A stretch of 64,000 bases of DNA. Origin: an uncultured Sulfolobales archaeon (lineage in GTDB: Archaea; Thermoproteota; Thermoprotei_A; Sulfolobales; NBVN01). The notes under the pieces are model-generated. The model ran no database searches. It had not been told where the DNA came from and saw only the letters and a program-made list of their open reading frames with translations. A program made the translations under genes and the position numbers. Position 1 is the first letter of the stretch; each line of letters opens with the position of its first letter. Shown here one piece after another: positions 1 through 64,000 of this stretch. Location of the stretch: the NCBI GenBank assembly GCA_938017505.1, contig CALIKV010000031.1:2511-66510 (forward strand), written 5' to 3'.

Positions 1-1210
1 TCGCCGTTATTTCCTCAACGAGTTCCCGTATTCTCTTAACGCCCTCAACTATCTTCTCCTCGTCTACTGCGTAACTGAACCTGATGTAGTCCCTCCCGAA
101 GTCCTTCGGGAAGGCCGTCCCCGGTAGGGTCACGACGTACTTCTCATCTATCAGCTTGTTGACGAACGCCTCCACGTCAAGGCCTACGGAGCCAAGCAGC
201 TTAGCCACCCTAGGGAATAGGTAGAAGGCTCCCCTACCCCTCCAAACCTCGAAGCCTTTCACCTTCCTCAACTCGTTGTAGAGGGTCAGCCTCCTCCTGT
301 CAAAGAGCTTCACCATCTCCCTGACAGGAGTCCAGTCGCCTTTAAGAGCTGTCACGCCTGCCTTCTGAGCCACTGAGGGCGGGCAGGACCACGTGTTCAC
401 GGCCAGCTTGACAAGCAGCTTGGCAACCTCCCTCCTCACCACTAAGTAACCGAGCCTCCAACCAGTCATCGAGAACGTCTTCGAGAACCCGTTGCAGTAA
501 AGGACGTGATCCCTCCAGTCAGGGAAGCTCATGAAGGACTTGAAATCGGCATTCTCGTAGAGGAAGTTATCGTATATCTCGTCGGCGAATATGAGGAGCT
601 TGTAGTCCCTGGCGAGATCCATCAACTCCTCGACCTCCTTGCTGCTGAAGACCGCTCCGGTAGGGTTGTGTGGGTTGACTATGGCGATCCCCCTAGTCTT
701 CTTCGTTATTGACTCGTGGATAGCGTTGAGATCGAGCGCGAAGCCTTCCTCGCTGCCTAACCACTTTAAAGGCACGTAGACGGGTCTCGCACCGAGGAAC
801 TTAGGCAGCTCAGAGTACACTGGGTACGTCGGGTCAGTGACTATGACCTCGTCTTTGGGCCTCACGTAGGCCGCCATAGCTAAGTAAGCAGCCCCCTTCG
901 TTCCCATAGTAATCAACACCTCGTCAGGCCTGACGTCGCTGCCGTACTTGGCGTTCAAGTACTCAGCGACTGACTCCCTCAACTCCCTAATGCCCTCAGT
1001 CTCTGTGTAGCCGGTGAACCTCAGGTCAAGCGCCTTCTTACCCTCCTCAATTATGTGAGGTGGAGTGGGTATGTCAGGCTGGCCAACCCCGAACGATATC
1101 ACGTTGAAGCCTCTTGAGGTCAGCTCCTTAGCACGGGCGATGTACTGGAAGGCGGTCTCGCCGGAGATCTCCTCAACAACACCGCTGTAATTGAGGACGG
1201 GCGATATCAC
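1..1210 (-). CDS. PLP-dependent class I/II (aspartate-type) aminotransferase, truncated by the window edge
   Basis: Manual translation from GTG at 1210 (not in the ORF track): ISFGVGQPD, NPHNPTG, DEIYDNF, GFSKTFSMTGWRLGY (PLP lysine motif). Confidence 0.92.
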   Translation of the reverse strand, partial: MISPVLNYSGVVEEISGETAFQYIARAKELTSRGFNVISFGVGQPDIPTPPHIIEEGKKALDLRFTGYTETEGIRELRESVAEYLNAKYGSDVRPDEVLITMGTKGAAYLAMAAYVRPKDEVIVTDPTYPVYSELPKFLGARPVYVPLKWLGSEEGFALDLNAIHESITKKTRGIAIVNPHNPTGAVFSSKEVEELMDLARDYKLLIFADEIYDNFLYENADFKSFMSFPDWRDHVLYCNGFSKTFSMTGWRLGYLVVRREVAKLLVKLAVNTWSCPPSVAQKAGVTALKGDWTPVREMVKLFDRRRLTLYNELRKVKGFEVWRGRGAFYLFPRVAKLLGSVGLDVEAFVNKLIDEKYVVTLPGTAFPKDFGRDYIRFSYAVDEEKIVEGVKRIRELVEEITA

Positions 1211-1374
1211 GTGAACACCCGTAATACTTAAGCCCCACCGTCTAATAAACGTTCATGAGACTGTTAGGAGTTCTAAACGCGATAGGAGAACGCGGGGCTA
1301 AGTTTTTAATGGACGTCGAGGGACGAATGGTTATAGAGAAAAAGGCTTTCTCGATTTTTACGCCCCGTTTCAGC

Positions 1375-3582
1375 TTAGCCTGCTATCTTTCTACGCACTA
1401 CCATAACTAAGTAGGCCGCTATCAAGACGGATATGAGTGAGAAGACCACGGCTAGCCAGACGGCGGTGGAGATCATGGAGATGCCCTCAGTAGCCGACTT
1501 TATCGCCGACACGTCTGCCTTAATGGTACCCACGTCAGTCTTAACGGTAGCTACGTCGCCCTGAACGCTCGTTATCGTGCCTTTGAGAGTCCCTACGTCT
1601 GTCTTAACGGTAGCTACGTTACCGTCTATACTGGTCACCACGGGCTTTATCGCCGCTACGTCTGCTTTAATGGTTCCTACATCCGTCTTTATAACAGCTA
1701 CGTCGCCCTGAACACTCGTTATGGTAGCGTCCAGCGAGTCAAGCATGGATATCACCGTGGCTAAGTCGGCCTGGATTGCCGTGAGTATTGGGTCGCCTTC
1801 CTCGGTCACTGTGAAGAGCGCGTAGGTCGGCTTGTACGGCGGCTCAGACGCTTCTGGATATATTGACACTACGTGTAGCCCTGGCCTGAAGCCCGCTGCT
1901 ATGAAGACCACCTCGATGTCGCCGGTCTCGTTAGCCCATATTAGGGATGGCCAGTACCAGACGCCGTTAGCTCCTAAGAAGTTGTTGTCTATGTTGATGG
2001 CATAGCCTTTTCCAGGCTCGAAGCCCAGGCCTATGACGCGGACTTCCGACCCGTCGTTGCTGATGACCGACGGCACTACCACGAATTTAGGTAGTATGGT
2101 GAAAGTCGCTTCAGCCCACGTGGTGCATACATACCACGGATAGCACGCCGTTACATCGTGCTCGCCGCCGTAGTCGTGGGGAACTACGAACCTCACTGTG
2201 ACGTTGAACTTCCCGTCAGGTCCTGTCGTGCCGTTAACGATGTTAATCCAATCACTATAACCAACTTCTGGGTTATATCCATACCACCATATGCCTACAA
2301 GCACGTCTGCCGGGAATCCGTAGACCCTAGCCTCTACCAAATCACCTACGTAGCCTTTCTCGGGTATCAAGACCAGCGTCGGGTGGACGTAGATGTAGAA
2401 GACGTACAGGACGCCTGCGTTACTGACTTTAACGGTGTGCCATCCTACCGTGAGCTCAGGCACCTTGAACGTCGTGTTGAAGAACCCTGACGCGTTAGGC
2501 GTGACGCTTCCTAAGAACTTGCCGTCAACGCTGAAGCTGACGGGGCCTGTTGGGTTCCACCAAGCGCCAGCGACCACCACGGTGTCGAAGACGTAGACAT
2601 CAAGTCCTAATGTGTTGTTGCCTGCACCCGTGTATAGGTCTGTGAAGGGAAGTGGTTCATCACCGTATTTCACAGACTTCAGCTGGACGAAAGCCCTATA
2701 ATACTCCTCGTACTCAACGTAATCGATTAAGTCGCCTGTTTCGTTATACCACACGTACACCGTGACCGTATCGCTCGGCACGGAACCAAATCCAATCCAC
2801 TCTGCCTTCAAGTCTTTAATGCGCCACGAGTAAGTGAGCTTTCCTACGTTGTCTGTCCAGGCCTGTCCGAACACCTCGTCGTTCGCGCTACTGCCCCCGT
2901 AAGTCAGGTTCAGCAGCTTGTTAGGCTGGAGAGCAACACCCTTCAGAGTCACTAATGCCCCTCCGGGACCCTCCGTCGGGGTTATTTCTAAGGCAGGCAG
3001 GATGTCAACTATCTGAGCGCTGACGGCCACGGCGGTGGCTGCACCGTCGAATATCTTTATGTACTGGTACTCAGGGGTTATGTCGAAGGGTATCGGCCCT
3101 ATAAGCACTTTATATGAGGTAGAACCAATGGTGATAGTTCCTATGTAGAAGTCGGCCTTACCTCCCTTCAGAAGCGGGTTGGTCTTGCTGACCTTCTTCA
3201 ACGGTGCGTTTAAGTCGCTCACCAAGAAGCCTCTAGCGTAGCATTTGTCGTCAGGGCTTATCGCTGAATAACCGTCTTTACTTATGTATAGGTCAAACTG
3301 GGACCCCGAGAACGTGACTAAGTTGGTGGATCCAATTGCGAAGACTATGGCTAGGTAGCCGGTCGCCGGAAGGCCATCCATCTCAATGACCTCGTCGGAG
3401 CCCGCCTTAATCGATACGTTGAAGTCCGCGAGATCGATGGTGGTTGGAGAATCCCTACTGTCTACTACACCAAGTACTGGGTGGCCTGTTGAGGCCTGAA
3501 TGGGAATTGACGTCAGGAGTCCTAGTGCCAGCACCGCTATGATGAGTAGAGCGCTTACTTTATACGCCTTGTTTGTGTTCAT
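1375..3582 (-). CDS. Membrane-anchored cell-surface/S-layer-like glycoprotein (Ig-like repeats plus coiled-coil stalk)
   Basis: N-terminal signal peptide, three IPT/Ig-like starts (LEITPTEGPGG, LVLIPEKGYVG, FVVVPSVISNDG), many NxS/T sequons, TDVGTIK repeats, C-terminal TM helix with RRK tail. Confidence 0.75.
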   Translation of the reverse strand: MNTNKAYKVSALLIIAVLALGLLTSIPIQASTGHPVLGVVDSRDSPTTIDLADFNVSIKAGSDEVIEMDGLPATGYLAIVFAIGSTNLVTFSGSQFDLYISKDGYSAISPDDKCYARGFLVSDLNAPLKKVSKTNPLLKGGKADFYIGTITIGSTSYKVLIGPIPFDITPEYQYIKIFDGAATAVAVSAQIVDILPALEITPTEGPGGALVTLKGVALQPNKLLNLTYGGSSANDEVFGQAWTDNVGKLTYSWRIKDLKAEWIGFGSVPSDTVTVYVWYNETGDLIDYVEYEEYYRAFVQLKSVKYGDEPLPFTDLYTGAGNNTLGLDVYVFDTVVVAGAWWNPTGPVSFSVDGKFLGSVTPNASGFFNTTFKVPELTVGWHTVKVSNAGVLYVFYIYVHPTLVLIPEKGYVGDLVEARVYGFPADVLVGIWWYGYNPEVGYSDWINIVNGTTGPDGKFNVTVRFVVPHDYGGEHDVTACYPWYVCTTWAEATFTILPKFVVVPSVISNDGSEVRVIGLGFEPGKGYAINIDNNFLGANGVWYWPSLIWANETGDIEVVFIAAGFRPGLHVVSIYPEASEPPYKPTYALFTVTEEGDPILTAIQADLATVISMLDSLDATITSVQGDVAVIKTDVGTIKADVAAIKPVVTSIDGNVATVKTDVGTLKGTITSVQGDVATVKTDVGTIKADVSAIKSATEGISMISTAVWLAVVFSLISVLIAAYLVMVVRRKIAG
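1500..1725 (-). repeat. Intragenic repeats encoding the stalk (TSVQGDVAxxKTDVGTxK x3)
   Basis: Visible at both DNA level (gtcttaacggtagctacgt twice; agctacgtcgccctgaac twice) and protein level. Confidence 0.8.
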
Positions 3583-3679
3583 GCTTTGAAGTCACCACGA
3601 TAGATATCTCCCTCGATAGAGTATTTAAGCCTGATGCCTACAGAAGTTAAGTGTTTCTAGGTTCTGTATACAGGGTTAC

Positions 3680-4249
3680 TCACGTCACGAACTCGAGAAG
3701 TATTAGACCTTTCACGTGCTCTGCTCTCCGGACGTGATGTCCTAGACCTATCACCACCCCCTCTACGAACTTGGCTAGGGGCTCTGTCGACTTCGCCGCG
3801 TGCGTTGATGAGACGCACCTGAGTTTAGTAGTGTTTCCCTCCCGCTTAAGCTCCACCTCGTTTAAATCCCACCTAACGGTCTCCAGGAAGCTCTTCAGCT
3901 TGTTAAGTGGGTTGTCGAACCTCTCCCTCAGGTACTTCCCGTAGAGGACGCCGCTCTCGAACCACTTCTTAAGTAGCTCCTCCTGAGACCTACAGGAACC
4001 CTCTGTCAAGCACTCGAGGACTTCCTGAGGCGTGAAAACCCCTCCGAGCACTCTCAGCGACGCCACGGCCTCAAGAGTCTCGGCAGCCTCCTCAACGCTG
4101 TAGCCGAGGTCCTCTAATCTGACGGCCTGCTTCAGTGACTCCTCCACGAACCTGCTTATGAACGTCCCCTTCTTCCTCGAGACCCTGAGGATCTCCTCCA
4201 CTATGTCCTCGGACACGTAGACGAGCTTCTTCTCCTTACCCATACGCAC
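3680..4249 (-). CDS. Hypothetical protein, RHH-like N-terminus plus V4R-like domain
   Basis: KKLVYVSEDIVEEI..S.FVEESL (strand-helix-helix pattern); WFESG...G and FVEGV..G. Paralog of the next gene. Confidence 0.55.
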   Translation of the reverse strand: MRMGKEKKLVYVSEDIVEEILRVSRKKGTFISRFVEESLKQAVRLEDLGYSVEEAAETLEAVASLRVLGGVFTPQEVLECLTEGSCRSQEELLKKWFESGVLYGKYLRERFDNPLNKLKSFLETVRWDLNEVELKREGNTTKLRCVSSTHAAKSTEPLAKFVEGVVIGLGHHVRRAEHVKGLILLEFVT

Positions 4250-4859
4250 CAGCTTCCCTCTTAACAGCCTCCAGCCCGAGGGAACCCCTGGATACCTCCC
4301 TACTGACCACCCTATAGCTCAGGACGTTGAGGGCCCCCTCCAGGAACGCCGCTAGGAGGACGCTGTAGGGCTCAGGAGCCTTGGGGTTCGCCACCCTCAC
4401 GTGTAGGCCCTCACCACTCCTCCTCACAGTCAGCTCTGGGGCTTCCCACGTGAATGACTTGAAGCTGTTTAAGAACGCCTCGACAGGATCTCTAAGATCG
4501 CCAGTGGCGTAGCGCTTCGCAAGCCAAGCCCCAGCCTCAAACCAGCTCCTAACAGCCTGATCCCCGGCACCTCGATACGCTAGCTCTATCATCTCATATA
4601 ATAAGCCCTCCAAAACTAACACGTAGCCAGTCCTCCTAGCCGCCTCCAGGAGTGACTCCTCCTCAACAACCCTCCTCAAGTTCACGCCAGAGTCCTCAGC
4701 CTTGAGAACTACCTCGAAGATCTCGTTGACGAGGCTGTAGAGACTGCAACCCCTCCTTTCAGCCACCTCGCTAAGCCTGTCCACGAGATCCTTCCTTGCG
4801 AAGAGTGCCTTCCTCTCAGCCTCACTCCTGATCAAAACCAACCACCAACAACCCATCAT
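4236..4859 (-). CDS. Hypothetical protein, RHH-like N-terminus plus V4R-like domain (start probably ~4833)
   Basis: RKALFARKDLVDRL..SLYSLVNEI; WFEAGAWLA and FLEGAL. Overlaps the downstream paralog. Confidence 0.55.
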   Translation of the reverse strand: MMGCWWLVLIRSEAERKALFARKDLVDRLSEVAERRGCSLYSLVNEIFEVVLKAEDSGVNLRRVVEEESLLEAARRTGYVLVLEGLLYEMIELAYRGAGDQAVRSWFEAGAWLAKRYATGDLRDPVEAFLNSFKSFTWEAPELTVRRSGEGLHVRVANPKAPEPYSVLLAAFLEGALNVLSYRVVSREVSRGSLGLEAVKREAGAYG

Positions 4860-5038
4860 CTAGTAATAATTACGTGAACAAGCTCTTTTAATACTTCCCT
4901 CCGTTGAGGGAGCACGCAAAGCCCTGTAAATAGGGGGTGGTGACTGCAAGTGGCTAGTCAGTCCCGAGCATGCTCTGAGTTCACTCAGACCACACCGCGG
5001 TCGCGGTACGTCGTACTAAGTACCGTCGGTCTCCATCC

Positions 5039-7411
5039 CTACTTCTTACCTAGATAGTCGGCCAGCGACTTACCTCTCGGTGATTCAAGCTGCTTCTCAG
5101 TTACCCCGAAGTACGAAAGTATCCTGAGGGCTGCGGGTATCACCTGGTGATTCACGTAGTAGTCTGTGTCGATTTCGTGCGGCTTGACCGTCATGTAGGG
5201 GTGTGCTCTAGAGGAAATGCTCCCGGACCCCTTAGTGACTACGTACCCTACCTTGCTCCCGACGTCCAGCTTGACGCCGAGCTTCTCGAGCCTTCTAGCG
5301 GCCATCACGTGAGGCGCGTCCACCTCGTACTCGTCTATCCTCTTGGTCAGGGTCTTCCATATGACCAGCTTCTCCACGTCCACGGCGTTAGACTTTAAGT
5401 CCTCGACAACCCTCCTCACGTAGTTAACGGCCTCGCCGACGTTCTTCGTCGTGAGGATTATCTTAGCCACTCCCTCCTGAACCTCCTTAGCTATGTCGGT
5501 CCAGTCACCTCTGACCGCCTCGAAGCCCACTATGTCTATCCTCCCGTCCCCCGTGAGGCCCACGTACCTCTTCTTGGCCTCAGTGAAGAAAACCCTCCTG
5601 TAAACCTTGTCGACCTTGATCTCCAGGCCCAGCTCCTCGTTAACCAGGTTGATGAACTTCTCTATTGAGTCCCTTGAGTAGCTGACGAAGAGCGAGTCAG
5701 TGTCCCCGTAGATCACCCTGAGGCCCAGGACCCTCGCTAGCTCGATGGCCCTGGAGATTGTTCTCCTGCCCAACGCCGTTATGCTCTCAGCGCCCTCCTT
5801 GAAGTACCACCTAGCACCAACCCAGCCCATGTACCCGTAGGACGCGTTGGCCAGGATCTTGAGAGCCCTCTGCCTCTCGTCCAGCACCCTATACTCAGGG
5901 CTCTCGGGGTCCAGCCTCCTCATGAGGGCCCGGATCTCTCCCCTCAGCCTAAGCAGTGTGGTGAGGACGTTCTTGTAGAATCCCGGAGGGTCTCTCAAGA
6001 ACCTGTAGTTGAGGTCCTCGACGAAGTAGCACCTGGACTCATCGCAGTCCCCCCTGACCAGCGTGTCAGGACTCACGTTATATTTGATCATGAGGTTCGG
6101 GTACATGGACGTGAAGTCAAGCACTACCACGTCCTCGTGCACGCCCTTAATCGGCTCCAGAACTATCGCCCCCTTATACGGCTCGTAAGGCCTCTCAACC
6201 CTGTTAGGTATTAGCTCGCCGTACTTAACGGCCTCACGCATTAAGTACCACTCAAGCCTGTACCCAACTGAAGCGACGCCGACCTGATCCAGCGGCAGCC
6301 CCGTCAGGCTGGATAGCTGGATAGCGAAGGGGAGGAACTCCTTCGCAAGCAGTAAGGTCGAGACGGCGTCGTCCCTGGCGTACTTGATGAGGGTCTCCCT
6401 CAACTCCCTGCTGTCCCAGTACTTAGGTATCTCGTGCCACGGGATCAGGACCCTCTCCGACTTCCTCATGACGCCCAGGTAATCAGCGACCTCGTCGAGG
6501 GACTTGACCTTGACCTCAGGAATCTCCTCAGCGAAGTTGTACAGGTCAACGTGTAGCCTGCCGGGGATTGAGACGTGACCGTAGGCCGACTGACGGGGGA
6601 CCCCGCCCCTAACCCTCCCGACGTCGAGCCTCGTCCTAAGCACGTGGGACCTCTGCATCAAGTACTGCCAGTCAAACATGTTGGAGTTGTAACCGACGAT
6701 GACGTCAGGGTCGTACTCGTTCACGTACCTGACGAACTCGTCTATTAATGAGGCGTCACTGCCTCCGTCCTCCTTAACGAGGACCTTCACCTCCCCCCTG
6801 TCGTTCGCAACCGCGATGATGATCACCGGGTTGTTCTCAGGCCTTAACGAGCCTAGGGGGCTGTAGACCTCGATGTCGAAGGCCAGGACCCTGAGCTTAG
6901 GGGGCCTGGCCTCCTCCAGCCTCCGTAGATCCCCTTTAAGCACGTACGCGCTCCTGACCCTGAACCCAGTTGGACTAGTGCTCTCCACGTCAGCCTCGTA
7001 CCAGCTACACGGCGTGGCCCCCCTGTCCAGTATGTAGCGCATGGAGAACCTCACGTCAGCCTCGAGGACCTCCCTAACGCCATCCAGCCTCGAGACCTCC
7101 TCCCTATACTCTCGAACGCTCTCGGGGATGGTCGTGACCACCTTCAAGGCATTCACCGGCCTGCCGTAGTACTTCCTCTCAGCCAGGCTCACGTCAATTA
7201 TGGGGGACTTAGGCTTGCTTAACGCCTTGATCCCCCTCGCCACGCGCTCCGTGTCCGCGTCCTCGCTGAGGACTGCGTAGAAGTAAGGCCTGAAGGAGGG
7301 GTCCTTAATCAGGATGGGCTCCTCGTCCTCGTCGAGCCCCCACAACATAATAACGGGTACGTTCCCTTCAACCTCGTAGCTCACGTCGATCAAGTAGAAC
7401 CTAAGCCTCAT
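5039..7411 (-). CDS. polB: Family B DNA polymerase (PolB3 type)
   Basis: ExoI FDIEV, ExoII YNSNMFD, DFTSMYP, KILANASYGY, YGDTDS; 790 aa. Confidence 0.97.
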   Translation of the reverse strand: MRLRFYLIDVSYEVEGNVPVIMLWGLDEDEEPILIKDPSFRPYFYAVLSEDADTERVARGIKALSKPKSPIIDVSLAERKYYGRPVNALKVVTTIPESVREYREEVSRLDGVREVLEADVRFSMRYILDRGATPCSWYEADVESTSPTGFRVRSAYVLKGDLRRLEEARPPKLRVLAFDIEVYSPLGSLRPENNPVIIIAVANDRGEVKVLVKEDGGSDASLIDEFVRYVNEYDPDVIVGYNSNMFDWQYLMQRSHVLRTRLDVGRVRGGVPRQSAYGHVSIPGRLHVDLYNFAEEIPEVKVKSLDEVADYLGVMRKSERVLIPWHEIPKYWDSRELRETLIKYARDDAVSTLLLAKEFLPFAIQLSSLTGLPLDQVGVASVGYRLEWYLMREAVKYGELIPNRVERPYEPYKGAIVLEPIKGVHEDVVVLDFTSMYPNLMIKYNVSPDTLVRGDCDESRCYFVEDLNYRFLRDPPGFYKNVLTTLLRLRGEIRALMRRLDPESPEYRVLDERQRALKILANASYGYMGWVGARWYFKEGAESITALGRRTISRAIELARVLGLRVIYGDTDSLFVSYSRDSIEKFINLVNEELGLEIKVDKVYRRVFFTEAKKRYVGLTGDGRIDIVGFEAVRGDWTDIAKEVQEGVAKIILTTKNVGEAVNYVRRVVEDLKSNAVDVEKLVIWKTLTKRIDEYEVDAPHVMAARRLEKLGVKLDVGSKVGYVVTKGSGSISSRAHPYMTVKPHEIDTDYYVNHQVIPAALRILSYFGVTEKQLESPRGKSLADYLGKK

Positions 7412-7447
7412 ACCAGCTCCGTTAAAAATACCGTTAACAAGGTAATA

Positions 7448-8824
7448 TTACTTACGGAGTGCTTCGCGCGAGGACTGCAGGTATTTGAGGACTGTGTTAG
7501 CGACTTCAAACGATTTACGATACACCGCGTCCATGTTCAGGTACTCCCACGAGCCGAACCTGCCGTTGAGGAACACACCGCGCTCCCTCAGCCTCCCTAG
7601 CACGGGGTTCAGGACGGAAGCCCTCACGCCGTCGTAGAGAACGTAGGCGTCACTCCACCTCCAGACCCTGCCGACCTCAAGCTCCGGGCTGCTCACCAAG
7701 CCGGCGTCTACCACGTCCTCGTACACCCTGCTCACAAGCGCGTTGTCCGAAACGGAGTTCAGCTCGTCCTCGTTGCTGAACGAGACCTCAGCTATTAACG
7801 AGACCCTTCCCCGGGGTGCGTTGTCCCCCGAGTAGTTGCTTAGAACGGCCACCCTGTGCGGCAGGTACTCCCTATCGGGCAGGTAGACCCAGTGGTAGGG
7901 CTTCACCTCACCCCTGACCCCGAGCCCGACGACCGCTATCGGAACTGACTTAAGCCTCTCAAGCCCCTCAGCGTCCTCGCCGAGGAGGTCCCTCAACACG
8001 CCTCCCGACCTCCTCAGCGAGGCGGTGTAGACTACGGCATCGCACCTCAGGCTCAATTCCCTCGTCTCAACGGTTAACCCGCCATCATCGCCCGCGAGGA
8101 TTCTCTCGACAGCCTGTCGAGCAGCGATCTCGGCTCGAGAGGTCTTGAGGACCTTGCCAATCATGCCCCGGATCAGCGATTCAATTCCCCCTCTAGACGG
8201 GTAGTAGAACGTGAGCTGGTGAGTGTATCCCTCCACACTCATTCCAACAGCGCTCATGACTATGTCCTTAAGCGGGGGTGCCGGGACCCGGCCCTCAACC
8301 CACTCCAGGGTTATGTTGCTGAGGTCCGTCTTCCATATCTTCTCGTTGTAGGGTATCAAGTACTTGCTCGCTATCCCCTCCCCGAAGACGTAGGGCAGCC
8401 ACTCGCGGAAGTTGGTCGGCCTCCTTAACTCCCCCTTAACCCTCTTCAGGTAGGTCTCCAGAGCGCTCCAGACGCACTCAAACCTCTCCTCAGGAGGCAG
8501 ATCTCCTAACCCGTTCTCGAACGGGTACTTAACGTAGATCCCTCTGTAGTAGACCTTGGAGTTCCTCCGGTGCTTGACGTAGTTCCCGTTGAGGAAGCTG
8601 AGCAGCTCGTTGAGGAGCGTGGGGTCCTTGCTGAAGAGTATGTGTGATCCGCCGGCGTCGAACAGGTAGCCTCCCACCGACTCGCTCTTAAGCAGGCCGC
8701 CTGGCCTGTCCGAAGCCTCCAGGATCACCGCTTTGACTGAGGCGTCGCTCCTTAGGATGTGGTAGGCTGTCGAGAGCCCTGAGAGACCGCCGCCCACTAT
8801 ACAGATCGTCTTAAAACCCGTCAA
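7448..8824 (-). CDS. FAD-dependent oxidoreductase (protoporphyrinogen oxidase/UDP-galactopyranose mutase-like)
   Basis: GGGLSGL Rossmann motif, DAGGSH, PYNEKIW, GRFGSWEYLNMD. Confidence 0.8.
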   Translation of the reverse strand: MTGFKTICIVGGGLSGLSTAYHILRSDASVKAVILEASDRPGGLLKSESVGGYLFDAGGSHILFSKDPTLLNELLSFLNGNYVKHRRNSKVYYRGIYVKYPFENGLGDLPPEERFECVWSALETYLKRVKGELRRPTNFREWLPYVFGEGIASKYLIPYNEKIWKTDLSNITLEWVEGRVPAPPLKDIVMSAVGMSVEGYTHQLTFYYPSRGGIESLIRGMIGKVLKTSRAEIAARQAVERILAGDDGGLTVETRELSLRCDAVVYTASLRRSGGVLRDLLGEDAEGLERLKSVPIAVVGLGVRGEVKPYHWVYLPDREYLPHRVAVLSNYSGDNAPRGRVSLIAEVSFSNEDELNSVSDNALVSRVYEDVVDAGLVSSPELEVGRVWRWSDAYVLYDGVRASVLNPVLGRLRERGVFLNGRFGSWEYLNMDAVYRKSFEVANTVLKYLQSSREALRK

Positions 8825-9219
8825 CCCCTATCCCTGTGAGGGAAAACCGACCTGAGATCCCCACCGCCTTCGAAGATGAACAGCTCGACGTAAGGCCTCG
8901 CCGAAGCCTTGATTAAGTGACCGCCCTTAACGCCCGTGTCCTTGGCACTTAGAGCCACGTGCACGTGGATGGAGACGCTGCCGTCGCTCCTCACCAGGTA
9001 ATTGCCGAGCAGCGAGACGACCTCTAGTATCTCTTCCTCTCCGGCTTTCAGGACTTCCCTTAAGTAAGTTGAGGTCTTCGGGTTGTAGTAGCCTATCTCC
9101 GCTCGTTCGAAGCCTCCTATGCCGACGATTAAGCCTCCCCTCAGGCCTTCGCCGAGGATCACGCGCTCAAGAGCGTCCGGTAGTATGGAGCCTTCGTTCA
9201 ACTTGACGGCCTTAATCAC
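8821..9219 (-). CDS. PPC/DUF296 domain protein
   Basis: GIGG, EVVSLLGN, HVH, GGHL motifs. Confidence 0.85.
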   Translation of the reverse strand: MIKAVKLNEGSILPDALERVILGEGLRGGLIVGIGGFERAEIGYYNPKTSTYLREVLKAGEEEILEVVSLLGNYLVRSDGSVSIHVHVALSAKDTGVKGGHLIKASARPYVELFIFEGGGDLRSVFPHRDRG

Positions 9220-9277
9220 CCAACATCACCAAGCATATAGGTTGGTCAGGCTTTAATAGTTTCCCCGCTATATCTTA

Positions 9278-10114
9278 GTGGTGATTTGCCTGGTTAGGCT
9301 GTTTCTGACGAGGATAGATCCCCTGAGCGTGGCTCTCCCCGTCGGGATCCCGTACGGCTCCCTAACCCTGGTTCTAGGCCCCGGCGGCGTAGGAAAGTCT
9401 GTCATGCTAGCCAACCTATCATGGAACTTCCTGAGGAGCGAGGGGGGCACAGTCGTTTACGTCGCCTTCGACGATTCCCCTGACGCGTTGCTGTCGCTCT
9501 ACGAGTTCTTCAGCTGGGACGTGGGCGAGTACGTGCGTGAGGGCAGGCTTAAGATAGTGGATTGCTTCAGCTTCAGGCTCGGGGCCTTCAAGAAGGCCGT
9601 TAAGGGCGTTGTGAGGGAGCTGGAGGTTAAGGATTTAAGCTCCCTGGTCTACGCGATCAACGACGCCGCGCCCCCCGCTCAGGGCCCCTCGTTAGTCCTG
9701 ATAGACTCGTTCAACGAGTTAGTGCTTAAGTTCGAGGTTTCCCGGTTCCTCGACTTCATCAAGACTCTAAGGGCTATCGTTGGTAAGGGACTCGGCAACA
9801 TAGTGCTCGCCACGATACACACCACCACGGAGACGTTCCAGGAGGTGGTTAACTACTTGGAGTACCTGGTTGACGGGATCATAGAGACCAGGTTCAACCC
9901 ATCGCTCGTGGAGTACGGCATACCGATAAAGGAGTTAATGGTCAGGAAGATGAGGGGTGTGCCGACGAACCCGGTCTGGATCCCCTACGTCATAAGCGAA
10001 TCGGGCATATCGATGGTGGACATGCAGAAGCTGGCTAAGGTGCTGCAGAGTAAGGTGCAGGAGGTGGAGACCCTTAAGAAGATGCTATCGAGGGATACGG
10101 GTAGTGGGGGTTGA
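9278..10114 (+). CDS. KaiC/RAD55-family RecA-superfamily ATPase (single domain)
   Basis: Walker A GPGGVGKS, Walker B LVLIDS, EYLVDGII, VRKMRG. Confidence 0.88.
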   Translation: MVICLVRLFLTRIDPLSVALPVGIPYGSLTLVLGPGGVGKSVMLANLSWNFLRSEGGTVVYVAFDDSPDALLSLYEFFSWDVGEYVREGRLKIVDCFSFRLGAFKKAVKGVVRELEVKDLSSLVYAINDAAPPAQGPSLVLIDSFNELVLKFEVSRFLDFIKTLRAIVGKGLGNIVLATIHTTTETFQEVVNYLEYLVDGIIETRFNPSLVEYGIPIKELMVRKMRGVPTNPVWIPYVISESGISMVDMQKLAKVLQSKVQEVETLKKMLSRDTGSGG

Positions 10115-10356
10115 AGGTAGTAATAAACATCACCGCTGCATGTAACCTATGTAGATCCTGCGTTGAGCTATGCCCGACAGGAGTGTTCAGAGTAGAGAAC
10201 AGTAGAATCGCCTGCGATGAGGGCAAGTGCATCTACTGCAGGGGATGCGAGGTCATATGCCCCCAGAAAGCGATAAAGATCAAGCTGGACCTAGACACGC
10301 TGAAACACAAGGAAGTAGTGAAAACGATAACGGGGCTGGGGGATAAACACTTTTAA
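10111..10356 (+). CDS. 2x[4Fe-4S] ferredoxin
   Basis: Two CxxCxxCxxxCP motifs. Confidence 0.9.
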   Translation: MKVVINITAACNLCRSCVELCPTGVFRVENSRIACDEGKCIYCRGCEVICPQKAIKIKLDLDTLKHKEVVKTITGLGDKHF

Positions 10357-10380
10357 CTCTCGCAAGGATTAAATAATGGA

Positions 10381-10465
10381 GCCGGGGTCGCCTAGCCTGG
10401 TAGGGCGCCGGCCTGCTAAGCCGGTGGGGGATAACCCCGCGCGGGTTCGAATCCCGCCCCCGGCG
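10381..10465 (+). tRNA. tRNA-Ser(GCT)
   Basis: Acceptor GCCGGGG/CCCCGGC, anticodon arm CCGGC-CT-GCT-AA-GCCGG, long variable arm, GTTCGAATC, discriminator G; CCA not fully encoded. Confidence 0.95.
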
Positions 10466-10628
10466 CCTTTCGTCGTCGTTTCGGCTTTCATGAGGTTTTG
10501 AGTTTGTGTGGGTCGATGTCGTAAGACTCATAGTTCTCCACGTCGTTTGGCAGCTACTCGATGAGGGTTGGAGAGCATGTTGAGACCCTAAAGATGAGGG
10601 CCCCTCCCTGAGGGTAGTTAGGGCACTC

Positions 10629-10685
10629 AAGATGTGGGGGGAATAAAGCGATGAAAACAACTGAACCAACGTAAGAGCCGAACCC
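10629..10685 (+). mobile_element. Short degenerate tnpB 3'-end-like remnant (copy D)
   Basis: AGATGTGGGG...GATGAAA...GAACCC; shares the GAACC(C) end with copies A-C but lacks a clear hairpin. Confidence 0.35.
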
Positions 10686-10837
10686 TGTGGCAACCAACCT
10701 CTCCAGCCCGCTCTCGTCTTCGCTCAATCCACTAGCGACGTCTATTTTGAGCAGGTACTCTGAATATTTATTATTACCTGAATATTGTTACTAATTAATA
10801 ATAATATATAAAATACAGTAGTAAATAATTAAGTAGT

Positions 10838-12253
10838 GTGTCGAGGGCGATGGGTTTGCAAGAACTCCTCAGGCCTTACGTGTTTGGTGTTGAGGGTTTA
10901 GATAAGCTGTTTGGTGGCTCTATTCCATCTCCGTACGTTATAGTTATCGCCGGGCACCCGGGTTCAGGTAAGACTACTTTAGCATCAACGATTTGTTATA
11001 GTAACTCCCTGGCTAACCACAAATGCCTCTACGTGTCTCTCCAGGAGGATAGGGACAAGCTCTTCGGTTTCATGGGGAGGTTGGGCTTAGATCTGGAGGG
11101 GGCTGAGTCTAGAGGACTGCTCAAGTTCTTCAAGATCCCCGTAACCCTTGATATCGAGTCTTCCGTTGAGATGCTGAAGCTCGCGTCCATCGATAACTAC
11201 GACGTTCTGGTGATCGATTCCGTTAACGCGTTGCTGGAGGCCGTTAAGGACGACGCCAGCAGGAGGGCCTGGCTTCAGAACTTCTTCTACAGCCTGCCTA
11301 AAATAACGAATGGGTTAGTGATCCTGGTTGCGGAGCTGCCTCACAGTTCAGAGAGACTTGAGCTAGGCAGCATTGAATTCATAGCCGACGCGGTCTTGAT
11401 ACTCAAACATCAGGTTGAGGATGGACTCCTTACGAGAGTCCTTGAGGTGAGGAAGGCCAGAGGGGTGTCAATAACGCTGGCTGAAATACCGTTCTGGATA
11501 AGTGAGGGTAGAGGGGTTGAGATCTGGACACCCCCGCTGATTGAGGAGATATGGATTGAGGGTAAAAGGCTACAGCTACCGTGCGGGCTCCTAAGGAAGG
11601 TGTTCGACCACATCCATAAGGGTCAGGTAATTAACATCACGCACCCGCCGGAGAGCAGTTACTTGAACTACCTACCTATCTTATTCCTTAGCATGGCTAC
11701 GCTGAACGACTTAAGGCTACTGTTCGTAAGTTATAAACACCCGCGGGGATCGTTGAAAGTGCCAATCATCAGTGAGCTCGTGAGGCGAGGGGTTGAGCGG
11801 GCCGTCGCTGAGGAGGTCGTTGACAAGCACATGGTTTTCGTCAGCATTAATCCCTTCTCCTACAGTATCACTCAACTCACGGCGAAGGAGTTCGCTCTAG
11901 TCGACGACGTCAACGCTGATGTAGTGGTGTTCGATGGCGTAGAACTGCCGAGGCAAACTGTGGGATTGAGGAGGCATGTCCGGGAGCTGTTCAACGAGAT
12001 GAATTACCTGAGAAAGCGTGATAAGCTGGTCATACGTGTTGGGGCCTACGATGACGACCTAGCCTACAGGCTGGAATCCAGCGTGGCGGACGCCGTAGTG
12101 AGGCTCGAACACGTCGATACCGAGGCCGGCGAGGTGGCCTATAAGGCGTTCATGTGGAGGACTTATAGAATGCCTTACGTAGCATCGCAGCAAGAACTTA
12201 TGGAATGCATTGATGAAGGGATAGAAGCGTTAAAGGCTCAACTGATAAAGTAG
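10838..12253 (+). CDS. KaiC-like two-domain ATPase with degenerate second domain
   Basis: Domain 1: GHPGSGKT, VLVIDS, EFIADAV, VRKARG. Domain 2 keeps VVVFDG and SVADAVV but Walker A is eroded (THPPESSY). Confidence 0.85.
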   Translation: MSRAMGLQELLRPYVFGVEGLDKLFGGSIPSPYVIVIAGHPGSGKTTLASTICYSNSLANHKCLYVSLQEDRDKLFGFMGRLGLDLEGAESRGLLKFFKIPVTLDIESSVEMLKLASIDNYDVLVIDSVNALLEAVKDDASRRAWLQNFFYSLPKITNGLVILVAELPHSSERLELGSIEFIADAVLILKHQVEDGLLTRVLEVRKARGVSITLAEIPFWISEGRGVEIWTPPLIEEIWIEGKRLQLPCGLLRKVFDHIHKGQVINITHPPESSYLNYLPILFLSMATLNDLRLLFVSYKHPRGSLKVPIISELVRRGVERAVAEEVVDKHMVFVSINPFSYSITQLTAKEFALVDDVNADVVVFDGVELPRQTVGLRRHVRELFNEMNYLRKRDKLVIRVGAYDDDLAYRLESSVADAVVRLEHVDTEAGEVAYKAFMWRTYRMPYVASQQELMECIDEGIEALKAQLIK

Positions 12254-12281
12254 CTCGGAGCAGCCACGTTGCCTATTAGCT

Positions 12282-12465
12282 CGTGAACGTCGTCCTAGCG
12301 TCTCTCCTAGCCCTAGGACAGGGTTTCGCTTAATACGGGTTAGTCCAACGTGCAACCGGACATCGTCGTGGCGATAGCCGGTAGAATAGTGAGCGATCGC
12401 ATCTCTCGTAAACTATATTCATCTCGGGGGACTCTTTTGAGCGACGTCCCTATAGAATTGTAGAG
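12282..12465 (+). pseudogene. Possible decayed MFS transporter fragment
   Basis: Frames give VNVVLASLLALGQGF* and IVVAIAGRIVSDRISRKL (like MFS motif A, GxxxDRxGRK), interrupted by stops and frameshifts. Confidence 0.4.
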
Positions 12466-12568
12466 ACCTCGAGTCTGTAGCGACGCGTTCCTCAACGCAC
12501 GCCAGTTAACACGCTGAGCGATGGTAAAGCTCGGCCCAGCTCTTGCCGTCACGTTCCTCACACGACTA

Positions 12569-13456
12569 TTAGGTATCGCAGTTACTGAGGTCTTTGGTCA
12601 GCAGGTACTCAGTCTCCCGCGTGCGGAAGCTCATCGCGATTAACTCTAATACTAGAACTTTCTTCGACGCGTCTACAGGTATTACTATCTCATTGAGTTT
12701 TTCCTTGATAGCAGTTGCCTTGAGCTTGTGAACGATCTCCGTAAGCACATTCGTGGCGTTGTATGAGGAGAGGGCTACGTAGTTGACGAACATCCTGCCG
12801 TTGTGCGAGAACTCAGCCACCCCCCTGACCCTCCTCCCGGACTTAACGACGATAGCTCTCTCACCTTTCAGGTACCGCTTGTAGATGATCCTGTGGACGT
12901 CCTCGATCAAGTTACTCCACCAGGTCGTTGGCCTCAACCTCAAGCGTCTCAGCCTCCCGGCAGGGATCTCCTCGACTGTGTAGTGGTTTTCCGGATGAGG
13001 GGGGTCTAGTCTGTGCGGGTCTGCTGAGAGTATCATCACCATGCCCCTGACCACGTACCCCCTCCTCAAGTAGAAGTCTAAAGCCCTCAGATTCCAGCTC
13101 TTGACGCTTAAGGTGACTACCTCAACACCCTCACGCCTGAGCGAGTTCTCCAGAGTGCTTAGCAGGAACCCCCCAACACCACGGCCCCTCACGCCCTCAT
13201 CTACCGCTATGCTGTCGAGGAACGCGATCCTCCCCTGCTTATAGACTACAGCGAAGCCGACCACAACCCCGCTGGACTCAACCACGGCAACTCTTTTCCT
13301 CCTAGACCTAGTCCTAACCAACGCCCTGAACCACTCGTAATCAGCCTCGTCCAGAGCGCCTAGAGCGTGAGAGTAGATCTCGAAAACCCTCCCCACATCG
13401 TTAGGCTCTGCATCCCTCACCACGAACCCGCCTGACCGAGCGGGTTCGTCGAGCAC
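12569..13456 (-). CDS. GNAT-family N-acetyltransferase
   Basis: IAVDEGVRGRGVG (motif A), NLRALDFY; probable second degenerate GNAT domain. Confidence 0.88.
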   Translation of the reverse strand: MLDEPARSGGFVVRDAEPNDVGRVFEIYSHALGALDEADYEWFRALVRTRSRRKRVAVVESSGVVVGFAVVYKQGRIAFLDSIAVDEGVRGRGVGGFLLSTLENSLRREGVEVVTLSVKSWNLRALDFYLRRGYVVRGMVMILSADPHRLDPPHPENHYTVEEIPAGRLRRLRLRPTTWWSNLIEDVHRIIYKRYLKGERAIVVKSGRRVRGVAEFSHNGRMFVNYVALSSYNATNVLTEIVHKLKATAIKEKLNEIVIPVDASKKVLVLELIAMSFRTRETEYLLTKDLSNCDT

Positions 13457-13582
13457 TCAAACCGCCATACTCCCAACACACACCGTAGTTATAGACAACT
13501 AAGTTAATAAGCGTTCGGTAAGGTCCCAGGCCCTAGACTTCAGGCTTTACAAGCCTTCTCCCCGTTCTTCAGAGTGGTGTTT

Positions 13583-13684
13583 GGGTTCTGAGCTACGTAG
13601 TCTTTGATAGACTTACGTAACTCTTGAGATTCATCAGCCTAAAGCCCTCACGAGTTCATCAGGGCCCTCATCAGCCTCCTCCCC
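13583..13684 (-). mobile_element. IS200/IS605 tnpB 3'-end/omega-RNA-like element (copy A)
   Basis: About 80% identical by hand alignment to 33231-33328, with an exact shared 20-mer GTCTATCAAAGACTACGTAG; terminal hairpin followed by AGAAC. Confidence 0.7.
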
Positions 13685-13763
13685 ACCTACCCAGCTTACA
13701 TGACTCATGAGGGAAGACGCCAGACTTATTAACTCTTTGTTGATATAATCATGTGTGATGTAA

Positions 13764-15002
13764 ATGTCTGTAAGGGACTTATTCAAGGTCATCGACGATA
13801 TGCGTTACGAGCTCGTTGATTTAACGAGGGAGTTCATCCAGATCCCCACAATCAACCCGCCTGGGGAGCGTTACGAGGAGATGGCAGGGTTAATTGCTAG
13901 GAGACTTAATGAGTCGGGTTTCTCCGCTCAGCTCGTCAGAGTCCCTGACGAGCTGTTAAGGGGGTTAAAGCTTGAGTTACCGCGTGTTAACGTGGTCGGC
14001 ATCCTAAGAGGTTCTGGCGGCGGGCACGCCCTGTGTTATAACGGGCACTACGACGTGGTTCCACCCGGTAGCGGGTGGAGTGTGGAGCCCTTCAGCGGCG
14101 TTGTAAGGGACGGGAAGATCTACGGCAGAGGCGCTGCAGACATGAAGGGGGCTAACGCAGCCATGATCGTAGCTGTTAAGGCGTTGAAGGAGGCGGGCTT
14201 CAAGCTGAAGGGCGACGTAGTTTACGTTGCGACGCCTGATGAGGAGACAGGGGGTCACGCTGGCGCTGAGTACGTCGTTAAAGAGGGCTTAGTCAAGGGC
14301 GACGCGTGCGTGGTTGGCGAGCCCACGGAAGTCGACAAGATCGCGGTCGCTCATAAGGGTGCTCTATGGCTTGAGTTAACGACTCAAGGTAAGGCGGCTC
14401 ACGGGAGCCTCCCTCACAGAGGGATCAACGCCGTTGAGAAGATGGCTAAGGTGATAGTCGCACTCGAGAAGCTTAAAGCCGATTTAGTTAGACGAGAGAC
14501 TAAAGCCCCCATGCCTGAGGAATCCAGGACGCCAACCATGATGATAGGGGGTCTCATACAGGGTGGAGTGAAGATAAACGTGGTCCCGGACAGGTGTACC
14601 GTGACTATAGACAGGCGCTTAATACCTGAGGAGGACGTGGAGCAAGTGAAGAACGAGATACAGGACTTCATCGAGAAGCTGAAGAGCGAGGATCCGGAAC
14701 TCCGCGTTAACCTCAGGGTCCTCGAGAAAGCGTCTCCCGCGTACACGCGCGAGGATGAAGAGATAGTTAAGGCTGTTAGGGACGCCATTAAGAAGGTAAC
14801 GGGTAGGGAGGCTATCATCTCAGGCCTCACGGGATTCACTGACATGAGGTTCTTCAACCAGGTGATGCCGACGATACTCTACGGGCCTGGAAGCATGTCT
14901 CAAGCCCACGTAGCGGATGAACACGTGTCGGTGGAAGACCTGGTAACTGGGACTAAGGTGTATGCTCTGGCCATGTTAGAGTTCCTCGGCTATGAGGAGT
15001 AA
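13764..15002 (+). CDS. M20 metallopeptidase, ArgE/DapE-family deacylase
   Basis: NGHYDVV, GRGAADMK, PDEETGG, GEPT, AAHGS, AHVADEH. Confidence 0.92.
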   Translation: MSVRDLFKVIDDMRYELVDLTREFIQIPTINPPGERYEEMAGLIARRLNESGFSAQLVRVPDELLRGLKLELPRVNVVGILRGSGGGHALCYNGHYDVVPPGSGWSVEPFSGVVRDGKIYGRGAADMKGANAAMIVAVKALKEAGFKLKGDVVYVATPDEETGGHAGAEYVVKEGLVKGDACVVGEPTEVDKIAVAHKGALWLELTTQGKAAHGSLPHRGINAVEKMAKVIVALEKLKADLVRRETKAPMPEESRTPTMMIGGLIQGGVKINVVPDRCTVTIDRRLIPEEDVEQVKNEIQDFIEKLKSEDPELRVNLRVLEKASPAYTREDEEIVKAVRDAIKKVTGREAIISGLTGFTDMRFFNQVMPTILYGPGSMSQAHVADEHVSVEDLVTGTKVYALAMLEFLGYEE

Positions 15003-15010
15003 GGGGGGCA

Positions 15011-15027
15011 TTTTTATATTAAAAAAA
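15011..15027. terminator. Probable bidirectional oligo-T terminator
   Basis: TTTTT then AAAAAAA between two convergent genes. Confidence 0.45.
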
Positions 15028-15043
15028 TTAATGAAATAATTCC

Positions 15044-16489
15044 TCACGTGAAGAATTTGTTTAACGTCTCTTCGGAGGGAGGTTTAGTGAGGAGGGAGAC
15101 TAAGATAGCTACTGGGAAGTTAGCGGCAAGCCCCCAAATGCCTGAGTTTATCTGGAGTGGGTTAGACCAGTAGAACGTGGTGAGTAGCACTACTATCGTC
15201 CCGACAACTATCCCGGCGAAGATCCCATGCTTCGTCGCTCTCCGCCAGAGCATTGCAAACATTGTGCCCGGTAGGAATTGAACAACGCCTGAATACGCTA
15301 TCAAGAGGAGGTTAACCAGTAGGGACGGGTAGTAAAGCGATAGGATTAACGTCACCACGCTGACGATGATCGTTAAGATCCTGGCCACCCACGCGGTAGA
15401 TATGTCGCTTAAGCCCCTCAGGAAACCTCTCTGGATTAAGTTCCTTGATATTAGGACCGCTGTTGCTTGTATTAAGCTGCCGCCACTTGACACGGCGGCC
15501 GCCAGACCTCCGGCGCCTATTATGCCTACCAGGACTGGCGGGAAGAACTCCCTCGCGCTCACCATCACCGCGGTGTCCGGGTTCGGAAGCTTGGGGAAGA
15601 GGAGTAAGGAGCTGAAGCCTACTAGGACTATAGGGACGGCTAGGACAGAGTACCATGACATCCAAGCACAACTGCGCATTGCAACCCGTTCCGACTTAGC
15701 CGCGTACATCCTTGAGACTAGATGTGGGAACATCCAGAACCCAAGCGTTGTGAGCGTTAGGGTCGACATATACCACGGAATCCCGTGAATGCCCTTGGCG
15801 CCCGGCAGCGTTAGGTGTGCTGGACTCGTGCTCAACACCCTGTTGAACAGCTCTCCTATATTACCGAAGGCTAATATGGGTATTGTGAATAGCATGAAGG
15901 CGGCGACGAACATGAGTATGCCTTGCAGGACGTTAGTCCACGCGAGACCCCTGTAACCCCCTATGAAGAGGAATATCGTCACACAGATGTAAGCTATCAG
16001 TATCGACGTGGTTCTATCTATGGCTCCGTAGCTAGCTATCTCGACAATTATGCCGGTGCCTTGAATCTGGAGCTGTATGTAGGGTAGTAGGAAGGCAATG
16101 CCGGAGAAAGCTACCAAGATGCCTAGAGCAGTGCTCTCGTACCTGTGCATGAATAGATCTGGCTGAGTTATGTACCCGAACTTCCTTGAGAGTCTGTTGT
16201 AGTAGGGAGCCAGTAGGAAGCCTGTTGAGTAAGCAGTGACGAAGTACGCTAACGCGTAGTATATTGGAGCTCCGTAATTGAACGCCCACCCGGCCAGGCC
16301 GAGGAACGTGAAGGCACTATATATCTCCGCGGCTAAAGTGAAGAACACTACGACGAAGCTTAGGTTTCTTGAGGCTACAGTCCATTCCTCAAGGCTGAAC
16401 TTCTTCAGAACGCCTGCCATTATAGCTACTATCGTCGAGACTATCAACCAGCCGAATATTATTATAAGCGCTATTATCTCCATCCTCAT
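15044..16489 (-). CDS. Sodium:solute symporter (SSS family)
   Basis: About 13 TM helices; SAFTFLGLAG, GGYRGLAWTNVLQG, AAAVSS. Confidence 0.9.
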   Translation of the reverse strand: MRMEIIALIIIFGWLIVSTIVAIMAGVLKKFSLEEWTVASRNLSFVVVFFTLAAEIYSAFTFLGLAGWAFNYGAPIYYALAYFVTAYSTGFLLAPYYNRLSRKFGYITQPDLFMHRYESTALGILVAFSGIAFLLPYIQLQIQGTGIIVEIASYGAIDRTTSILIAYICVTIFLFIGGYRGLAWTNVLQGILMFVAAFMLFTIPILAFGNIGELFNRVLSTSPAHLTLPGAKGIHGIPWYMSTLTLTTLGFWMFPHLVSRMYAAKSERVAMRSCAWMSWYSVLAVPIVLVGFSSLLLFPKLPNPDTAVMVSAREFFPPVLVGIIGAGGLAAAVSSGGSLIQATAVLISRNLIQRGFLRGLSDISTAWVARILTIIVSVVTLILSLYYPSLLVNLLLIAYSGVVQFLPGTMFAMLWRRATKHGIFAGIVVGTIVVLLTTFYWSNPLQINSGIWGLAANFPVAILVSLLTKPPSEETLNKFFT

Positions 16490-16695
16490 TCACCCCTCGT
16501 ACGGACTAAGTACGCTAACGTCAGTATCACCGGCCCTATGATCAACCACATCACATGCCAGAACAGGTTGAAAGGCAGTCCAAACACGAAAGGCTCCACT
16601 ATAGGCATGACCAGAGGAGCGCCGAATATCATGACCACCGGGGGTATAACGGCCACTAGAAATGTTAATCTCTCCCTAGATGAGCGGCTGCTCAT
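16486..16695 (-). CDS. Small 2-TM SSS partner protein (DUF3311-like)
   Basis: EPFVFGLPFNLFW motif; 4-nt overlap with the symporter start. Confidence 0.75.
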   Translation of the reverse strand: MSSRSSRERLTFLVAVIPPVVMIFGAPLVMPIVEPFVFGLPFNLFWHVMWLIIGPVILTLAYLVRTRGE

Positions 16696-16864
16696 TAGAT
16701 TTACACCAAAGACTTAATATAGCCTGGGATATTTAAGCATTTCTTTTTAACAGTAGAACGTTGGTTAATACTAAAAATTATTTCTCCTAGCAGCAGGAAA
16801 CCCTCCACAAAAATAAATGGAGTCTAAAATAAATATGCTCATTAACATTCACCGCTGATCTTGT

Positions 16865-16916
16865 CAATGCCATAGACAAGTTAATAATTACAATGCCATA
16901 GGCGAGTTAATAATTA
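16865..16916. repeat. Tandem 26-bp direct repeat in a divergent promoter region
   Basis: CAATGCCATAGACAAGTTAATAATTA / CAATGCCATAGGCGAGTTAATAATTA (24/26 identical). Confidence 0.9.
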
Positions 16917-17027
16917 TAAGGAGAAAATTACTAGAATATCCTGATTAAGAAAAGAACAGTGTTGAATGTTATCTTAAATGCAAAGATTTAAAAACCCAGA
17001 AGCTAATGTAGTGTGGTGTAATATATA

Positions 17028-18293
17028 ATGTCTTCCAAAGGAGGTATTGGAGCAAAAACTCTCTACATCATTGTAGGTTTAGTAGCGGTTCTCGTGATCG
17101 CTGTCGGGGTCGCGTATTATCTGAGCTTGCCACCAGCGGGTCAGGAGGTTCAGGTCATTAAGATAGGTGGTGTGGGGCCCCTATCAGCGCCTGGAGCGTC
17201 CATTCAAGGGGTTGAGCTAAAGAAGGGCATTGAGATAGCTGTTGAGCTGATTAACCAGGAGGGCGGGCTTCTAGGCAAGAAGGTTGAGCTAGTGTTCGAG
17301 GACACGCAGGGGACGCCTGAGAAGGGAACGACTGCTATGGAGAAGCTCATAATGCAGGACAAGGTCCCGATCGTTGTGGGCGAGTACCACAGCTCAGTGT
17401 TCCTGGCCGAGATGGAGGTTGCCCGTAAGTACGGGATACCGATAATCGATGCCTCGGCATGGAGTTCGACAATCCGCACTAAACAGTATAGGGAAGTGTT
17501 CGCCACGGCTCCATGCACTGCGTTGAACGCCGAGCATGAAGCGAAGTTCATCGTGGCTTCAGGCTTTAAGAACGTCCTCATACTGGCTGAGGACACGGAC
17601 TACGGCATAGATATGGCGCGCGACTTGACATCAGCGTTGAGGCGTTTGGGCTTCAACGGTAGCGTAGTTACTGAGATTGTCTCGCGAACTGCCAAGGACT
17701 TCACGCCCACATTGCTCAAGTACAAGAACTTGCCGACGCCGCCGGATATAATAGTCTTGCCGGCCACACCGCCAGCAGGCTTCCTGATCATTAAGCAGGC
17801 CTACGAGATAGGTCTAGTGCCAGAGATAGCTTTAGCGTATGAGGTAACTGGCGCGGGCGACAGGTATACTGAGCTGTGGCCGGCAGTGGGTGATGGAGGC
17901 AAATACCTAGTGTACTTCACGCCTTACAGCCCTAGAATAACGTTAACTTCACTAGGGGATAAAGTTAGAGAAATCTACAAGAGCAGATATGGAGCTGAGC
18001 CGACATACATAGTGTTCAACGGTTTTGACGCTGCTTGGGCAGCGTTACACGCGATTAAGAAGGCCGGGAGCACTACTCCCAGCGCCTTAATTAAAGCCCT
18101 AGAGACGTTGGATATCATGGGGACTAGAGGGGTTATAAAGTTCTCCAACGCCACAAGCCCCGCGTACTACTATCATCAATGGCTAGAGGTCCCGGTCCTC
18201 ACGTGCCAGTACAAGGAAGTCAACCAGGCGCCGACGGAATCAGACATCATATACCCGCCGGAATTTGCTACGGGAACTCTCGTTAAGCCGTAA
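17028..18293 (+). CDS. livK: Branched-chain amino acid-type ABC substrate-binding protein
   Basis: N-terminal TM anchor; IKIG..PLS, INQEGGLLGKKVELVFEDT, VGEYHSS, EDTDYG. Confidence 0.88.
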   Translation: MSSKGGIGAKTLYIIVGLVAVLVIAVGVAYYLSLPPAGQEVQVIKIGGVGPLSAPGASIQGVELKKGIEIAVELINQEGGLLGKKVELVFEDTQGTPEKGTTAMEKLIMQDKVPIVVGEYHSSVFLAEMEVARKYGIPIIDASAWSSTIRTKQYREVFATAPCTALNAEHEAKFIVASGFKNVLILAEDTDYGIDMARDLTSALRRLGFNGSVVTEIVSRTAKDFTPTLLKYKNLPTPPDIIVLPATPPAGFLIIKQAYEIGLVPEIALAYEVTGAGDRYTELWPAVGDGGKYLVYFTPYSPRITLTSLGDKVREIYKSRYGAEPTYIVFNGFDAAWAALHAIKKAGSTTPSALIKALETLDIMGTRGVIKFSNATSPAYYYHQWLEVPVLTCQYKEVNQAPTESDIIYPPEFATGTLVKP

Positions 18294-18351
18294 CGCTTAT
18301 AAACCTAAAGATTCATCTGTTTTCCCTTAAAATGGATTAAGTTGGTAGGCG

Positions 18352-19248
18352 GTGAAGATGGTGATAGAGTTAACAGCTCTAGCGGAGAATTTGATCGTGG
18401 GTCTATTAATGGGTTCTTTTTACGCTTTAATGGCTGTAGGGCTCTCGCTGATGTTCAGCGTGATGAGGATAGTTAACTTCGCTCACGGGGAGTTCTACGC
18501 GTTGGGAGGGTACATCCTCTACTACCTCACAACCCTCTTCGGTCTGAACAACTTCCTTGCATTGCCGTTGGTGATGGCGGGGATGTTCGCCATAGGCCTT
18601 ACCGTGGAGAGGCTTCTCTTGAGACCGCTCTTAGTCGAGGCCTTAGGTGGTGAGTACGCTATAATAACGACTTTCGGGATCTCGTTATTCATAGTGAACT
18701 TCGCCATAGCTTTCTTCGGCCCGGAGTACAAAACACCCCCCTCCTTCGTTCCGATCTTCAGAATCTCATTAGGTACCCTGTACGTGAGTGGGGATAGAGT
18801 GCTTGTCTCGCTCATCGCAGCGGGCATATTACTGGCCACGTGTTTAATAATATATAAAACCAGGATAGGCCTCGCGATGAGGGCCACGGCTCAGAACAGG
18901 GATGGAGCCATGCTATGTGGTATAGAAGTCTTTAAGACTAACATGACTGCCACAGGCCTTGCTGCCATGCTTGCCGGGGCCGCTGGCGCTCTATTATCGC
19001 CTATAATGCTCTTATTCCCTGAAGCCGGGAGCATACCGGCCACTAAGAGTTACGTTGTAATCGCGCTTGGAGGCATGGGTTCGCTTCCCGGTGCCATAAT
19101 CGGCAGCATTGTCTTAGGCGTCGTCGAGAGCTTAGGTACTGTGTTGCTGTCCGCGGCTTACAGAGATGCCTACAGCTTCCTCGTATTGATAACGGTGTTG
19201 TTGCTGAGACCTCAAGGAATATTCGGCGTTAAAGTGAGAGAGGTGTAG
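18352..19248 (+). CDS. livH: ABC permease LivH-type
   Basis: GLSL..VNFAHGEF, GLAMRA, LGGMGS, RPQGIFG. Confidence 0.9.
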   Translation: MKMVIELTALAENLIVGLLMGSFYALMAVGLSLMFSVMRIVNFAHGEFYALGGYILYYLTTLFGLNNFLALPLVMAGMFAIGLTVERLLLRPLLVEALGGEYAIITTFGISLFIVNFAIAFFGPEYKTPPSFVPIFRISLGTLYVSGDRVLVSLIAAGILLATCLIIYKTRIGLAMRATAQNRDGAMLCGIEVFKTNMTATGLAAMLAGAAGALLSPIMLLFPEAGSIPATKSYVVIALGGMGSLPGAIIGSIVLGVVESLGTVLLSAAYRDAYSFLVLITVLLLRPQGIFGVKVREV

Positions 19249-19251
19249 GGG

Positions 19252-20205
19252 TTGGACATCGACGTACGGGCTTTATTGAGCAGGAGGATCAACATAGCGA
19301 TCATCGCGGGCGCTGTGTTGCTGTTATTGCTCCCGTTAATCCTGAGGCATGAGTACTGGATTTACGTATTCACCATAGGGTACTACTACGCCATACTAGC
19401 GTTGACTTGGAACATCATGGCGGGATACCTACGCAGGGTTTCCTTCGCGCATATGGCGCTTGCAGCTATAGGGGCTTACACGTCAACCCTGACCATCATA
19501 AACTTCAAGATCCCGCTCGTCTTAGGCATGTTCTTAGGGATGGTTGTGGGGGCTTTATCCAGCCTCTTCATAGGGTACTTGAGCCTTAGGTTGAGGGGGG
19601 TCTATTTCACGTTATCCACGCTGGCGTTCGCGGAGATATTCAGAATAGTCGTCACCGTAGAGTACCAGTACACTAGAGGTAGTCTAGGCCTTGAAGCCCC
19701 GAAGCTCCTGGGTAACATTCTGACGTACGTCCCCTACTATTACGTAGCGCTCGCGTTCCTGGGGGCTGTGACTATACTGACGCACTTAATGCTTAACTCA
19801 GGGTTAGGGTTAAGGGTGAAGGCCGTTGGCGATAGTGAGGAGGCGGCGGAGGCGCTCGGTATAAACTCTGCCAGGATAAAGGTCTTCACGTTCCTCTACT
19901 CCTCGGCAATAGCCTCACTGGCGGGCGCGTTCTACGGGCATCTAATAGGGCTCGTATCGCCTGAGATCTGCGGGTTCGAGCAATTGGCGTTAGTGATAGC
20001 TATGAGCGTCGTGGGAGGTCTAGGCACTATCCCAGGACCTATCATAGGTGCGTTACTGATCGAGCTCCTGGCAGAGTACTTGAGGGGGTTCGGGATCTAC
20101 AGGTACTTAATACTGGCTGCGTTGATAATCGTGACTATAAGGTTCTTCAGGCAAGGTATATTCGGGTGGGTCAAGAAGAGGGTTTTATTGGGTGTTGGGA
20201 TGTGA
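19252..20205 (+). CDS. livM: ABC permease LivM-type
   Basis: VSFAH, LRLRGVYFTLSTLAFAE, VGGLGT. Confidence 0.9.
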   Translation: MDIDVRALLSRRINIAIIAGAVLLLLLPLILRHEYWIYVFTIGYYYAILALTWNIMAGYLRRVSFAHMALAAIGAYTSTLTIINFKIPLVLGMFLGMVVGALSSLFIGYLSLRLRGVYFTLSTLAFAEIFRIVVTVEYQYTRGSLGLEAPKLLGNILTYVPYYYVALAFLGAVTILTHLMLNSGLGLRVKAVGDSEEAAEALGINSARIKVFTFLYSSAIASLAGAFYGHLIGLVSPEICGFEQLALVIAMSVVGGLGTIPGPIIGALLIELLAEYLRGFGIYRYLILAALIIVTIRFFRQGIFGWVKKRVLLGVGM

Positions 20206-20933
20206 GCAGGGAGAAAGTCCTTGAAATACAGGATCTCTCGAAACACTTCGGAGGGGTTAAGGCAGTAGATAATTTCAGCATGGAGGTCTTTAACGGGGAG
20301 ATCGTGGGGTTGATAGGCCCTAACGGAGCTGGTAAAACCACCTTGATAAACGTGGTTACGGGGTTCCTAACCCCTGATAAAGGCCGAGTGGTCTTCCTAG
20401 GCGAGGACGTCACAGGGCTACCGCCCCATAAAATAAACTCCAGGGGCATGGCGAGAACCTTCCAATTGATAAAGCCCTTCGCCAACCTCAGGGTGTTGGA
20501 CGCCATAGCGGTTGGAGCACTGTCTAAATCAAGGGGTAAGAAGGAGGCCTACGAGAAGGCGACGGAGATAGTCAGGCTTCTAGGGCTTAAGGATCCCTAC
20601 CGGGTGTGTAGCACATTAACTATAGTCGAGGAGAAACTCGTAGAGCTTGGGAGAGCGCTCGCAACGAGACCTAAACTACTTCTAATAGACGAGCTTGCTG
20701 CAGGTCTAAGACCGCATGAGATCGTTGACATGAGGAAGATAATCACTGCCATCAGGAAAGAGTACGACATGTCCATGGTGGTCGTTGAGCACGTGATGCC
20801 TTTAGTCATGGGCATTAGCGATAGAGTGGTTGTCATGAGTTCAGGTGCTAAGATAGCTGAAGGAACGCCTGAGGAGATCGCGAAAGACCCAAAGGTGATA
20901 GCAGCTTATTTAGGTGAGAGAAGGAGGGTTTGA
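20202..20933 (+). CDS. livG: ABC ATPase LivG-type (GTG start at 20202 preferred over 20166)
   Basis: GPNGAGKTT, ARTFQ, LLIDE.AAG, VEH, VIAAYLG. Confidence 0.9.
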   Translation: MSREKVLEIQDLSKHFGGVKAVDNFSMEVFNGEIVGLIGPNGAGKTTLINVVTGFLTPDKGRVVFLGEDVTGLPPHKINSRGMARTFQLIKPFANLRVLDAIAVGALSKSRGKKEAYEKATEIVRLLGLKDPYRVCSTLTIVEEKLVELGRALATRPKLLLIDELAAGLRPHEIVDMRKIITAIRKEYDMSMVVVEHVMPLVMGISDRVVVMSSGAKIAEGTPEEIAKDPKVIAAYLGERRRV

Positions 20934-20943
20934 GGTGAGGAGG

Positions 20944-21666
20944 GTGAGCGACGGGGATCAATTCCTGACGGTTAAGGACTTGAGGGCCTCCTACGGTAAG
21001 ATACAGGTCTTATGGGATGTCTCCTTCAGAATCCAGCGCGGCGAGATAGTCGCTCTGGTAGGCTCCAACGGCGCTGGCAAAACAACAACTCTGAAAGTGA
21101 TTGCAGGGCTCCATAGACCTATGGGAGGCGAGATAGCCTTCGAAGGACGGAGGATAGACGGGTTGCGATCCCCCTCAATAGTTAAAATAGGGGTGACCCT
21201 AGTGCCTGAGGGAAGGCAGCTGTTCCCCGAAATGACGGTGTATGAGAACCTCCTCGCAGGCGCGTATCTACTGAAAGATAAGTCGGAGATAAACGAAAGA
21301 CTCAACTTCGTCTATAAAATCTTCCCAGTGCTTGAGGAGAGGCGGAGGCAGAAGGCCGGAACCCTGAGTGGAGGGGAGCAGCAGATGCTGGCTATTGGGA
21401 GGGCGTTGATGACGCGACCGAAGCTGCTGATGCTGGACGAACCCAGTCTAGGCATAATGCCTAAGTTAGTTGACGTAATACTTGACACCCTAGTGATGCT
21501 CAGGCGTGAGGGAATAACGATACTCCTGGTCGAGCAGAACGTTAAGGCTGCTCTCGAGATATCTGACAGGGGCTACGTTATAGAGAACGGCAGGATAGTC
21601 TTGGAGGGTAAAGCAAGCGACCTGATTGACAGCGAGATAGTTAAGAAGGCCTACCTCGCTCTCTAG
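20944..21666 (+). CDS. livF: ABC ATPase LivF-type (ORF open from 20914; GTG at 20944 follows GAGGTGA)
   Basis: GSNGAGKTT, VPEGRQLF, LSGGEQQM, DEPSLG, VEQN. Confidence 0.9.
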   Translation: MSDGDQFLTVKDLRASYGKIQVLWDVSFRIQRGEIVALVGSNGAGKTTTLKVIAGLHRPMGGEIAFEGRRIDGLRSPSIVKIGVTLVPEGRQLFPEMTVYENLLAGAYLLKDKSEINERLNFVYKIFPVLEERRRQKAGTLSGGEQQMLAIGRALMTRPKLLMLDEPSLGIMPKLVDVILDTLVMLRREGITILLVEQNVKAALEISDRGYVIENGRIVLEGKASDLIDSEIVKKAYLAL

Positions 21667-21673
21667 GGGAGAC

Positions 21674-22963
21674 CTACTTACCCACGTACTCTACTCCGGA
21701 CCACTCGACTATGTGAACGGCCATCACCTTAACGGCCTTTATCAAGTCCTCGACGTTAACCCACTCGTTGACGGCGTGCATCTGCGCTACAGTTCCAGGA
21801 CCGAAGCAGACTGTCGGCACGCCCATCCTCACCAGCGTCCTCATATCGCTAGCCCCCTCATGACCTTTAATAACGGGTTTCATCCCGAGGGCCGCTTCAA
21901 ACGACTTAGCTAACGACTGTGTTAGCGGGTGGTTAACGGGGATCTCAACGCCCTCACCCGCATACCCCTCCTGCCTGACCACCGGCGGGTTGTTTTTAAG
22001 CCACTCATCATCTTTGAGGTATTCATGAATGAAATCCCTTAACTCATTGATCGCAGTGCTCACGGACTCTCCCGGAAGTAAACCCATCCTCCCCTTCAAG
22101 ACTGCCTTATCGGGCACCGCGCTTGGGAAAGTCCCTGAGTTGAACACGCCTAAGAACAAAGCCAACACCCCTCTCGCATCCGGGTAAAGGGGGTGTTTCT
22201 TGCTGCTGACCCTCACCTCATACAACCTCCTAATAGCTTCACATACCTTACACCCCTTCTCAATGGCGTTAACGCCCTCCCAGATCCTCGACATCGAAGC
22301 CGTCCTTCCGGGGACCTCAACGGTGAACCACATGCTTCCTGAGACTGAGGGCTGCACCTCTAGATCGCTGGCCTCTGCGTTGACGGCCCCGTCAGCACCG
22401 TACCCCCTCAAGAGAGCTGACAACGTGCCGTTGCTCGTGTACTCCTCGTCTATGACGTAATGCATGTAGATGTTCCCCATGGGTCGGAAGCCGGAATCAA
22501 GCAGGATCTTCACCGCCATCGTATAAGCTGCTACGCCGCTCTTCATATCGGAAGCGCCTCTCCCGTAAAGACGATCATCCTCGATGAAGCCGCTGAAGGG
22601 GTCATGCCTCCACGCTTCCCTAGGACCTGGAGGGATTACATCTACGTGACCGTTGAAAGCTAGTGACTTACCGCCTCCCACCCCCTTGACTGAGCCCACC
22701 AACATAGGTCTCCCCCTATACGGGATCGCTGGAGTCTCGAAAAACGGATTCCCCCTTAGCTCTGATTCATCGACCTCCCACATATCGTATGAGATGCCCC
22801 ACTCACGAAGCTTAGAAGCTATGTAGAGTTGTAGGTCCCTCTCATTCCCGCTCACGCTAGGGAAGCTTATTAAGTCCTGCAGGAATCTCACAATGACTTC
22901 TCGTGATGAATCAACGTTCCGGAGGATCCTACCCACGACTTCCTTTCTGTTCATGAAATCCAC
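21674..22963 (-). CDS. M20 metallopeptidase, ArgE/DapE-family deacylase
   Basis: NGHVDVI, GRGASDMKSG, IDEE, MHAVNE. Confidence 0.9.
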   Translation of the reverse strand: MDFMNRKEVVGRILRNVDSSREVIVRFLQDLISFPSVSGNERDLQLYIASKLREWGISYDMWEVDESELRGNPFFETPAIPYRGRPMLVGSVKGVGGGKSLAFNGHVDVIPPGPREAWRHDPFSGFIEDDRLYGRGASDMKSGVAAYTMAVKILLDSGFRPMGNIYMHYVIDEEYTSNGTLSALLRGYGADGAVNAEASDLEVQPSVSGSMWFTVEVPGRTASMSRIWEGVNAIEKGCKVCEAIRRLYEVRVSSKKHPLYPDARGVLALFLGVFNSGTFPSAVPDKAVLKGRMGLLPGESVSTAINELRDFIHEYLKDDEWLKNNPPVVRQEGYAGEGVEIPVNHPLTQSLAKSFEAALGMKPVIKGHEGASDMRTLVRMGVPTVCFGPGTVAQMHAVNEWVNVEDLIKAVKVMAVHIVEWSGVEYVGK

Positions 22964-23058
22964 TAATTATTTGACGAACGTAGAGATTAATAAGGGATTA
23001 TCTTGATTATGAAGTGCTTGCTTTCCTCAGTTTCCCGGATTCCCTGGAAGGCGGGCTT

Positions 23059-23502
23059 TCAGATGTAATCCTTCAGAGTCCTCAGGAGTCCTAGATCCGC
23101 GAGAACCCCGGCGATGTTTGGTGCTCTCTCCACGTCCTCCCTGCCTACTTTGAAGGTCTTCTCGATCTTACTCGCTTCTGTATCCACTCTAACGAACTTC
23201 CACTCCTTGTGGGGTATTCTGACCGCTATGTAGGGTGTCCCGCCCGCCCTCGCGGCGAAATCAACGAGCTTCTTTACCTGCTCCCCCTCTACGTAGATCC
23301 CAGTTGGTTTAGCCCTTGATTTAACCTCGAAGACTGCCACCCTACCGTTCATGATCGCCACTACGTCGGGGTACTCGGCCTTCCTTATCCTGGAACCGCT
23401 TGCCGGGGCCCTCATCACAGCGAACCCGAGTCTCCACAGCATGTGGACTAACTCTCTTTCAGCTCTATAACCCCTAGACCTCCCTCCAGCTACTTCAACC
23501 AC
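23059..23502 (-). CDS. hjc: Archaeal Holliday junction resolvase
   Basis: GYRAEREL, RAPASG, PDVVA, FEVKS. Confidence 0.92.
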   Translation of the reverse strand: MVEVAGGRSRGYRAERELVHMLWRLGFAVMRAPASGSRIRKAEYPDVVAIMNGRVAVFEVKSRAKPTGIYVEGEQVKKLVDFAARAGGTPYIAVRIPHKEWKFVRVDTEASKIEKTFKVGREDVERAPNIAGVLADLGLLRTLKDYI

Positions 23503-23556
23503 CTCGAGATACTTTCAACCTCGTTTAAATATCTCGTAACGCTTAAGTAAAATGAG

Positions 23557-24351
23557 GTGCATGGCTTGATAGATTTAGGAACCATAATAGTTCTCATGGT
23601 AGTGCTCCTGATAGTGGTCCCTCTACTTAGTGCGAGTATAAAGGTAGTTAGGGAGTACGAGAGAGCTGTTCTCTTCAGGCTTGGAAGGCTTGTCGGAGCT
23701 AAGGGCCCCGGCTTAATAATAATAATACCCTTCCTGGATAGTCTGATGAGGGTTGACTTAAGGGTTGTCACAGTCGACGTTCCGAAGCAGGAGATCATAA
23801 CCAGGGATAACGTTAGCGTGAAGGTGGATGCGGTCATCTACTACAGGGCCGTGGACCCGGTGGCAGCGATAACTAGAGTGAGCAACTATCATTACTCAAT
23901 AATGATGTTGGGTCAGACGATCTTAAGGGATGTGATAGGACAGGTTGATTTAGATGACCTGCTTCAGAAAAGGGATGAACTGAACAAAAGGATTCAAGGA
24001 ATAATAGACGAGACCGCCATGTCCTGGGGCATTAAAGTCGCTTCGGTCACCTTGAAGTCCGTGGAACTTCCTGAAGAGTTAATGAGGGCTATGGCCAAGC
24101 AGGCTGAGGCAGAGAGGTGGAGGAGAGCCAGGGTCATAGAGGCTGAGGGCGAGAGACAGGCCTCAGCAGTCCTGGCCGAGGCAGCGTCAATGTACGAAAA
24201 AAGCCCGATGGCCCTCCGCCTCAGGGAGCTCCAGACATTCATGGAGATAGCTAGGGAGAAGGCTTTAATAGTCGTGACGGAGAGCGGGGCTGCAGAACTA
24301 GGCAGGACTGCCGCGATGTATAAAGCACTTAAGGGACGAGAGGAACGTTAA
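23557..24351 (+). CDS. SPFH/stomatin (slipin) family protein
   Basis: VVREYERAVLFRLGR, ITRDNVSV, AMAKQAEAER. Confidence 0.93.
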   Translation: MHGLIDLGTIIVLMVVLLIVVPLLSASIKVVREYERAVLFRLGRLVGAKGPGLIIIIPFLDSLMRVDLRVVTVDVPKQEIITRDNVSVKVDAVIYYRAVDPVAAITRVSNYHYSIMMLGQTILRDVIGQVDLDDLLQKRDELNKRIQGIIDETAMSWGIKVASVTLKSVELPEELMRAMAKQAEAERWRRARVIEAEGERQASAVLAEAASMYEKSPMALRLRELQTFMEIAREKALIVVTESGAAELGRTAAMYKALKGREER

Positions 24352-24359
24352 ACAGGGGG

Positions 24360-25727
24360 GTGCCTACGGCTAGACGAAGGCTTTTTTATGTCGCATATCT
24401 GTTCGTAATGATTCTATTTACGGCCTTGAACGCGTCGGCGCTGAGCGTTCTTGAGAACCGAGCCTCGTCAGAGGCTCAGATGGTGAGGCTCGTCACCAAG
24501 GCCGTCGTAGTTAGTATAGAGCCTCCTTGGGACGTCATAGACGACGGTGTTAAGGAGTGCTTCGTAGATGCCTTGCGTAAGGCCGAGAGCGAGGGTAAAG
24601 CGTTCATATACCTGGTCAACAGCTACGGCGGTTACCTCGACGCCGCCTACACTATAGGAGATGCGGTGAGCAGCTCAAAGACCGTGACTATAGCTTACGT
24701 GAGTGGCGGTAAAGCTTTAAGTGCGGGAACCATGATACTGCTCCCGGCCAACGTGGTGGCGTTGCATCCGTCCTCCATCATAGGGGCCATGCAACCGATA
24801 ATGGTTAACCCGGTCACCGGCGAGATTCAATTCGTTAACGAGTCGAAGATAATTAACCCGGTCATCGAGAAGGCTGTGAGCTTCGCGAGGCTTAGAGGGA
24901 GGAATGAGTCCCTAGTCAGGGAGTTCGTAGTCAGGGCTTCAACGGTGAGCGCTGAGAAAGCGGTCGCCTACGGGGTAGCGGACTTAACGGCTCAAGACCT
25001 ATCAACGGTACTTAAGGCCGTCTACGGGATGGAGTTCGACGTCTCTGGAGGTGTTGCAAGGGTTGAGATCGTTGAGTCAGGCGTCGAGGTCTACGTCTGT
25101 AGCGTGAGGTCGAGGATGATCTCGCTGCTTGAGAACTCCTCGATACTCAACGTGCTCTTAACGATAGGTATCCTGGGGACGATCTTCGCGTTGGTTAGCG
25201 GTAAGCTGACTGTGCTTCCGCTGACCCTCCTCTTCCTCTTCCTAGGTCTGGTGGGTAGCGGTGTGAACCCGAACTTGGTTTCACTACTCCTCACAGTGCT
25301 GGGGGCTGTGTTACTGGCCGTAGAGCTGTTCGTCATCCCCGGGTTCGGGATAGTTGGGATAAGTGGGATAATCCTGTTGGCCTTCGGGTTTGCTTTATTG
25401 CCCACCTACGTCCCCAGCGGCTTCATGCCCCCGGAGGAGTACATCAACGTTTTAAGGTTGTTTATAGTGAGCACTTCATTAATTCTCGGCAGTTTCTTCG
25501 GCATAGTTATGTTTAAGGTGATCAGGGTGAGGAGGAAAAAACCTTACGAGTTCCTACCGGTCGGTAAGGTCGGTAGGGCGGCCGACGACCTAGGGCCGGG
25601 TAAAACAGGCTTCATCGTGGTTGAGGGTGAGTACTGGAGAGCCTCCTCGGATGAGGAGATACCTAAAGGGAGTGAGGTGGTTGTGGTTGGCATTGAGGGT
25701 CCTATGCTTAGGGTTAAAAGGAAGTAG
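24360..25727 (+). CDS. nfeD: NfeD membrane-bound serine protease (ClpP class)
   Basis: NSYGG, ALSAG, IGAMQP, TM region with ELFVIPGFGIVG, C-terminal OB domain GEYWRA; adjacent to stomatin. Confidence 0.88.
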   Translation: MPTARRRLFYVAYLFVMILFTALNASALSVLENRASSEAQMVRLVTKAVVVSIEPPWDVIDDGVKECFVDALRKAESEGKAFIYLVNSYGGYLDAAYTIGDAVSSSKTVTIAYVSGGKALSAGTMILLPANVVALHPSSIIGAMQPIMVNPVTGEIQFVNESKIINPVIEKAVSFARLRGRNESLVREFVVRASTVSAEKAVAYGVADLTAQDLSTVLKAVYGMEFDVSGGVARVEIVESGVEVYVCSVRSRMISLLENSSILNVLLTIGILGTIFALVSGKLTVLPLTLLFLFLGLVGSGVNPNLVSLLLTVLGAVLLAVELFVIPGFGIVGISGIILLAFGFALLPTYVPSGFMPPEEYINVLRLFIVSTSLILGSFFGIVMFKVIRVRRKKPYEFLPVGKVGRAADDLGPGKTGFIVVEGEYWRASSDEEIPKGSEVVVVGIEGPMLRVKRK

Positions 25728-25763
25728 GCGCGCCGTACTTAAGCCCCGTGCGAACTACCTCCA

Positions 25764-26933
25764 GTGAGAGCGATGACTGGGGTCTCAGGGGTCGCCGACC
25801 TACCGCTTCACGGAGGACATGTGCCTCCATGGCTAGCTAGGTTAATGCTTAAGCTATCTAGAAGCATCCTGGAGGTAATGCTGACCGAGCTAGGCAGCGA
25901 GGAGGTCTTAAGGAGGTTCTCTAACCCGTTATGGTTTCAAGCGTTCAACAACGTAATAGGTATGGATTGGGATAGTAGCGGGTCAACCACAGTAACTACG
26001 GCCATGATCAAGACAGCCCTGAGCGAGATAGGCGGGGACGTCAGAGTCGCAGGGGGTAAGGGTGCGGCCTCCAGGAGGGCTCCTGAGGAGATAACGAAGT
26101 ATGGTGAGGAGGTAGGCTTGTCAACTGCAGTGACTGAGGGGTTAATCAAGGTCTCCAGGCTAGGCGCTAAGACTGATACAACACTCCTTCAAGACGGCTT
26201 CACACTCTACCATCACGTCCTGGTCTTTGACGGTAAAGGGGACTGGGCAATAATTCAGCAGGGCATGAACACGAGTCTAATGCTCGCTAGGAGGTACCAC
26301 CTGGCCTGGTTCGTGTCGAGGGATCCCACCATGGAGCCCCACGCAGGAGTCGCGTCAGACATCGTAGGGAAGCCGCTGAACCTCACCACTAGGAACTCAG
26401 TTAGGGTCAGGACGTTAGTCGTGGATCTAGCTCAGGAGAGACCGGAGTCCATAGTCAGAAACCTCCGGGTAATCAACACATACCTTAAAGGGGTTAAGAC
26501 TCTCACAGGGCTAGAACCGCCGAGAACCATCGTCAGAGACCTACCGTACTACAGACCGGTTAACGTGAACTCGAGGATGCTCAACGAATTACGCGTGGCT
26601 TACGAGCTAAGACCTAGGAACGTTGAAGAGTTGCTCCTTATCAAGGATCTAGGCGCCGAGGCGGTTAGGGCTCTGGCGCTTATCTCAGAGCTGATATACA
26701 GGGAAGCCCCACCGTTAAGGGATGTGGTGACACACAGCTTCTCACCGTTTAAGTACGCATACGCGATAGGGGGTAAGGACGGGGTGCCATACCCTGTGAA
26801 GAGGGAGGTAGCGCAGGCAGTGATAAGCGAGTTGAGCAGGCTGATCAACGAAGCTAGACTCGAGGGTAAGGAGAGACTAGCCGCGTTCAGAGCGCTGAGG
26901 AGGCTGGCTCCAGCAGATGCGGGGGAGATCTGA
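25764..26933 (+). CDS. DUF763 family protein
   Basis: ADLPLHGGHVPPWL, GMDWDSSGSTT, QQGM, GGKDGVPYPV. Confidence 0.88.
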   Translation: MRAMTGVSGVADLPLHGGHVPPWLARLMLKLSRSILEVMLTELGSEEVLRRFSNPLWFQAFNNVIGMDWDSSGSTTVTTAMIKTALSEIGGDVRVAGGKGAASRRAPEEITKYGEEVGLSTAVTEGLIKVSRLGAKTDTTLLQDGFTLYHHVLVFDGKGDWAIIQQGMNTSLMLARRYHLAWFVSRDPTMEPHAGVASDIVGKPLNLTTRNSVRVRTLVVDLAQERPESIVRNLRVINTYLKGVKTLTGLEPPRTIVRDLPYYRPVNVNSRMLNELRVAYELRPRNVEELLLIKDLGAEAVRALALISELIYREAPPLRDVVTHSFSPFKYAYAIGGKDGVPYPVKREVAQAVISELSRLINEARLEGKERLAAFRALRRLAPADAGEI

Positions 26934-27029
26934 GGAGCCAAACAAACTTGTTAACTGTTGGTGTTCAACTGACTGAACAACGTGTTACAACGCATGGAGT
27001 TATATGAAAGAGTGCAATAAACTATCACG

Positions 27030-27491
27030 GTGATGCCTGCGGTGGGAAGGAGTTATTTGATCGTAGCGGTCGTAACTGTAACACTGTTTATATCTGCGTT
27101 GACGTTTTACATGCTTTCGCTAAGTAAGGTGCAAGAGCCAGAAGGCTGGCTCTTCACGATCCAGATCCACGAAAACACTACTGAGAGATTTAAGGTCTTG
27201 GTTAGAGATCCCGCTAAAGCGAACGAATTAAGGCAGTTGATGAAGGGTGAGAGGATCGGACACATTAATGGAGAGCTCAGGAGAGGTGATGGAGGTTTTA
27301 ATAAGCCGTGGAGTTGGCACCTAGATCCCGATACAATAGAAGTCGTTGAGGTCTCGATAGAGTTATGTGATGGCACGCCTTCATTCGTGGAGAGTGAGTT
27401 AGATTACTGGCTTAACGTAGTTAAACGCTTTTGCCCATGGGGCACGAGGGTGGTTGCTGAGGAGCTGTGGACTGGTTCTTACCAGCCTTGA
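27030..27491 (+). CDS. Membrane-anchored BP74-like protein
   Basis: N-terminal TM; WSWHLDP, IELCDGTPSFVE, FCPW. Confidence 0.65.
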   Translation: MMPAVGRSYLIVAVVTVTLFISALTFYMLSLSKVQEPEGWLFTIQIHENTTERFKVLVRDPAKANELRQLMKGERIGHINGELRRGDGGFNKPWSWHLDPDTIEVVEVSIELCDGTPSFVESELDYWLNVVKRFCPWGTRVVAEELWTGSYQP

Positions 27492-27582
27492 TGCGCGATG
27501 AGAGTCCTCTCCCGCGTGTCATATTTAAGTTTTTAGGCAATTACAATTTTTATATTTTATACAGTATTATGTAAAGCGTTGG

Positions 27583-28596
27583 GTGCGGTGGTTGACAGCT
27601 GGTAGTCTAATAAAGTGTGCTTCAGGAGTTTACAGGGGCTCGCCCTTCAGGCTGACCTACGTGATGCCTGGAGTTATCGGGGGTTACGGCAGGCCTAGGC
27701 ACCTCCAGCTGACCCTGTCTGTGGATGACGTCTTAAGCGATTCGTTCCTCTCAATACTGTTGAAGGGTGAGGACCTGAAACCTAGGTCTCTCTCATGGAA
27801 GGTATCGGTAAACTCCGTTAACGTGACTAGAGAGTTTAAGCCTCAGGTAATAGTTAACCTTGAGGGAATCACTTACGCATCGCAGGTCTTTGACGTCTCT
27901 CAGATAGTAAGGGAGCCTGGCAAGTACTTAATTAGGCTCTCCACTGAGTCGTCTCACGTGGTTGAGATCCTCTCGGTCAGTTTAGTGGGGGTGACCCCCT
28001 CCGTAGACGCTGAAGTCGCGTTGAGGCAATACTCAGGCGTTTTAATCCTGTCCAGGGGTGAGAGCTACTCCTTAGAACACCCTGAGGAGGGTCTTGGGCT
28101 AGGAATTGAGGGGGTTATTGAGGTGCCCTCGAGAGGTACGGAGTTCATTATCAAATGCGGCGGTGAACACGTGCTCACACAACTCGTCGGGGTTAATGAA
28201 GTCTCGTTAAGGGAGTCTACGACAAGTTCTGAACGTTGCACTCTAGTCTATAGAGGAGGTGACGTAACGAAGCCCGTGGTCGTGAGTGATTTAATCCTAT
28301 ACAGGCCACTCACCTCAGCCCCGCAGATTCGCGTGGAAGCCTCGCTAATCAACACTAAGGAAATTCAACTCACTGTAGGGAATGAAGGAGGAGCGTCGCT
28401 GAGGAGAGGATTAGCGGTGATCCTTCGTGAAGGTAGGGTAGTGGCCAGAAGCGAGTTAAACGATTTACGCCCCGGGGATGTTAAGATGATTAGACTCCTA
28501 TCATGCGAAGACCTGAGAAGTAAGGAGGTCTACGTTAGGTTAGTGTATTGTGACGTCTGGGGCCAGAACGTCAAGACCTTCAAGTTAAGAACTTAG
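27583..28596 (+). CDS. Hypothetical beta-rich protein with CARDB-like C-terminus
   Basis: 337-aa ORF with upstream AT-rich promoter; LTVGNEG...LRPGDVK. Confidence 0.6.
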   Translation: MRWLTAGSLIKCASGVYRGSPFRLTYVMPGVIGGYGRPRHLQLTLSVDDVLSDSFLSILLKGEDLKPRSLSWKVSVNSVNVTREFKPQVIVNLEGITYASQVFDVSQIVREPGKYLIRLSTESSHVVEILSVSLVGVTPSVDAEVALRQYSGVLILSRGESYSLEHPEEGLGLGIEGVIEVPSRGTEFIIKCGGEHVLTQLVGVNEVSLRESTTSSERCTLVYRGGDVTKPVVVSDLILYRPLTSAPQIRVEASLINTKEIQLTVGNEGGASLRRGLAVILREGRVVARSELNDLRPGDVKMIRLLSCEDLRSKEVYVRLVYCDVWGQNVKTFKLRT

Positions 28597-28617
28597 TATC
28601 CCCGTCGCTTCACACCC

Positions 28618-29538
28618 CTATCTTAAAAGGACAAGGCCTCCCGTCGTGAATACCCTAACGAGGAGATCAGATGTGAAGGCCATCGTCCCGGTGAATATAG
28701 CTACCTTAAGCAAGCTCCTCAGTTTAGCTGCCATCAACTCAGGGCTCTCCGACTTACCCAGTTGGGCGGTCCTCACGAGGGAGTAAAGTATCAGTACGTC
28801 GGTTATGAGAGCTAGAACCAAGTATATGTAGCCGTACCCGGTCAGGTAGGGGATAGGGGATATGCCCACTATGAAGCCCTGGAGAGCGGCAGCCACTAAG
28901 GCCGCCTTCCGAACACCAATTACCCTTGGCAACGACCTCACCTTCCTGACCTCATCCGCTCTCAAGTCCTCGACCGTTTTAACCACCTCCCTAGCTAGGA
29001 GGAGGGTGAACGCGTATAACGCCGGCACTAGCGAAGCCCTAACCAGACTTAAATCGCCGAGAAGCTCGGATGGCGTTAGAGCCCCGAGTATTATTGTAAA
29101 GGCCCCCTCAAGCGAGACAATAACGTTGCCCAGCAACCCCCACTCCTTAATCCTGTAGGAGTAAAGGAAAACAACGCAGGCGTTAAACCACACGAAGAGC
29201 GTTGTGTAGAGGCCTACGAAGGTTGAGGGGAGGACCCCGGCGAGGAAGAGCACTAAGCTTAGAGCCAGCGCCTCGCGTGCAGCTACCCTACCTGACGGTA
29301 TCGGCCTGTACGGCTTGTTAACTCTATCGACCTCAGCGTCGAAGTAATCGTTGATCACGTACCCAGCGCTCGAGACCGTAGCGACCGCGAAGAGAGGGAT
29401 TATCAGCGACATGACGTTAAGCGTCGGGACAACGACCCTCACGGTGAGCCAGCCCATCATAGTAGTTAGTAGGGTTGCTACGACGTTATGCATTCTGAGG
29501 AGCTCTAAGTAGGCTTGAACCCTGTCCTCAAATCTCAT
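28618..29538 (-). CDS. UbiA-family prenyltransferase (digeranylgeranylglyceryl-phosphate synthase-like)
   Basis: INDYFDAEVDRVNKPYRPIPSG, REVVKTVEDLRAD; ATG at 29538 preferred. Confidence 0.88.
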   Translation of the reverse strand: MRFEDRVQAYLELLRMHNVVATLLTTMMGWLTVRVVVPTLNVMSLIIPLFAVATVSSAGYVINDYFDAEVDRVNKPYRPIPSGRVAAREALALSLVLFLAGVLPSTFVGLYTTLFVWFNACVVFLYSYRIKEWGLLGNVIVSLEGAFTIILGALTPSELLGDLSLVRASLVPALYAFTLLLAREVVKTVEDLRADEVRKVRSLPRVIGVRKAALVAAALQGFIVGISPIPYLTGYGYIYLVLALITDVLILYSLVRTAQLGKSESPELMAAKLRSLLKVAIFTGTMAFTSDLLVRVFTTGGLVLLR

Positions 29539-29806
29539 TAATCTTAACACCCGCCTCCTTAACGGCATTAAGGAAATCCTTAGATATGCTGTAGCAACCC
29601 TGACCCCTCACCAGGACCCCAACCTCAACTAACTTAGCTATGACCTTACTAGGCTCCTTGACTTTATGTAGTGCTTGGAGCTCTTTAAGCGCCAGTAACT
29701 CGCCGACAGACCTGTTAACGCAGAAATACCTTAGAGCCTTGCGTTGCTCGTCGTTAAGGGATTTAATCAGCTTTCTGACGTCCACCTTCCCCGGGGCTTC
29801 AGCCAT
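29528..29806 (-). CDS. Small hypothetical protein, winged-helix-like
   Basis: SVGELLALKEL, LVEVGVLVRGQGCYS; GGTG upstream; operonic position. Confidence 0.65.
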   Translation of the reverse strand: MAEAPGKVDVRKLIKSLNDEQRKALRYFCVNRSVGELLALKELQALHKVKEPSKVIAKLVEVGVLVRGQGCYSISKDFLNAVKEAGVKINEI

Positions 29807-29817
29807 CTAAGGCACCA

Positions 29818-30813
29818 CTAATAGTAATAGGTGTTTAGGTAATAATGTTCCGTGATCTCCTCGGGGCTGCCTCTACTGAGGCATACGTCAGCTAACGGGC
29901 ACTCCTCAGCCCTCACACACGCGGGTCTCTCACGCGTGCAGACCTTCCTACCGAAGTACCATAGGAAATCGTCCAGTATGAAGGGATCTACGCCTGCCAC
30001 CTTAGCTAATTCCTTGTAGGCAGTCCTCACGGCAAGCCTTAAAGCGACGTCCTCAGCGTAGGTGTAATGCTCTCTAGCCCTCATCTTCAGACGTAGGGCT
30101 TCCTCAGGCGAGATTAAGTGAAGTCTCAGGGCTATCCTCGTCAAGTGATTGTCGACAGGGACCTCCTTATTCCACGGATCAGCGATGTTGATGAGACCTC
30201 GCCTCTCAGCGAACTTCGCAAACAAAAACGTCTTCTTCTCAACGGGATCTGAGTAGGCCTTAAACCTCCTCATAATATGGGTCAGCCCCTGTGACGGGCC
30301 TCTCCTTAAGTAACCCCTGCTAGCCTTAATTAACTCGCTCACAGAGCCTCTGAACCACTTAACCAATCCCAACCCGAGATCCCTCAGCAGGCTGGTCCGT
30401 ACCTCTGGATCCCACACGCTCGCAGAATCCCCACCCTCCCTCACCGAAAGCCACTCAACAACGTCGTTTACTCTGATGCTGGACATCCTGTCCGGGGAGA
30501 AAAACTCCGGGTCTTCCAGGAATTTCCTGGAGCCAAGTCTGTAGAGTAGATCCGCACCGTGATAGAGCTTTGAATCGACGTAGGCCTCGAAAGGCTTGTG
30601 CCTGCTCGTCCTGTGATCTATCGCGACCATGAATATGAAGTACCTGAGCGCGGATTCAACGCTTGTGCCTCCTGGGGGATAGTACTCGGGGTTTAAGAAC
30701 TCGTCTCTGGGCATCGCTTTAACGCTCCTCTCCACCATAGGCGCCACCCCACCTACGACGGCGTCGTTCACGCGTATCATGTGGTAGGTGTACTTAACGA
30801 GTCCCTCACTCAC
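29818..30813 (-). CDS. HhH-GPD-like glycosylase-fold protein with Fe-S loop
   Basis: VPVDNHLTRIALR, LDDFLW, C-x6-C-x5-C-x5-C. Confidence 0.7.
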   Translation of the reverse strand: MSEGLVKYTYHMIRVNDAVVGGVAPMVERSVKAMPRDEFLNPEYYPPGGTSVESALRYFIFMVAIDHRTSRHKPFEAYVDSKLYHGADLLYRLGSRKFLEDPEFFSPDRMSSIRVNDVVEWLSVREGGDSASVWDPEVRTSLLRDLGLGLVKWFRGSVSELIKASRGYLRRGPSQGLTHIMRRFKAYSDPVEKKTFLFAKFAERRGLINIADPWNKEVPVDNHLTRIALRLHLISPEEALRLKMRAREHYTYAEDVALRLAVRTAYKELAKVAGVDPFILDDFLWYFGRKVCTRERPACVRAEECPLADVCLSRGSPEEITEHYYLNTYYY

Positions 30814-31304
30814 AAATTCTCACCCTTATAGAAGCCCCCGTACACCTTATCAGGAGGCCTGTTAAGCCTGATAAATATCAATTGCACGATCCTCGAGTTA
30901 ACTTCTATTTTGATGCCGTGCGGGTTGTTGACCTGCATTAAAGCCTCACCACGCCCCACGTAACCGGGGTCCCACACAGTACACATAACCATGACTCCCG
31001 ACCTAAGCATTGAGGAACGAGGGAAGCATAAAGCTAGGACATCCTCAGGCAGCTCCACGACCTCGCCGAATCTAATTTTGTAAACCCCCGGCCCTAGAAC
31101 CCAACAATTATCTTGAGGAGCGACCTCCTCAACCTCAGGCAGTTTCCTCTCATTAAACCCTATTTCCCCACGACTCCTGAACCTGAAGACCTGAGAGACC
31201 CTCAAATCAATGCCCGCTGGCTGGAGTTGCGTCTCGACGTCGAGTAAACCCCTCACGTATCTAAGTAGCTCCCTGCCCATAATCAGCGTCCCGACCACCA
31301 ACAA
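30810..31304 (-). CDS. dut: Trimeric dUTPase (dCTP deaminase/dUTPase family)
   Basis: QPAGIDLR, PRSSMLRSG, WDPGYVG, RIVQL. Confidence 0.8.
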   Translation of the reverse strand: MLVVGTLIMGRELLRYVRGLLDVETQLQPAGIDLRVSQVFRFRSRGEIGFNERKLPEVEEVAPQDNCWVLGPGVYKIRFGEVVELPEDVLALCFPRSSMLRSGVMVMCTVWDPGYVGRGEALMQVNNPHGIKIEVNSRIVQLIFIRLNRPPDKVYGGFYKGENL

Positions 31305-31498
31305 ACCTTATATGCGCAGGGATTTTATATGCTGACCTGTTTTGATTTCTGTCGAGTAAAATTATTTAAAAATCTTATTATAAAAGATCAATGAATATGC
31401 TGCAGTATAATGTAGTTTTTATATCAAAACATTGAGGGGAGGTTTATAGGGGGGTTAAATTTATAAGGAGTGGCGAAGACAATATTGGGGGAGCGTCA

Positions 31499-31888
31499 AT
31501 GGTCAGGCCCAGTGTATTGATGTGTGGTGGAAAAAGTATTGAGGCTAGGGTTTATGGTAGACATGTTTACGGTAGTCTCTACGACTGCGACGCTGAGGTC
31601 CTCTCAGACCCTAAGTATTTGGAGGGGGTTGTTAATGAGGCTGCTCGCATAGGCAACATGACGCTCCTCGATGTCAGGATGTGGTACATGAAGCCCGGCG
31701 TCAGCGTTGTAGGCATTATATTGGAGTCACATATAACGATACATACGTGGCCTGAGTACAGCTTCGCCACAGTGGACGTCTACTCCTGTGGTAGACACAC
31801 GGACCCGTTGAGCGCGTTCAAGCACATCGTAGAGGCTCTGAAAGCAAGTAGATACGAGTTAGAGATCGTTGATAGGTCTCTAACTTAA
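31499..31888 (+). CDS. speH: Pyruvoyl S-adenosylmethionine decarboxylase proenzyme
   Basis: [24 protein letters not shown]; resembles the crenarchaeal AdoMetDC rather than its ArgDC paralog. Confidence 0.85.
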
Positions 31889-31889
31889 A

Positions 31890-31943
31890 GGAAGTCCCTT
31901 GCCAACACTCCAGGCTCGCCCTAAAGGACGGGAAGGAGGTCAG
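31890..31943 (+). mobile_element. IS200/IS605-type right-end scar
   Basis: GGAAG...imperfect hairpin CTCGCCCT-AA-AGGACGGG then AAGGAGGTCAG, like recalled archaeal IS605 right ends. Confidence 0.55.
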
Positions 31944-31992
31944 TTACCATGGTTTAAGACTCCTAAGAACTAGCAATATTAGGTGAGTTACG

Positions 31993-33072
31993 TTGAGCGA
32001 CGTTCTAGTCATCGGCGCCGGACCTGGTGGATTGCTGTCTTCCCACGCACTCCTTAAGAAGGGGTTTAACGTCAGCATTTACGAGGAGCACAGCAATGTA
32101 GGTCTACCCAAACACTGTAGCGGTCTCGTGAGCAGCTACGTCGTTAACTCGCTAGGGCCCCTGGCTAGGGACCAGGTGTTAAGCAAGTTCACAGAGTATA
32201 GAGTCAGGGTGATTGAGAAAGGACTCATTCACGACCAACTAATACTGAGCTTCCGTGAACCCGTTTACCTCATAGACAGGGTTGGGTTTGAAGCTTCACT
32301 GCGTGAAGCCGTGGAGAGCTACGGCGGTAAGTTACGTTTAAGAACCCGCGTTACTGAGGCGAGGGTAGACGAGGGCTTATTGAGGACTAAGGAGGGCTGG
32401 GCGGGGGGCGACCTAATAATAGTTAGCGAGGGCGCCTTGAGAACGATCGTCAGGAAGTCACAGGTATGCGACGTGAGCGAGGCGTTAATAGGTCCTCAGG
32501 CCTTGGTTAGGCTGGGTAGAGTGAGTGATACTGTTGAGGTGATCACGTTCCCGCCGCTCGGGGTTAATGGATTCGGGTGGGTCATACCTGTCGACGATAA
32601 ACATGTAGTAGTAGGGTTAGTAACGAACTCTAAAGCGGCCGGACGCCTACTTAAGTACATCGTGCATAAGGTTGCTGGGGAGTTAAGCCCCTCGGACGTC
32701 GCTGTGAGAGAGTTCTTCGGAGGGCTCGTCCCAGTCGATAAGCCGTGCAGAGAACTTCTCGGCAGCAAGCACATCGTAGTCGGGGATGCTGCATCCATAG
32801 TGAAACCCCTGACTAAGGGTGGGCTGTACCCATTAGTCAAGGAGGTGGAGGCCCTGGAGACCTCCTTAAGGGGTGAGCACATCGATATTGACTTGTTCAA
32901 CGCTAGATTCGGTGAAACCCTAAGACTCCTCAACACACAACACGCAACTCTCAAAGCCATTCGTCGACTGGGGGGCTACCACAACCTGGTAAAACTAGCT
33001 GTTAAGCTGGGGCTAAGGGAGATCAAGTTAATGGATTACGACAGGTTAGTGTCTTTGCCAGCTGTTTCATGA
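31993..33072 (+). CDS. Geranylgeranyl reductase-family FAD oxidoreductase
   Basis: VIGAGPGG, HCSGLVS, IDR..FE, FGWVIP, VGDAA..KPLTKGG. Confidence 0.85.
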   Translation: MSDVLVIGAGPGGLLSSHALLKKGFNVSIYEEHSNVGLPKHCSGLVSSYVVNSLGPLARDQVLSKFTEYRVRVIEKGLIHDQLILSFREPVYLIDRVGFEASLREAVESYGGKLRLRTRVTEARVDEGLLRTKEGWAGGDLIIVSEGALRTIVRKSQVCDVSEALIGPQALVRLGRVSDTVEVITFPPLGVNGFGWVIPVDDKHVVVGLVTNSKAAGRLLKYIVHKVAGELSPSDVAVREFFGGLVPVDKPCRELLGSKHIVVGDAASIVKPLTKGGLYPLVKEVEALETSLRGEHIDIDLFNARFGETLRLLNTQHATLKAIRRLGGYHNLVKLAVKLGLREIKLMDYDRLVSLPAVS

Positions 33073-33123
33073 TGGAAAGACTTAAGCGTTGGTGATGTTG
33101 AGTGCTCTAGATGGATAAGATAA

Positions 33124-33328
33124 GTGCCCCGAAAAGAGCGCTCCACAAGCCTTCAGATTGAGGGTCTTTCCCCGCCCACGAAGCTCTTCGACGAGCACGT
33201 GAGGAGGTGGAAAGAGTCCTATCTGACGGGGGAGGTCGATGAAAGCTCCGACGGACTCGTGAGGGGCTTTAGGCTAGTGAATCCCAAGAACCACGCATGT
33301 CTATCAAAGACTACGTAGTTCTGAACCC
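33124..33328 (+). mobile_element. IS200/IS605 tnpB 3'-end/omega-RNA-like element (copy B, longest)
   Basis: Homologous to copies A and C; the overlapping 64-aa ORF (LQIEGLSPP.K..DE.VR...RLVNPK) resembles a TnpB C-terminal tail; terminal hairpin followed by TGAAC. Confidence 0.7.
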
Positions 33329-33454
33329 TACGACCCTGTGACGACCTTTATCGAGCTGGAGACTGCCTCAAGTCGCTGGGCCGCGATCTTGCGGAGACCC
33401 GCTTAGCACAAGCATTTATTTACCGGTTAACCAGGTATGAATTGGTGGTATTGC

Positions 33455-33787
33455 ATGTCTGAAGGGTTTCTAGTAACCACCCTTGAGGCATTACCTGGCT
33501 ATAAAGTCAGGAAGGTTCTAGGCTTAGTTAGCGGTAGCGTCGTTAGAGCCAGAAACATAGGCAGGGACATAGTAGCGGGCCTCAGGAACCTGGCTGGCGG
33601 TGAGATAGTTGAGTATACGGAGCTCTTAGCCAGTTCCAGAGACGAGGCCCTCTCTAGGATGATCGAGAAAGCTAAGGCTCTGGGGGCGAACGCCGTCCTC
33701 GGGGCCAGGTTCGCATCTTCAGCTGTAATGAGCGGTGCAGCGGAGATAGTTGCCTACGGTACTGCCGTCATTATAGAGCCTGAGTAG
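33455..33787 (+). CDS. YbjQ/UPF0145 family protein
   Basis: GRDIVAGLRNLAGGEIVEY, GANAVLG, YGTAV. Confidence 0.9.
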   Translation: MSEGFLVTTLEALPGYKVRKVLGLVSGSVVRARNIGRDIVAGLRNLAGGEIVEYTELLASSRDEALSRMIEKAKALGANAVLGARFASSAVMSGAAEIVAYGTAVIIEPE

Positions 33788-33833
33788 AATCGGTCCGTGA
33801 CCGGAGACCCGCACGTCTTCAAGGCGGCGTGGC

Positions 33834-35018
33834 TCAGATAGGTGGAGCGCCGACTAACTCGCGTATGAAGATAGTGGCGTACGTCGACGGTTTCAGGAGG
33901 AAACACAGAGACGCGTTGTTTTCGTTCAGCTCAAGCGTTAGTTCCTGTAAGGTGAAGGTCGTCTCTCGAGCGCCTTCTCTGAGGTATCTAGAGTAAGCAC
34001 TCTTGCTAGTTAGCTCCTTGAGCTCCTCCGCAACCAGCTTTATCGACTCCTGAGCACATTTGTCAGGAGTCCTCACGTTCGTTCCGGGCAGCGGTAGGAC
34101 CTCGCACGTGCGCTCTAACTCATCAACGCCGCCGAAGGAGAGAGCCAGCCTACTCAGAGACAGGTTGAATAAGTACGATTGAAACGCCTCCACGTACATC
34201 TTGAGAAGCCACTCGTCAATCACCCTCAGCGTCCTCCGTAAGTCCCTCCCCTTAATCAACTCCCTCAGCAGCAACCTTTCAAACCTGAACTTCCTCGGGA
34301 AGAGGTCCAGAGCCTCCTTCAAGTCACCTCTATCATACGCCCTCCTAGCTTCAGCGACTCCAGAGGACTCCGTAGGATACGGCCTGCCAAGGATTAAGTC
34401 CACCGCCTCCCTCAAATCCCCCTTCAAAAGGGCTTTGCCAACGAGATGCGTTACCGGCCTCCTGCTGCCGAACCTCTGGTAACCGTAGTAATTGAGGAAA
34501 CTCACCGACCTGTATCTAGTCCTCAACTCATTCAAAGTAGCAGCATCAACCGCGTTAAGCCCGCTCAGACTAACCTCAAAAAGATTACCTCCCAACTCAC
34601 CCCTCCTCAACATCGTCTCATCATAACCGCGGAAGAAGAGCATAACCCTCCCCCCAAACAACTCGTAATTACTCCTGAACACGTCGCCGGGCCTACACTT
34701 AATGGTTACAAACTGGCACGTGAAGCCCTCAGCATCTTTAATCCCCGCGTAAGCAACTTCAGAGCCCAGGGCCCTTGAGACCAGCCTAACCGCGTCAGGC
34801 GTGGGCAAATTCTCCTTGCACAAGACATACCTGAGGACCTCACCATGAAGACAGGTGACCACCTCACTAACTGAAGCCCTCTCACTAGGTAATGCTTGAA
34901 CACCGTTAACGTCCACCTCATAAACCTTGAAGTCCCCCCCACCCTTCTCAAACCTAACGCCGTCGCTGAGTCTCAATTCAGGCCTGCTGAACACCAGAAC
35001 ACCTATAGACCTATCCAA
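33834..35018 (-). CDS. truD: tRNA pseudouridine(13) synthase
   Basis: DFKVYE, YAGIKD, GNLF, NYYGYQRFG, AFQSYLFN, YATIFIRE. Confidence 0.92.
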   Translation of the reverse strand: MDRSIGVLVFSRPELRLSDGVRFEKGGGDFKVYEVDVNGVQALPSERASVSEVVTCLHGEVLRYVLCKENLPTPDAVRLVSRALGSEVAYAGIKDAEGFTCQFVTIKCRPGDVFRSNYELFGGRVMLFFRGYDETMLRRGELGGNLFEVSLSGLNAVDAATLNELRTRYRSVSFLNYYGYQRFGSRRPVTHLVGKALLKGDLREAVDLILGRPYPTESSGVAEARRAYDRGDLKEALDLFPRKFRFERLLLRELIKGRDLRRTLRVIDEWLLKMYVEAFQSYLFNLSLSRLALSFGGVDELERTCEVLPLPGTNVRTPDKCAQESIKLVAEELKELTSKSAYSRYLREGARETTFTLQELTLELNENNASLCFLLKPSTYATIFIRELVGAPPI

Positions 35019-35198
35019 CCAGTGTTCAGAGAGCGTTAACCCTGTTGAGCGCGTTCCAGGCCCTACCTTAGCTCCCTTTCCGCTCTTTTATTTAGATGTT
35101 ATTAGCCTGGCTGACAGCCCTCCCCTCACGAATACTGCGTCGCAGTTCAGCCCTTGCCCTCAGCTTTGGGGGCTTGAGCCTCATCCGCTACTAGCACG

Positions 35199-35579
35199 TT
35201 AGAGGAGCCTCAGATCCCCCGTCACTTTATCAATCAAGTTCTCGGGAGCTGGTCCTATCCCAACAGCTGTGACTGTCCCCTCAGGAAGTTCCGTGAGTCC
35301 CGCGTCAGCTATTATTGATGTCGGGAGCCCCAGCCTCCTGGCTTCTTCGTAATGCTTAGTGAGTTCCTCCAGACTGGACACCTTGAGAACCACTTTCTTC
35401 TGTCCCTCAACCAACCATTCATCAACCCAATCCTTCTTAGTCTTGAGACCCTCCAGGAGTGCTGTAACTGACGCGTGAGCCACCTGCACAGCTAGCTTAC
35501 CTTTACTCATCTCGAGATCAGCACGTATCAGTATGACTTGCTTGTGCTTGAACACCGACATCTCAGAGACCCTCAACAC
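35199..35579 (-). CDS. pth2: Peptidyl-tRNA hydrolase 2 (true start perhaps ~35561)
   Basis: [34 protein letters not shown]. Confidence 0.95.
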
Positions 35580-35898
35580 CTGTTTGAGTCAGCTTCTCCA
35601 CGACCTTACTCAGCGTCTCACGCGTCCTGGCCTCAACGCATTTAACCAGAGCACCTACGTTCATGGCCTCATTCTTCCTGGCTAAGTCCTTGCATTCAGA
35701 TATGAAGGCCCTCTTATCGATTTCAAGGATGTAGTATTGGGTTTGAGGTATCTTCCTAAGGGCTACTTCCCTGTGTATACCGGCGGATACCAGTAATCGA
35801 CTTACTACCTGATACTCGGACACGGTTAGGATGCTGAAGCCGAAGCTCTGCATGTGATTAACTATCCTGTTCCTCAGCTCACTTAGAGACGATCCCAT
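35563..35898 (-). CDS. Hypothetical protein
   Basis: 111-aa ORF overlapping both neighbours, co-oriented. Confidence 0.6.
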
Positions 35899-36292
35899 AC
35901 CTCTTTACCAATAACTTCAGTGAGTCGAACAGGCATTTAAGCATCTTCAACGTCAAGGAGTTACCGCCTTGCAGTACCCTCACCTTAAGCTTCCTGTAGA
36001 CGGCTTTGGAGAGTAGGTTACCATCTGAATCGAATATCAGGATCTCCCCGCTCACCCTGCCCTGCGGGTTGAGGGTGAAGGAAGCCTGAACAGCGAACGA
36101 GTCCTCAGGGATCACCACTCTATGTAGTTCGGCATTCCCCACGGCATAAGTCGGTCTCTCACCGACCTTCTCAACAACGCTGTAGTTGACTTTCTCACAG
36201 TCTTTATTCATCACGACGTAGAGGGAGGTCCTCTTGTGGAGGTTACTCCGGCTCCTCGACCTTTCCATCCTCAGTGGCAGGGGCTTCTTCAA
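35879..36292 (-). CDS. Hypothetical protein
   Basis: 137-aa basic ORF (RSRSNLHKRT, KAVYRKLKVR), operonic. Confidence 0.65.
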   Translation of the reverse strand: MKKPLPLRMERSRSRSNLHKRTSLYVVMNKDCEKVNYSVVEKVGERPTYAVGNAELHRVVIPEDSFAVQASFTLNPQGRVSGEILIFDSDGNLLSKAVYRKLKVRVLQGGNSLTLKMLKCLFDSLKLLVKRYGIVSK

Positions 36293-36530
36293 CCCTCCCG
36301 ACCTCCAGCGCCTTAAACTCCTTGAACCCCTTAATCACTATCATGAAACCCTCCTCAAACGTGTATGGTGTGACTCGAACCTCTTCGACCTTGCCGAAGT
36401 CCAGGACAACCCTACGACCCCCTCTGAAATCCTGAACCTCACTTAACTTACCCTCAAGGTCGTAGATGCTGACCCTAGCACCCTCCTTACTGAGGTGTAC
36501 TACAGCCGTAACCAAGTACCCACACCACAA
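36243..36530 (-). CDS. Hypothetical protein
   Basis: 95-aa ORF at the head of the operon, TATA-like sequence upstream. Confidence 0.55.
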   Translation of the reverse strand: MWCGYLVTAVVHLSKEGARVSIYDLEGKLSEVQDFRGGRRVVLDFGKVEEVRVTPYTFEEGFMIVIKGFKEFKALEVGRVEEAPATEDGKVEEPE

Positions 36531-36652
36531 TAAATAAACTCAAGCTCTATTAAAGACGTGGATCCACGAGCATGTCATTTATAAGCCCTAAACACGTTTA
36601 TTATAATGTGTAGAAGTCATGTACGTATCTCTAGGTAAGACAGGTGGAGTGA

Positions 36653-36943
36653 ATGACTAAATACAGGAAATATTCTGACCCATACTCAGTAAACGTCCAA
36701 CGCTTCAGCATATACTACGATAGGAGTGGCAGAGCTAAGTCAAACCCTCAGGTTGGTGACGAGATAACTGTGAAGATCGTTGAGGTCGACGGTGAGGGTA
36801 GAGGCATAGGGTACCATAACGACAGTAAGGTGGTCGTGCCGAGGGCGGTCTTAGGGGAGAAGGTAAGGGTTGTGGTTAGGAAGATTGAGAACGGCGTTCT
36901 ATACGCATCCGTCGCCGAGAGATTAGGGATCTCAAGGAAGTAG
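36653..36943 (+). CDS. Single TRAM-domain RNA-binding protein
   Basis: PQVGDEITVKI, GRGIG, VPRAVLGEKVRVVV. Confidence 0.85.
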   Translation: MTKYRKYSDPYSVNVQRFSIYYDRSGRAKSNPQVGDEITVKIVEVDGEGRGIGYHNDSKVVVPRAVLGEKVRVVVRKIENGVLYASVAERLGISRK

Positions 36944-37011
36944 CTGTTATGGAGCTTCCTTAAGACTTGGTGATCAGCATTATTAAGATGCCGCCCTAGA
37001 ATATTACTTGG

Positions 37012-39207
37012 GTGCCTGAATTGAGCGATGAGTCGAGTAAGGTCTTAGCCGAGCTGTTATGGACGGAGAAGTATCGGCCGAAGACTCTTGACGAGGTAGT
37101 GAATCAGGGCGAGATCGTCCTGAGGCTCAGGCAGTTCATAAAGGAGAGGAACACACCTCACCTACTATTCGCGGGCCCTCCAGGGACGGGCAAGACTACA
37201 GTGGCACACGCGTTTGCCCACGACCTCTACGGAAGCGACTACAGGCCGTACTTCCTTGAACTCAACGCATCTGTGTCTAAGGATAGCCCGGTGCTCGTTA
37301 GGGTGAACGAGAAAGTTATGAGGATCACCTTCGGGGACCTGGACAACATGTTTTTCAGCGACCCAGCTCAGGAGTACGTGAAGGTTGATGGCCTTGAAGT
37401 TCTGACTCAGGCAGGCGGCAGGGTAGTGTGGGGTAAGGTGAAGTACTTAATACGGCATAGAACCTCTAAGATACTGAGGGTTAAAGTCGAAGGCGGTGAG
37501 GTGAAACTCACAGGCAATCACTCGGTAATGATGCTGGACTGTGAAGGGAGGCTCGTAACTAAACACGCTAGCGAGCTAAAACCCGGGGACTACCTCATCT
37601 CCTTCATCGCTAATCCGAGGAGCCGTGGAGAGTCCGTTAACGCCCGCTGTGCTGGGGCCTCACAGTCCTTGAGAGTAAACAGCGAGGAGGGAGGCGCCCT
37701 CAGGCTGCTTGCTGTCGAGGAACGTGAAGGACTGGAGGGAGGGGGGGCTTATCAAGCCATTTGGACCCTGAGCTATCCTCGAGAGAGAGTTTTAACAGGC
37801 AAAGCGATAGAGATATCCGCGTCCGCGGGCTTACCGTACTACGCGGGCCTAGGGGTGATCGATGAGGGATTACCTGACTTCATCTGCGAATTAAGATATC
37901 GCCTGGGGGAGGCGTTCCTAAAGGGGATGCGAGACCGGGGTGGAAGTGGTTTGCGAGGTGGTGCAGTAAGGATCTCCCCCGTCTCCGACACCCTGCTTGC
38001 AGACATGGCCTGGCTTGGCAGGCTAGCTGGAATTGAAACTTCAGTACGTGAGGGGGAGGTTGGGCTCGTATGGAAGGGTTCGACGAAGCACGGGAGGTCT
38101 GGTCTTCTACCGATAGGGCCTTTCACCAAGTTTCTTGAGAGGGTGGACAACAAGATCCGGACTGACTGGAGGTATCTGCTGGAACACGCTTCATACGGGG
38201 GTGAAGGACGAGCTCCTAAGGACGTGTTAGTGGAGATCCTGGAGTCCGTAGACAGGAAGCTGTTAAACCCTAAGGAGAGGCTCGTATACGACACGCTCTA
38301 TAAACTTGCGACGTCAGACCTACACGTCGTTAGGATTAAGGGTGTTGAAGTCCTAGACTACGACGATTACGTGTACGACGTATCCGTGCCTGGCAACGAA
38401 ACGTTCTTCGCTGGAGCCATACCAATACTCTTACACAACTCTGATGAGAGAGGCATCGAGGTCATCAGGACTAAGGTCAAGGAGTTCGCTAGGAGTAGGA
38501 TGCCAGGCAACGTGCCCTTTAAACTAATACTCTTAGACGAGTCGGATAATATGACGAGCGATGCTCAGCAGGCGTTGAGGAGGCTTATGGAGATGTACGT
38601 GGCCGTCACGAGGTTTATCCTAGTCGCTAACTACCCGAGCAAGATCATCGAGCCTATTCAATCCAGGTGCGCCGTCTTCAGATTCGTCCCCTTAAGTAGG
38701 GAGGACGTTGTTGAGAGGCTCGCGTGGATATGTGGTAAGGAGGGCGTGAAGTTTTCTCAGGACGCGCTGAACTCCATATACGAGTTAAGCGAGGGTGACA
38801 TGAGGAAAGCCATAAACATACTTCAAACCACAGCGGCTCTGGGCGGGGTTACCGTATCTAACGTGTATAGGGTCGTCGGCCTAGCTCACCCGAAGGAGGT
38901 GAGGGAGATGATCGGGGCTGCCTTAAGCGGCGACTTCATCAGGGCTAGGGGGATCTTGAGGAATTTAATGGTTACCTACGGTCTCTCGGGCATTGACGTG
39001 TTGAAGCAGATGCACAGGGAGATCACGTCCTCCGAGGTCGAGTTGCCTGAAGAAGTGAAAGTCGAGCTAGCTGATTACATAGGGGAGATCCAATTCCGGC
39101 TGGTTGAAGGCGCTGACGAGGAGATCCAGCTTGACGCTTTACTGGCCAGGCTCACTGCCGTAGGGAAGAAGGTGTTGGGGGTAGCTCCTAAACGTGTCAG
39201 CAAGTAG
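37012..39207 (+). CDS. rfcS: Replication factor C small subunit, intein-containing
   Basis: WTEKYRP, GPPGTGKTT, ELNA/SDERG split by the intein, LDESD, IQSRC. Confidence 0.97.
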   Translation: MPELSDESSKVLAELLWTEKYRPKTLDEVVNQGEIVLRLRQFIKERNTPHLLFAGPPGTGKTTVAHAFAHDLYGSDYRPYFLELNASVSKDSPVLVRVNEKVMRITFGDLDNMFFSDPAQEYVKVDGLEVLTQAGGRVVWGKVKYLIRHRTSKILRVKVEGGEVKLTGNHSVMMLDCEGRLVTKHASELKPGDYLISFIANPRSRGESVNARCAGASQSLRVNSEEGGALRLLAVEEREGLEGGGAYQAIWTLSYPRERVLTGKAIEISASAGLPYYAGLGVIDEGLPDFICELRYRLGEAFLKGMRDRGGSGLRGGAVRISPVSDTLLADMAWLGRLAGIETSVREGEVGLVWKGSTKHGRSGLLPIGPFTKFLERVDNKIRTDWRYLLEHASYGGEGRAPKDVLVEILESVDRKLLNPKERLVYDTLYKLATSDLHVVRIKGVEVLDYDDYVYDVSVPGNETFFAGAIPILLHNSDERGIEVIRTKVKEFARSRMPGNVPFKLILLDESDNMTSDAQQALRRLMEMYVAVTRFILVANYPSKIIEPIQSRCAVFRFVPLSREDVVERLAWICGKEGVKFSQDALNSIYELSEGDMRKAINILQTTAALGGVTVSNVYRVVGLAHPKEVREMIGAALSGDFIRARGILRNLMVTYGLSGIDVLKQMHREITSSEVELPEEVKVELADYIGEIQFRLVEGADEEIQLDALLARLTAVGKKVLGVAPKRVSK
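37270..38439 (+). mobile_element. Intein (390 aa) with degenerate LAGLIDADG region
   Basis: Begins SVSKDSPVLV, block B LTGNHSV, block F/G VYDVSV..LLHN, +1 residue Ser; removal leaves a 341-aa RFC-S. Confidence 0.95.
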
Positions 39208-40534
39208 AGTTCCCTGGGTTATTAAGTACAGACCTAGGAGGCTCAGCGACTTCATCGATCAGGAGGAAGCCAAGGAATCAATAAGCAAATGGCTCAGCGA
39301 CTGGCTCTCAGGAAAGCCTGTGAGGAAGGCGGCGCTCTTTTACGGCCCGCCTGGTTCGGGGAAGACCTCCATAGTCGAGGCCATCTGCAAGGACTACGGG
39401 TTTCAACTGATCGAGATGAACGCAAGTGATTACAGAAGGGCCCAGGATATTGAGAGGGTAGCTAAGTTAGCCAGCGTGCAGAGAGGTCTCTTCGCCGGGA
39501 GGAGGCTGATACTCCTGGACGAGATCGACGGACTCACGGTTACTGGCGCGGCTGACGCGGGGGCGATCGAAGCAATCATCAACTTGATAGAGATCACTAA
39601 GAATCCGGTGGTCATGACTGCTAACAATCCCTGGGACCTGAGGTTAAGGCCTTTAAGAGATGTATCGCTTCCCATCGAGTTCAGGAGGTTAAGGAAAACG
39701 GATGTTGCCCGAGTTCTTGAGAGGATATGTACAGCTGAGAAACTGGCTTGCGAAGAGAACGCCCTCAAGTTCATAGCCGAGAGGTCTGAGGGGGACTTAA
39801 GATCGGCTATAAACGATCTGGAGGCCATTGCCGAGGGTGCAGGGAGAGTCACGGAGGAGCTGGCTAGGCAAATACTAAGGGTTAGGGATAGGGCACTGGA
39901 TCCTTTTGAAGTCGTCCGGAAGATCTTCATGTCTAACTACATTTGGCAGGCTAGACTCAACGCAACGCAGACTGACCTAGACCCCGATACGCTCATGGAG
40001 TGGATAAACGAGAACCTGCCAAGACAGTTCACCGACCCCGAGGATCTGTGGAGGGCTTACGAGGCATTGGCTAGGGCCGACGTCTACAGGGGGCGGATAA
40101 TACGGACTAACTCATGGGACCTCCTCACGTACGCCACAGAGTTGATGACCGCCGGAGTTGCGCTATCGCCGAGGAACGATGTTAAGTCTAAGTACAGGTG
40201 GGTTAAGTATCAATTCCCTGAGAGGATAAAGATGATGTCGCAGAGCAAGGAGGCTAGAGCGCTGAGGGACAGCATAGCGGAGATAATAAAAACACACACC
40301 CACACATCTAAAGCGAAGATACTGAAGGACGTGCTGCCTTACATTAAGGTGATATTTGAGAACAACATGGAGTTAGCCGCGGAGCTGGCTATATCGCTGA
40401 ATCTCACGGACTCCATGATTAAGTATCTCTCACAGGACAAGGCTGACAAAGTGATCGCCAGGGTGAGAGAACTGAGGAGAGAGCTTAGAGCCGGAGCCAC
40501 GAAGCCCAGGACGCGTAAGGGCACTAACGCTTAA
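39194..40534 (+). CDS. rfcL: Replication factor C large subunit
   Basis: PWVIKYRP, GPPGSGKT, EMNASD, LDEIDG, GDLRSAINDL. Confidence 0.95.
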   Translation: MSASRVPWVIKYRPRRLSDFIDQEEAKESISKWLSDWLSGKPVRKAALFYGPPGSGKTSIVEAICKDYGFQLIEMNASDYRRAQDIERVAKLASVQRGLFAGRRLILLDEIDGLTVTGAADAGAIEAIINLIEITKNPVVMTANNPWDLRLRPLRDVSLPIEFRRLRKTDVARVLERICTAEKLACEENALKFIAERSEGDLRSAINDLEAIAEGAGRVTEELARQILRVRDRALDPFEVVRKIFMSNYIWQARLNATQTDLDPDTLMEWINENLPRQFTDPEDLWRAYEALARADVYRGRIIRTNSWDLLTYATELMTAGVALSPRNDVKSKYRWVKYQFPERIKMMSQSKEARALRDSIAEIIKTHTHTSKAKILKDVLPYIKVIFENNMELAAELAISLNLTDSMIKYLSQDKADKVIARVRELRRELRAGATKPRTRKGTNA

Positions 40535-40823
40535 AGCGAGACGCCTAAAGGTCCTCGAGAGAGGAGTGGGTGCTGAGAGCATAGTCTCAGTCGCTGAATC
40601 CATTGACGCAGGCCATCATGAGGAATAACGCTAGTCCCTTCCCAACATGGAAGGATTCTGAGCTAGGTGCGGATTCATATTGCCCTATACCCGGCCCTTA
40701 CCTACAAGCGGGTTCATCGAGCTTAACTCTTTCAGGGAACCCGTGACTCATTTACACCTCGCATTTAAGTCTTTCGTCAGCAGTTTCAGGGTAAACAGCG
40801 AAGCATCGGAGGAGCCCTCGGAC

Positions 40824-40955
40824 ATGGGATTGTGGAAGCGCCCCGAATGCGGGATGGTTAACGCCTCGAAAGAGCCTCCACGAGCCCACCCTTCAGGTGG
40901 ATGGACTTACTCCAGCTGTGAAGGGGTGGGGAGGGGTCGACCTGACGGGGGTTGA
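40824..40955 (+). pseudogene. Possible decayed rubredoxin-like gene
   Basis: MGLWKRPECG...EPP..HPSGG resembles WKCxxCG...PP..CPxCG with three of four Cys lost. Confidence 0.4.
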
Positions 40956-41050
40956 TGAGGACCCCGATGAACCCGAGAGGTGGATTAAGCCTCATGAGCT
41001 CCAGGGCAAAGTGATTGATACCATCCATCAACCACTATGAAGCCTGAACC
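40942..41050 (+). mobile_element. IS200/IS605 tnpB 3'-end/omega-RNA-like element (copy C, diverged)
   Basis: CTGACGGGGG shared with copy B; GTTGATGAGGACCCCGATGAACCCGAGAGG aligns with copy A; hairpin AGTGATTGAT/ATCAACCACT then TGAAC. Confidence 0.6.
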
Positions 41051-41053
41051 TCG

Positions 41054-42340
41054 CTAGACTGAATATAGGAATGGAATGTAAACGAAGACGTTCACGACCG
41101 TCACTATGCTCCCCACTTTGATGAAATCCACAAAGGTCACCGTGACGTTGTACCTACTCTCTAACGCCTCCAACACTATTATATTGGATGCAGCTCCGAG
41201 AAGGGTGAGGTTGCCGGCTACCGTTGAAGTCGCGGCCAAGGTTAGCCAAGCCGAGATATTGTCGCTAGCGAGGTCCAGACTTCTCAAATAGTTGAGATAC
41301 AGCCCTACAAACGGAACGTTGCTTATCAATTGACTAACGATAATGGATGTTAAAGTCATGCTGAGGATAGTCGAGAGCTTATTGCTAGTATCCGATAAAA
41401 AGAGCTGGAACATAGGCTCTACGATGCCGCTCTCCCATATCCCAGCCATAGTTATGAACATCGTTATGAAGAAAACTATGGTACCCCAGTCTATGCTTGA
41501 AAGAAGCTTCCTGGGGTTAGACGCTAGAGGGTAAATGCCGGCCGAGATCACGAAGGGGATGAAACCCCTCTCACTTACGTGGGGGTAGCCGTAGAGCTCT
41601 AACACATCGTTTATAATTAAAGCGGCAATCGTTAGCGCTAAGCCTATCGTCCCTAACATGGCGTCCCTCTTATTCCTTATCTTCTCGTGCGGAATAAGGC
41701 CTACGTTTAATTCAGCATCGGTGATCCTGTAATACCTCTTCACGATCAGCGCCGTTAAGAACAGGTTTATCATAGTCGGGATGAATAGCTTAGTTATGAA
41801 GTGTACGAATGGGGCAGGCATCCCTGAATCAATTGCTATTAAAACGTTCTGGGGGTTTCCTATAGGGGTCATTACGGAGCCTATGGTTAGTGAGAACATC
41901 AGCAGGATCGCCATGGCTTTAGGATCTATCCCAGCAACCTTACCTATTAGAAGGGCTATTGGCGGTCCTATTAACGCTACCGTATCGTTAACTGCGACGG
42001 CAGCGAGCAAGCCGAAGAGGTAAGTGGAGGCGATGAGCACCTTCACCCTGCTCTTAAATTTCCCAACGAACCAGTAGGATATTGCCTCCAATAGCCCGGA
42101 AGCCTCCATCAAGCCTGCGATGCTAAACATTCCTATGAGGAACAAAATTACATTCATGTCGATGACCTCCTTTAGCTCATCTATACTGATGAGCCCGCTT
42201 ACGATGACGATAAAAGAGGAAAACGCCATTAGACTCCACACAGGTATTGACGTCCTCCTGCTCCTCAATATAAGGGCTATCACGAGATACATTATGACGA
42301 ATGAACCGGTAACTGACCGGTAATCCATCAACCTAATCAC
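41054..42340 (-). CDS. ArsB/NhaD/SLC13-family anion permease
   Basis: NDTVA, IGSVMTPIGNPQN, ISNVP, AGNLTLLGAASNII. Confidence 0.88.
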   Translation of the reverse strand: MIRLMDYRSVTGSFVIMYLVIALILRSRRTSIPVWSLMAFSSFIVIVSGLISIDELKEVIDMNVILFLIGMFSIAGLMEASGLLEAISYWFVGKFKSRVKVLIASTYLFGLLAAVAVNDTVALIGPPIALLIGKVAGIDPKAMAILLMFSLTIGSVMTPIGNPQNVLIAIDSGMPAPFVHFITKLFIPTMINLFLTALIVKRYYRITDAELNVGLIPHEKIRNKRDAMLGTIGLALTIAALIINDVLELYGYPHVSERGFIPFVISAGIYPLASNPRKLLSSIDWGTIVFFITMFITMAGIWESGIVEPMFQLFLSDTSNKLSTILSMTLTSIIVSQLISNVPFVGLYLNYLRSLDLASDNISAWLTLAATSTVAGNLTLLGAASNIIVLEALESRYNVTVTFVDFIKVGSIVTVVNVFVYIPFLYSV

Positions 42341-42753
42341 CGCACGTACGTTGCTGGCTTCAAGTCACTCCAGCTGAATCGAACTAAATGGGCATCGTCT
42401 AAAAGGACAGGGCTCAAATCCCCGGTGTTTGGAGCGCTGGTGTTTCCTCTTCTCCTAGACGACCCCCTATACGATTTAAACATCGCTAGGGCGTGAGTCG
42501 TAACTGTGTGAATGTGGTGTGAGAGATGTCGACCGTATCTAGCTCTAAGCCCTTTGTAGGCTGCCTCGTATAACTTCTTCCTAGAGGTTGCCTTCGATGC
42601 AATGGCTTCGTTCAGACGTTCTTTAAACGTGTTCGTACAAACTTTGAAGAGCTCTTCCAGCATTGCTCCCTGCTCCCCATCGGGCTTAAGCTTAGACCTA
42701 TGGGTCGTAGTCAACAGCGGCTTTCCCATCATTCCAGCCACTATATGAAACAT
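42337..42753 (-). pseudogene. tnpB: N-terminal fragment of IS200/IS605 TnpB
   Basis: TSRKKLYEAAYKGLRARY..LSHHIHT...ALAMFKSYR...P...VLLDD; no RuvC or zinc finger follows. Confidence 0.7.
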
Positions 42754-42799
42754 AGTAAGAAGAGGTATATGAAGTCAACCATTTGAAAACGGCGGTCAA

Positions 42800-42837
42800 A
42801 CCCGACGTAGTCGTGGGGACCCCCTTCATCCACGACT
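42800..42837. repeat. Subterminal-type inverted repeat upstream of the tnpB fragment
   Basis: AGTCGTGG (42809-42816) / CCACGACT (42830-42837), 8-bp stem. Confidence 0.5.
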
Positions 42838-43005
42838 TCTTTGGACTCAGGGGCATGTTGGTTCCCTCACGCGAAGACGCGCGAATCCCCCTGATCCGTG
42901 CTTAAAGAGCATTGAAATCATTCTACTAAAGAACATTTTTGTATGGTAAGACTTCCAATCGTGACTTATAATAGTTGGGTTCTGTAGTATTTTGAGGGCT
43001 ACGGC

Positions 43006-43581
43006 TTGAGGTTGGATGAGCTTAGTAAGTTGAGGTTGGTCCCTGGTGAGGAGGTATGCGTGTTGGAGGAGTTCCTGCCGGGTAACGGAACCTACGAGCA
43101 TGAAGGCATTGTCAGGTCCACTGTTGTAGGACGTCCTCTCATCGACCTTGACTTAAGGGTCGTTGAGGTTAGACCGGCTAGTGACCGGGTATACATGCCG
43201 GCCGTGGGGTCTGTTGTTTACGGGATCGTCTCACTCGTTAAGGACGAGTACGCGTTAACTAGGATATACTGTGACGCTAAATGCAGAAAGTACCTCACCA
43301 CCTTCACAGGGATCCTCTACGTATCGCAGATCTCAGACACGTACGTGAAGAGCGTTTATGAGTTGGTGAGGCCTGGCGACGTCGTTAAAGCTAAGGTCCT
43401 CTCAGATACCCCACCCTACCGCCTGACGCTTAAGGAACGCCAGCTAGGCGTAGTGCTTGCTTACTGTAGTTCATGCGGCGCTAGACTCATTAAACACGGC
43501 AACGCCCTAAGTTGCCCGGCATGTAAGTCGTCTGAAAACAGGAAGACATCCCCCGAATACAGCAACATCAAATGTGTTTAG
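43006..43581 (+). CDS. csl4: Exosome complex RNA-binding protein Csl4
   Basis: EEFLPGNGTY, S1 domain RPGDVVKAKV, LGVVLAYCxxC...CxxC..E.RK. Confidence 0.93.
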   Translation: MRLDELSKLRLVPGEEVCVLEEFLPGNGTYEHEGIVRSTVVGRPLIDLDLRVVEVRPASDRVYMPAVGSVVYGIVSLVKDEYALTRIYCDAKCRKYLTTFTGILYVSQISDTYVKSVYELVRPGDVVKAKVLSDTPPYRLTLKERQLGVVLAYCSSCGARLIKHGNALSCPACKSSENRKTSPEYSNIKCV

Positions 43582-43683
43582 AGGCTCTAGGTTAAGGCCC
43601 TCAACAGGGTTAAGCATTTTGTTGTAGATATAAGGTTAGGTACGGATTATTAGGCTTAGAGGACTGGTAGAGGTGATGAGGGG

Positions 43684-43968
43684 GTGAACGTCAAGGTACG
43701 TAAGTACACAGAGAGGGAGTTAGTCCTAGCCATAGAGGGCGAGGACCACACTCTAGCTAACCTGCTTGCTAAGTATGCCCTAAGCAATCCGCATACAAAG
43801 CTGGCTACGTACGTCGTCGAGCATCCGTTAATCGGGACGCCTGTCTTGAGGGTAGTCACCGACGGTACAGACCCGATCCAGGTGCTTAAGGAGGTAATCA
43901 CTAATACGAGAGGGGAGGCAGAGCAGGTGCTCAAGCTAATCAGCGACGTGCTGAAGGTTAATAAGTAG
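43684..43968 (+). CDS. rpoL: RNA polymerase subunit Rpo11 (L)
   Basis: GEDHTLANL, Y.VEHPL. Confidence 0.95.
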   Translation: MNVKVRKYTERELVLAIEGEDHTLANLLAKYALSNPHTKLATYVVEHPLIGTPVLRVVTDGTDPIQVLKEVITNTRGEAEQVLKLISDVLKVNK

Positions 43969-44025
43969 ATTCATCCTGTTGAGAGGTGCTTAAGTGAGTG
44001 AACAGATGTTCCTAGGTGCCTCTTT

Positions 44026-44313
44026 TTGAAGAGAGAGAGCAGGATCATGGTTTTCGAGTTAATTAAATGCCCTGAGGGCGGTGAGTACGTAGCCTACGTC
44101 ATTTTCAGGGGGGCGTTATCAGTGGAACACGTGGGTTTGATCAACGGGGGTCAGGATGAGCTGGAGAGGTTCCTCGTGGAGTCGAGCCTAGGTAAGGAGG
44201 TGAGACTTAAAACGCGTTTCAGCGGGCTCGCCGGCATAGCTGCGCAGGGGTTGCTGGATTACGCGGACTTCGTAAAGCGTTTTTTCGACGAGGTATATAA
44301 GTTGCTGTGCTAG
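44026..44313 (+). CDS. Hypothetical protein
   Basis: 95-aa ORF overlapping the tfs start. Confidence 0.55.
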   Translation: MKRESRIMVFELIKCPEGGEYVAYVIFRGALSVEHVGLINGGQDELERFLVESSLGKEVRLKTRFSGLAGIAAQGLLDYADFVKRFFDEVYKLLC

Positions 44314-44684
44314 ATAATCCTAGTAGCAGAGGTGATTTACCGACGTACTTCTGCCCTAAGTGTGGGTCCATGATGATGGCTAAGAAGGAGAGGGGTAAGA
44401 CGGTCCTGGTCTGCCCCAAGTGCGGCTACCGGGAGGACGCGCCGAAGAGCAAGAGCCCTCCGACACTCTCTAAGAGGATAACACATAGTGAGAAGGAGAG
44501 GCTCTACGTGGTATCTCCCGAGGACTCCCTTAAGACCCTGCCTAAGATTAAGGGTGTAAAGTGTCCTAGATGCGGCAACGACGAAGCTTACTATACAGTC
44601 CTTCAGACCAGGAGGGCTGACGAACCCCCTACGAGGTTCTATAAATGTACTAAATGTGGGTATACGTGGAGGGAGTACGAGTAG
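44307..44684 (+). CDS. tfs: Transcription factor S
   Basis: Two zinc ribbons; QTRRADEP with the catalytic DE intact. Confidence 0.95.
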   Translation: MLDNPSSRGDLPTYFCPKCGSMMMAKKERGKTVLVCPKCGYREDAPKSKSPPTLSKRITHSEKERLYVVSPEDSLKTLPKIKGVKCPRCGNDEAYYTVLQTRRADEPPTRFYKCTKCGYTWREYE

Positions 44685-44751
44685 TTAAGACCTACACTCC
44701 AGGACCAACCCTTCAGCACGTCATGTAAGTCCCTCCACAGGTATTTCTGCG

Positions 44752-45420
44752 GTGATGTACATGCCACACGTCTCGAGGAAGAAGCTGGAGATGATGATAT
44801 CCGGTATACCTGGCTTTAAAGCGCCTAAGGAGCGGCTTGAGCAGTACGTCACTCCGGCCGACATCGCTGCGGAGATGGTGTGGGATGCCTTCATGTTCGG
44901 CGACGTAGAGGGGAGGGTCGTGCATGACTTAGGATGTGGGACTGGGAGGCTAGCTCTAGCTGCATCCACGCTTAACGCGAGATACGTCGTGTGTAGCGAT
45001 ATTGATCCAGAAGCCCTTGAGATAGCTGAGGAGGTTCTTAAGGCGATGTCACCAGCCCCGTACGATGTCGTTCTCACCGATCTAAGGGAGGCCCCGCCCT
45101 TCAGAGCTTGTGACTGTGTCGTCATCATGAACCCGCCGTTCGGGGTTAAGTCAAGAGGCGCTGACATGGACTTCCTTAAGACGTCGTTAAGCGTGTGTAA
45201 TACTGTTTACTCAATACATAAGTTTAGCGAGGGTATTCACGAGACCCTCAGAAAACTCTCTGAGGCGGAGGGCTTTAATTACGAGACCCTTAAGGAATTC
45301 CGATTCCCCCTGAGAGCCTCCCTAGCCAAGCATCGGAGGAAGGTGTTACGGGTTGACGCCCTGTTAATCAGGGCGTCGAAGAGCAACGTATTTAAGAGTT
45401 CTGAAAGGAGTTATTCTTGA
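44752..45420 (+). CDS. METTL5-like SAM-dependent RNA methyltransferase
   Basis: LEQYVTP, DLGCGTG, NPPFG, D..FL, YSIH. Confidence 0.9.
   Translation: MMYMPHVSRKKLEMMISGIPGFKAPKERLEQYVTPADIAAEMVWDAFMFGDVEGRVVHDLGCGTGRLALAASTLNARYVVCSDIDPEALEIAEEVLKAMSPAPYDVVLTDLREAPPFRACDCVVIMNPPFGVKSRGADMDFLKTSLSVCNTVYSIHKFSEGIHETLRKLSEAEGFNYETLKEFRFPLRASLAKHRRKVLRVDALLIRASKSNVFKSSERSYS
45391..45396 (+). promoter_or_regulatory. Putative TATA box for the C/D sRNA
   Basis: TTTAAG starting 27 nt upstream of the predicted sRNA 5' end, inside the methyltransferase 3' end. Confidence 0.45.
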
Positions 45421-45475
45421 ATGATGTGTTTGCCGAGTACTGAGGCTGTGATGTAGGGACGAAGACACTGATTCA
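45418..45475 (+). ncRNA. C/D-box 2'-O-methylation guide sRNA
   Basis: C ATGATGT (45421), 12-nt guide, D' CTGA (45440), C' GTGATGT (45448), 13-nt guide, D CTGA (45468), terminal stem TGAA/TTCA. Confidence 0.85.
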
Positions 45476-45645
45476 GAGACCTCTCACGTTGATTGCTCTT
45501 AACCGTGAAGAACTGGGGCTTCTTCCCATGGGACGCTTTAAACCTCACCTGGCTAAAACGGCTTTATCGCCTCGAGGCGTTTCTGAAAAGTATTTAAGCA
45601 TTGTTCGCCAGATCATTTAGGATCACAGTAGGTCAGGTGAAGTTA

Positions 45646-46665
45646 ATGGCTAGGAGGAAGTGGAGTGCCCCTCGCAGAGGGTCTTTAGGCGTTAGGCCTA
45701 GGAAGAGGGCTGCCGAGTTCGTCCCCTCTGTGAGGAGCTGGCCTGAGGTAGAGTTCGACGCTCCTAAGCCGCTGGCTTTCTTAGGCTATAAGGTTGGCAT
45801 GACGCACTTGATGATGATAGACGATCGCGAGGGAAGACCTACGCACGGTCAGGAGATCTTCGTCCCCGTGACCGTTGTTGAAACGCCTCCTATGATCCCG
45901 CTGGCCGCCAGATTCTACGAGGCTACAGTAAATGGTTTAAGAACGCTGACAGAGGTCTGGACTACGCCCCCAGAGCCCCTAGAGATTCACAGGAGAATTA
46001 AGACGCTTTCAGTCTCGACTGACGCCCTCGAGAAAGCTGTCACAAGGCTTGAGGAGTTGAAGGGGAGAATCGCTAGAGTGTCTCTAATCATGTCCACTCA
46101 ACCGAGGCTTGCTGGCGGATTAAGTAAGAAGGCCCCTGACGTGGTCGAAGTTAGGCTGGGTGGGGGTAACTTAGAGGCGCAGACGAGCTACGCGCTTGAG
46201 TCACTTGGTAAGCCTCTGAGGGTAATGGATATATTCAGCGTAGGGCAGTTTGTAGACGTCATAGGAGTGACTAAGGGTAAGGGATTCCAGGGGGTGGTCA
46301 AGAGGTTCGGGGTCAGGGAGCTTCCAAGATGGCACAAGCACAGGAAGGGCTACAGGAGGATAGGCGCGAGGAGCCCGGCATTCGGCTCGATAAGCCCGGT
46401 ACCTCAGCCTGGTCAGACAGGTTTCCACAGGAGGACTGAGTACAACAAAAGGATATTAATGATCGGTGAGGATGGCGGTAAGGTAACGCCGGTCAGCGGG
46501 TTCCCGCACTACGGTCTTGTTAAGACGGACTACGTGGTCATTGCAGGCACTCTTCAGGGAACCCCTAAGAGACCGCTGATCCTCAGATGGCCTGTGAGAC
46601 CGCCTAAGTGGGCTCCTTCAAGAGCTCCGAAGGTGGTCTATATAAGTCTTGACAGCAAGATTTAG
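45646..46665 (+). CDS. rpl3: 50S ribosomal protein L3
   Basis: PRRGSLGVRPRKRA, GYKVGMTH, TKGKGFQGVVKRFG; ATG at 45646 follows GGTGA. Confidence 0.97.
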   Translation: MARRKWSAPRRGSLGVRPRKRAAEFVPSVRSWPEVEFDAPKPLAFLGYKVGMTHLMMIDDREGRPTHGQEIFVPVTVVETPPMIPLAARFYEATVNGLRTLTEVWTTPPEPLEIHRRIKTLSVSTDALEKAVTRLEELKGRIARVSLIMSTQPRLAGGLSKKAPDVVEVRLGGGNLEAQTSYALESLGKPLRVMDIFSVGQFVDVIGVTKGKGFQGVVKRFGVRELPRWHKHRKGYRRIGARSPAFGSISPVPQPGQTGFHRRTEYNKRILMIGEDGGKVTPVSGFPHYGLVKTDYVVIAGTLQGTPKRPLILRWPVRPPKWAPSRAPKVVYISLDSKI

Positions 46666-46682
46666 GGGCTGGGTGTTAGGCG

Positions 46683-47495
46683 ATGTCAGGGAGGATATTA
46701 ATGGTTGAGAAGGTCGAGGTGAGGAAGGCCCCGGTCGTGAACGCAAGCGGTGAGGTGGTTGGCGAGGTAGTGCTTCCGCCTGTTTTCTCCGTGCCGGTGA
46801 GGAAAGATCTGATTAGGAGGGCGTTTCTGGCCGCCTTTACCTCCAAACTACAGCCTAAAGGGAGAGACCCACTGGCTGGTAAGAGGAGGGTCGGGGAGTC
46901 GTGGGGTATAGGACATAGCGTAGCAAGAGTTCCCAGGCTCAGCAACGCGCGCGCTGTCCTGGCACCCATGGTGAGGGGCGGTAGGCTAGCTCACCCGCCT
47001 AAAACCGAGAAGATCGTTAAAGAGAGGGTTAACAAGAAGGAGAGACTGTTGGCATTGGCCTCAGCGATAGCCGCCACTGGGGAGCCGCAACTCGTCAGGT
47101 TGAGGGGGCATCTCTTCGAGAGAGACGCACTACCGATAATAGTTGACGATGACGTGCTTAAGGTCTCCAGGACTGGTGAGGCCAGGAACGTGTTGGCTTC
47201 CTTAGGAGTCCTAGAGGATGTGGTGAGGGCTAGTGAGAGGACGAGGATTAGGGCAGGTAAAGGGAAGATGAGGGGGAGGAGGTACGTAACCCCTAGGTCG
47301 ATCTTGATAGTGATCCATGACGATGCAGGTGGGGCCTATAGGGCGTTCAGAAACCTGCCAGGCATCGACGTAGTGCCTGTTAGGCTGCTGAGCGTTCTTC
47401 ACCTAGCTCCTGGAGGATGCCCCGGCAGGTTGACAGTGTACACTAAATCTGCCGTGGAGGAGTTAGGTAGGAGATTTAAGGTGGTGACGCCTTGA
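46683..47495 (+). CDS. rpl4: 50S ribosomal protein L4
   Basis: [35 protein letters not shown]. Confidence 0.97.
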
Positions 47496-47755
47496 GAAGC
47501 CCCTCATCTATTATCAAGAGGTCGCTCGCCACGGAGAAGGTCCTCTCTCAAGTGGAGAGAACTAACACTTTAGCTTTCGTGGTCGACTTGAAAGCCACGA
47601 AGCATGAGATCGCTAAGGCTGTTGAGGAGCTGTTCAACGTTAAGGTTGAGGAGGTCCGCACCGTCGTCACTATGAAGGGGGAGAAGAAGGCGTATGTCAG
47701 GCTGAAGCCGGAGTACAAAGCGAGTGAGGTAGCGACTAAGTTAGGCCTTATTTAA
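47492..47755 (+). CDS. rpl23: 50S ribosomal protein L23
   Basis: TEK, NTLAFVV, KKAYVRL. Confidence 0.96.
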
Positions 47756-47767
47756 GTGGTGATGTGA

Positions 47768-48484
47768 GTGGGTAAGAGGACTTTACAGCAGAGGGCTGGT
47801 CGCGGGGGGCAGAACTTCAGGAGTCCTAGCCACGTTAGAGTGGCTGACGCTAAATACCCTCCACCGTCTAACACCACGCTTAGAGGGGTTATTGTTGACT
47901 TAATCCATGACCCGGGCAGGTGGGTTCCTCTAGCGAGGGTGAAGCTGGAGAACGGTGTGGAGTACTACATACCCGCGCCGGAGGGGATGTTCGTTGGTCA
48001 GGAGGTTTTCATAGGTCCTGACGCCCCGGCGAACCTGGGGTGTACCCTCCCTCTCGGGAGCATACCTGAGGGTAGCAGGGTCTACAACATAGAGCTCAGG
48101 CCAGGGGACGGCGGCAAGCTTGCGCGGCAGGCCGGGAGCTACGCTCTCGTGCTCAGCAAGTCTGAGAAATACACGGTGGTATTGCTACCGAGCAAGAGGC
48201 AGAAGAGCATCCTAAGCACTGCAAGAGCTACTATAGGGGTTCCCGCTGGGGCTGGCAGGACGGAGAAGCCGTTGCTTAAGGCTGGTGCGGCCTACCATAA
48301 GTGGAGGGTTAAGGCGCGTAAATGGCCTAGCGTAAGAGGGGTTGCGATGAACGTAGTCAGTCATAAGTTCGGCGGCGGTCATCACCAGAGAAAATCGCAT
48401 CCATCCACGGTCTCAAGACATGCCCCGCCTGGGAGGAAGGTAGGCCATATAGCAGCTAAGAGGACTGGGTTGAAGAAAAGGTAG
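47768..48484 (+). CDS. rpl2: 50S ribosomal protein L2
   Basis: HDPGR, PGDGGKLAR, WPSVRGVAMN, PPGRKVGHIAA. Confidence 0.97.
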   Translation: MGKRTLQQRAGRGGQNFRSPSHVRVADAKYPPPSNTTLRGVIVDLIHDPGRWVPLARVKLENGVEYYIPAPEGMFVGQEVFIGPDAPANLGCTLPLGSIPEGSRVYNIELRPGDGGKLARQAGSYALVLSKSEKYTVVLLPSKRQKSILSTARATIGVPAGAGRTEKPLLKAGAAYHKWRVKARKWPSVRGVAMNVVSHKFGGGHHQRKSHPSTVSRHAPPGRKVGHIAAKRTGLKKR

Positions 48485-48530
48485 CGTAGGGACGCGATCT
48501 AGGACCGGATAGGTTAGGTTTTCTACCCTT

Positions 48531-49244
48531 TTAACGTTGCTCCTCCCACGCTCCTTGATTTATACAGTACCTACGGAGAAGCTCCTTAACTATGCTTGAA
48601 GTAGACATTGAGGGACCCCCGACCCTCTCCTTCAACCTCTCGACGGAGAAGCCGAGGTTTAGCCTCTCCCCGCCCTTAATAAGGATGTTCTCGTCTACCG
48701 GTTGATCAGGCCCGAGCAATATCACGTCAGGTCTAACCCTAGCCACGGACTTCATGAAGTCCTCTTCATCCCCGAGGAAGGCGTTGTAAACGTACTTAAT
48801 GGATGAAACTAGCTCGAGCCTTGAGTTCTCATCGAGAATAGGGCTCCTCCCCTTAATCCTCCTGGCGACTGAATCCCTCGCGACGACTGCGTAAACCAAG
48901 CCCTTCTCAGACGCTCTCCGCATGTAGTAAAGATGCCCTGGATGAAGTAGGTCGAAAGTCCCTCCTATGAGGACTCTGCTCGGCGTCTTCCTAACCCACT
49001 CAACATCAACACTGCCTGTGAGCCTCAATGCGTCTATCAAGCCCTCGCTGTACGCGATGCAGGAGAGGGCGGTTGCGTGATCACCTACGTTGAAGTAGTG
49101 TTTAGCGTCGTTGAGGTAAAGGCTCGCTAGGTTAAGTACCTCACCCACCTCCTTGCCACACAACTTAACGACCAGTTTCTTCAGGGCGTGTTCAACCATG
49201 TCAATGTAGGTCTTGACCCTGAGTGCTATGTCTTCGTTAGTCAC
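48531..49244 (-). CDS. DUF357 domain fused to a cytidylyltransferase-family (FAD synthase RibL-like) domain
   Basis: YLNDAKHY..GD..TALSCIAYSEGLIDAL, then GGTFDLLHPGH, PDVILLGPDQ, STSSI. Confidence 0.8.
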   Translation of the reverse strand: MTNEDIALRVKTYIDMVEHALKKLVVKLCGKEVGEVLNLASLYLNDAKHYFNVGDHATALSCIAYSEGLIDALRLTGSVDVEWVRKTPSRVLIGGTFDLLHPGHLYYMRRASEKGLVYAVVARDSVARRIKGRSPILDENSRLELVSSIKYVYNAFLGDEEDFMKSVARVRPDVILLGPDQPVDENILIKGGERLNLGFSVERLKERVGGPSMSTSSIVKELLRRYCINQGAWEEQR

Positions 49245-49338
49245 TCCACACCCCAGAGAATTAATTAAGTCCTTTTATTAAAAATAGCCCCCCATAACGT
49301 CGCGTTCACTTATATCCGGCTTTGGCGTAGTATATCCG

Positions 49339-50067
49339 GTGGTTTACGTGGTTACGGAGTTGCTCTTCCAGAGGGACAGTTACTTAAGGAGGTTCGAGTC
49401 CACTGTAATGGATTTGAGGAGCGGCGGAGTGATCTTAGATAAGACGGCATTCCATCCGATGACGGGCGGGGTTGCCGACGATACTGGATGGCTCTACCTA
49501 GGTAACGTGAGGTATGAGGTCAGGAGCGTGGTTCTGGAGAAGGACTCCGGAGAGGTGATACACGTCCTCGACACTACTGAGGGTTTATCACCTGGGGCGA
49601 CGGTCATAGGTGAGTTGAACTGGGAGAGGAGGTATAAGTTGATGAGGCTGCACACGGCAGCGCATATACTGTCAGCGGTGATGTACGATGATTATGGATC
49701 CTTGGTCACTGGAGGGAGTGTGGAGCCGGATAAAGCAAAGGAAGACTACGACGTGCAGGGTGATGAGAAGGAGATCTTCTCCAAGGCCGCTGAGAGGGTT
49801 AACGAGATCATTAAGCGAGGTATGGAGGTCAGGATATATTGGCTCAGCAGAGATGAGGCGATGAAGATACCCGGCGTGGTTAAGCTTGCCGCCAGAATGC
49901 CCCCGAACGTTAACGTCCTCAGGATAGTGGAGATACCTGGAGTTGACATACAGGCTGATGGAGGGCCACACGTCAGGAACACAATAGAGATAGGCAAGTT
50001 CTTGCTTCTAAAGACCGAGAATAAAGGTAAAAAGAGGAAGAGGATATATTACACAGTCGAACCTTAA
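49339..50067 (+). CDS. alaXM: Alanyl-tRNA editing protein AlaX-M
   Basis: TAFHP.GG..DTG, MRLHTAAHIL, DIQADGGPHV. Confidence 0.92.
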   Translation: MVYVVTELLFQRDSYLRRFESTVMDLRSGGVILDKTAFHPMTGGVADDTGWLYLGNVRYEVRSVVLEKDSGEVIHVLDTTEGLSPGATVIGELNWERRYKLMRLHTAAHILSAVMYDDYGSLVTGGSVEPDKAKEDYDVQGDEKEIFSKAAERVNEIIKRGMEVRIYWLSRDEAMKIPGVVKLAARMPPNVNVLRIVEIPGVDIQADGGPHVRNTIEIGKFLLLKTENKGKKRKRIYYTVEP

Positions 50068-50252
50068 CCACGGTCTTTTAGGACGCGAGTTACCGGAGTG
50101 TTGTAGGTTCACGCGAAGAACCGCGTTCGATGCCTACTAACTTGCCTAACAACAAGCTGATGAATGAGAAGGTCGCTTCGTTAGTGAAGCGAGAGCTTCC
50201 TAAAATGTTTCGTCTCTTTCAAAGATTTTAATTAATTTGCAATCCGTATAAT

Positions 50253-51506
50253 ATGTCGGGAGGAACGATGAAAAGCACGAACGACAATGTATCAATTCAT
50301 AAAGTGATGAAAAACCTCGACCTTATAAGAGTTACCGACGCTAAGGTGAAATATTTCGAGGCCCTGTGGGAAATTCCAGAGGGAGTGACCTATAACTCAT
50401 ACGTGCTGCACACTAGTGAGGGTGCAGTCCTCTTTGACACTGTCAACTCCGACTTCTCGAGGGATTACCTCGAGGCGTTAAGGAGCGTTACTGACGTCAG
50501 AGACTTCAGATACGTTATAGTCCACCATATGGAGCCCGACCACAGCGGTTCCCTAAAGGATCTGGCCAGAGTGGAGGGCTTTAGAGCTGAAGTGCTGGGA
50601 CATCCCCTTACCTCTAGGTTAATTAAGTCACTCCTCAACATTGAAGTTAAGTTCCGCCAGACTAGAGATGGTGAGGAGCTCAAGTTAGGTGCTACTACTC
50701 TTAAGTTCATCCACGTGCCGTGGCTTCACTGGCCCGAGACCATGTTCACCTACGTTGAGGACTTCAGGACGTTAATGACTTGTGACGCCTTCGGCGCATA
50801 CTCGATGCCGCCTTACATGATAAGTGGGGCTGAATACCTCAGCGCTGAGTACGTGCGGTTCATGCGTAAGTACTTCGCTAACATAATAGGACGTTATAGA
50901 GAGAATGTTATTAAAGCGCTTGACAAGCTTGAGTCCCTTGGACTTAGTGTGGATCTAATGGCCCCGTCACATGGGGCGGTGCTTTCAGGAGTTGACGTCG
51001 TCAACAGGGTTCTTAAACTCTATCGTTCCTGGGCTGAAGGCATCGCCGAGGGCGGTAAAGTTGTGGTTCTCTACACTTCTATGTACGGCTACGTCGAGAG
51101 AATGGTTGAGGAACTCCTGGAGAGAGTTGCAGACAGGGGAGTTAGGGTTGAGTTATTTAAGTTCACGTCAGTCCATAGAGACAATGTAGCTGACTTCCTA
51201 GGGAGTTTGCTCGATGCTGGGGTTTTTGTGATAGCCACCTCAACATATGACGGCGGTTTATTCCCTATAACCAAGTACTTGCTGAGCCTAGTGGTTAGCA
51301 AACTGAACGTGGAAAAACCCACATATCTAATAACGGCCTACGGGTGGAATGACGCCGCATTGAGAGAGCTTAAGAACCTGTTCTCAAGCTCTAAGCTAGT
51401 GTTAAAGGGGGAGCTTACGGTGAACAGTACGCCCACCAAAGCTGACTTAACCAGGCTGGATGAGATGACTAGGGAAATCCTCACTCAATCCGGGGTTAGT
51501 CCTTAA
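50253..51506 (+). CDS. fprA: Flavodiiron protein (FprA family)
   Basis: YNSY, HHMEPDH, HWPE, CDAFG, PSHG, flavodoxin Y.SMYG. Confidence 0.92.
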   Translation: MSGGTMKSTNDNVSIHKVMKNLDLIRVTDAKVKYFEALWEIPEGVTYNSYVLHTSEGAVLFDTVNSDFSRDYLEALRSVTDVRDFRYVIVHHMEPDHSGSLKDLARVEGFRAEVLGHPLTSRLIKSLLNIEVKFRQTRDGEELKLGATTLKFIHVPWLHWPETMFTYVEDFRTLMTCDAFGAYSMPPYMISGAEYLSAEYVRFMRKYFANIIGRYRENVIKALDKLESLGLSVDLMAPSHGAVLSGVDVVNRVLKLYRSWAEGIAEGGKVVVLYTSMYGYVERMVEELLERVADRGVRVELFKFTSVHRDNVADFLGSLLDAGVFVIATSTYDGGLFPITKYLLSLVVSKLNVEKPTYLITAYGWNDAALRELKNLFSSSKLVLKGELTVNSTPTKADLTRLDEMTREILTQSGVSP

Positions 51507-52621
51507 TGAGTAACTCCTCGTCAAGCAAAGCGCTAGCGTTTTTAGAGGATGAGGAGCTGGCTAAGACGTTCTACGAGCACCTGGCCAGCCGGGTTAGCGA
51601 CGACGATCTTAGGAAGAAGCTGAGCGACCTATCTTCGATAGAAGCGACGCATTCAGACTTCTGGGCGATGTTCCTCAGAAGCAGGGGCTACACACCCACG
51701 ATAAATAGAATTAGGCTGAAGCTTAAGACAGTTCTACTTAAGCTCACGCACTTGCTCTTCGGCACAGGCTTCATTATTAAGCTGCTGGAACACGATGAGA
51801 TCAACGCGGTAAGGGTTTACATCGAATACGTTAACTCAGGACACTTAAGCGAGTCCGAGAAACTTGCTCTCAGAAAGATAATAAGAGAAGAGCTAGTTCA
51901 TGAAAGCGAGCTCAAAAGAATTGAGTCCAGGTTTAAAGGACTGCTAGATTACGTCAGGGAAGTAGTTCTAGGAATGAACGACGGCCTCGTCGAGGTTCTC
52001 TCAGTGACGGCAGGCCTTTCAGGCACCTTCGTCTCCCCCCTCTACGTAGCTATCGGAGGACTGCTTGTAGCTGTCGGAGGAGCGCTCTCAATGGGCATCG
52101 GCTCGTACGTCAGCGTTAAGTCCAACGTTCAGGTCAAGAGCGAGTCAATGAGGAACATCAGGATCACTGTAGAGATGGAGCCTGAGTACAGCGCTGCTGA
52201 GTTGAGGGAACACCTAATTAGAAGGGGCTTCACTAAGGAGCTGAGCGAAATGATAGTAAGCGGGTCAATGAGAAACACCGAACTGCTCTCTTTGCTGCTG
52301 ATCGAGAGCAAGTTGGGGCAGAGTGAGGAGGTCTTGGAAGAGCCTATGAAGGCAGGTCTTTACACGGGACTCTCCTACTTAATCGGCTCTGCAGTGCCCT
52401 TACTGCCTTACGCGGCTTCGATCCCTGCACCCCTCTCAACAGTCTACTCGCTCCTCAGTGTTGCTCTAACACTGAGCTTGACAGGCTTCATAATTTCAGT
52501 TCTAGGCGGCTTACGTATTAAGCGTAAAGTAGTTGAGCTGATCACGTTAAGTCTAGTAGCTGCTACGGTAACCTACGTCATTGGCAGAACAGCTAACATA
52601 GTCCTCGGAATTGAGATCTAA
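51506..52621 (+). CDS. Ferritin/rubrerythrin-like domain fused to VIT1/CCC1 transporter
   Basis: ExxH motifs (EATH, ELVH); VLGMNDGLVE, LSMGIGSYVS. Confidence 0.88.
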   Translation: MSNSSSSKALAFLEDEELAKTFYEHLASRVSDDDLRKKLSDLSSIEATHSDFWAMFLRSRGYTPTINRIRLKLKTVLLKLTHLLFGTGFIIKLLEHDEINAVRVYIEYVNSGHLSESEKLALRKIIREELVHESELKRIESRFKGLLDYVREVVLGMNDGLVEVLSVTAGLSGTFVSPLYVAIGGLLVAVGGALSMGIGSYVSVKSNVQVKSESMRNIRITVEMEPEYSAAELREHLIRRGFTKELSEMIVSGSMRNTELLSLLLIESKLGQSEEVLEEPMKAGLYTGLSYLIGSAVPLLPYAASIPAPLSTVYSLLSVALTLSLTGFIISVLGGLRIKRKVVELITLSLVAATVTYVIGRTANIVLGIEI

Positions 52622-52645
52622 AAACGAATAAAAAGAGTAGTGTGT

Positions 52646-53035
52646 TTATTCCGTCGTTTTTATCTCCTTCCTCGCCTCCCACAAGCCATGTATGTTGCAG
52701 TACTCTACGACGTATATGACGCCGCTTTTCTTGAGCTTGATCTTAAGCCTGACGTCCGGCTCGCTGTAGAATGGCTCCAGCTCAACCGTCGCTAGCCTTA
52801 TGGGATTGAACGGTCTGCCTTCCTCAGAGAAGTAGAGCTCGATTCTCCTTATCGAGTGCTCCACTGTGTTAGGATGAGGGCCTACGAGTACCCTTACCTC
52901 AAAGGCTTCATTCGCTTTGACAGTCTCAGGAGCCTCTATCTTGGGCGTGTGAGTCTCGACCTTTGTTATAGCCTCGCCAGGCGCTCTCTCAGGACTATAT
53001 ATTAGTTCACCGAAGCTCTTCATATTGATCACCAT
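52646..53035 (-). CDS. sor: Superoxide reductase-like (class II SORL) protein
   Basis: ETHTP, HPNTVEHSI, YCNIHGLW. Confidence 0.85.
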   Translation of the reverse strand: MVINMKSFGELIYSPERAPGEAITKVETHTPKIEAPETVKANEAFEVRVLVGPHPNTVEHSIRRIELYFSEEGRPFNPIRLATVELEPFYSEPDVRLKIKLKKSGVIYVVEYCNIHGLWEARKEIKTTE

Positions 53036-53085
53036 ATACTAATTGTTTCAAAGCTAATTTACGTTTAGGCAGTAGTAGGTGGTCA

Positions 53086-53649
53086 TCAAGGCTTGAACCT
53101 CTCCTCCCTCCATACGTTGCCTCTCTCGTGATACCCTAAGGCCTCCCAATATCCGTCTCTATACTCCCTAGTGAAGGTTATTTCAGTTACGTACTTAGCG
53201 CTCTTCCACCCATACAGGTTGGGTATGTAGATCCTAGCCGGGAATCCTTGCTCAGGATTCAGAGGTCTCCCGTTCATCCTGAGCGCTAGGACTCCTCTCT
53301 CGTTCAGGAATTCGTCATAGGGGATAACCGTCGTGTAATTGTCGAGACCCCTTACGAAAACCCAAGCTACTTCTCTAAGTGGAACTACCTCGCTTACAAG
53401 CCTCCTTAAGGACACGCCCTCCCACATCACGTTCCTTACAGACCAACCCGTGACGCAGTGGAAGTCCGAGACGTAGGACGTATCGATCATACCTAGCAGT
53501 TCTTCGTAAGCGTATGTCCTAGGCGTGTTGACTTCTCCGCCTATCCTCAACCTCCATGCTGACAGATCTATCCTGGGTTGACCTAGGATTCTGTAAACTA
53601 TGAAGTTGGGTATAGCCTTCTGACCTGGGGGTAGTCCTTCATCGCGCAT
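53086..53649 (-). CDS. Sulfite oxidase-like molybdopterin-binding oxidoreductase
   Basis: LPPGQ, DFHCVTGWS, GFPAR, YGWKSAK, GYWE..GYH. Confidence 0.9.
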   Translation of the reverse strand: MRDEGLPPGQKAIPNFIVYRILGQPRIDLSAWRLRIGGEVNTPRTYAYEELLGMIDTSYVSDFHCVTGWSVRNVMWEGVSLRRLVSEVVPLREVAWVFVRGLDNYTTVIPYDEFLNERGVLALRMNGRPLNPEQGFPARIYIPNLYGWKSAKYVTEITFTREYRDGYWEALGYHERGNVWREERFKP

Positions 53650-53659
53650 AGTCTCGTCC

Positions 53660-53974
53660 CTATTGACTGATAGTGCATAGGGACTTAATTAATTTGTTAT
53701 TTAGGGTAACGAACCGACACGTACCCACGTACCTGCCTCCGTGAAGTAGCCTGTACGAATAAAGTATGTAGTTGAGACCTATTGCTTCGTTCTCGCTGAA
53801 CACGATCTCCAGCCCTTTAACTCCTAGAACCTCGCTTAGTGAGTCCCTAACCAACACAGCATGTGTATGGAGATCCTCAAGTGAACGCACTACCTTATGT
53901 TCATGCACGCAGGCAATCACTGCTCTAACGCCCTTGGGGAAAAGGGACTCAGGGCTTGAGACTCGGCACTCCAC
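53660..53974 (-). CDS. Hypothetical protein
   Basis: 104-aa ORF co-oriented with its neighbours. Confidence 0.55.
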   Translation of the reverse strand: MECRVSSPESLFPKGVRAVIACVHEHKVVRSLEDLHTHAVLVRDSLSEVLGVKGLEIVFSENEAIGLNYILYSYRLLHGGRYVGTCRFVTLNNKLIKSLCTISQ

Positions 53975-54022
53975 TTGATCAACCCTCGTTACTACATCGT
54001 GGAGTCTTTATAAGGGAGTGAG

Positions 54023-54110
54023 TGGTAGCCGGGCGGGGATTCGAACCCCGGTCACGGGGGTTCCTCCTAGGTCCAAAGCCCCGCATCCTTGGCCGCTAGA
54101 CGACCCGGCT
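54023..54110 (-). tRNA. tRNA-Gln(TTG) with a 12-nt intron at 37/38 (54061-54072)
   Basis: Acceptor AGCCGGG/CCCGGCT, CGGGG-CT-TTG-G[ACCTAGGAGGAA]C-CCCCG, GTTCGAATC, encoded CCA. Confidence 0.92.
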
Positions 54111-54122
54111 CCATGTTCCTAC

Positions 54123-54620
54123 TTAAGCGTCCGTGTTTAAATGTTTTTCCGAGCGTTTCGTTACGATTACGTAGAGCGCTATAGCGAGCGCTGCTTGAGG
54201 TGGCAACGTCTCGTCAAATCCCTTGTTGATGACGTGCTCGCCGAGGCTGAGCTCCGTTTTAGTTGGCGGCGAGTCACTGCCATTCACAACTAAGGCGACC
54301 CTGCCCTCCAACCCTCCTGCAATTTCCTCAAGGTCTTTAGAGGCTTCAGTCCTAGCTAGGACTAGGGTCCTATCAGGCCTTAATAACTCCATAGCGTCCT
54401 GTAAGGTTGGCAGAACCACTAACGACCTCCCTCTCCTGAACGCGTACTTACTGACTTCGGGAATCCCGGTCTGTGCAGCCATCCCGGAAACCCTAGACAA
54501 CACCAGGCTCGTCTTGAACTCGCTCACGCCGTAGACCAGCCTAGCCACGTCCACAAGCCTTTGAGGAGACGAGACGCCGTTCAACACCACTACTAACTCC
54601 ACTCCCACGTCACCCACCAA
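54123..54620 (-). CDS. DUF2122-like protein (predicted SPOUT-fold)
   Basis: SSPQRLVD, GMAAQTGIPEVSK, LQDAMELLRPD. Confidence 0.7.
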   Translation of the reverse strand: MVGDVGVELVVVLNGVSSPQRLVDVARLVYGVSEFKTSLVLSRVSGMAAQTGIPEVSKYAFRRGRSLVVLPTLQDAMELLRPDRTLVLARTEASKDLEEIAGGLEGRVALVVNGSDSPPTKTELSLGEHVINKGFDETLPPQAALAIALYVIVTKRSEKHLNTDA

Positions 54621-55578
54621 TATGTTTGAGTATCTCTAAAGCTATAACTCTAGCTAGCGGTGGCGGGACCGCCTCGCCGACCTGATTGTACTGCTGTTCC
54701 CTACCGCCTAAGAACACGTGGTCATCTGCGAAGCCCATTAACCTGGCCTGTTCTCTGACTGTTAACAGCCTGTTCTCGTATGGGTGGATAAACCTTGAAG
54801 AGCCTAACACTGTAGGAGCTACTCTGTAGGGGTGTAGCCTAATGAGGTTGGGCAATGCGTAACCGCCCGCACCCTCATACTTAACCACGGAACCACCCCA
54901 TTTGAGTCTAGACGCTCTCTTCAGCTTAGACTTGCTGAGGCCTGGAGGCGGCTCGTGGTTAGGTATTATGGGTTCAGGTGATGGCTCCGGGAGGTCTGAT
55001 ATAGCCTCCCAAACAGTAATCAACCTGCCGTTCCTAGGGGGACTCAGTCTTAAGTTCGATATGAAAACCCTGAGCCTCCGTGACGGTGTGCCGTAGTCCT
55101 CAGCCCTCAGCATATTGAAGTGCACGTCATAGCCAGCCCTGCCGAACTCCTCCTTAAGAGCGCTCTTCAAATCCCCCTCAATCATCGCTGACACGTTCTC
55201 CAGAACGAAGTACTCAGGACCCAAACACTCAAGAAGCCTGATGTACTCGAGGACGAGCTGCCCTTGCTCATCCTTATACAGCCTGTCCAGCGGGTCCCTC
55301 ATCCTGTTGGGGTTGGATCCGGTGAAGGGCTCGCAAGGCGGTGAGCCTATCAGAACGTCGACTTCAATGCCCTGGATCAACCGACGCACGTGCTCACACC
55401 TCACGTCACGTATGTCCTCTGCGATCGTCATGGCTCTAGGGTAGTTCACCACGTAAGTCCTGGCAGCTGCGTCATCGACCTCAATAGCGAGAATGGAGTT
55501 GAAACCTGCTTCATGAAAGCCTCTAGTGAACCCTCCCCCACCGGCGAAGAGATCAACCAGTGAGTTCCTTTTCCTCAT
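54610..55578 (-). CDS. C5 cytosine methyltransferase (orphan)
   Basis: DLFAGGGG, GSPPCEPF, ENV, YGTPSRRLR, LTVREQARLMGF, QVGEAV; ATG at 55578 preferred. Confidence 0.9.
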   Translation of the reverse strand: MRKRNSLVDLFAGGGGFTRGFHEAGFNSILAIEVDDAAARTYVVNYPRAMTIAEDIRDVRCEHVRRLIQGIEVDVLIGSPPCEPFTGSNPNRMRDPLDRLYKDEQGQLVLEYIRLLECLGPEYFVLENVSAMIEGDLKSALKEEFGRAGYDVHFNMLRAEDYGTPSRRLRVFISNLRLSPPRNGRLITVWEAISDLPEPSPEPIIPNHEPPPGLSKSKLKRASRLKWGGSVVKYEGAGGYALPNLIRLHPYRVAPTVLGSSRFIHPYENRLLTVREQARLMGFADDHVFLGGREQQYNQVGEAVPPPLARVIALEILKHIGG

Positions 55579-56089
55579 CAAGAATTTCCTCTTCCAGCCT
55601 CGATACAACCCTTTCCAAATACTCCCTGACAGGAGTATTATCCTCAACCCTTAATTCAGCGCCGCACTTAGGACACCTGAAATCGTTCTCATACGCCTCG
55701 TCGAAGGTCAGCCTAACACCATCGTTCTCACAGATGAAGAACGTGTTATTGCTCTCATAATCAAGCCTAGTCCTCAGCTTGCTTAAGACCTCCCTCTTCC
55801 TCTGGAGGAGGATTTGATTAAGCCTCCCAGCGTCTACAAACCACTGATAGATAAACCTACCGTCCTCGGTGCTCTGCCTCCTCCTGTACGTGACAACCCC
55901 TAACGAGTGTAGTTCGTAGAGAACCCTCCTAACTTCTTGGTCGTTCAGGCCTGTCTCCAACATTATGTCCGCGTCCATCAGTTCCTTATTATGTTTAACT
56001 AGAACCTCGAAGACCCTCCTGCCGGACACGCCTACGTATTCCTCGATGAACCTAGATAGCTCCTCCACCTTACCCGCTTTACCCACCAT
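55553..56089 (-). CDS. tfe: Transcription factor E (alpha)
   Basis: EVRRVLYEL, Y.W, FFIC..D, FDEAYENDFRCPKCG. Confidence 0.92.
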   Translation of the reverse strand: MVGKAGKVEELSRFIEEYVGVSGRRVFEVLVKHNKELMDADIMLETGLNDQEVRRVLYELHSLGVVTYRRRQSTEDGRFIYQWFVDAGRLNQILLQRKREVLSKLRTRLDYESNNTFFICENDGVRLTFDEAYENDFRCPKCGAELRVEDNTPVREYLERVVSRLEEEILDEEKELTG

Positions 56090-56180
56090 TAATCACCTTC
56101 CTTCCTCGAACCGACAGGCCCCCCTATATGATATACGATATCGGAGAAAATAAGGTGTGATCGGCCTCTCGAGGTAGGGG

Positions 56181-57317
56181 TTACGGCTGAGGACTTCCCC
56201 CTTCAGGGTGAGGGGGTGTAAACCCTCTCCTGAGACGGTGTGTGAGGATTTCGCTGATCACGCGCTTAAGTTCCTCCACACCGTAACCCGTAAGTGCTGA
56301 GATCCTCACTACACGCCAGCTCCACAGGTACTTCAGCGATACGTATTCCCTGACCATTCTCTCCACTAGATCCACATCTTCGCATGCATCCACCTTATTC
56401 AAGGCGATCACGAGCGGTTTTCCAAAGTAGCCTATCCGGGTTAGTATGTCTAGGGACGCCCCTACCTTCATCTTAACCACTTCCGGCGATTCTGAGGAGT
56501 CAAGCACCAACACCGTGAAGTCCGAGTAGGATATCTCCTCCAGCGTGGCGTAGAAGGCCTCCACGACTTCGTGAGGTAGGTCTCTCACGAAACCTACCGT
56601 ATCTATGAACATGGTCTTCATACCATCCACGGACGCAGCCCCTACTTTAGGCGACACCGTGGTGAACATCTCCGGCCCAACAGGTTTCCTCAATCCAGTT
56701 AGTACGTTGAACAGGGTTGTCTTCCCCGCGTTGGCGTAGCCGGAGATGGCTATTTGCGGGAAGCCCTTAGAAGTCCTTAAGTCCCTCTCCCTCTTTCTCC
56801 TGGCCCTCAAGACGCTTAACTCCTTCTTAATCCTTACGAGCCTCCTCCTCATATGATTGTAGTACGTCTCCGTAGCGTACTCACCTGGCCCCATGAAGCC
56901 GGGCAATTCACCCAGCTTAGCCTTCCGGATCCACTCCTTAACGATTGGTAACTGATGCGTTATCTCTGCCATCTCTATTTGCAACTTAGCCTCCCTAGAG
57001 CCGGCGTGATCCGCGAATATCTCAAGAACCATGAGTATCTTATCCCTGACCTCCAGTCTGAGCTCCCTAGTTAGGTTAACCACCTGCCTGGGGTGAAGAG
57101 CCTCGTAGACGTACATCACGTTGACGTTTGACTCTCCTGAGTTTAGGAAGTCTTTAAGCTCCTCCATTAACCTGGGGTTCAGGAAGTAGTTCCTGTCAGG
57201 TCTGTAGCTATCACGTAGCTCAACGGTCTTAACGATGTTCAAGCGCAGGGTGTCGGCTAGCGACAGGGCCTCGCCTACGTTATCCTCCCTAGATACGAGT
57301 AAGGCTCTCCTGATCAA
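56181..57317 (-). CDS. hflX: GTPase HflX
   Basis: LEIFADHAGSREAKLQIEMA, GYANAGKT, DTVGF, NKVD, SA. Confidence 0.95.
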   Translation of the reverse strand: MIRRALLVSREDNVGEALSLADTLRLNIVKTVELRDSYRPDRNYFLNPRLMEELKDFLNSGESNVNVMYVYEALHPRQVVNLTRELRLEVRDKILMVLEIFADHAGSREAKLQIEMAEITHQLPIVKEWIRKAKLGELPGFMGPGEYATETYYNHMRRRLVRIKKELSVLRARRKRERDLRTSKGFPQIAISGYANAGKTTLFNVLTGLRKPVGPEMFTTVSPKVGAASVDGMKTMFIDTVGFVRDLPHEVVEAFYATLEEISYSDFTVLVLDSSESPEVVKMKVGASLDILTRIGYFGKPLVIALNKVDACEDVDLVERMVREYVSLKYLWSWRVVRISALTGYGVEELKRVISEILTHRLRRGFTPPHPEGGSPQP

Positions 57318-57322
57318 CCCGA

Positions 57323-57877
57323 TTACTCCTTCTCCCCCTTCCTTCTTAAGACCATCATATCCCCTAACGTCAGGTTCGTGTCGACCTTCCTGCCCGCCTT
57401 GCCGAGATCGGCGCTCGAGTCAGCCACGGGCTCAAGTAACTGAATCTTAAGAGCGTTCTCCAGTCTACGAGCTAACTCCAGTGAGGGCACGAGGCGTCCA
57501 GACTCGATCCTCTTAATCACGTTCTCGCTCTCCTTGACGGCCTCCGCCAAGACCTTCTGAGTCCAGCCAAGCCTCTCTCTAGCCCTCCTAACCCTCTCAC
57601 TAAAGTCAGGAACCACCTCGAACTCCTCAACAATCCTACTACCGCCCGTGCCGGCCTTCCCCAACGCCTGTCGAGCGGCAGGCGGTTTACCGGACTGGGC
57701 TCTCTGAGCCTGTTGAGCATGCTCCCTTAACTCAGTGCTGAGGGTCCTTTTAGAGGTCTTAACGAAGCATGATGGACATAGGACAAGCCTCGTCCCCTCA
57801 ACATACACTATCTTGGCCTCCCTCCTTCTCACGGGCCTACCACACATCTCGCAGTAGGTCACGTCGCTACTCATCAA
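57323..57877 (-). CDS. mbf1: Multiprotein bridging factor aMBF1
   Basis: CEMCG...CPSC zinc ribbon, Cro-type HTH, TLGD. Confidence 0.93.
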   Translation of the reverse strand: MMSSDVTYCEMCGRPVRRREAKIVYVEGTRLVLCPSCFVKTSKRTLSTELREHAQQAQRAQSGKPPAARQALGKAGTGGSRIVEEFEVVPDFSERVRRARERLGWTQKVLAEAVKESENVIKRIESGRLVPSLELARRLENALKIQLLEPVADSSADLGKAGRKVDTNLTLGDMMVLRRKGEKE

Positions 57878-57923
57878 TCAACCCTGACATTTAACTGCTA
57901 AGCACTTTATTAAGCGTACTCAG

Positions 57924-58901
57924 TCACCTCAACCTCGTTAGGCAATGACTCTTGAACACGCACCCAGCACACCTCCCCTGAGAGCAGAACACCTTACTGT
58001 GGAGGTAGACCATTGTTTGAAACCAGCCGTTCAAAGCGCCTAACCTACGCCTTAGAGAAGCTTCAAGGCATTCATCGCTTCTAGGGCATACCTCACACGA
58101 GTACCTCACACAGTACTCCTTCATCGGCTGTTTGTAGTTAGCGGTCAAGGCGTTAAGCATGCTGAACTTCCTGAGGAACTTAAGCAGGTTCACATCGATA
58201 GGCGCGTAGGAAGTCGCCAGCCTGACGAACAACATGTACGCGTAGAGGGACTTCGAACCGATTCCCCGGCACTGAAGAAGAATCCTCGAGCTCTCCGGGT
58301 CCTTAGTTAACGTGCTTCTGAACCTCGCATAACACCTGAGGATATCAGGTAACTCGAGGACTTGATAGCTGCTGCCCACACGCCTGGCCAAGTATTGCCT
58401 GTCAATCCACATCAACGCCTCGAGGGAGGGTAAGGTCTCAAACAGTTTCCTAGCCCATGGGACAGCGTTCTTATGGTAATCGGTGTTGCGCGAGAGAGTT
58501 ATTACCGACAACAACTCCACGTCATCAGCGGGTGAGACTGATATCCCAACATCACCGTAAAGCAACGTCAGGGAGTCGACCACCTCCCTAAGGTCCTCTG
58601 ACACGTTGCGCGAGTACTTCTCCGCATCATACCAGGAACCGCTCAAGTAACCCGCGTACTCAATGCACTCGCTCGAATCGCTTGACGCGTATAATTTATT
58701 ATCGTCGAGCATCAGCGTTAAGTCCCTACAGTGCCCGTATTTCTTGATAGCTTTACGTTCATCCTTAGACACCGTGAAGAGCGGTAGCGTGAACGACGGG
58801 AGTAGGATTGTCGTGAGACCTGCTTCACGCAAGTCCCTGAAAGCCTTGACAAGCGATCTAACCATACGAGGCCTCTCTGTAGAGACTGGCTCGCAGATCA
58901 C
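57924..58901 (-). CDS. HhH-GPD-like protein with two Cys4 motifs
   Basis: LLQCRGIGSK (HhH), APIDVN, two C-x4-C-x2-C-x5-C motifs. Confidence 0.7.
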   Translation of the reverse strand: MICEPVSTERPRMVRSLVKAFRDLREAGLTTILLPSFTLPLFTVSKDERKAIKKYGHCRDLTLMLDDNKLYASSDSSECIEYAGYLSGSWYDAEKYSRNVSEDLREVVDSLTLLYGDVGISVSPADDVELLSVITLSRNTDYHKNAVPWARKLFETLPSLEALMWIDRQYLARRVGSSYQVLELPDILRCYARFRSTLTKDPESSRILLQCRGIGSKSLYAYMLFVRLATSYAPIDVNLLKFLRKFSMLNALTANYKQPMKEYCVRYSCEVCPRSDECLEASLRRRLGALNGWFQTMVYLHSKVFCSQGRCAGCVFKSHCLTRLR

Positions 58902-59752
58902 CTCTCGGTCAGCGATCTTAAGCCATGGGATGCCATAACAAGCAACTCCAGGATCCTATACGCCTCGAGAGGGTCTCGCGCTTCATATGCCACCGTTAAG
59001 CCGTCAACCCTCTTGATCAGCGGTAGGTACTCCGCTATATCCGCAAACCCGCTCTCGTGGAACGAGATCCTAACCTTGACAGGCGTCTCTACGTTAAGCG
59101 TCTTCACAGATCCTTCAGCATAGCTCCTCACAGCGTTCTTAACGCCTAACTCAACCTCCTGGAGAATCCTGCTTAAAGCCGGGCTAACCGAGGAGTACCT
59201 GCTGAGCGATCTCTTCATAGGCACGAACGTAACCCATGGTGTGTGCCTCGCGACCTCCTCCTCAAGCCTCTCATCCCCGGCCAGGAAGACTACCGGGATA
59301 CCTAAGTAGCCCAGCACCGAGGCGTTGATTAGGAATTCGCTGAACCTAACCTCGTTGAACTCGACGGACTTGATAACAGTCCCGCTGTACGTGTGGTCGA
59401 AAGCGGCTCTAGGGGTCCCGTAACCTGCATGATACCCGATCATTAACGCTACATCGCTTCCTTCAGCTCCGGTGATCATCGACGTAGGTCTAGGATAGCC
59501 TCTGACAACGGTCACGTAGTCAGGCAGCTCCTCAACCTTAACGTTAACCATGTCCCCGTGACTGTCAGCAACGACGACCTCTGTGAAACCACTGCTCCTC
59601 AACACGTCACAAACCTTGACGACTGTCTTGGTTGCTATAACCCTAGCTTCCTCCCACAAAGATCTACCTGGGGCTAGGTGAAGGCGACTCACGACGTGGG
59701 GCATGCCCTCCACGTCGACGGAGATGAAAGCACGTCTACCCGGACTGATCAA
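58898..59752 (-). CDS. dppA: M55 D-aminopeptidase
   Basis: ISVDVEG, ADSHG, IGYHA, HTYS, GD. Confidence 0.92.
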   Translation of the reverse strand: MISPGRRAFISVDVEGMPHVVSRLHLAPGRSLWEEARVIATKTVVKVCDVLRSSGFTEVVVADSHGDMVNVKVEELPDYVTVVRGYPRPTSMITGAEGSDVALMIGYHAGYGTPRAAFDHTYSGTVIKSVEFNEVRFSEFLINASVLGYLGIPVVFLAGDERLEEEVARHTPWVTFVPMKRSLSRYSSVSPALSRILQEVELGVKNAVRSYAEGSVKTLNVETPVKVRISFHESGFADIAEYLPLIKRVDGLTVAYEARDPLEAYRILELLVMASHGLRSLTER

Positions 59753-59810
59753 GAACGCTCACCAAAAAATCAGTTTCTAAGCCTTTAAAACTGTAAGAGC
59801 ATCACGATCT

Positions 59811-59880
59811 GTTCTGACCTGGCGTGACGAAGCTAATGCCAGGTCTTCCCCCTTTTCACGGAGGAGCTTTCGGGGCGACA
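59811..59880 (-). mobile_element. Short tnpB 3'-end/omega-RNA-like element (copy E)
   Basis: CCCCGAAAGCTCCTCCGTGAAAAGGGGGAA, then an 8-bp hairpin GACCTGGC/GCCAGGTC, then AGAAC. Confidence 0.55.
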
Positions 59881-60079
59881 AACGAAGTTCTCAACGTGTG
59901 TCGGGCGCAGTTCCCAACCAACGCTGGACAGAAACAGTTTCAAGACCCTAGGATTGTCAAGCGCCTTCTCCTCTCACGTACTACGTTTCCAAGCCTCTCG
60001 AGAGCCGTGTTGATCCTCAGCCCTTCAACGCCTACGGACGAAGATTTATTAGGTTTTGTTCTATGTTTTAGTGGTTTGG

Positions 60080-60157
60080 GGGCCCGTCGTCTAGCCTGGT
60101 TAGGACGCCGCCCTGACACGGCGGAGGTCCGGGGTTCGAGTCCCCGCGGGCCCACCA
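60080..60157 (+). tRNA. tRNA-Val(GAC)
   Basis: Acceptor GGGCCCG/CGGGCCC, CCGCC-CT-GAC-AC-GGCGG, GTTCGAGTC, encoded CCA. Confidence 0.96.
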
Positions 60158-60793
60158 CCAACTAAACCCACGAGCCAGCCGGACTAGCTTTTGTCGCGAG
60201 AACGCCTACAAGGTCTCGAGCCTAAGGTCAACGCCTTTAGGAGGGTGGGGCCTCAGTTAAGCTACCGATATATCAAAGTAAGTGCCGCCGCAGTGGTCTA
60301 GGTACTTCTAGTAAATGAAGTACCTCCTTTGAGTCGAGCCCCTCAATTAATTCCTTCTGCTCTGACTGCATGTTCTTAGAGAACCATGCCTGCGTCCAGC
60401 AACGTAAGTCATTTAAACGGAGTTCTTTAAAACAGCCACAAACGTCTCCCAGAGACATCTTGACTAGCTTCACTCGTTCTATCGCTGGGGAATCCACTAC
60501 TACGTACTCGTCTACGAGGTCTTTAGCTAAAAGTACTGCGACTCAACCCAATCCTCCTCTTTGTGAGGAGTTGATGAAACGTCGTTCTCCCTGCCGGGGA
60601 ATCAGCGTGCTCGTAGAGGCCAGCATGGTACGCTAAGCCGGAAACGATGTTCCCCAGCAGGAACCCACTCCTCCTGTCTAAGACTCTTCCCACTAAAACT
60701 TGGCGACCGCTGCTGGGCCAGCACTTTCCACAGGTACTTCACTAGGAGTGCTCTTCTAATAAAAAGTTTCAAGAGTGTTCATGCATAGGCTAT

Positions 60794-61501
60794 TTATCGA
60801 ATCATTAGACTAATGAGGGGCGCGGTCAAGGCAATCACTACTCCGTACAGGATTAAATCCCTCGGTCTAAATAAAGAGACTTCGCCCTCAATCCTGAGAG
60901 GGTACAGGACGTAAGCCTCAACGATGTTCCTCGAGTTCATGACTGCCAAGAATGCCAGAGGAGTTACAAGGGAAGTCAGCCTCTTTCCCCCGTACTTCAG
61001 TTTTACAGCGACGAGTGCTTCGGAGAAGTGTATTAGGGTTAGTGGGAGGAGGATGCTTATCATCGATAGTATTAACGCTTGATTCCTGAAACCCAGCCTA
61101 ATCATGATTCCCCTCCACTCCTCCAGGCTTATCAACTGGAAGAACAGTGAGAACGCTAGGAAGAACGAGAATATCCTAACTGCTCCCATTATTATTTCGT
61201 CGTATTGGGGAGACGGGTATCCAAGCACTTTATTGATAGCGAATACCGCTGATCCAAGGACCATGAAGAACGCAATAACAGTTACGGCTCTCAAGGCCCT
61301 GTAAAATCCCTTGAGGTACGAGACTACGCCCAGCTCTATACATGCAATTGCAATGGGGTAGGCGTAGTATGGTATGCCTTCTAGCTTAGTGGAGGAGCAG
61401 AGTAGGAAGATGAGTGAGAGCGAGAATACTGCTTTACCTACAGTACTGTAGGCCTTGGACTTCTCATTGTATAGAAACATGTAGGCAAGCTCTCTAAGCA
61501 A
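60794..61501 (-). CDS. ECF transporter T component-like membrane protein
   Basis: Multiple TM helices, AVKLKYG motif, downstream of the ECF ATPase. Confidence 0.65.
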   Translation of the reverse strand: MLRELAYMFLYNEKSKAYSTVGKAVFSLSLIFLLCSSTKLEGIPYYAYPIAIACIELGVVSYLKGFYRALRAVTVIAFFMVLGSAVFAINKVLGYPSPQYDEIIMGAVRIFSFFLAFSLFFQLISLEEWRGIMIRLGFRNQALILSMISILLPLTLIHFSEALVAVKLKYGGKRLTSLVTPLAFLAVMNSRNIVEAYVLYPLRIEGEVSLFRPRDLILYGVVIALTAPLISLMIR

Positions 61502-61507
61502 CAGCTA

Positions 61508-62962
61508 TCACCCGTAGAGTTCCTTGAGGAAGTCCTCGCTGAGGGAGAAGCTGGAGTGCTGCGGGGGTTCCAGCGGCTCAAGCCTTCCACCGGAGATCCT
61601 GTATATCCTTGCTGTACCTGGAGTAAAGTAGGCTACGTCTGGATAGCTCACTGAAACCACCTTTGCTTTCTCTGAGCGCGAGAGTTCCTTGATCAACCTC
61701 CTCCTATCGAGGTAGGTCAGTCCTGAGAAAGGCTCATCCAATAAGACTAGTGAGACGTCTTTCACCAACTTAGATAACTCGAGCGCTGCCTTAACTTGCT
61801 GGCCGTGGGATATGTTGAACGGGGATTCACTTGGATCTACTCCAATCTCCTCCAGCTTCTTCAGTGCATTGCGCTCGCACTCCGATCCCCTGCTGTAGCT
61901 CCTGCATATCGTTTTAGCCTCTCCCTGAAGCGAGCTCTCAGTGAAGAACAGGGGGATGTTCTGTGGAATGTAGATTGCTCGGCCAAGCCTCTCAACTCTC
62001 CCCCTCTTCGGCTTTACGTATCCGGCGAGAATCCTTAGGAGCGTTGTCTTTCCCGAGCCGTTCTCCCCCAAGAGTAAGATGAAGTCACCCTCCCTTACTT
62101 CAAGCTCTACGCCATTCAGTACGTACTCTGAATCGAACGAGTGGTGGATGTCGACTGCCTTGAGGACGACTCTACTAGCAGGCTTTCCTCCACTTCCCTG
62201 TAGTGCGGCGTAGTCTCCCCGTCCAACCCCTTCTCTCAACTCAATCATTAGTCTGTCAGTTACGTCTGTGAGCCTCCCATCCCTCAGTAGGAGGATTCTA
62301 TCAGCAATCCTAGTGATTGGGAGGAACCTGTGTTCAAAAACTATGAGCGTCTTGCCTGTGAGCTTGAGGCTTTCAACAAGCTTCACGAATTCGTTCACTC
62401 CTCTTTCATCAAGCCACATGAGGGGTTCATCGAAGAGTATTGTGCTTGGATTCGATATTAGGGATTTAGCGACTAAAGCTCTCCTAGCCTCGCCTCCCGA
62501 TAGCTCGAAGAAGTACTTGTTAACTATATCGAAGATCCGCAGAGCTTCTACGTGCCTATTTACTGCTCGCTTCGCTACACTCTCATCCCTCCAGACGTTC
62601 ATTGCATGAGATAAGAGGTCGTCGAGCAGTATCGGCTCAGTAAAGTACAAGTAGGGGTTTTGTCCTACGAGCGAGTTTAAGCGACGGGCGACATCGAGGT
62701 CGACGTTCGCGACATCAACTCCTCCAACCACAATTCTCCCCCTAAGCTCTCCCTCGTAGAGCTCCCACAGCCCGCTGATTACTCTAGCTAGAGTTGTCTT
62801 CCCACAGCCAGTACCCCCTATTACGAGGATTACCTCATTCTCGTAAAACCGTTGGTTGACTCCTTTGAGAACCCACTTCCCGCCTCCGTACTTGAACCAC
62901 ACGTCCTCCAACTCTACAGTAACGCTCATGAGCTGTAGACACCTTGGAAAACCGCTGGGCAT
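61508..62962 (-). CDS. ECF transporter fused double ATPase
   Basis: GGTGCGKTT/LSGGE/DEP and GENGSGKTT/ISHGQ/DEPFSG. Confidence 0.85.
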   Translation of the reverse strand: MPSGFPRCLQLMSVTVELEDVWFKYGGGKWVLKGVNQRFYENEVILVIGGTGCGKTTLARVISGLWELYEGELRGRIVVGGVDVANVDLDVARRLNSLVGQNPYLYFTEPILLDDLLSHAMNVWRDESVAKRAVNRHVEALRIFDIVNKYFFELSGGEARRALVAKSLISNPSTILFDEPLMWLDERGVNEFVKLVESLKLTGKTLIVFEHRFLPITRIADRILLLRDGRLTDVTDRLMIELREGVGRGDYAALQGSGGKPASRVVLKAVDIHHSFDSEYVLNGVELEVREGDFILLLGENGSGKTTLLRILAGYVKPKRGRVERLGRAIYIPQNIPLFFTESSLQGEAKTICRSYSRGSECERNALKKLEEIGVDPSESPFNISHGQQVKAALELSKLVKDVSLVLLDEPFSGLTYLDRRRLIKELSRSEKAKVVSVSYPDVAYFTPGTARIYRISGGRLEPLEPPQHSSFSLSEDFLKELYG

Positions 62963-62983
62963 TGCAGTTATCGCTGTTCAGCG

Positions 62984-63556
62984 CTACTTAACTTCCGGTA
63001 TGTAGCTTTTGACTGCTTTAAACGTGATGATGGCTAGAGCGCACACTATGAGCGCTATAGTGGAGTTGAAGACGAAGACGTGGGGCATTATTGCCAAAGT
63101 ATACTTTAGCGCAGACTCATATGTCTTGAACCAGCCGGCCATAAGACCCCAGTAAGGCGTTATAAACAAGTTGAGCATCATCATTACTGCCGACCTGCAG
63201 AGAAGCGCTACTGCTACGGCAACCCAAAACCTCTTCACCGCCCTCCTAGCGAAAAGCGATAGAGGAGTAAACGTAGAGGCTTCAGCCACTACCTTCATAG
63301 CCATTCCTATTGCATCAGATCCCAATGCTATAGGCACCAGGTAGTAGGCAGGCACAGCCATTAAAGCGTACCTTATAGACCCTAGTGCGAGCAGAGCCAG
63401 CGGCACTCCAGAAATATCGTATTTAAGGAATGGGGCGAGGGGATAGGGGATCTCGAAGAACCTAAGAACTACGGCAAGTGCGGTCAGAGAAGATACGTAG
63501 GCGAACCTCCTCAGGGATGAGAGCTCTATTGATTGCTTAGACACAGCACTCACCAA
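62984..63556 (-). CDS. ECF transporter S component (RibU-like)
   Basis: FEIPYPLAPFLKYDISGVP; 190-aa hydrophobic protein. Confidence 0.8.
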   Translation of the reverse strand: MVSAVSKQSIELSSLRRFAYVSSLTALAVVLRFFEIPYPLAPFLKYDISGVPLALLALGSIRYALMAVPAYYLVPIALGSDAIGMAMKVVAEASTFTPLSLFARRAVKRFWVAVAVALLCRSAVMMMLNLFITPYWGLMAGWFKTYESALKYTLAIMPHVFVFNSTIALIVCALAIITFKAVKSYIPEVK

Positions 63557-63603
63557 CTCCTCCGGAAGGACTGAAGCCCTCCCTTATAAGGCTTATCTCG
63601 TAC

Positions 63604-64000
63604 GTGACCTCAAGCGGGAACATCGTTAAGGACAACTACATCGCCGGCGTCGATCTAGGCATTAGACTCGTGGGTAGATCCAATATTATTCAGGGGAACA
63701 CAATTAGCGGAGATCATGCCATAGAACTTTACGGAGATAGCAACAAAATAATTGGCAATCTCCTAATGGGCGGCAGAGGCGTACACGCCCTAAACGGGCG
63801 CGGGAATGAGATAGTGTATAACGCTATATACGTGACGGGTAAAGTAGGAATCTACATGTCCGAAGCGACATCCGATAACGTAATTTACGGCAACGCGTTC
63901 TAGCGCTGCTACAACTTTGAGGCAGCCGACCAGAGCGGGGGGAATTCGTGGTATATAGAAAATGCAACAACGCGTATGGGGAATTACGGGTCATCTCATA
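63604..64000 (+). pseudogene. NosD/right-handed beta-helix protein fragment with internal stop
   Basis: SNIIQGNTI / SNKIIGNLL / GNEIVYNAI repeats; after TAG at 63901 the frame continues AADQSGGNSW...GNY; no signal peptide. Confidence 0.65.

Follow-up and report, generated by a model that had tools for sequence, protein, structure and literature searches.

Short gene-less repeats in a Sulfolobales genome are probably non-autonomous IS607 derivatives carrying predicted omega-RNA templates

The DNA analysed here, called the window throughout, is a stretch of 64,000 nucleotides corresponding to C31:2511-66510 of genome G000, the MAG of an uncultured Sulfolobales archaeon (1.46 Mb in 46 contigs, 82% complete, 51% G+C). 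A first-pass annotation of the window had pointed to a dispersed family of omega-RNA-like elements, of which copies A, B, C and E were named. The features of interest are as follows, in window coordinates.

Copy A: 13585..13684, minus strand; a 5'-truncated right-end fragment with the tnpB-tail/predicted omega-RNA 3' module and no left end.
Copy B: 33054..33326, plus strand; a complete 273-nt non-autonomous element, with left end TTTGCCAGCTGTTTCATGATGGAAAGACTTAAG, the 3' part of tnpB and right end ...GTAGTTCTGAAC.
Copy C: 40773..41049, plus strand; a complete 277-nt element of a divergent subfamily, with left end TTCGTCAGCAGTTTCAGGG and right end ...GAAGCCTGAAC.
Copy E: 59811..59880, minus strand; a hairpin followed by CAGAAC, for which family membership is unsupported.
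tnpB N-terminal relic: 42373..42714, minus strand; corresponds to amino acids 9-115 of the TnpB of relatives, the remainder of the gene being missing.

The intervals first proposed for the copies were too narrow. Full copies in this genome span 130-280 nt, and the original coordinates took in the 3' third only; copies B and C begin well upstream, and A is a fragment. The description of A and B as differing at about 19 of 98 columns, nearly always by transitions, was close. They are identical at 79 of 97 aligned bases, and over 103 alignment columns there are 79 identities, 16 transitions, 2 transversions and 6 gaps. The substitutions between them are strongly transition-biased, at 16 to 2.

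At the right end of copy A the sequence GAAC finishes at 13585, and a CC core occupies 13583-13584. A covariance model of the family (described below) matches 13585-13679 with 110.6 bits. The 5' flank resembles that of the sister genome G006 up to ...GGGAGAGGCTG, beyond which G006 has about 1 kb with two genes that are absent from G000. This point of divergence places the 5' break of copy A within about 13672-13690, in a stretch of microhomology, and the copy therefore keeps only about 95-110 nt of the right side. Comparison of the locus (about 13460-13700) with L084 of the sister genome (G006:C61:293-1344) shows that the extra 1 kb carries two opposite-strand frames of 174 aa and 130-137 aa; in G000 their place is taken by the A fragment and some 70 nt more.

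Copy B is flanked by the core dinucleotides TC on the left (33052-33053) and CC on the right (33327-33328), and scores 99.2 bits with the covariance model. In a tblastn comparison its translation matches the end of the L063 TnpB (...LQMEGLPPSPKVFKDLMRGWSGFTLTGDEAYDSSNELERSLRLVNPKSYV) with 45% identity over 53 aa. It is inserted in the last codons of an upstream 361-aa host frame (window 33040-33070), which it replaces; the C-terminus of this frame reads ...DYDRLVSLPAVS in G000 and ...DYDRLVPTTP in G006, the new stop codon lying within the left end of copy B.

Copy C has CT on both sides (40771-40772 and 41050-41051). The full element is matched by nhmmer with E = 3e-28, and its 3' module by the covariance model with 30.1 bits (E = 1.4e-5). 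Within the element, the peptide CPECGMVNASKE is similar to the zinc ribbon of the L066 TnpB at its first CxxC (CSRCGMMNAPKG), and the right end resembles those of L054 and L059 (...GCTGAACCCC). No empty site for copy C was found in G006, where the matching sequence breaks off some 200 nt short of the copy.

Copies A, B and C are members of one family as had been proposed, but for copy E membership is unsupported. It gave no nhmmer match, and no covariance-model match even with filters off and E up to 10. All that copy E shares is a 38-nt similarity (87%) with C2:79803-79840, comprising the hairpin plus CAGAAC. This 38-nt hairpin, GACCTGGC...GCCAGGTCAGAAC followed by AG, is present at window 59811-59848 (minus strand) and at C2:79803-79840 (plus strand). 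It could be all that is left of a different right end of IS607 type, or else a hairpin resembling a terminator.

The family extends far beyond the window. Searches with blastn, nhmmer and the covariance model each go beyond chance, giving 13-25 further matches in the genome with a common ...CAGAAC boundary. An nhmmer profile of 20 copies gave 25 matches at E <= 0.01, which correspond to about 23 distinct copies since two are divided across contig ends. A loose regular expression for the 3' end found 18 places in G000, and 17 of these end in ...ACTACGTAGCTCAGAAC followed by unrelated sequence; the remaining one is spurious. The covariance model, built from the family and run on the genome and its relatives as had been suggested, recovered copies A, B and C together with further members.

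Alignment of 330 nt upstream of the right ends revealed a shared, sharp 5' boundary, NNNNNN-AGCAGTTTCAGGGTGGAAAGACTTAA, with modular internal deletions between the two ends. A complete unit has a core dinucleotide (usually CC), a left end of about 32 nt (NNNNNN-AGCAGTTTCAGG...), the 3' part of tnpB from the zinc-ribbon CxxC to the C-terminal tail, and a right end ...CTACGTAGCTCAGAAC followed by CC. The left end appears to join the tnpB zinc-ribbon region directly after about 32 nt, a junction that was read from alignments rather than computed. The left-end motif RRCNGYYYCR is found about 130-280 nt upstream of the right end in 10 of 21 G000 copies, while by the same expression the other 11 have no left end. 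Sequence similarity among copies stops at GAAC(+CC). In 14 of 21 copies the bases directly after GAAC are CC. At the left end, five of 10 copies have CC in front and the other five a different dinucleotide; two copies have left and right dinucleotides that agree in neither letter. If this CC is the recombination core, the guides originally listed, which were taken to start immediately after GAAC, begin two bases too early.

In the 20 copies inspected, no intact tnpB lies upstream, and the 130-280-nt units hold neither a transposase nor a tnpB gene. The copies are 70-85% alike, several are truncated, and they fall into subfamilies: the A/B type, the type of copy C together with C2:14234, and the C14/C27 type with a different left end. 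This divergence of 15-30% and the division into subfamilies are in keeping with several source elements, not with a single burst. The units have no terminal inverted repeats: GTTGTCAGCAG... at one end and ...GCTCAGAAC at the other are not inverted copies of one another, and only the 2-bp core is common to both. IS607 elements lack terminal inverted repeats.

Where do the units come from? The first-pass annotation had proposed an origin in the 3' end of tnpB, and relatives bear this out: the intact tnpB genes at L059, L063, L066, L132 and L141 have a 3' end and right end that are colinear with the elements. A lack of similarity to tnpB 3' ends, the outcome named beforehand as refuting this origin, is not what is seen. 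Three tnpB-linked loci match the element profile (L066, E = 3e-31; L063, 4.5e-28; L059, 6e-6), and their 3' ends stop at the same place, reading ...CAGAAC|CC or ...CTGAAC|CC. A database TnpB fragment with both PF01385 and PF07282 (P0002) ends in ...GLCMSIKDYVAQNPPH, and its C-terminus, ...IKDYVAQNPPH, is the translation of the last bases of the element, reading through the right end. Pfam identifies a Cas12f1-like TNB domain in the L059 and L063 ORFs, and Resolvase and MerR HTH domains, of the IS607 TnpA type, in the ORF upstream of the L059 tnpB. Together these domains indicate that the parent is an IS607-family element. The left end points the same way. Homology to it (CC + 6 nt + A(G/A)CAGTT...) was checked in two full IS607 copies, and the motif, preceded by CC + 6 nt, is located upstream of the tnpA ATG in both, by about 50 nt in L060 and about 90 nt in L059. 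In the sequencing run that contains the window (run X1, record 3), a second contig has the same right end with another flank (ATGTGTAGAGTTTTATGATCCCAG...), as is found beside the tnpB-linked copy L066.

The contention that the genome has no intact tnpB holds for the assembled 82%, where only two relics are seen. One lies about 200-530 nt to the left of the window start (C31:1980-2316, minus strand). It is a remnant of tnpB codons ~250-372 with one frameshift and an intact right end, and is the only G000 copy with a recognisable RuvC-III/zinc-ribbon tail. This copy is preceded by a short frame ...CGLAMYRDVVAVLNLQMRGAGF, with 67% identity to two Thermoproteota TnpB fragments. The second is the N-terminal relic at window 42373-42714, which is 28-34% identical over 114-118 aa to the TnpB ORFs of L064 and L065 (tblastn, E = 1e-9 to 3e-8). 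Pfam finds no domain in the 145-aa frame that holds it. That frame is directly upstream of a 291-aa membrane-protein frame. Copy C lies 1.3 kb away, on the opposite strand.

The mode of arrival of the units can be examined by comparison with G006, whose flanks are 86-92% identical, and which has precise empty sites for two copies. At copy B, G006 reads GTTAGTG-CC-TACAACC and G000 reads GTTAGTG-TC-[273 nt]-CC-TACGACC. At C5:21557 the sequences are GATCCG-CC-TTAGCG and GATCCG-CC-[203 nt]-CC-TTAGCG respectively. Both empty sites hold a single CC, and there is no duplication past the 2-bp core. Such precision indicates that the units were inserted in short, gene-less form, as transposition by a serine recombinase of the IS607 kind predicts. 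The two features that escaped the first-pass annotation are this insertion as short gene-less units at CC sites and the IS607 left end at the shared 5' boundary. The state of G006 could alternatively reflect precise excision there instead of insertion in G000. In the one DNA sequencing run that contains the locus, no contig skips the element; contigs drop rare variants, and so this carries no information on polymorphism. No RNA run is listed as containing the B locus.

These data bear on the possibility that the repeats are full-length IS607 copies that decayed at random, losing their genes by independent deletions. Two true relics do exist, at C31:1980-2316 and window 42373-42714, and a left end is missing from a number of copies (11 of 21 by the regular expression). 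Yet at least 10 copies share one junction between left end and tnpB, which would not be expected from independent deletions, and two copies are bounded exactly by empty sites as units of 203 nt and 273 nt. We therefore regard random decay of this kind as very unlikely. The first-pass annotation had offered, as one of two explanations, relics whose structure predates their decay. Of the two, this one agrees better with the data, covariation extending across the whole IS family including tnpB-linked copies, but the elements are not randomly decayed IS copies.

We conclude instead that the repeats are most probably non-autonomous, internally deleted derivatives of archaeal IS607 elements that carry omega-RNA templates, plus truncated fragments of these. 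We put the probability of this reading, which is drawn from the sequences, at a little under nine in ten. Given the lack of inverted repeats and of any target duplication past the 2-bp core, they do not conform to the strict definition of a MITE, and we describe them as MITE-like or PATE-like.

Some indication of the target can be extracted from the left boundaries. The four bases ending in the left core are YGCC in four of 10 G000 copies, in three of four copies in relatives (L060, L059 and L048, not L036) and in both empty sites. From these small numbers, the data suggest a (T/C)GCC target for the family. The equivalent place at the right end reads AACC-C, a difference that would allow discrimination of self from non-self by analogy with the published IStron system. 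A targeting rule based on tRNA genes was considered and rejected, a tRNA being nearby in only three of 12 loci scanned. These are L002 (tRNA-Gly), L013 (tRNA-Val) and L010 (two, oddly called), where a tRNA is predicted no more than about 200 nt upstream of the repeat. The L048 copy, in G032, starts 5 nt after what appears by eye to be a tRNA-like 3' end, where ARAGORN makes no tRNA call.

No member of the family is matched by the covariance model in G006, nor in seven of the nine other genomes of the genus. It follows that either this lineage gained the copies or they were precisely lost in the others.

We turn now to the structure of the RNA that the 3' module would encode. The arms of stem 1 are as first described, AGGGCCCT/AGGGCTTT in copy A and AAAGCTCC/GGGGCTTT in copy B. 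In the terminal hairpin the double change from G-C to A-T between A and B is real, but B has in addition three mismatches (T.T, C.A and C.A, by eye) that are absent from A; within the covariance model 11 of 14 terminal-hairpin pairs are formed in B and all 14 in A. RNAalifold applied to a MAFFT alignment of 17 sequences predicted no pairs. We attribute this to indels placing the stems out of register, and so used a covariance model and the alignment based upon it. The model covers 96 positions of the 3' module with 22 pairs, and its structure was drawn on copy A. The score of copy A, in which both helices are perfectly paired (8 of 8 and 14 of 14), is therefore partly circular.

At E < 0.01 the model has 13 matches in G000, and matches are present in 14 of 52 genomes of the family. 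Structure statistics were calculated for 44 model-aligned sequences from 14 genomes. Paired cells amount to 78.7% in the 44 sequences, compared with 65.2% after shuffling. For covariation, the observed score of 0.389 compares with 0.189 in shuffles, none of 500 of which reaches it, and with at most 0.141 when the pairing partners are slid. The terminal helix is 87% paired, with double changes in all 14 pairs; helix 1 is weaker, at 64%. In reading these values it should be borne in mind that the alignment was fitted to the structure by the covariance model, and that in the parent IS these bases are also codons of the TnpB tail, which makes the conservation partly a matter of protein. The divergence of the subfamilies also fits the compensatory changes having arisen in working IS lineages.

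A tnpB frame of at least 300 aa adjoins only four of the 44 model matches (L132, L063, L066 and L141), and orphan copies are thus the rule in this family. In G032, which is of the same family and another genus, there are 12 model matches (e.g. L130, L143 and L150), and the TnpB fragment P0001 matches nothing there at E <= 1e-10. At gathering thresholds Rfam has nothing in the window except three tRNAs, and with E up to 10 the B region gives one meaningless lncRNA match; the scaffold has no Rfam family.

The three CTGATGA motifs of copy A, noted in the first-pass annotation as being of K-turn/L7Ae type, are present as stated, and raise the possibility that the repeats have nothing to do with transposons and are small RNA genes of box C/D or another K-turn (L7Ae-binding) type. 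Yet there is no CTGATGA in B, the other copies vary at all three places, and in the parent gene the motifs coincide with codons of the TnpB tail (..DEL.. and ..LMNPK..). Nor does any Rfam family other than that of the three tRNAs reach threshold in the window, and there is none near it in the B region. The K-turn idea is left without support by these observations, and we consider an origin of this kind extremely improbable.

If the repeats are IS607 derivatives, their mobility and the use of any guide would depend on proteins supplied in trans. On the basis of published work on IS607 and IS605 elements, a TnpA serine recombinase acting in trans would excise the unit as a circle and insert it at (T/C)GCC. 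An omega RNA would form by folding of the unit's transcripts, with the DNA just to the right of CC as its 3' guide. By the same analogy, TnpB provided in trans would use this omega RNA to cut the vacated donor site, and recombination would then restore the element.

G000 was searched for these proteins. PF01385 has no match, and PF07282 has none above its cut-off. Of 12 weak matches to the latter, the best eight were inspected singly and by eye resemble zinc ribbons of unrelated proteins (reverse gyrase, radical-SAM enzymes, TFS/RpoM-like proteins, a ribosomal protein and others) rather than TnpB. PF00239, the serine-recombinase domain of TnpA, has 0 matches in the assembled genome. For tblastn we used 46 translated ORFs of at least 150 aa from 14 loci of relatives, TnpB and TnpA ORFs included. 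These returned a remnant at C31:2033-2316, the relic at 42373-42714 (minus strand), a short piece in C26, and copy B. Taking the two Pfam models, a TnpB protein query and tblastn together, no intact TnpB was found in assembled G000. A candidate TnpA relic at C27:61639-61830 is a 65-aa similarity inside a 500-aa unrelated ORF, and was not counted.

Multi-copy IS elements are frequently missing from assemblies. Collapse of the assembly was considered as a way in which a full IS might be hidden, and discounted: the ends of C14/C27 and C39/C33 share a 124-nt overlap that lies in one further pair of copies, these again of about 250 nt with no tnpB. Most other contig-end repeats resemble, by eye, paralogous host genes. 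The contig ends C4_R, C6_R, C9_R and C20_L share at least 150 nt with the palindrome CCCCTCGCGAGGGG in both orientations, and represent an unassembled repeat. In the archaeal order of the host TnpB is common, 160 of 301 genomes matching fragment P0001 at E <= 1e-10.

The flanks were examined as guides. It had been suggested that the sequences following GAAC be searched for second matches with a shared TAM. For 21 flanks compared with G000 by blastn-short this gave nothing of note, all matches being of 14-19 nt and at chance level. The best, 18 of 19 at C6:1775-1793, is preceded by GCGT, not CC or TGCC.

These results can be set against the proposal that the repeats are stand-alone guide-RNA genes, each with its own guide, used in trans by TnpB or a nuclease-dead derivative for a host function or for homing. 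The omega-RNA template is kept in most copies, as compared with only about 32 nt of the left side, and its secondary structure is conserved. The use of PATE-borne omega RNAs in trans is treated as plausible in the literature (PMC10055086), and with the MAG 82% complete a TnpB could be missing from the assembly. Against this, TnpB was sought by two Pfam models, a protein query and tblastn with 46 ORFs and not found. The 21 guides are without a second site, except for the 18/19 match that lacks CC or TGCC in front. The repeats are absent from G006 and seven of nine genomes of the genus, and so are not conserved host genes; finally, copy A is truncated and copy B has three terminal-hairpin mismatches. 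The first-pass annotation had offered such trans-used guide-RNA genes as one of its two explanations. With no TnpB found, no second-site guide match and no copies in the sister species, this now looks quite unlikely. Of the observations named there as jointly refuting function, absence of TnpB and of second-site guide matches are both seen in the assembled part of the genome.

Absence of TnpA and of intact TnpB from the assembled genome makes mobilisation and guide use impossible with what is seen, though the MAG is 82% complete. Combined with the 70-85% likeness of the copies and their truncations, it makes it most likely that the units are stranded passengers. Within the reading of the repeats as IS607 derivatives, the copies in G000 are probably inactive in this sense and not working genes. 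The C5:21557 copy has a precise empty site, yet it possesses neither helix 1 nor the terminal hairpin's 5' arm. If it was inserted in that form, an intact omega RNA would be dispensable for spread.

The units might alternatively be live hitch-hikers. On this account the left end would bring the tnpA promoter that drives the omega RNA, and the TnpB of an unassembled IS607, a plasmid or a virus would cut the vacated (T/C)GCC sites, so that RNA-guided homing keeps transposons that have no protein of their own. Were this true, the disparity between about 32 nt retained on the left and 100-240 nt on the right would reflect selection for the guide scaffold. A bolder variant has some copies taken over as guides for a host process. 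We think it unlikely that the units are live hitch-hikers, and return to passengers derived from IS607 elements as the preferred interpretation.

The units share much with known elements. In the IS607 IStron of C. botulinum the core is strictly GG, the target TGGG is also the TAM of TnpB, the scaffold ends in UCGG, and the dinucleotide at the left junction is inherited from the donor, as reported in 10.1101/2023.11.20.567912. The same source reports minimal IS607 elements without tnpA or tnpB that are mobilised by TnpA in trans, and it and PMC6188088 indicate no duplication past the 2-bp core for IS607. Like these elements, the units have no terminal inverted repeats, a 2-bp core on both sides and no further target duplication. 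They also resemble them in the short target ending in the core (TGGG there, YGCC here) and in a scaffold that ends at or just before it (UCGG there, GAAC-CC here). They differ from the IStron in having a CC core on the tnpB-sense strand rather than GG, in their archaeal host and in the lack of a group I intron. The mini-IS of the IStron study were engineered, whereas the gene-less copies found here are natural.

A second parallel is provided by the PATE elements of the IS200/IS605 group, which 'often encode omega RNAs' for use in trans according to Meers et al. (PMC10055086). Like them, the units are protein-less, are bounded by the ends of a tnpB-bearing IS, retain the omega-RNA template and would need TnpA and TnpB from elsewhere. 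PATEs, however, belong with the Y1 transposase of IS605, with hairpin ends and single-strand transposition, where the present units belong to the serine-recombinase IS607 group.

In size and copy number there is a good match in the marine hyperthermophilic crenarchaeon Staphylothermus marinus, for which Anderson et al. (2009, PMC2678158) describe 14 copies of a MITE of about 260 nt tied to IS607 elements, with similarity to DNA beside single-ORF IS607 elements. Some of those copies are also truncated. They differ in their flanking inverted repeats and in that the similarity is reported upstream of transposase ORFs; the comparison is one of descriptions. The omega-RNA content of such elements was not known in 2009.

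In ISDra2 and SisTnpB1 the omega RNA or reRNA of TnpB is a structured RNA made from the 3' end of tnpB and the right end, with the flank supplying its guide (10.1101/2023.03.06.531077). The units here match these RNAs in template position, conserved structure and a flank as putative guide. They are unlike ISDra2 and SisTnpB1 in that no cognate TnpB was found in assembled G000, the scaffold has no Rfam family and the omega RNA is predicted from sequence. A literature search of partial coverage found no description, as such, of omega-RNA-bearing IS607 MITEs in archaea.

The borrowing of TnpA and TnpB in trans is already in print, and the units bring no new mechanism. The two empty sites set the boundaries of the element to the base, and the suggested CC core and (T/C)GCC target/TAM would be useful in testing thermophilic TnpB proteins such as those of L059, L063 and L132. 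The interpretation accounts for about 23 intergenic repeats in this MAG, and for similar ones in 13 of 51 other genomes of the family, all of which are blank to gene callers and Rfam. If the reading is correct, these repeats are an archaeal, IS607-type addition to the few protein-less transposons in which an omega-RNA template is retained.
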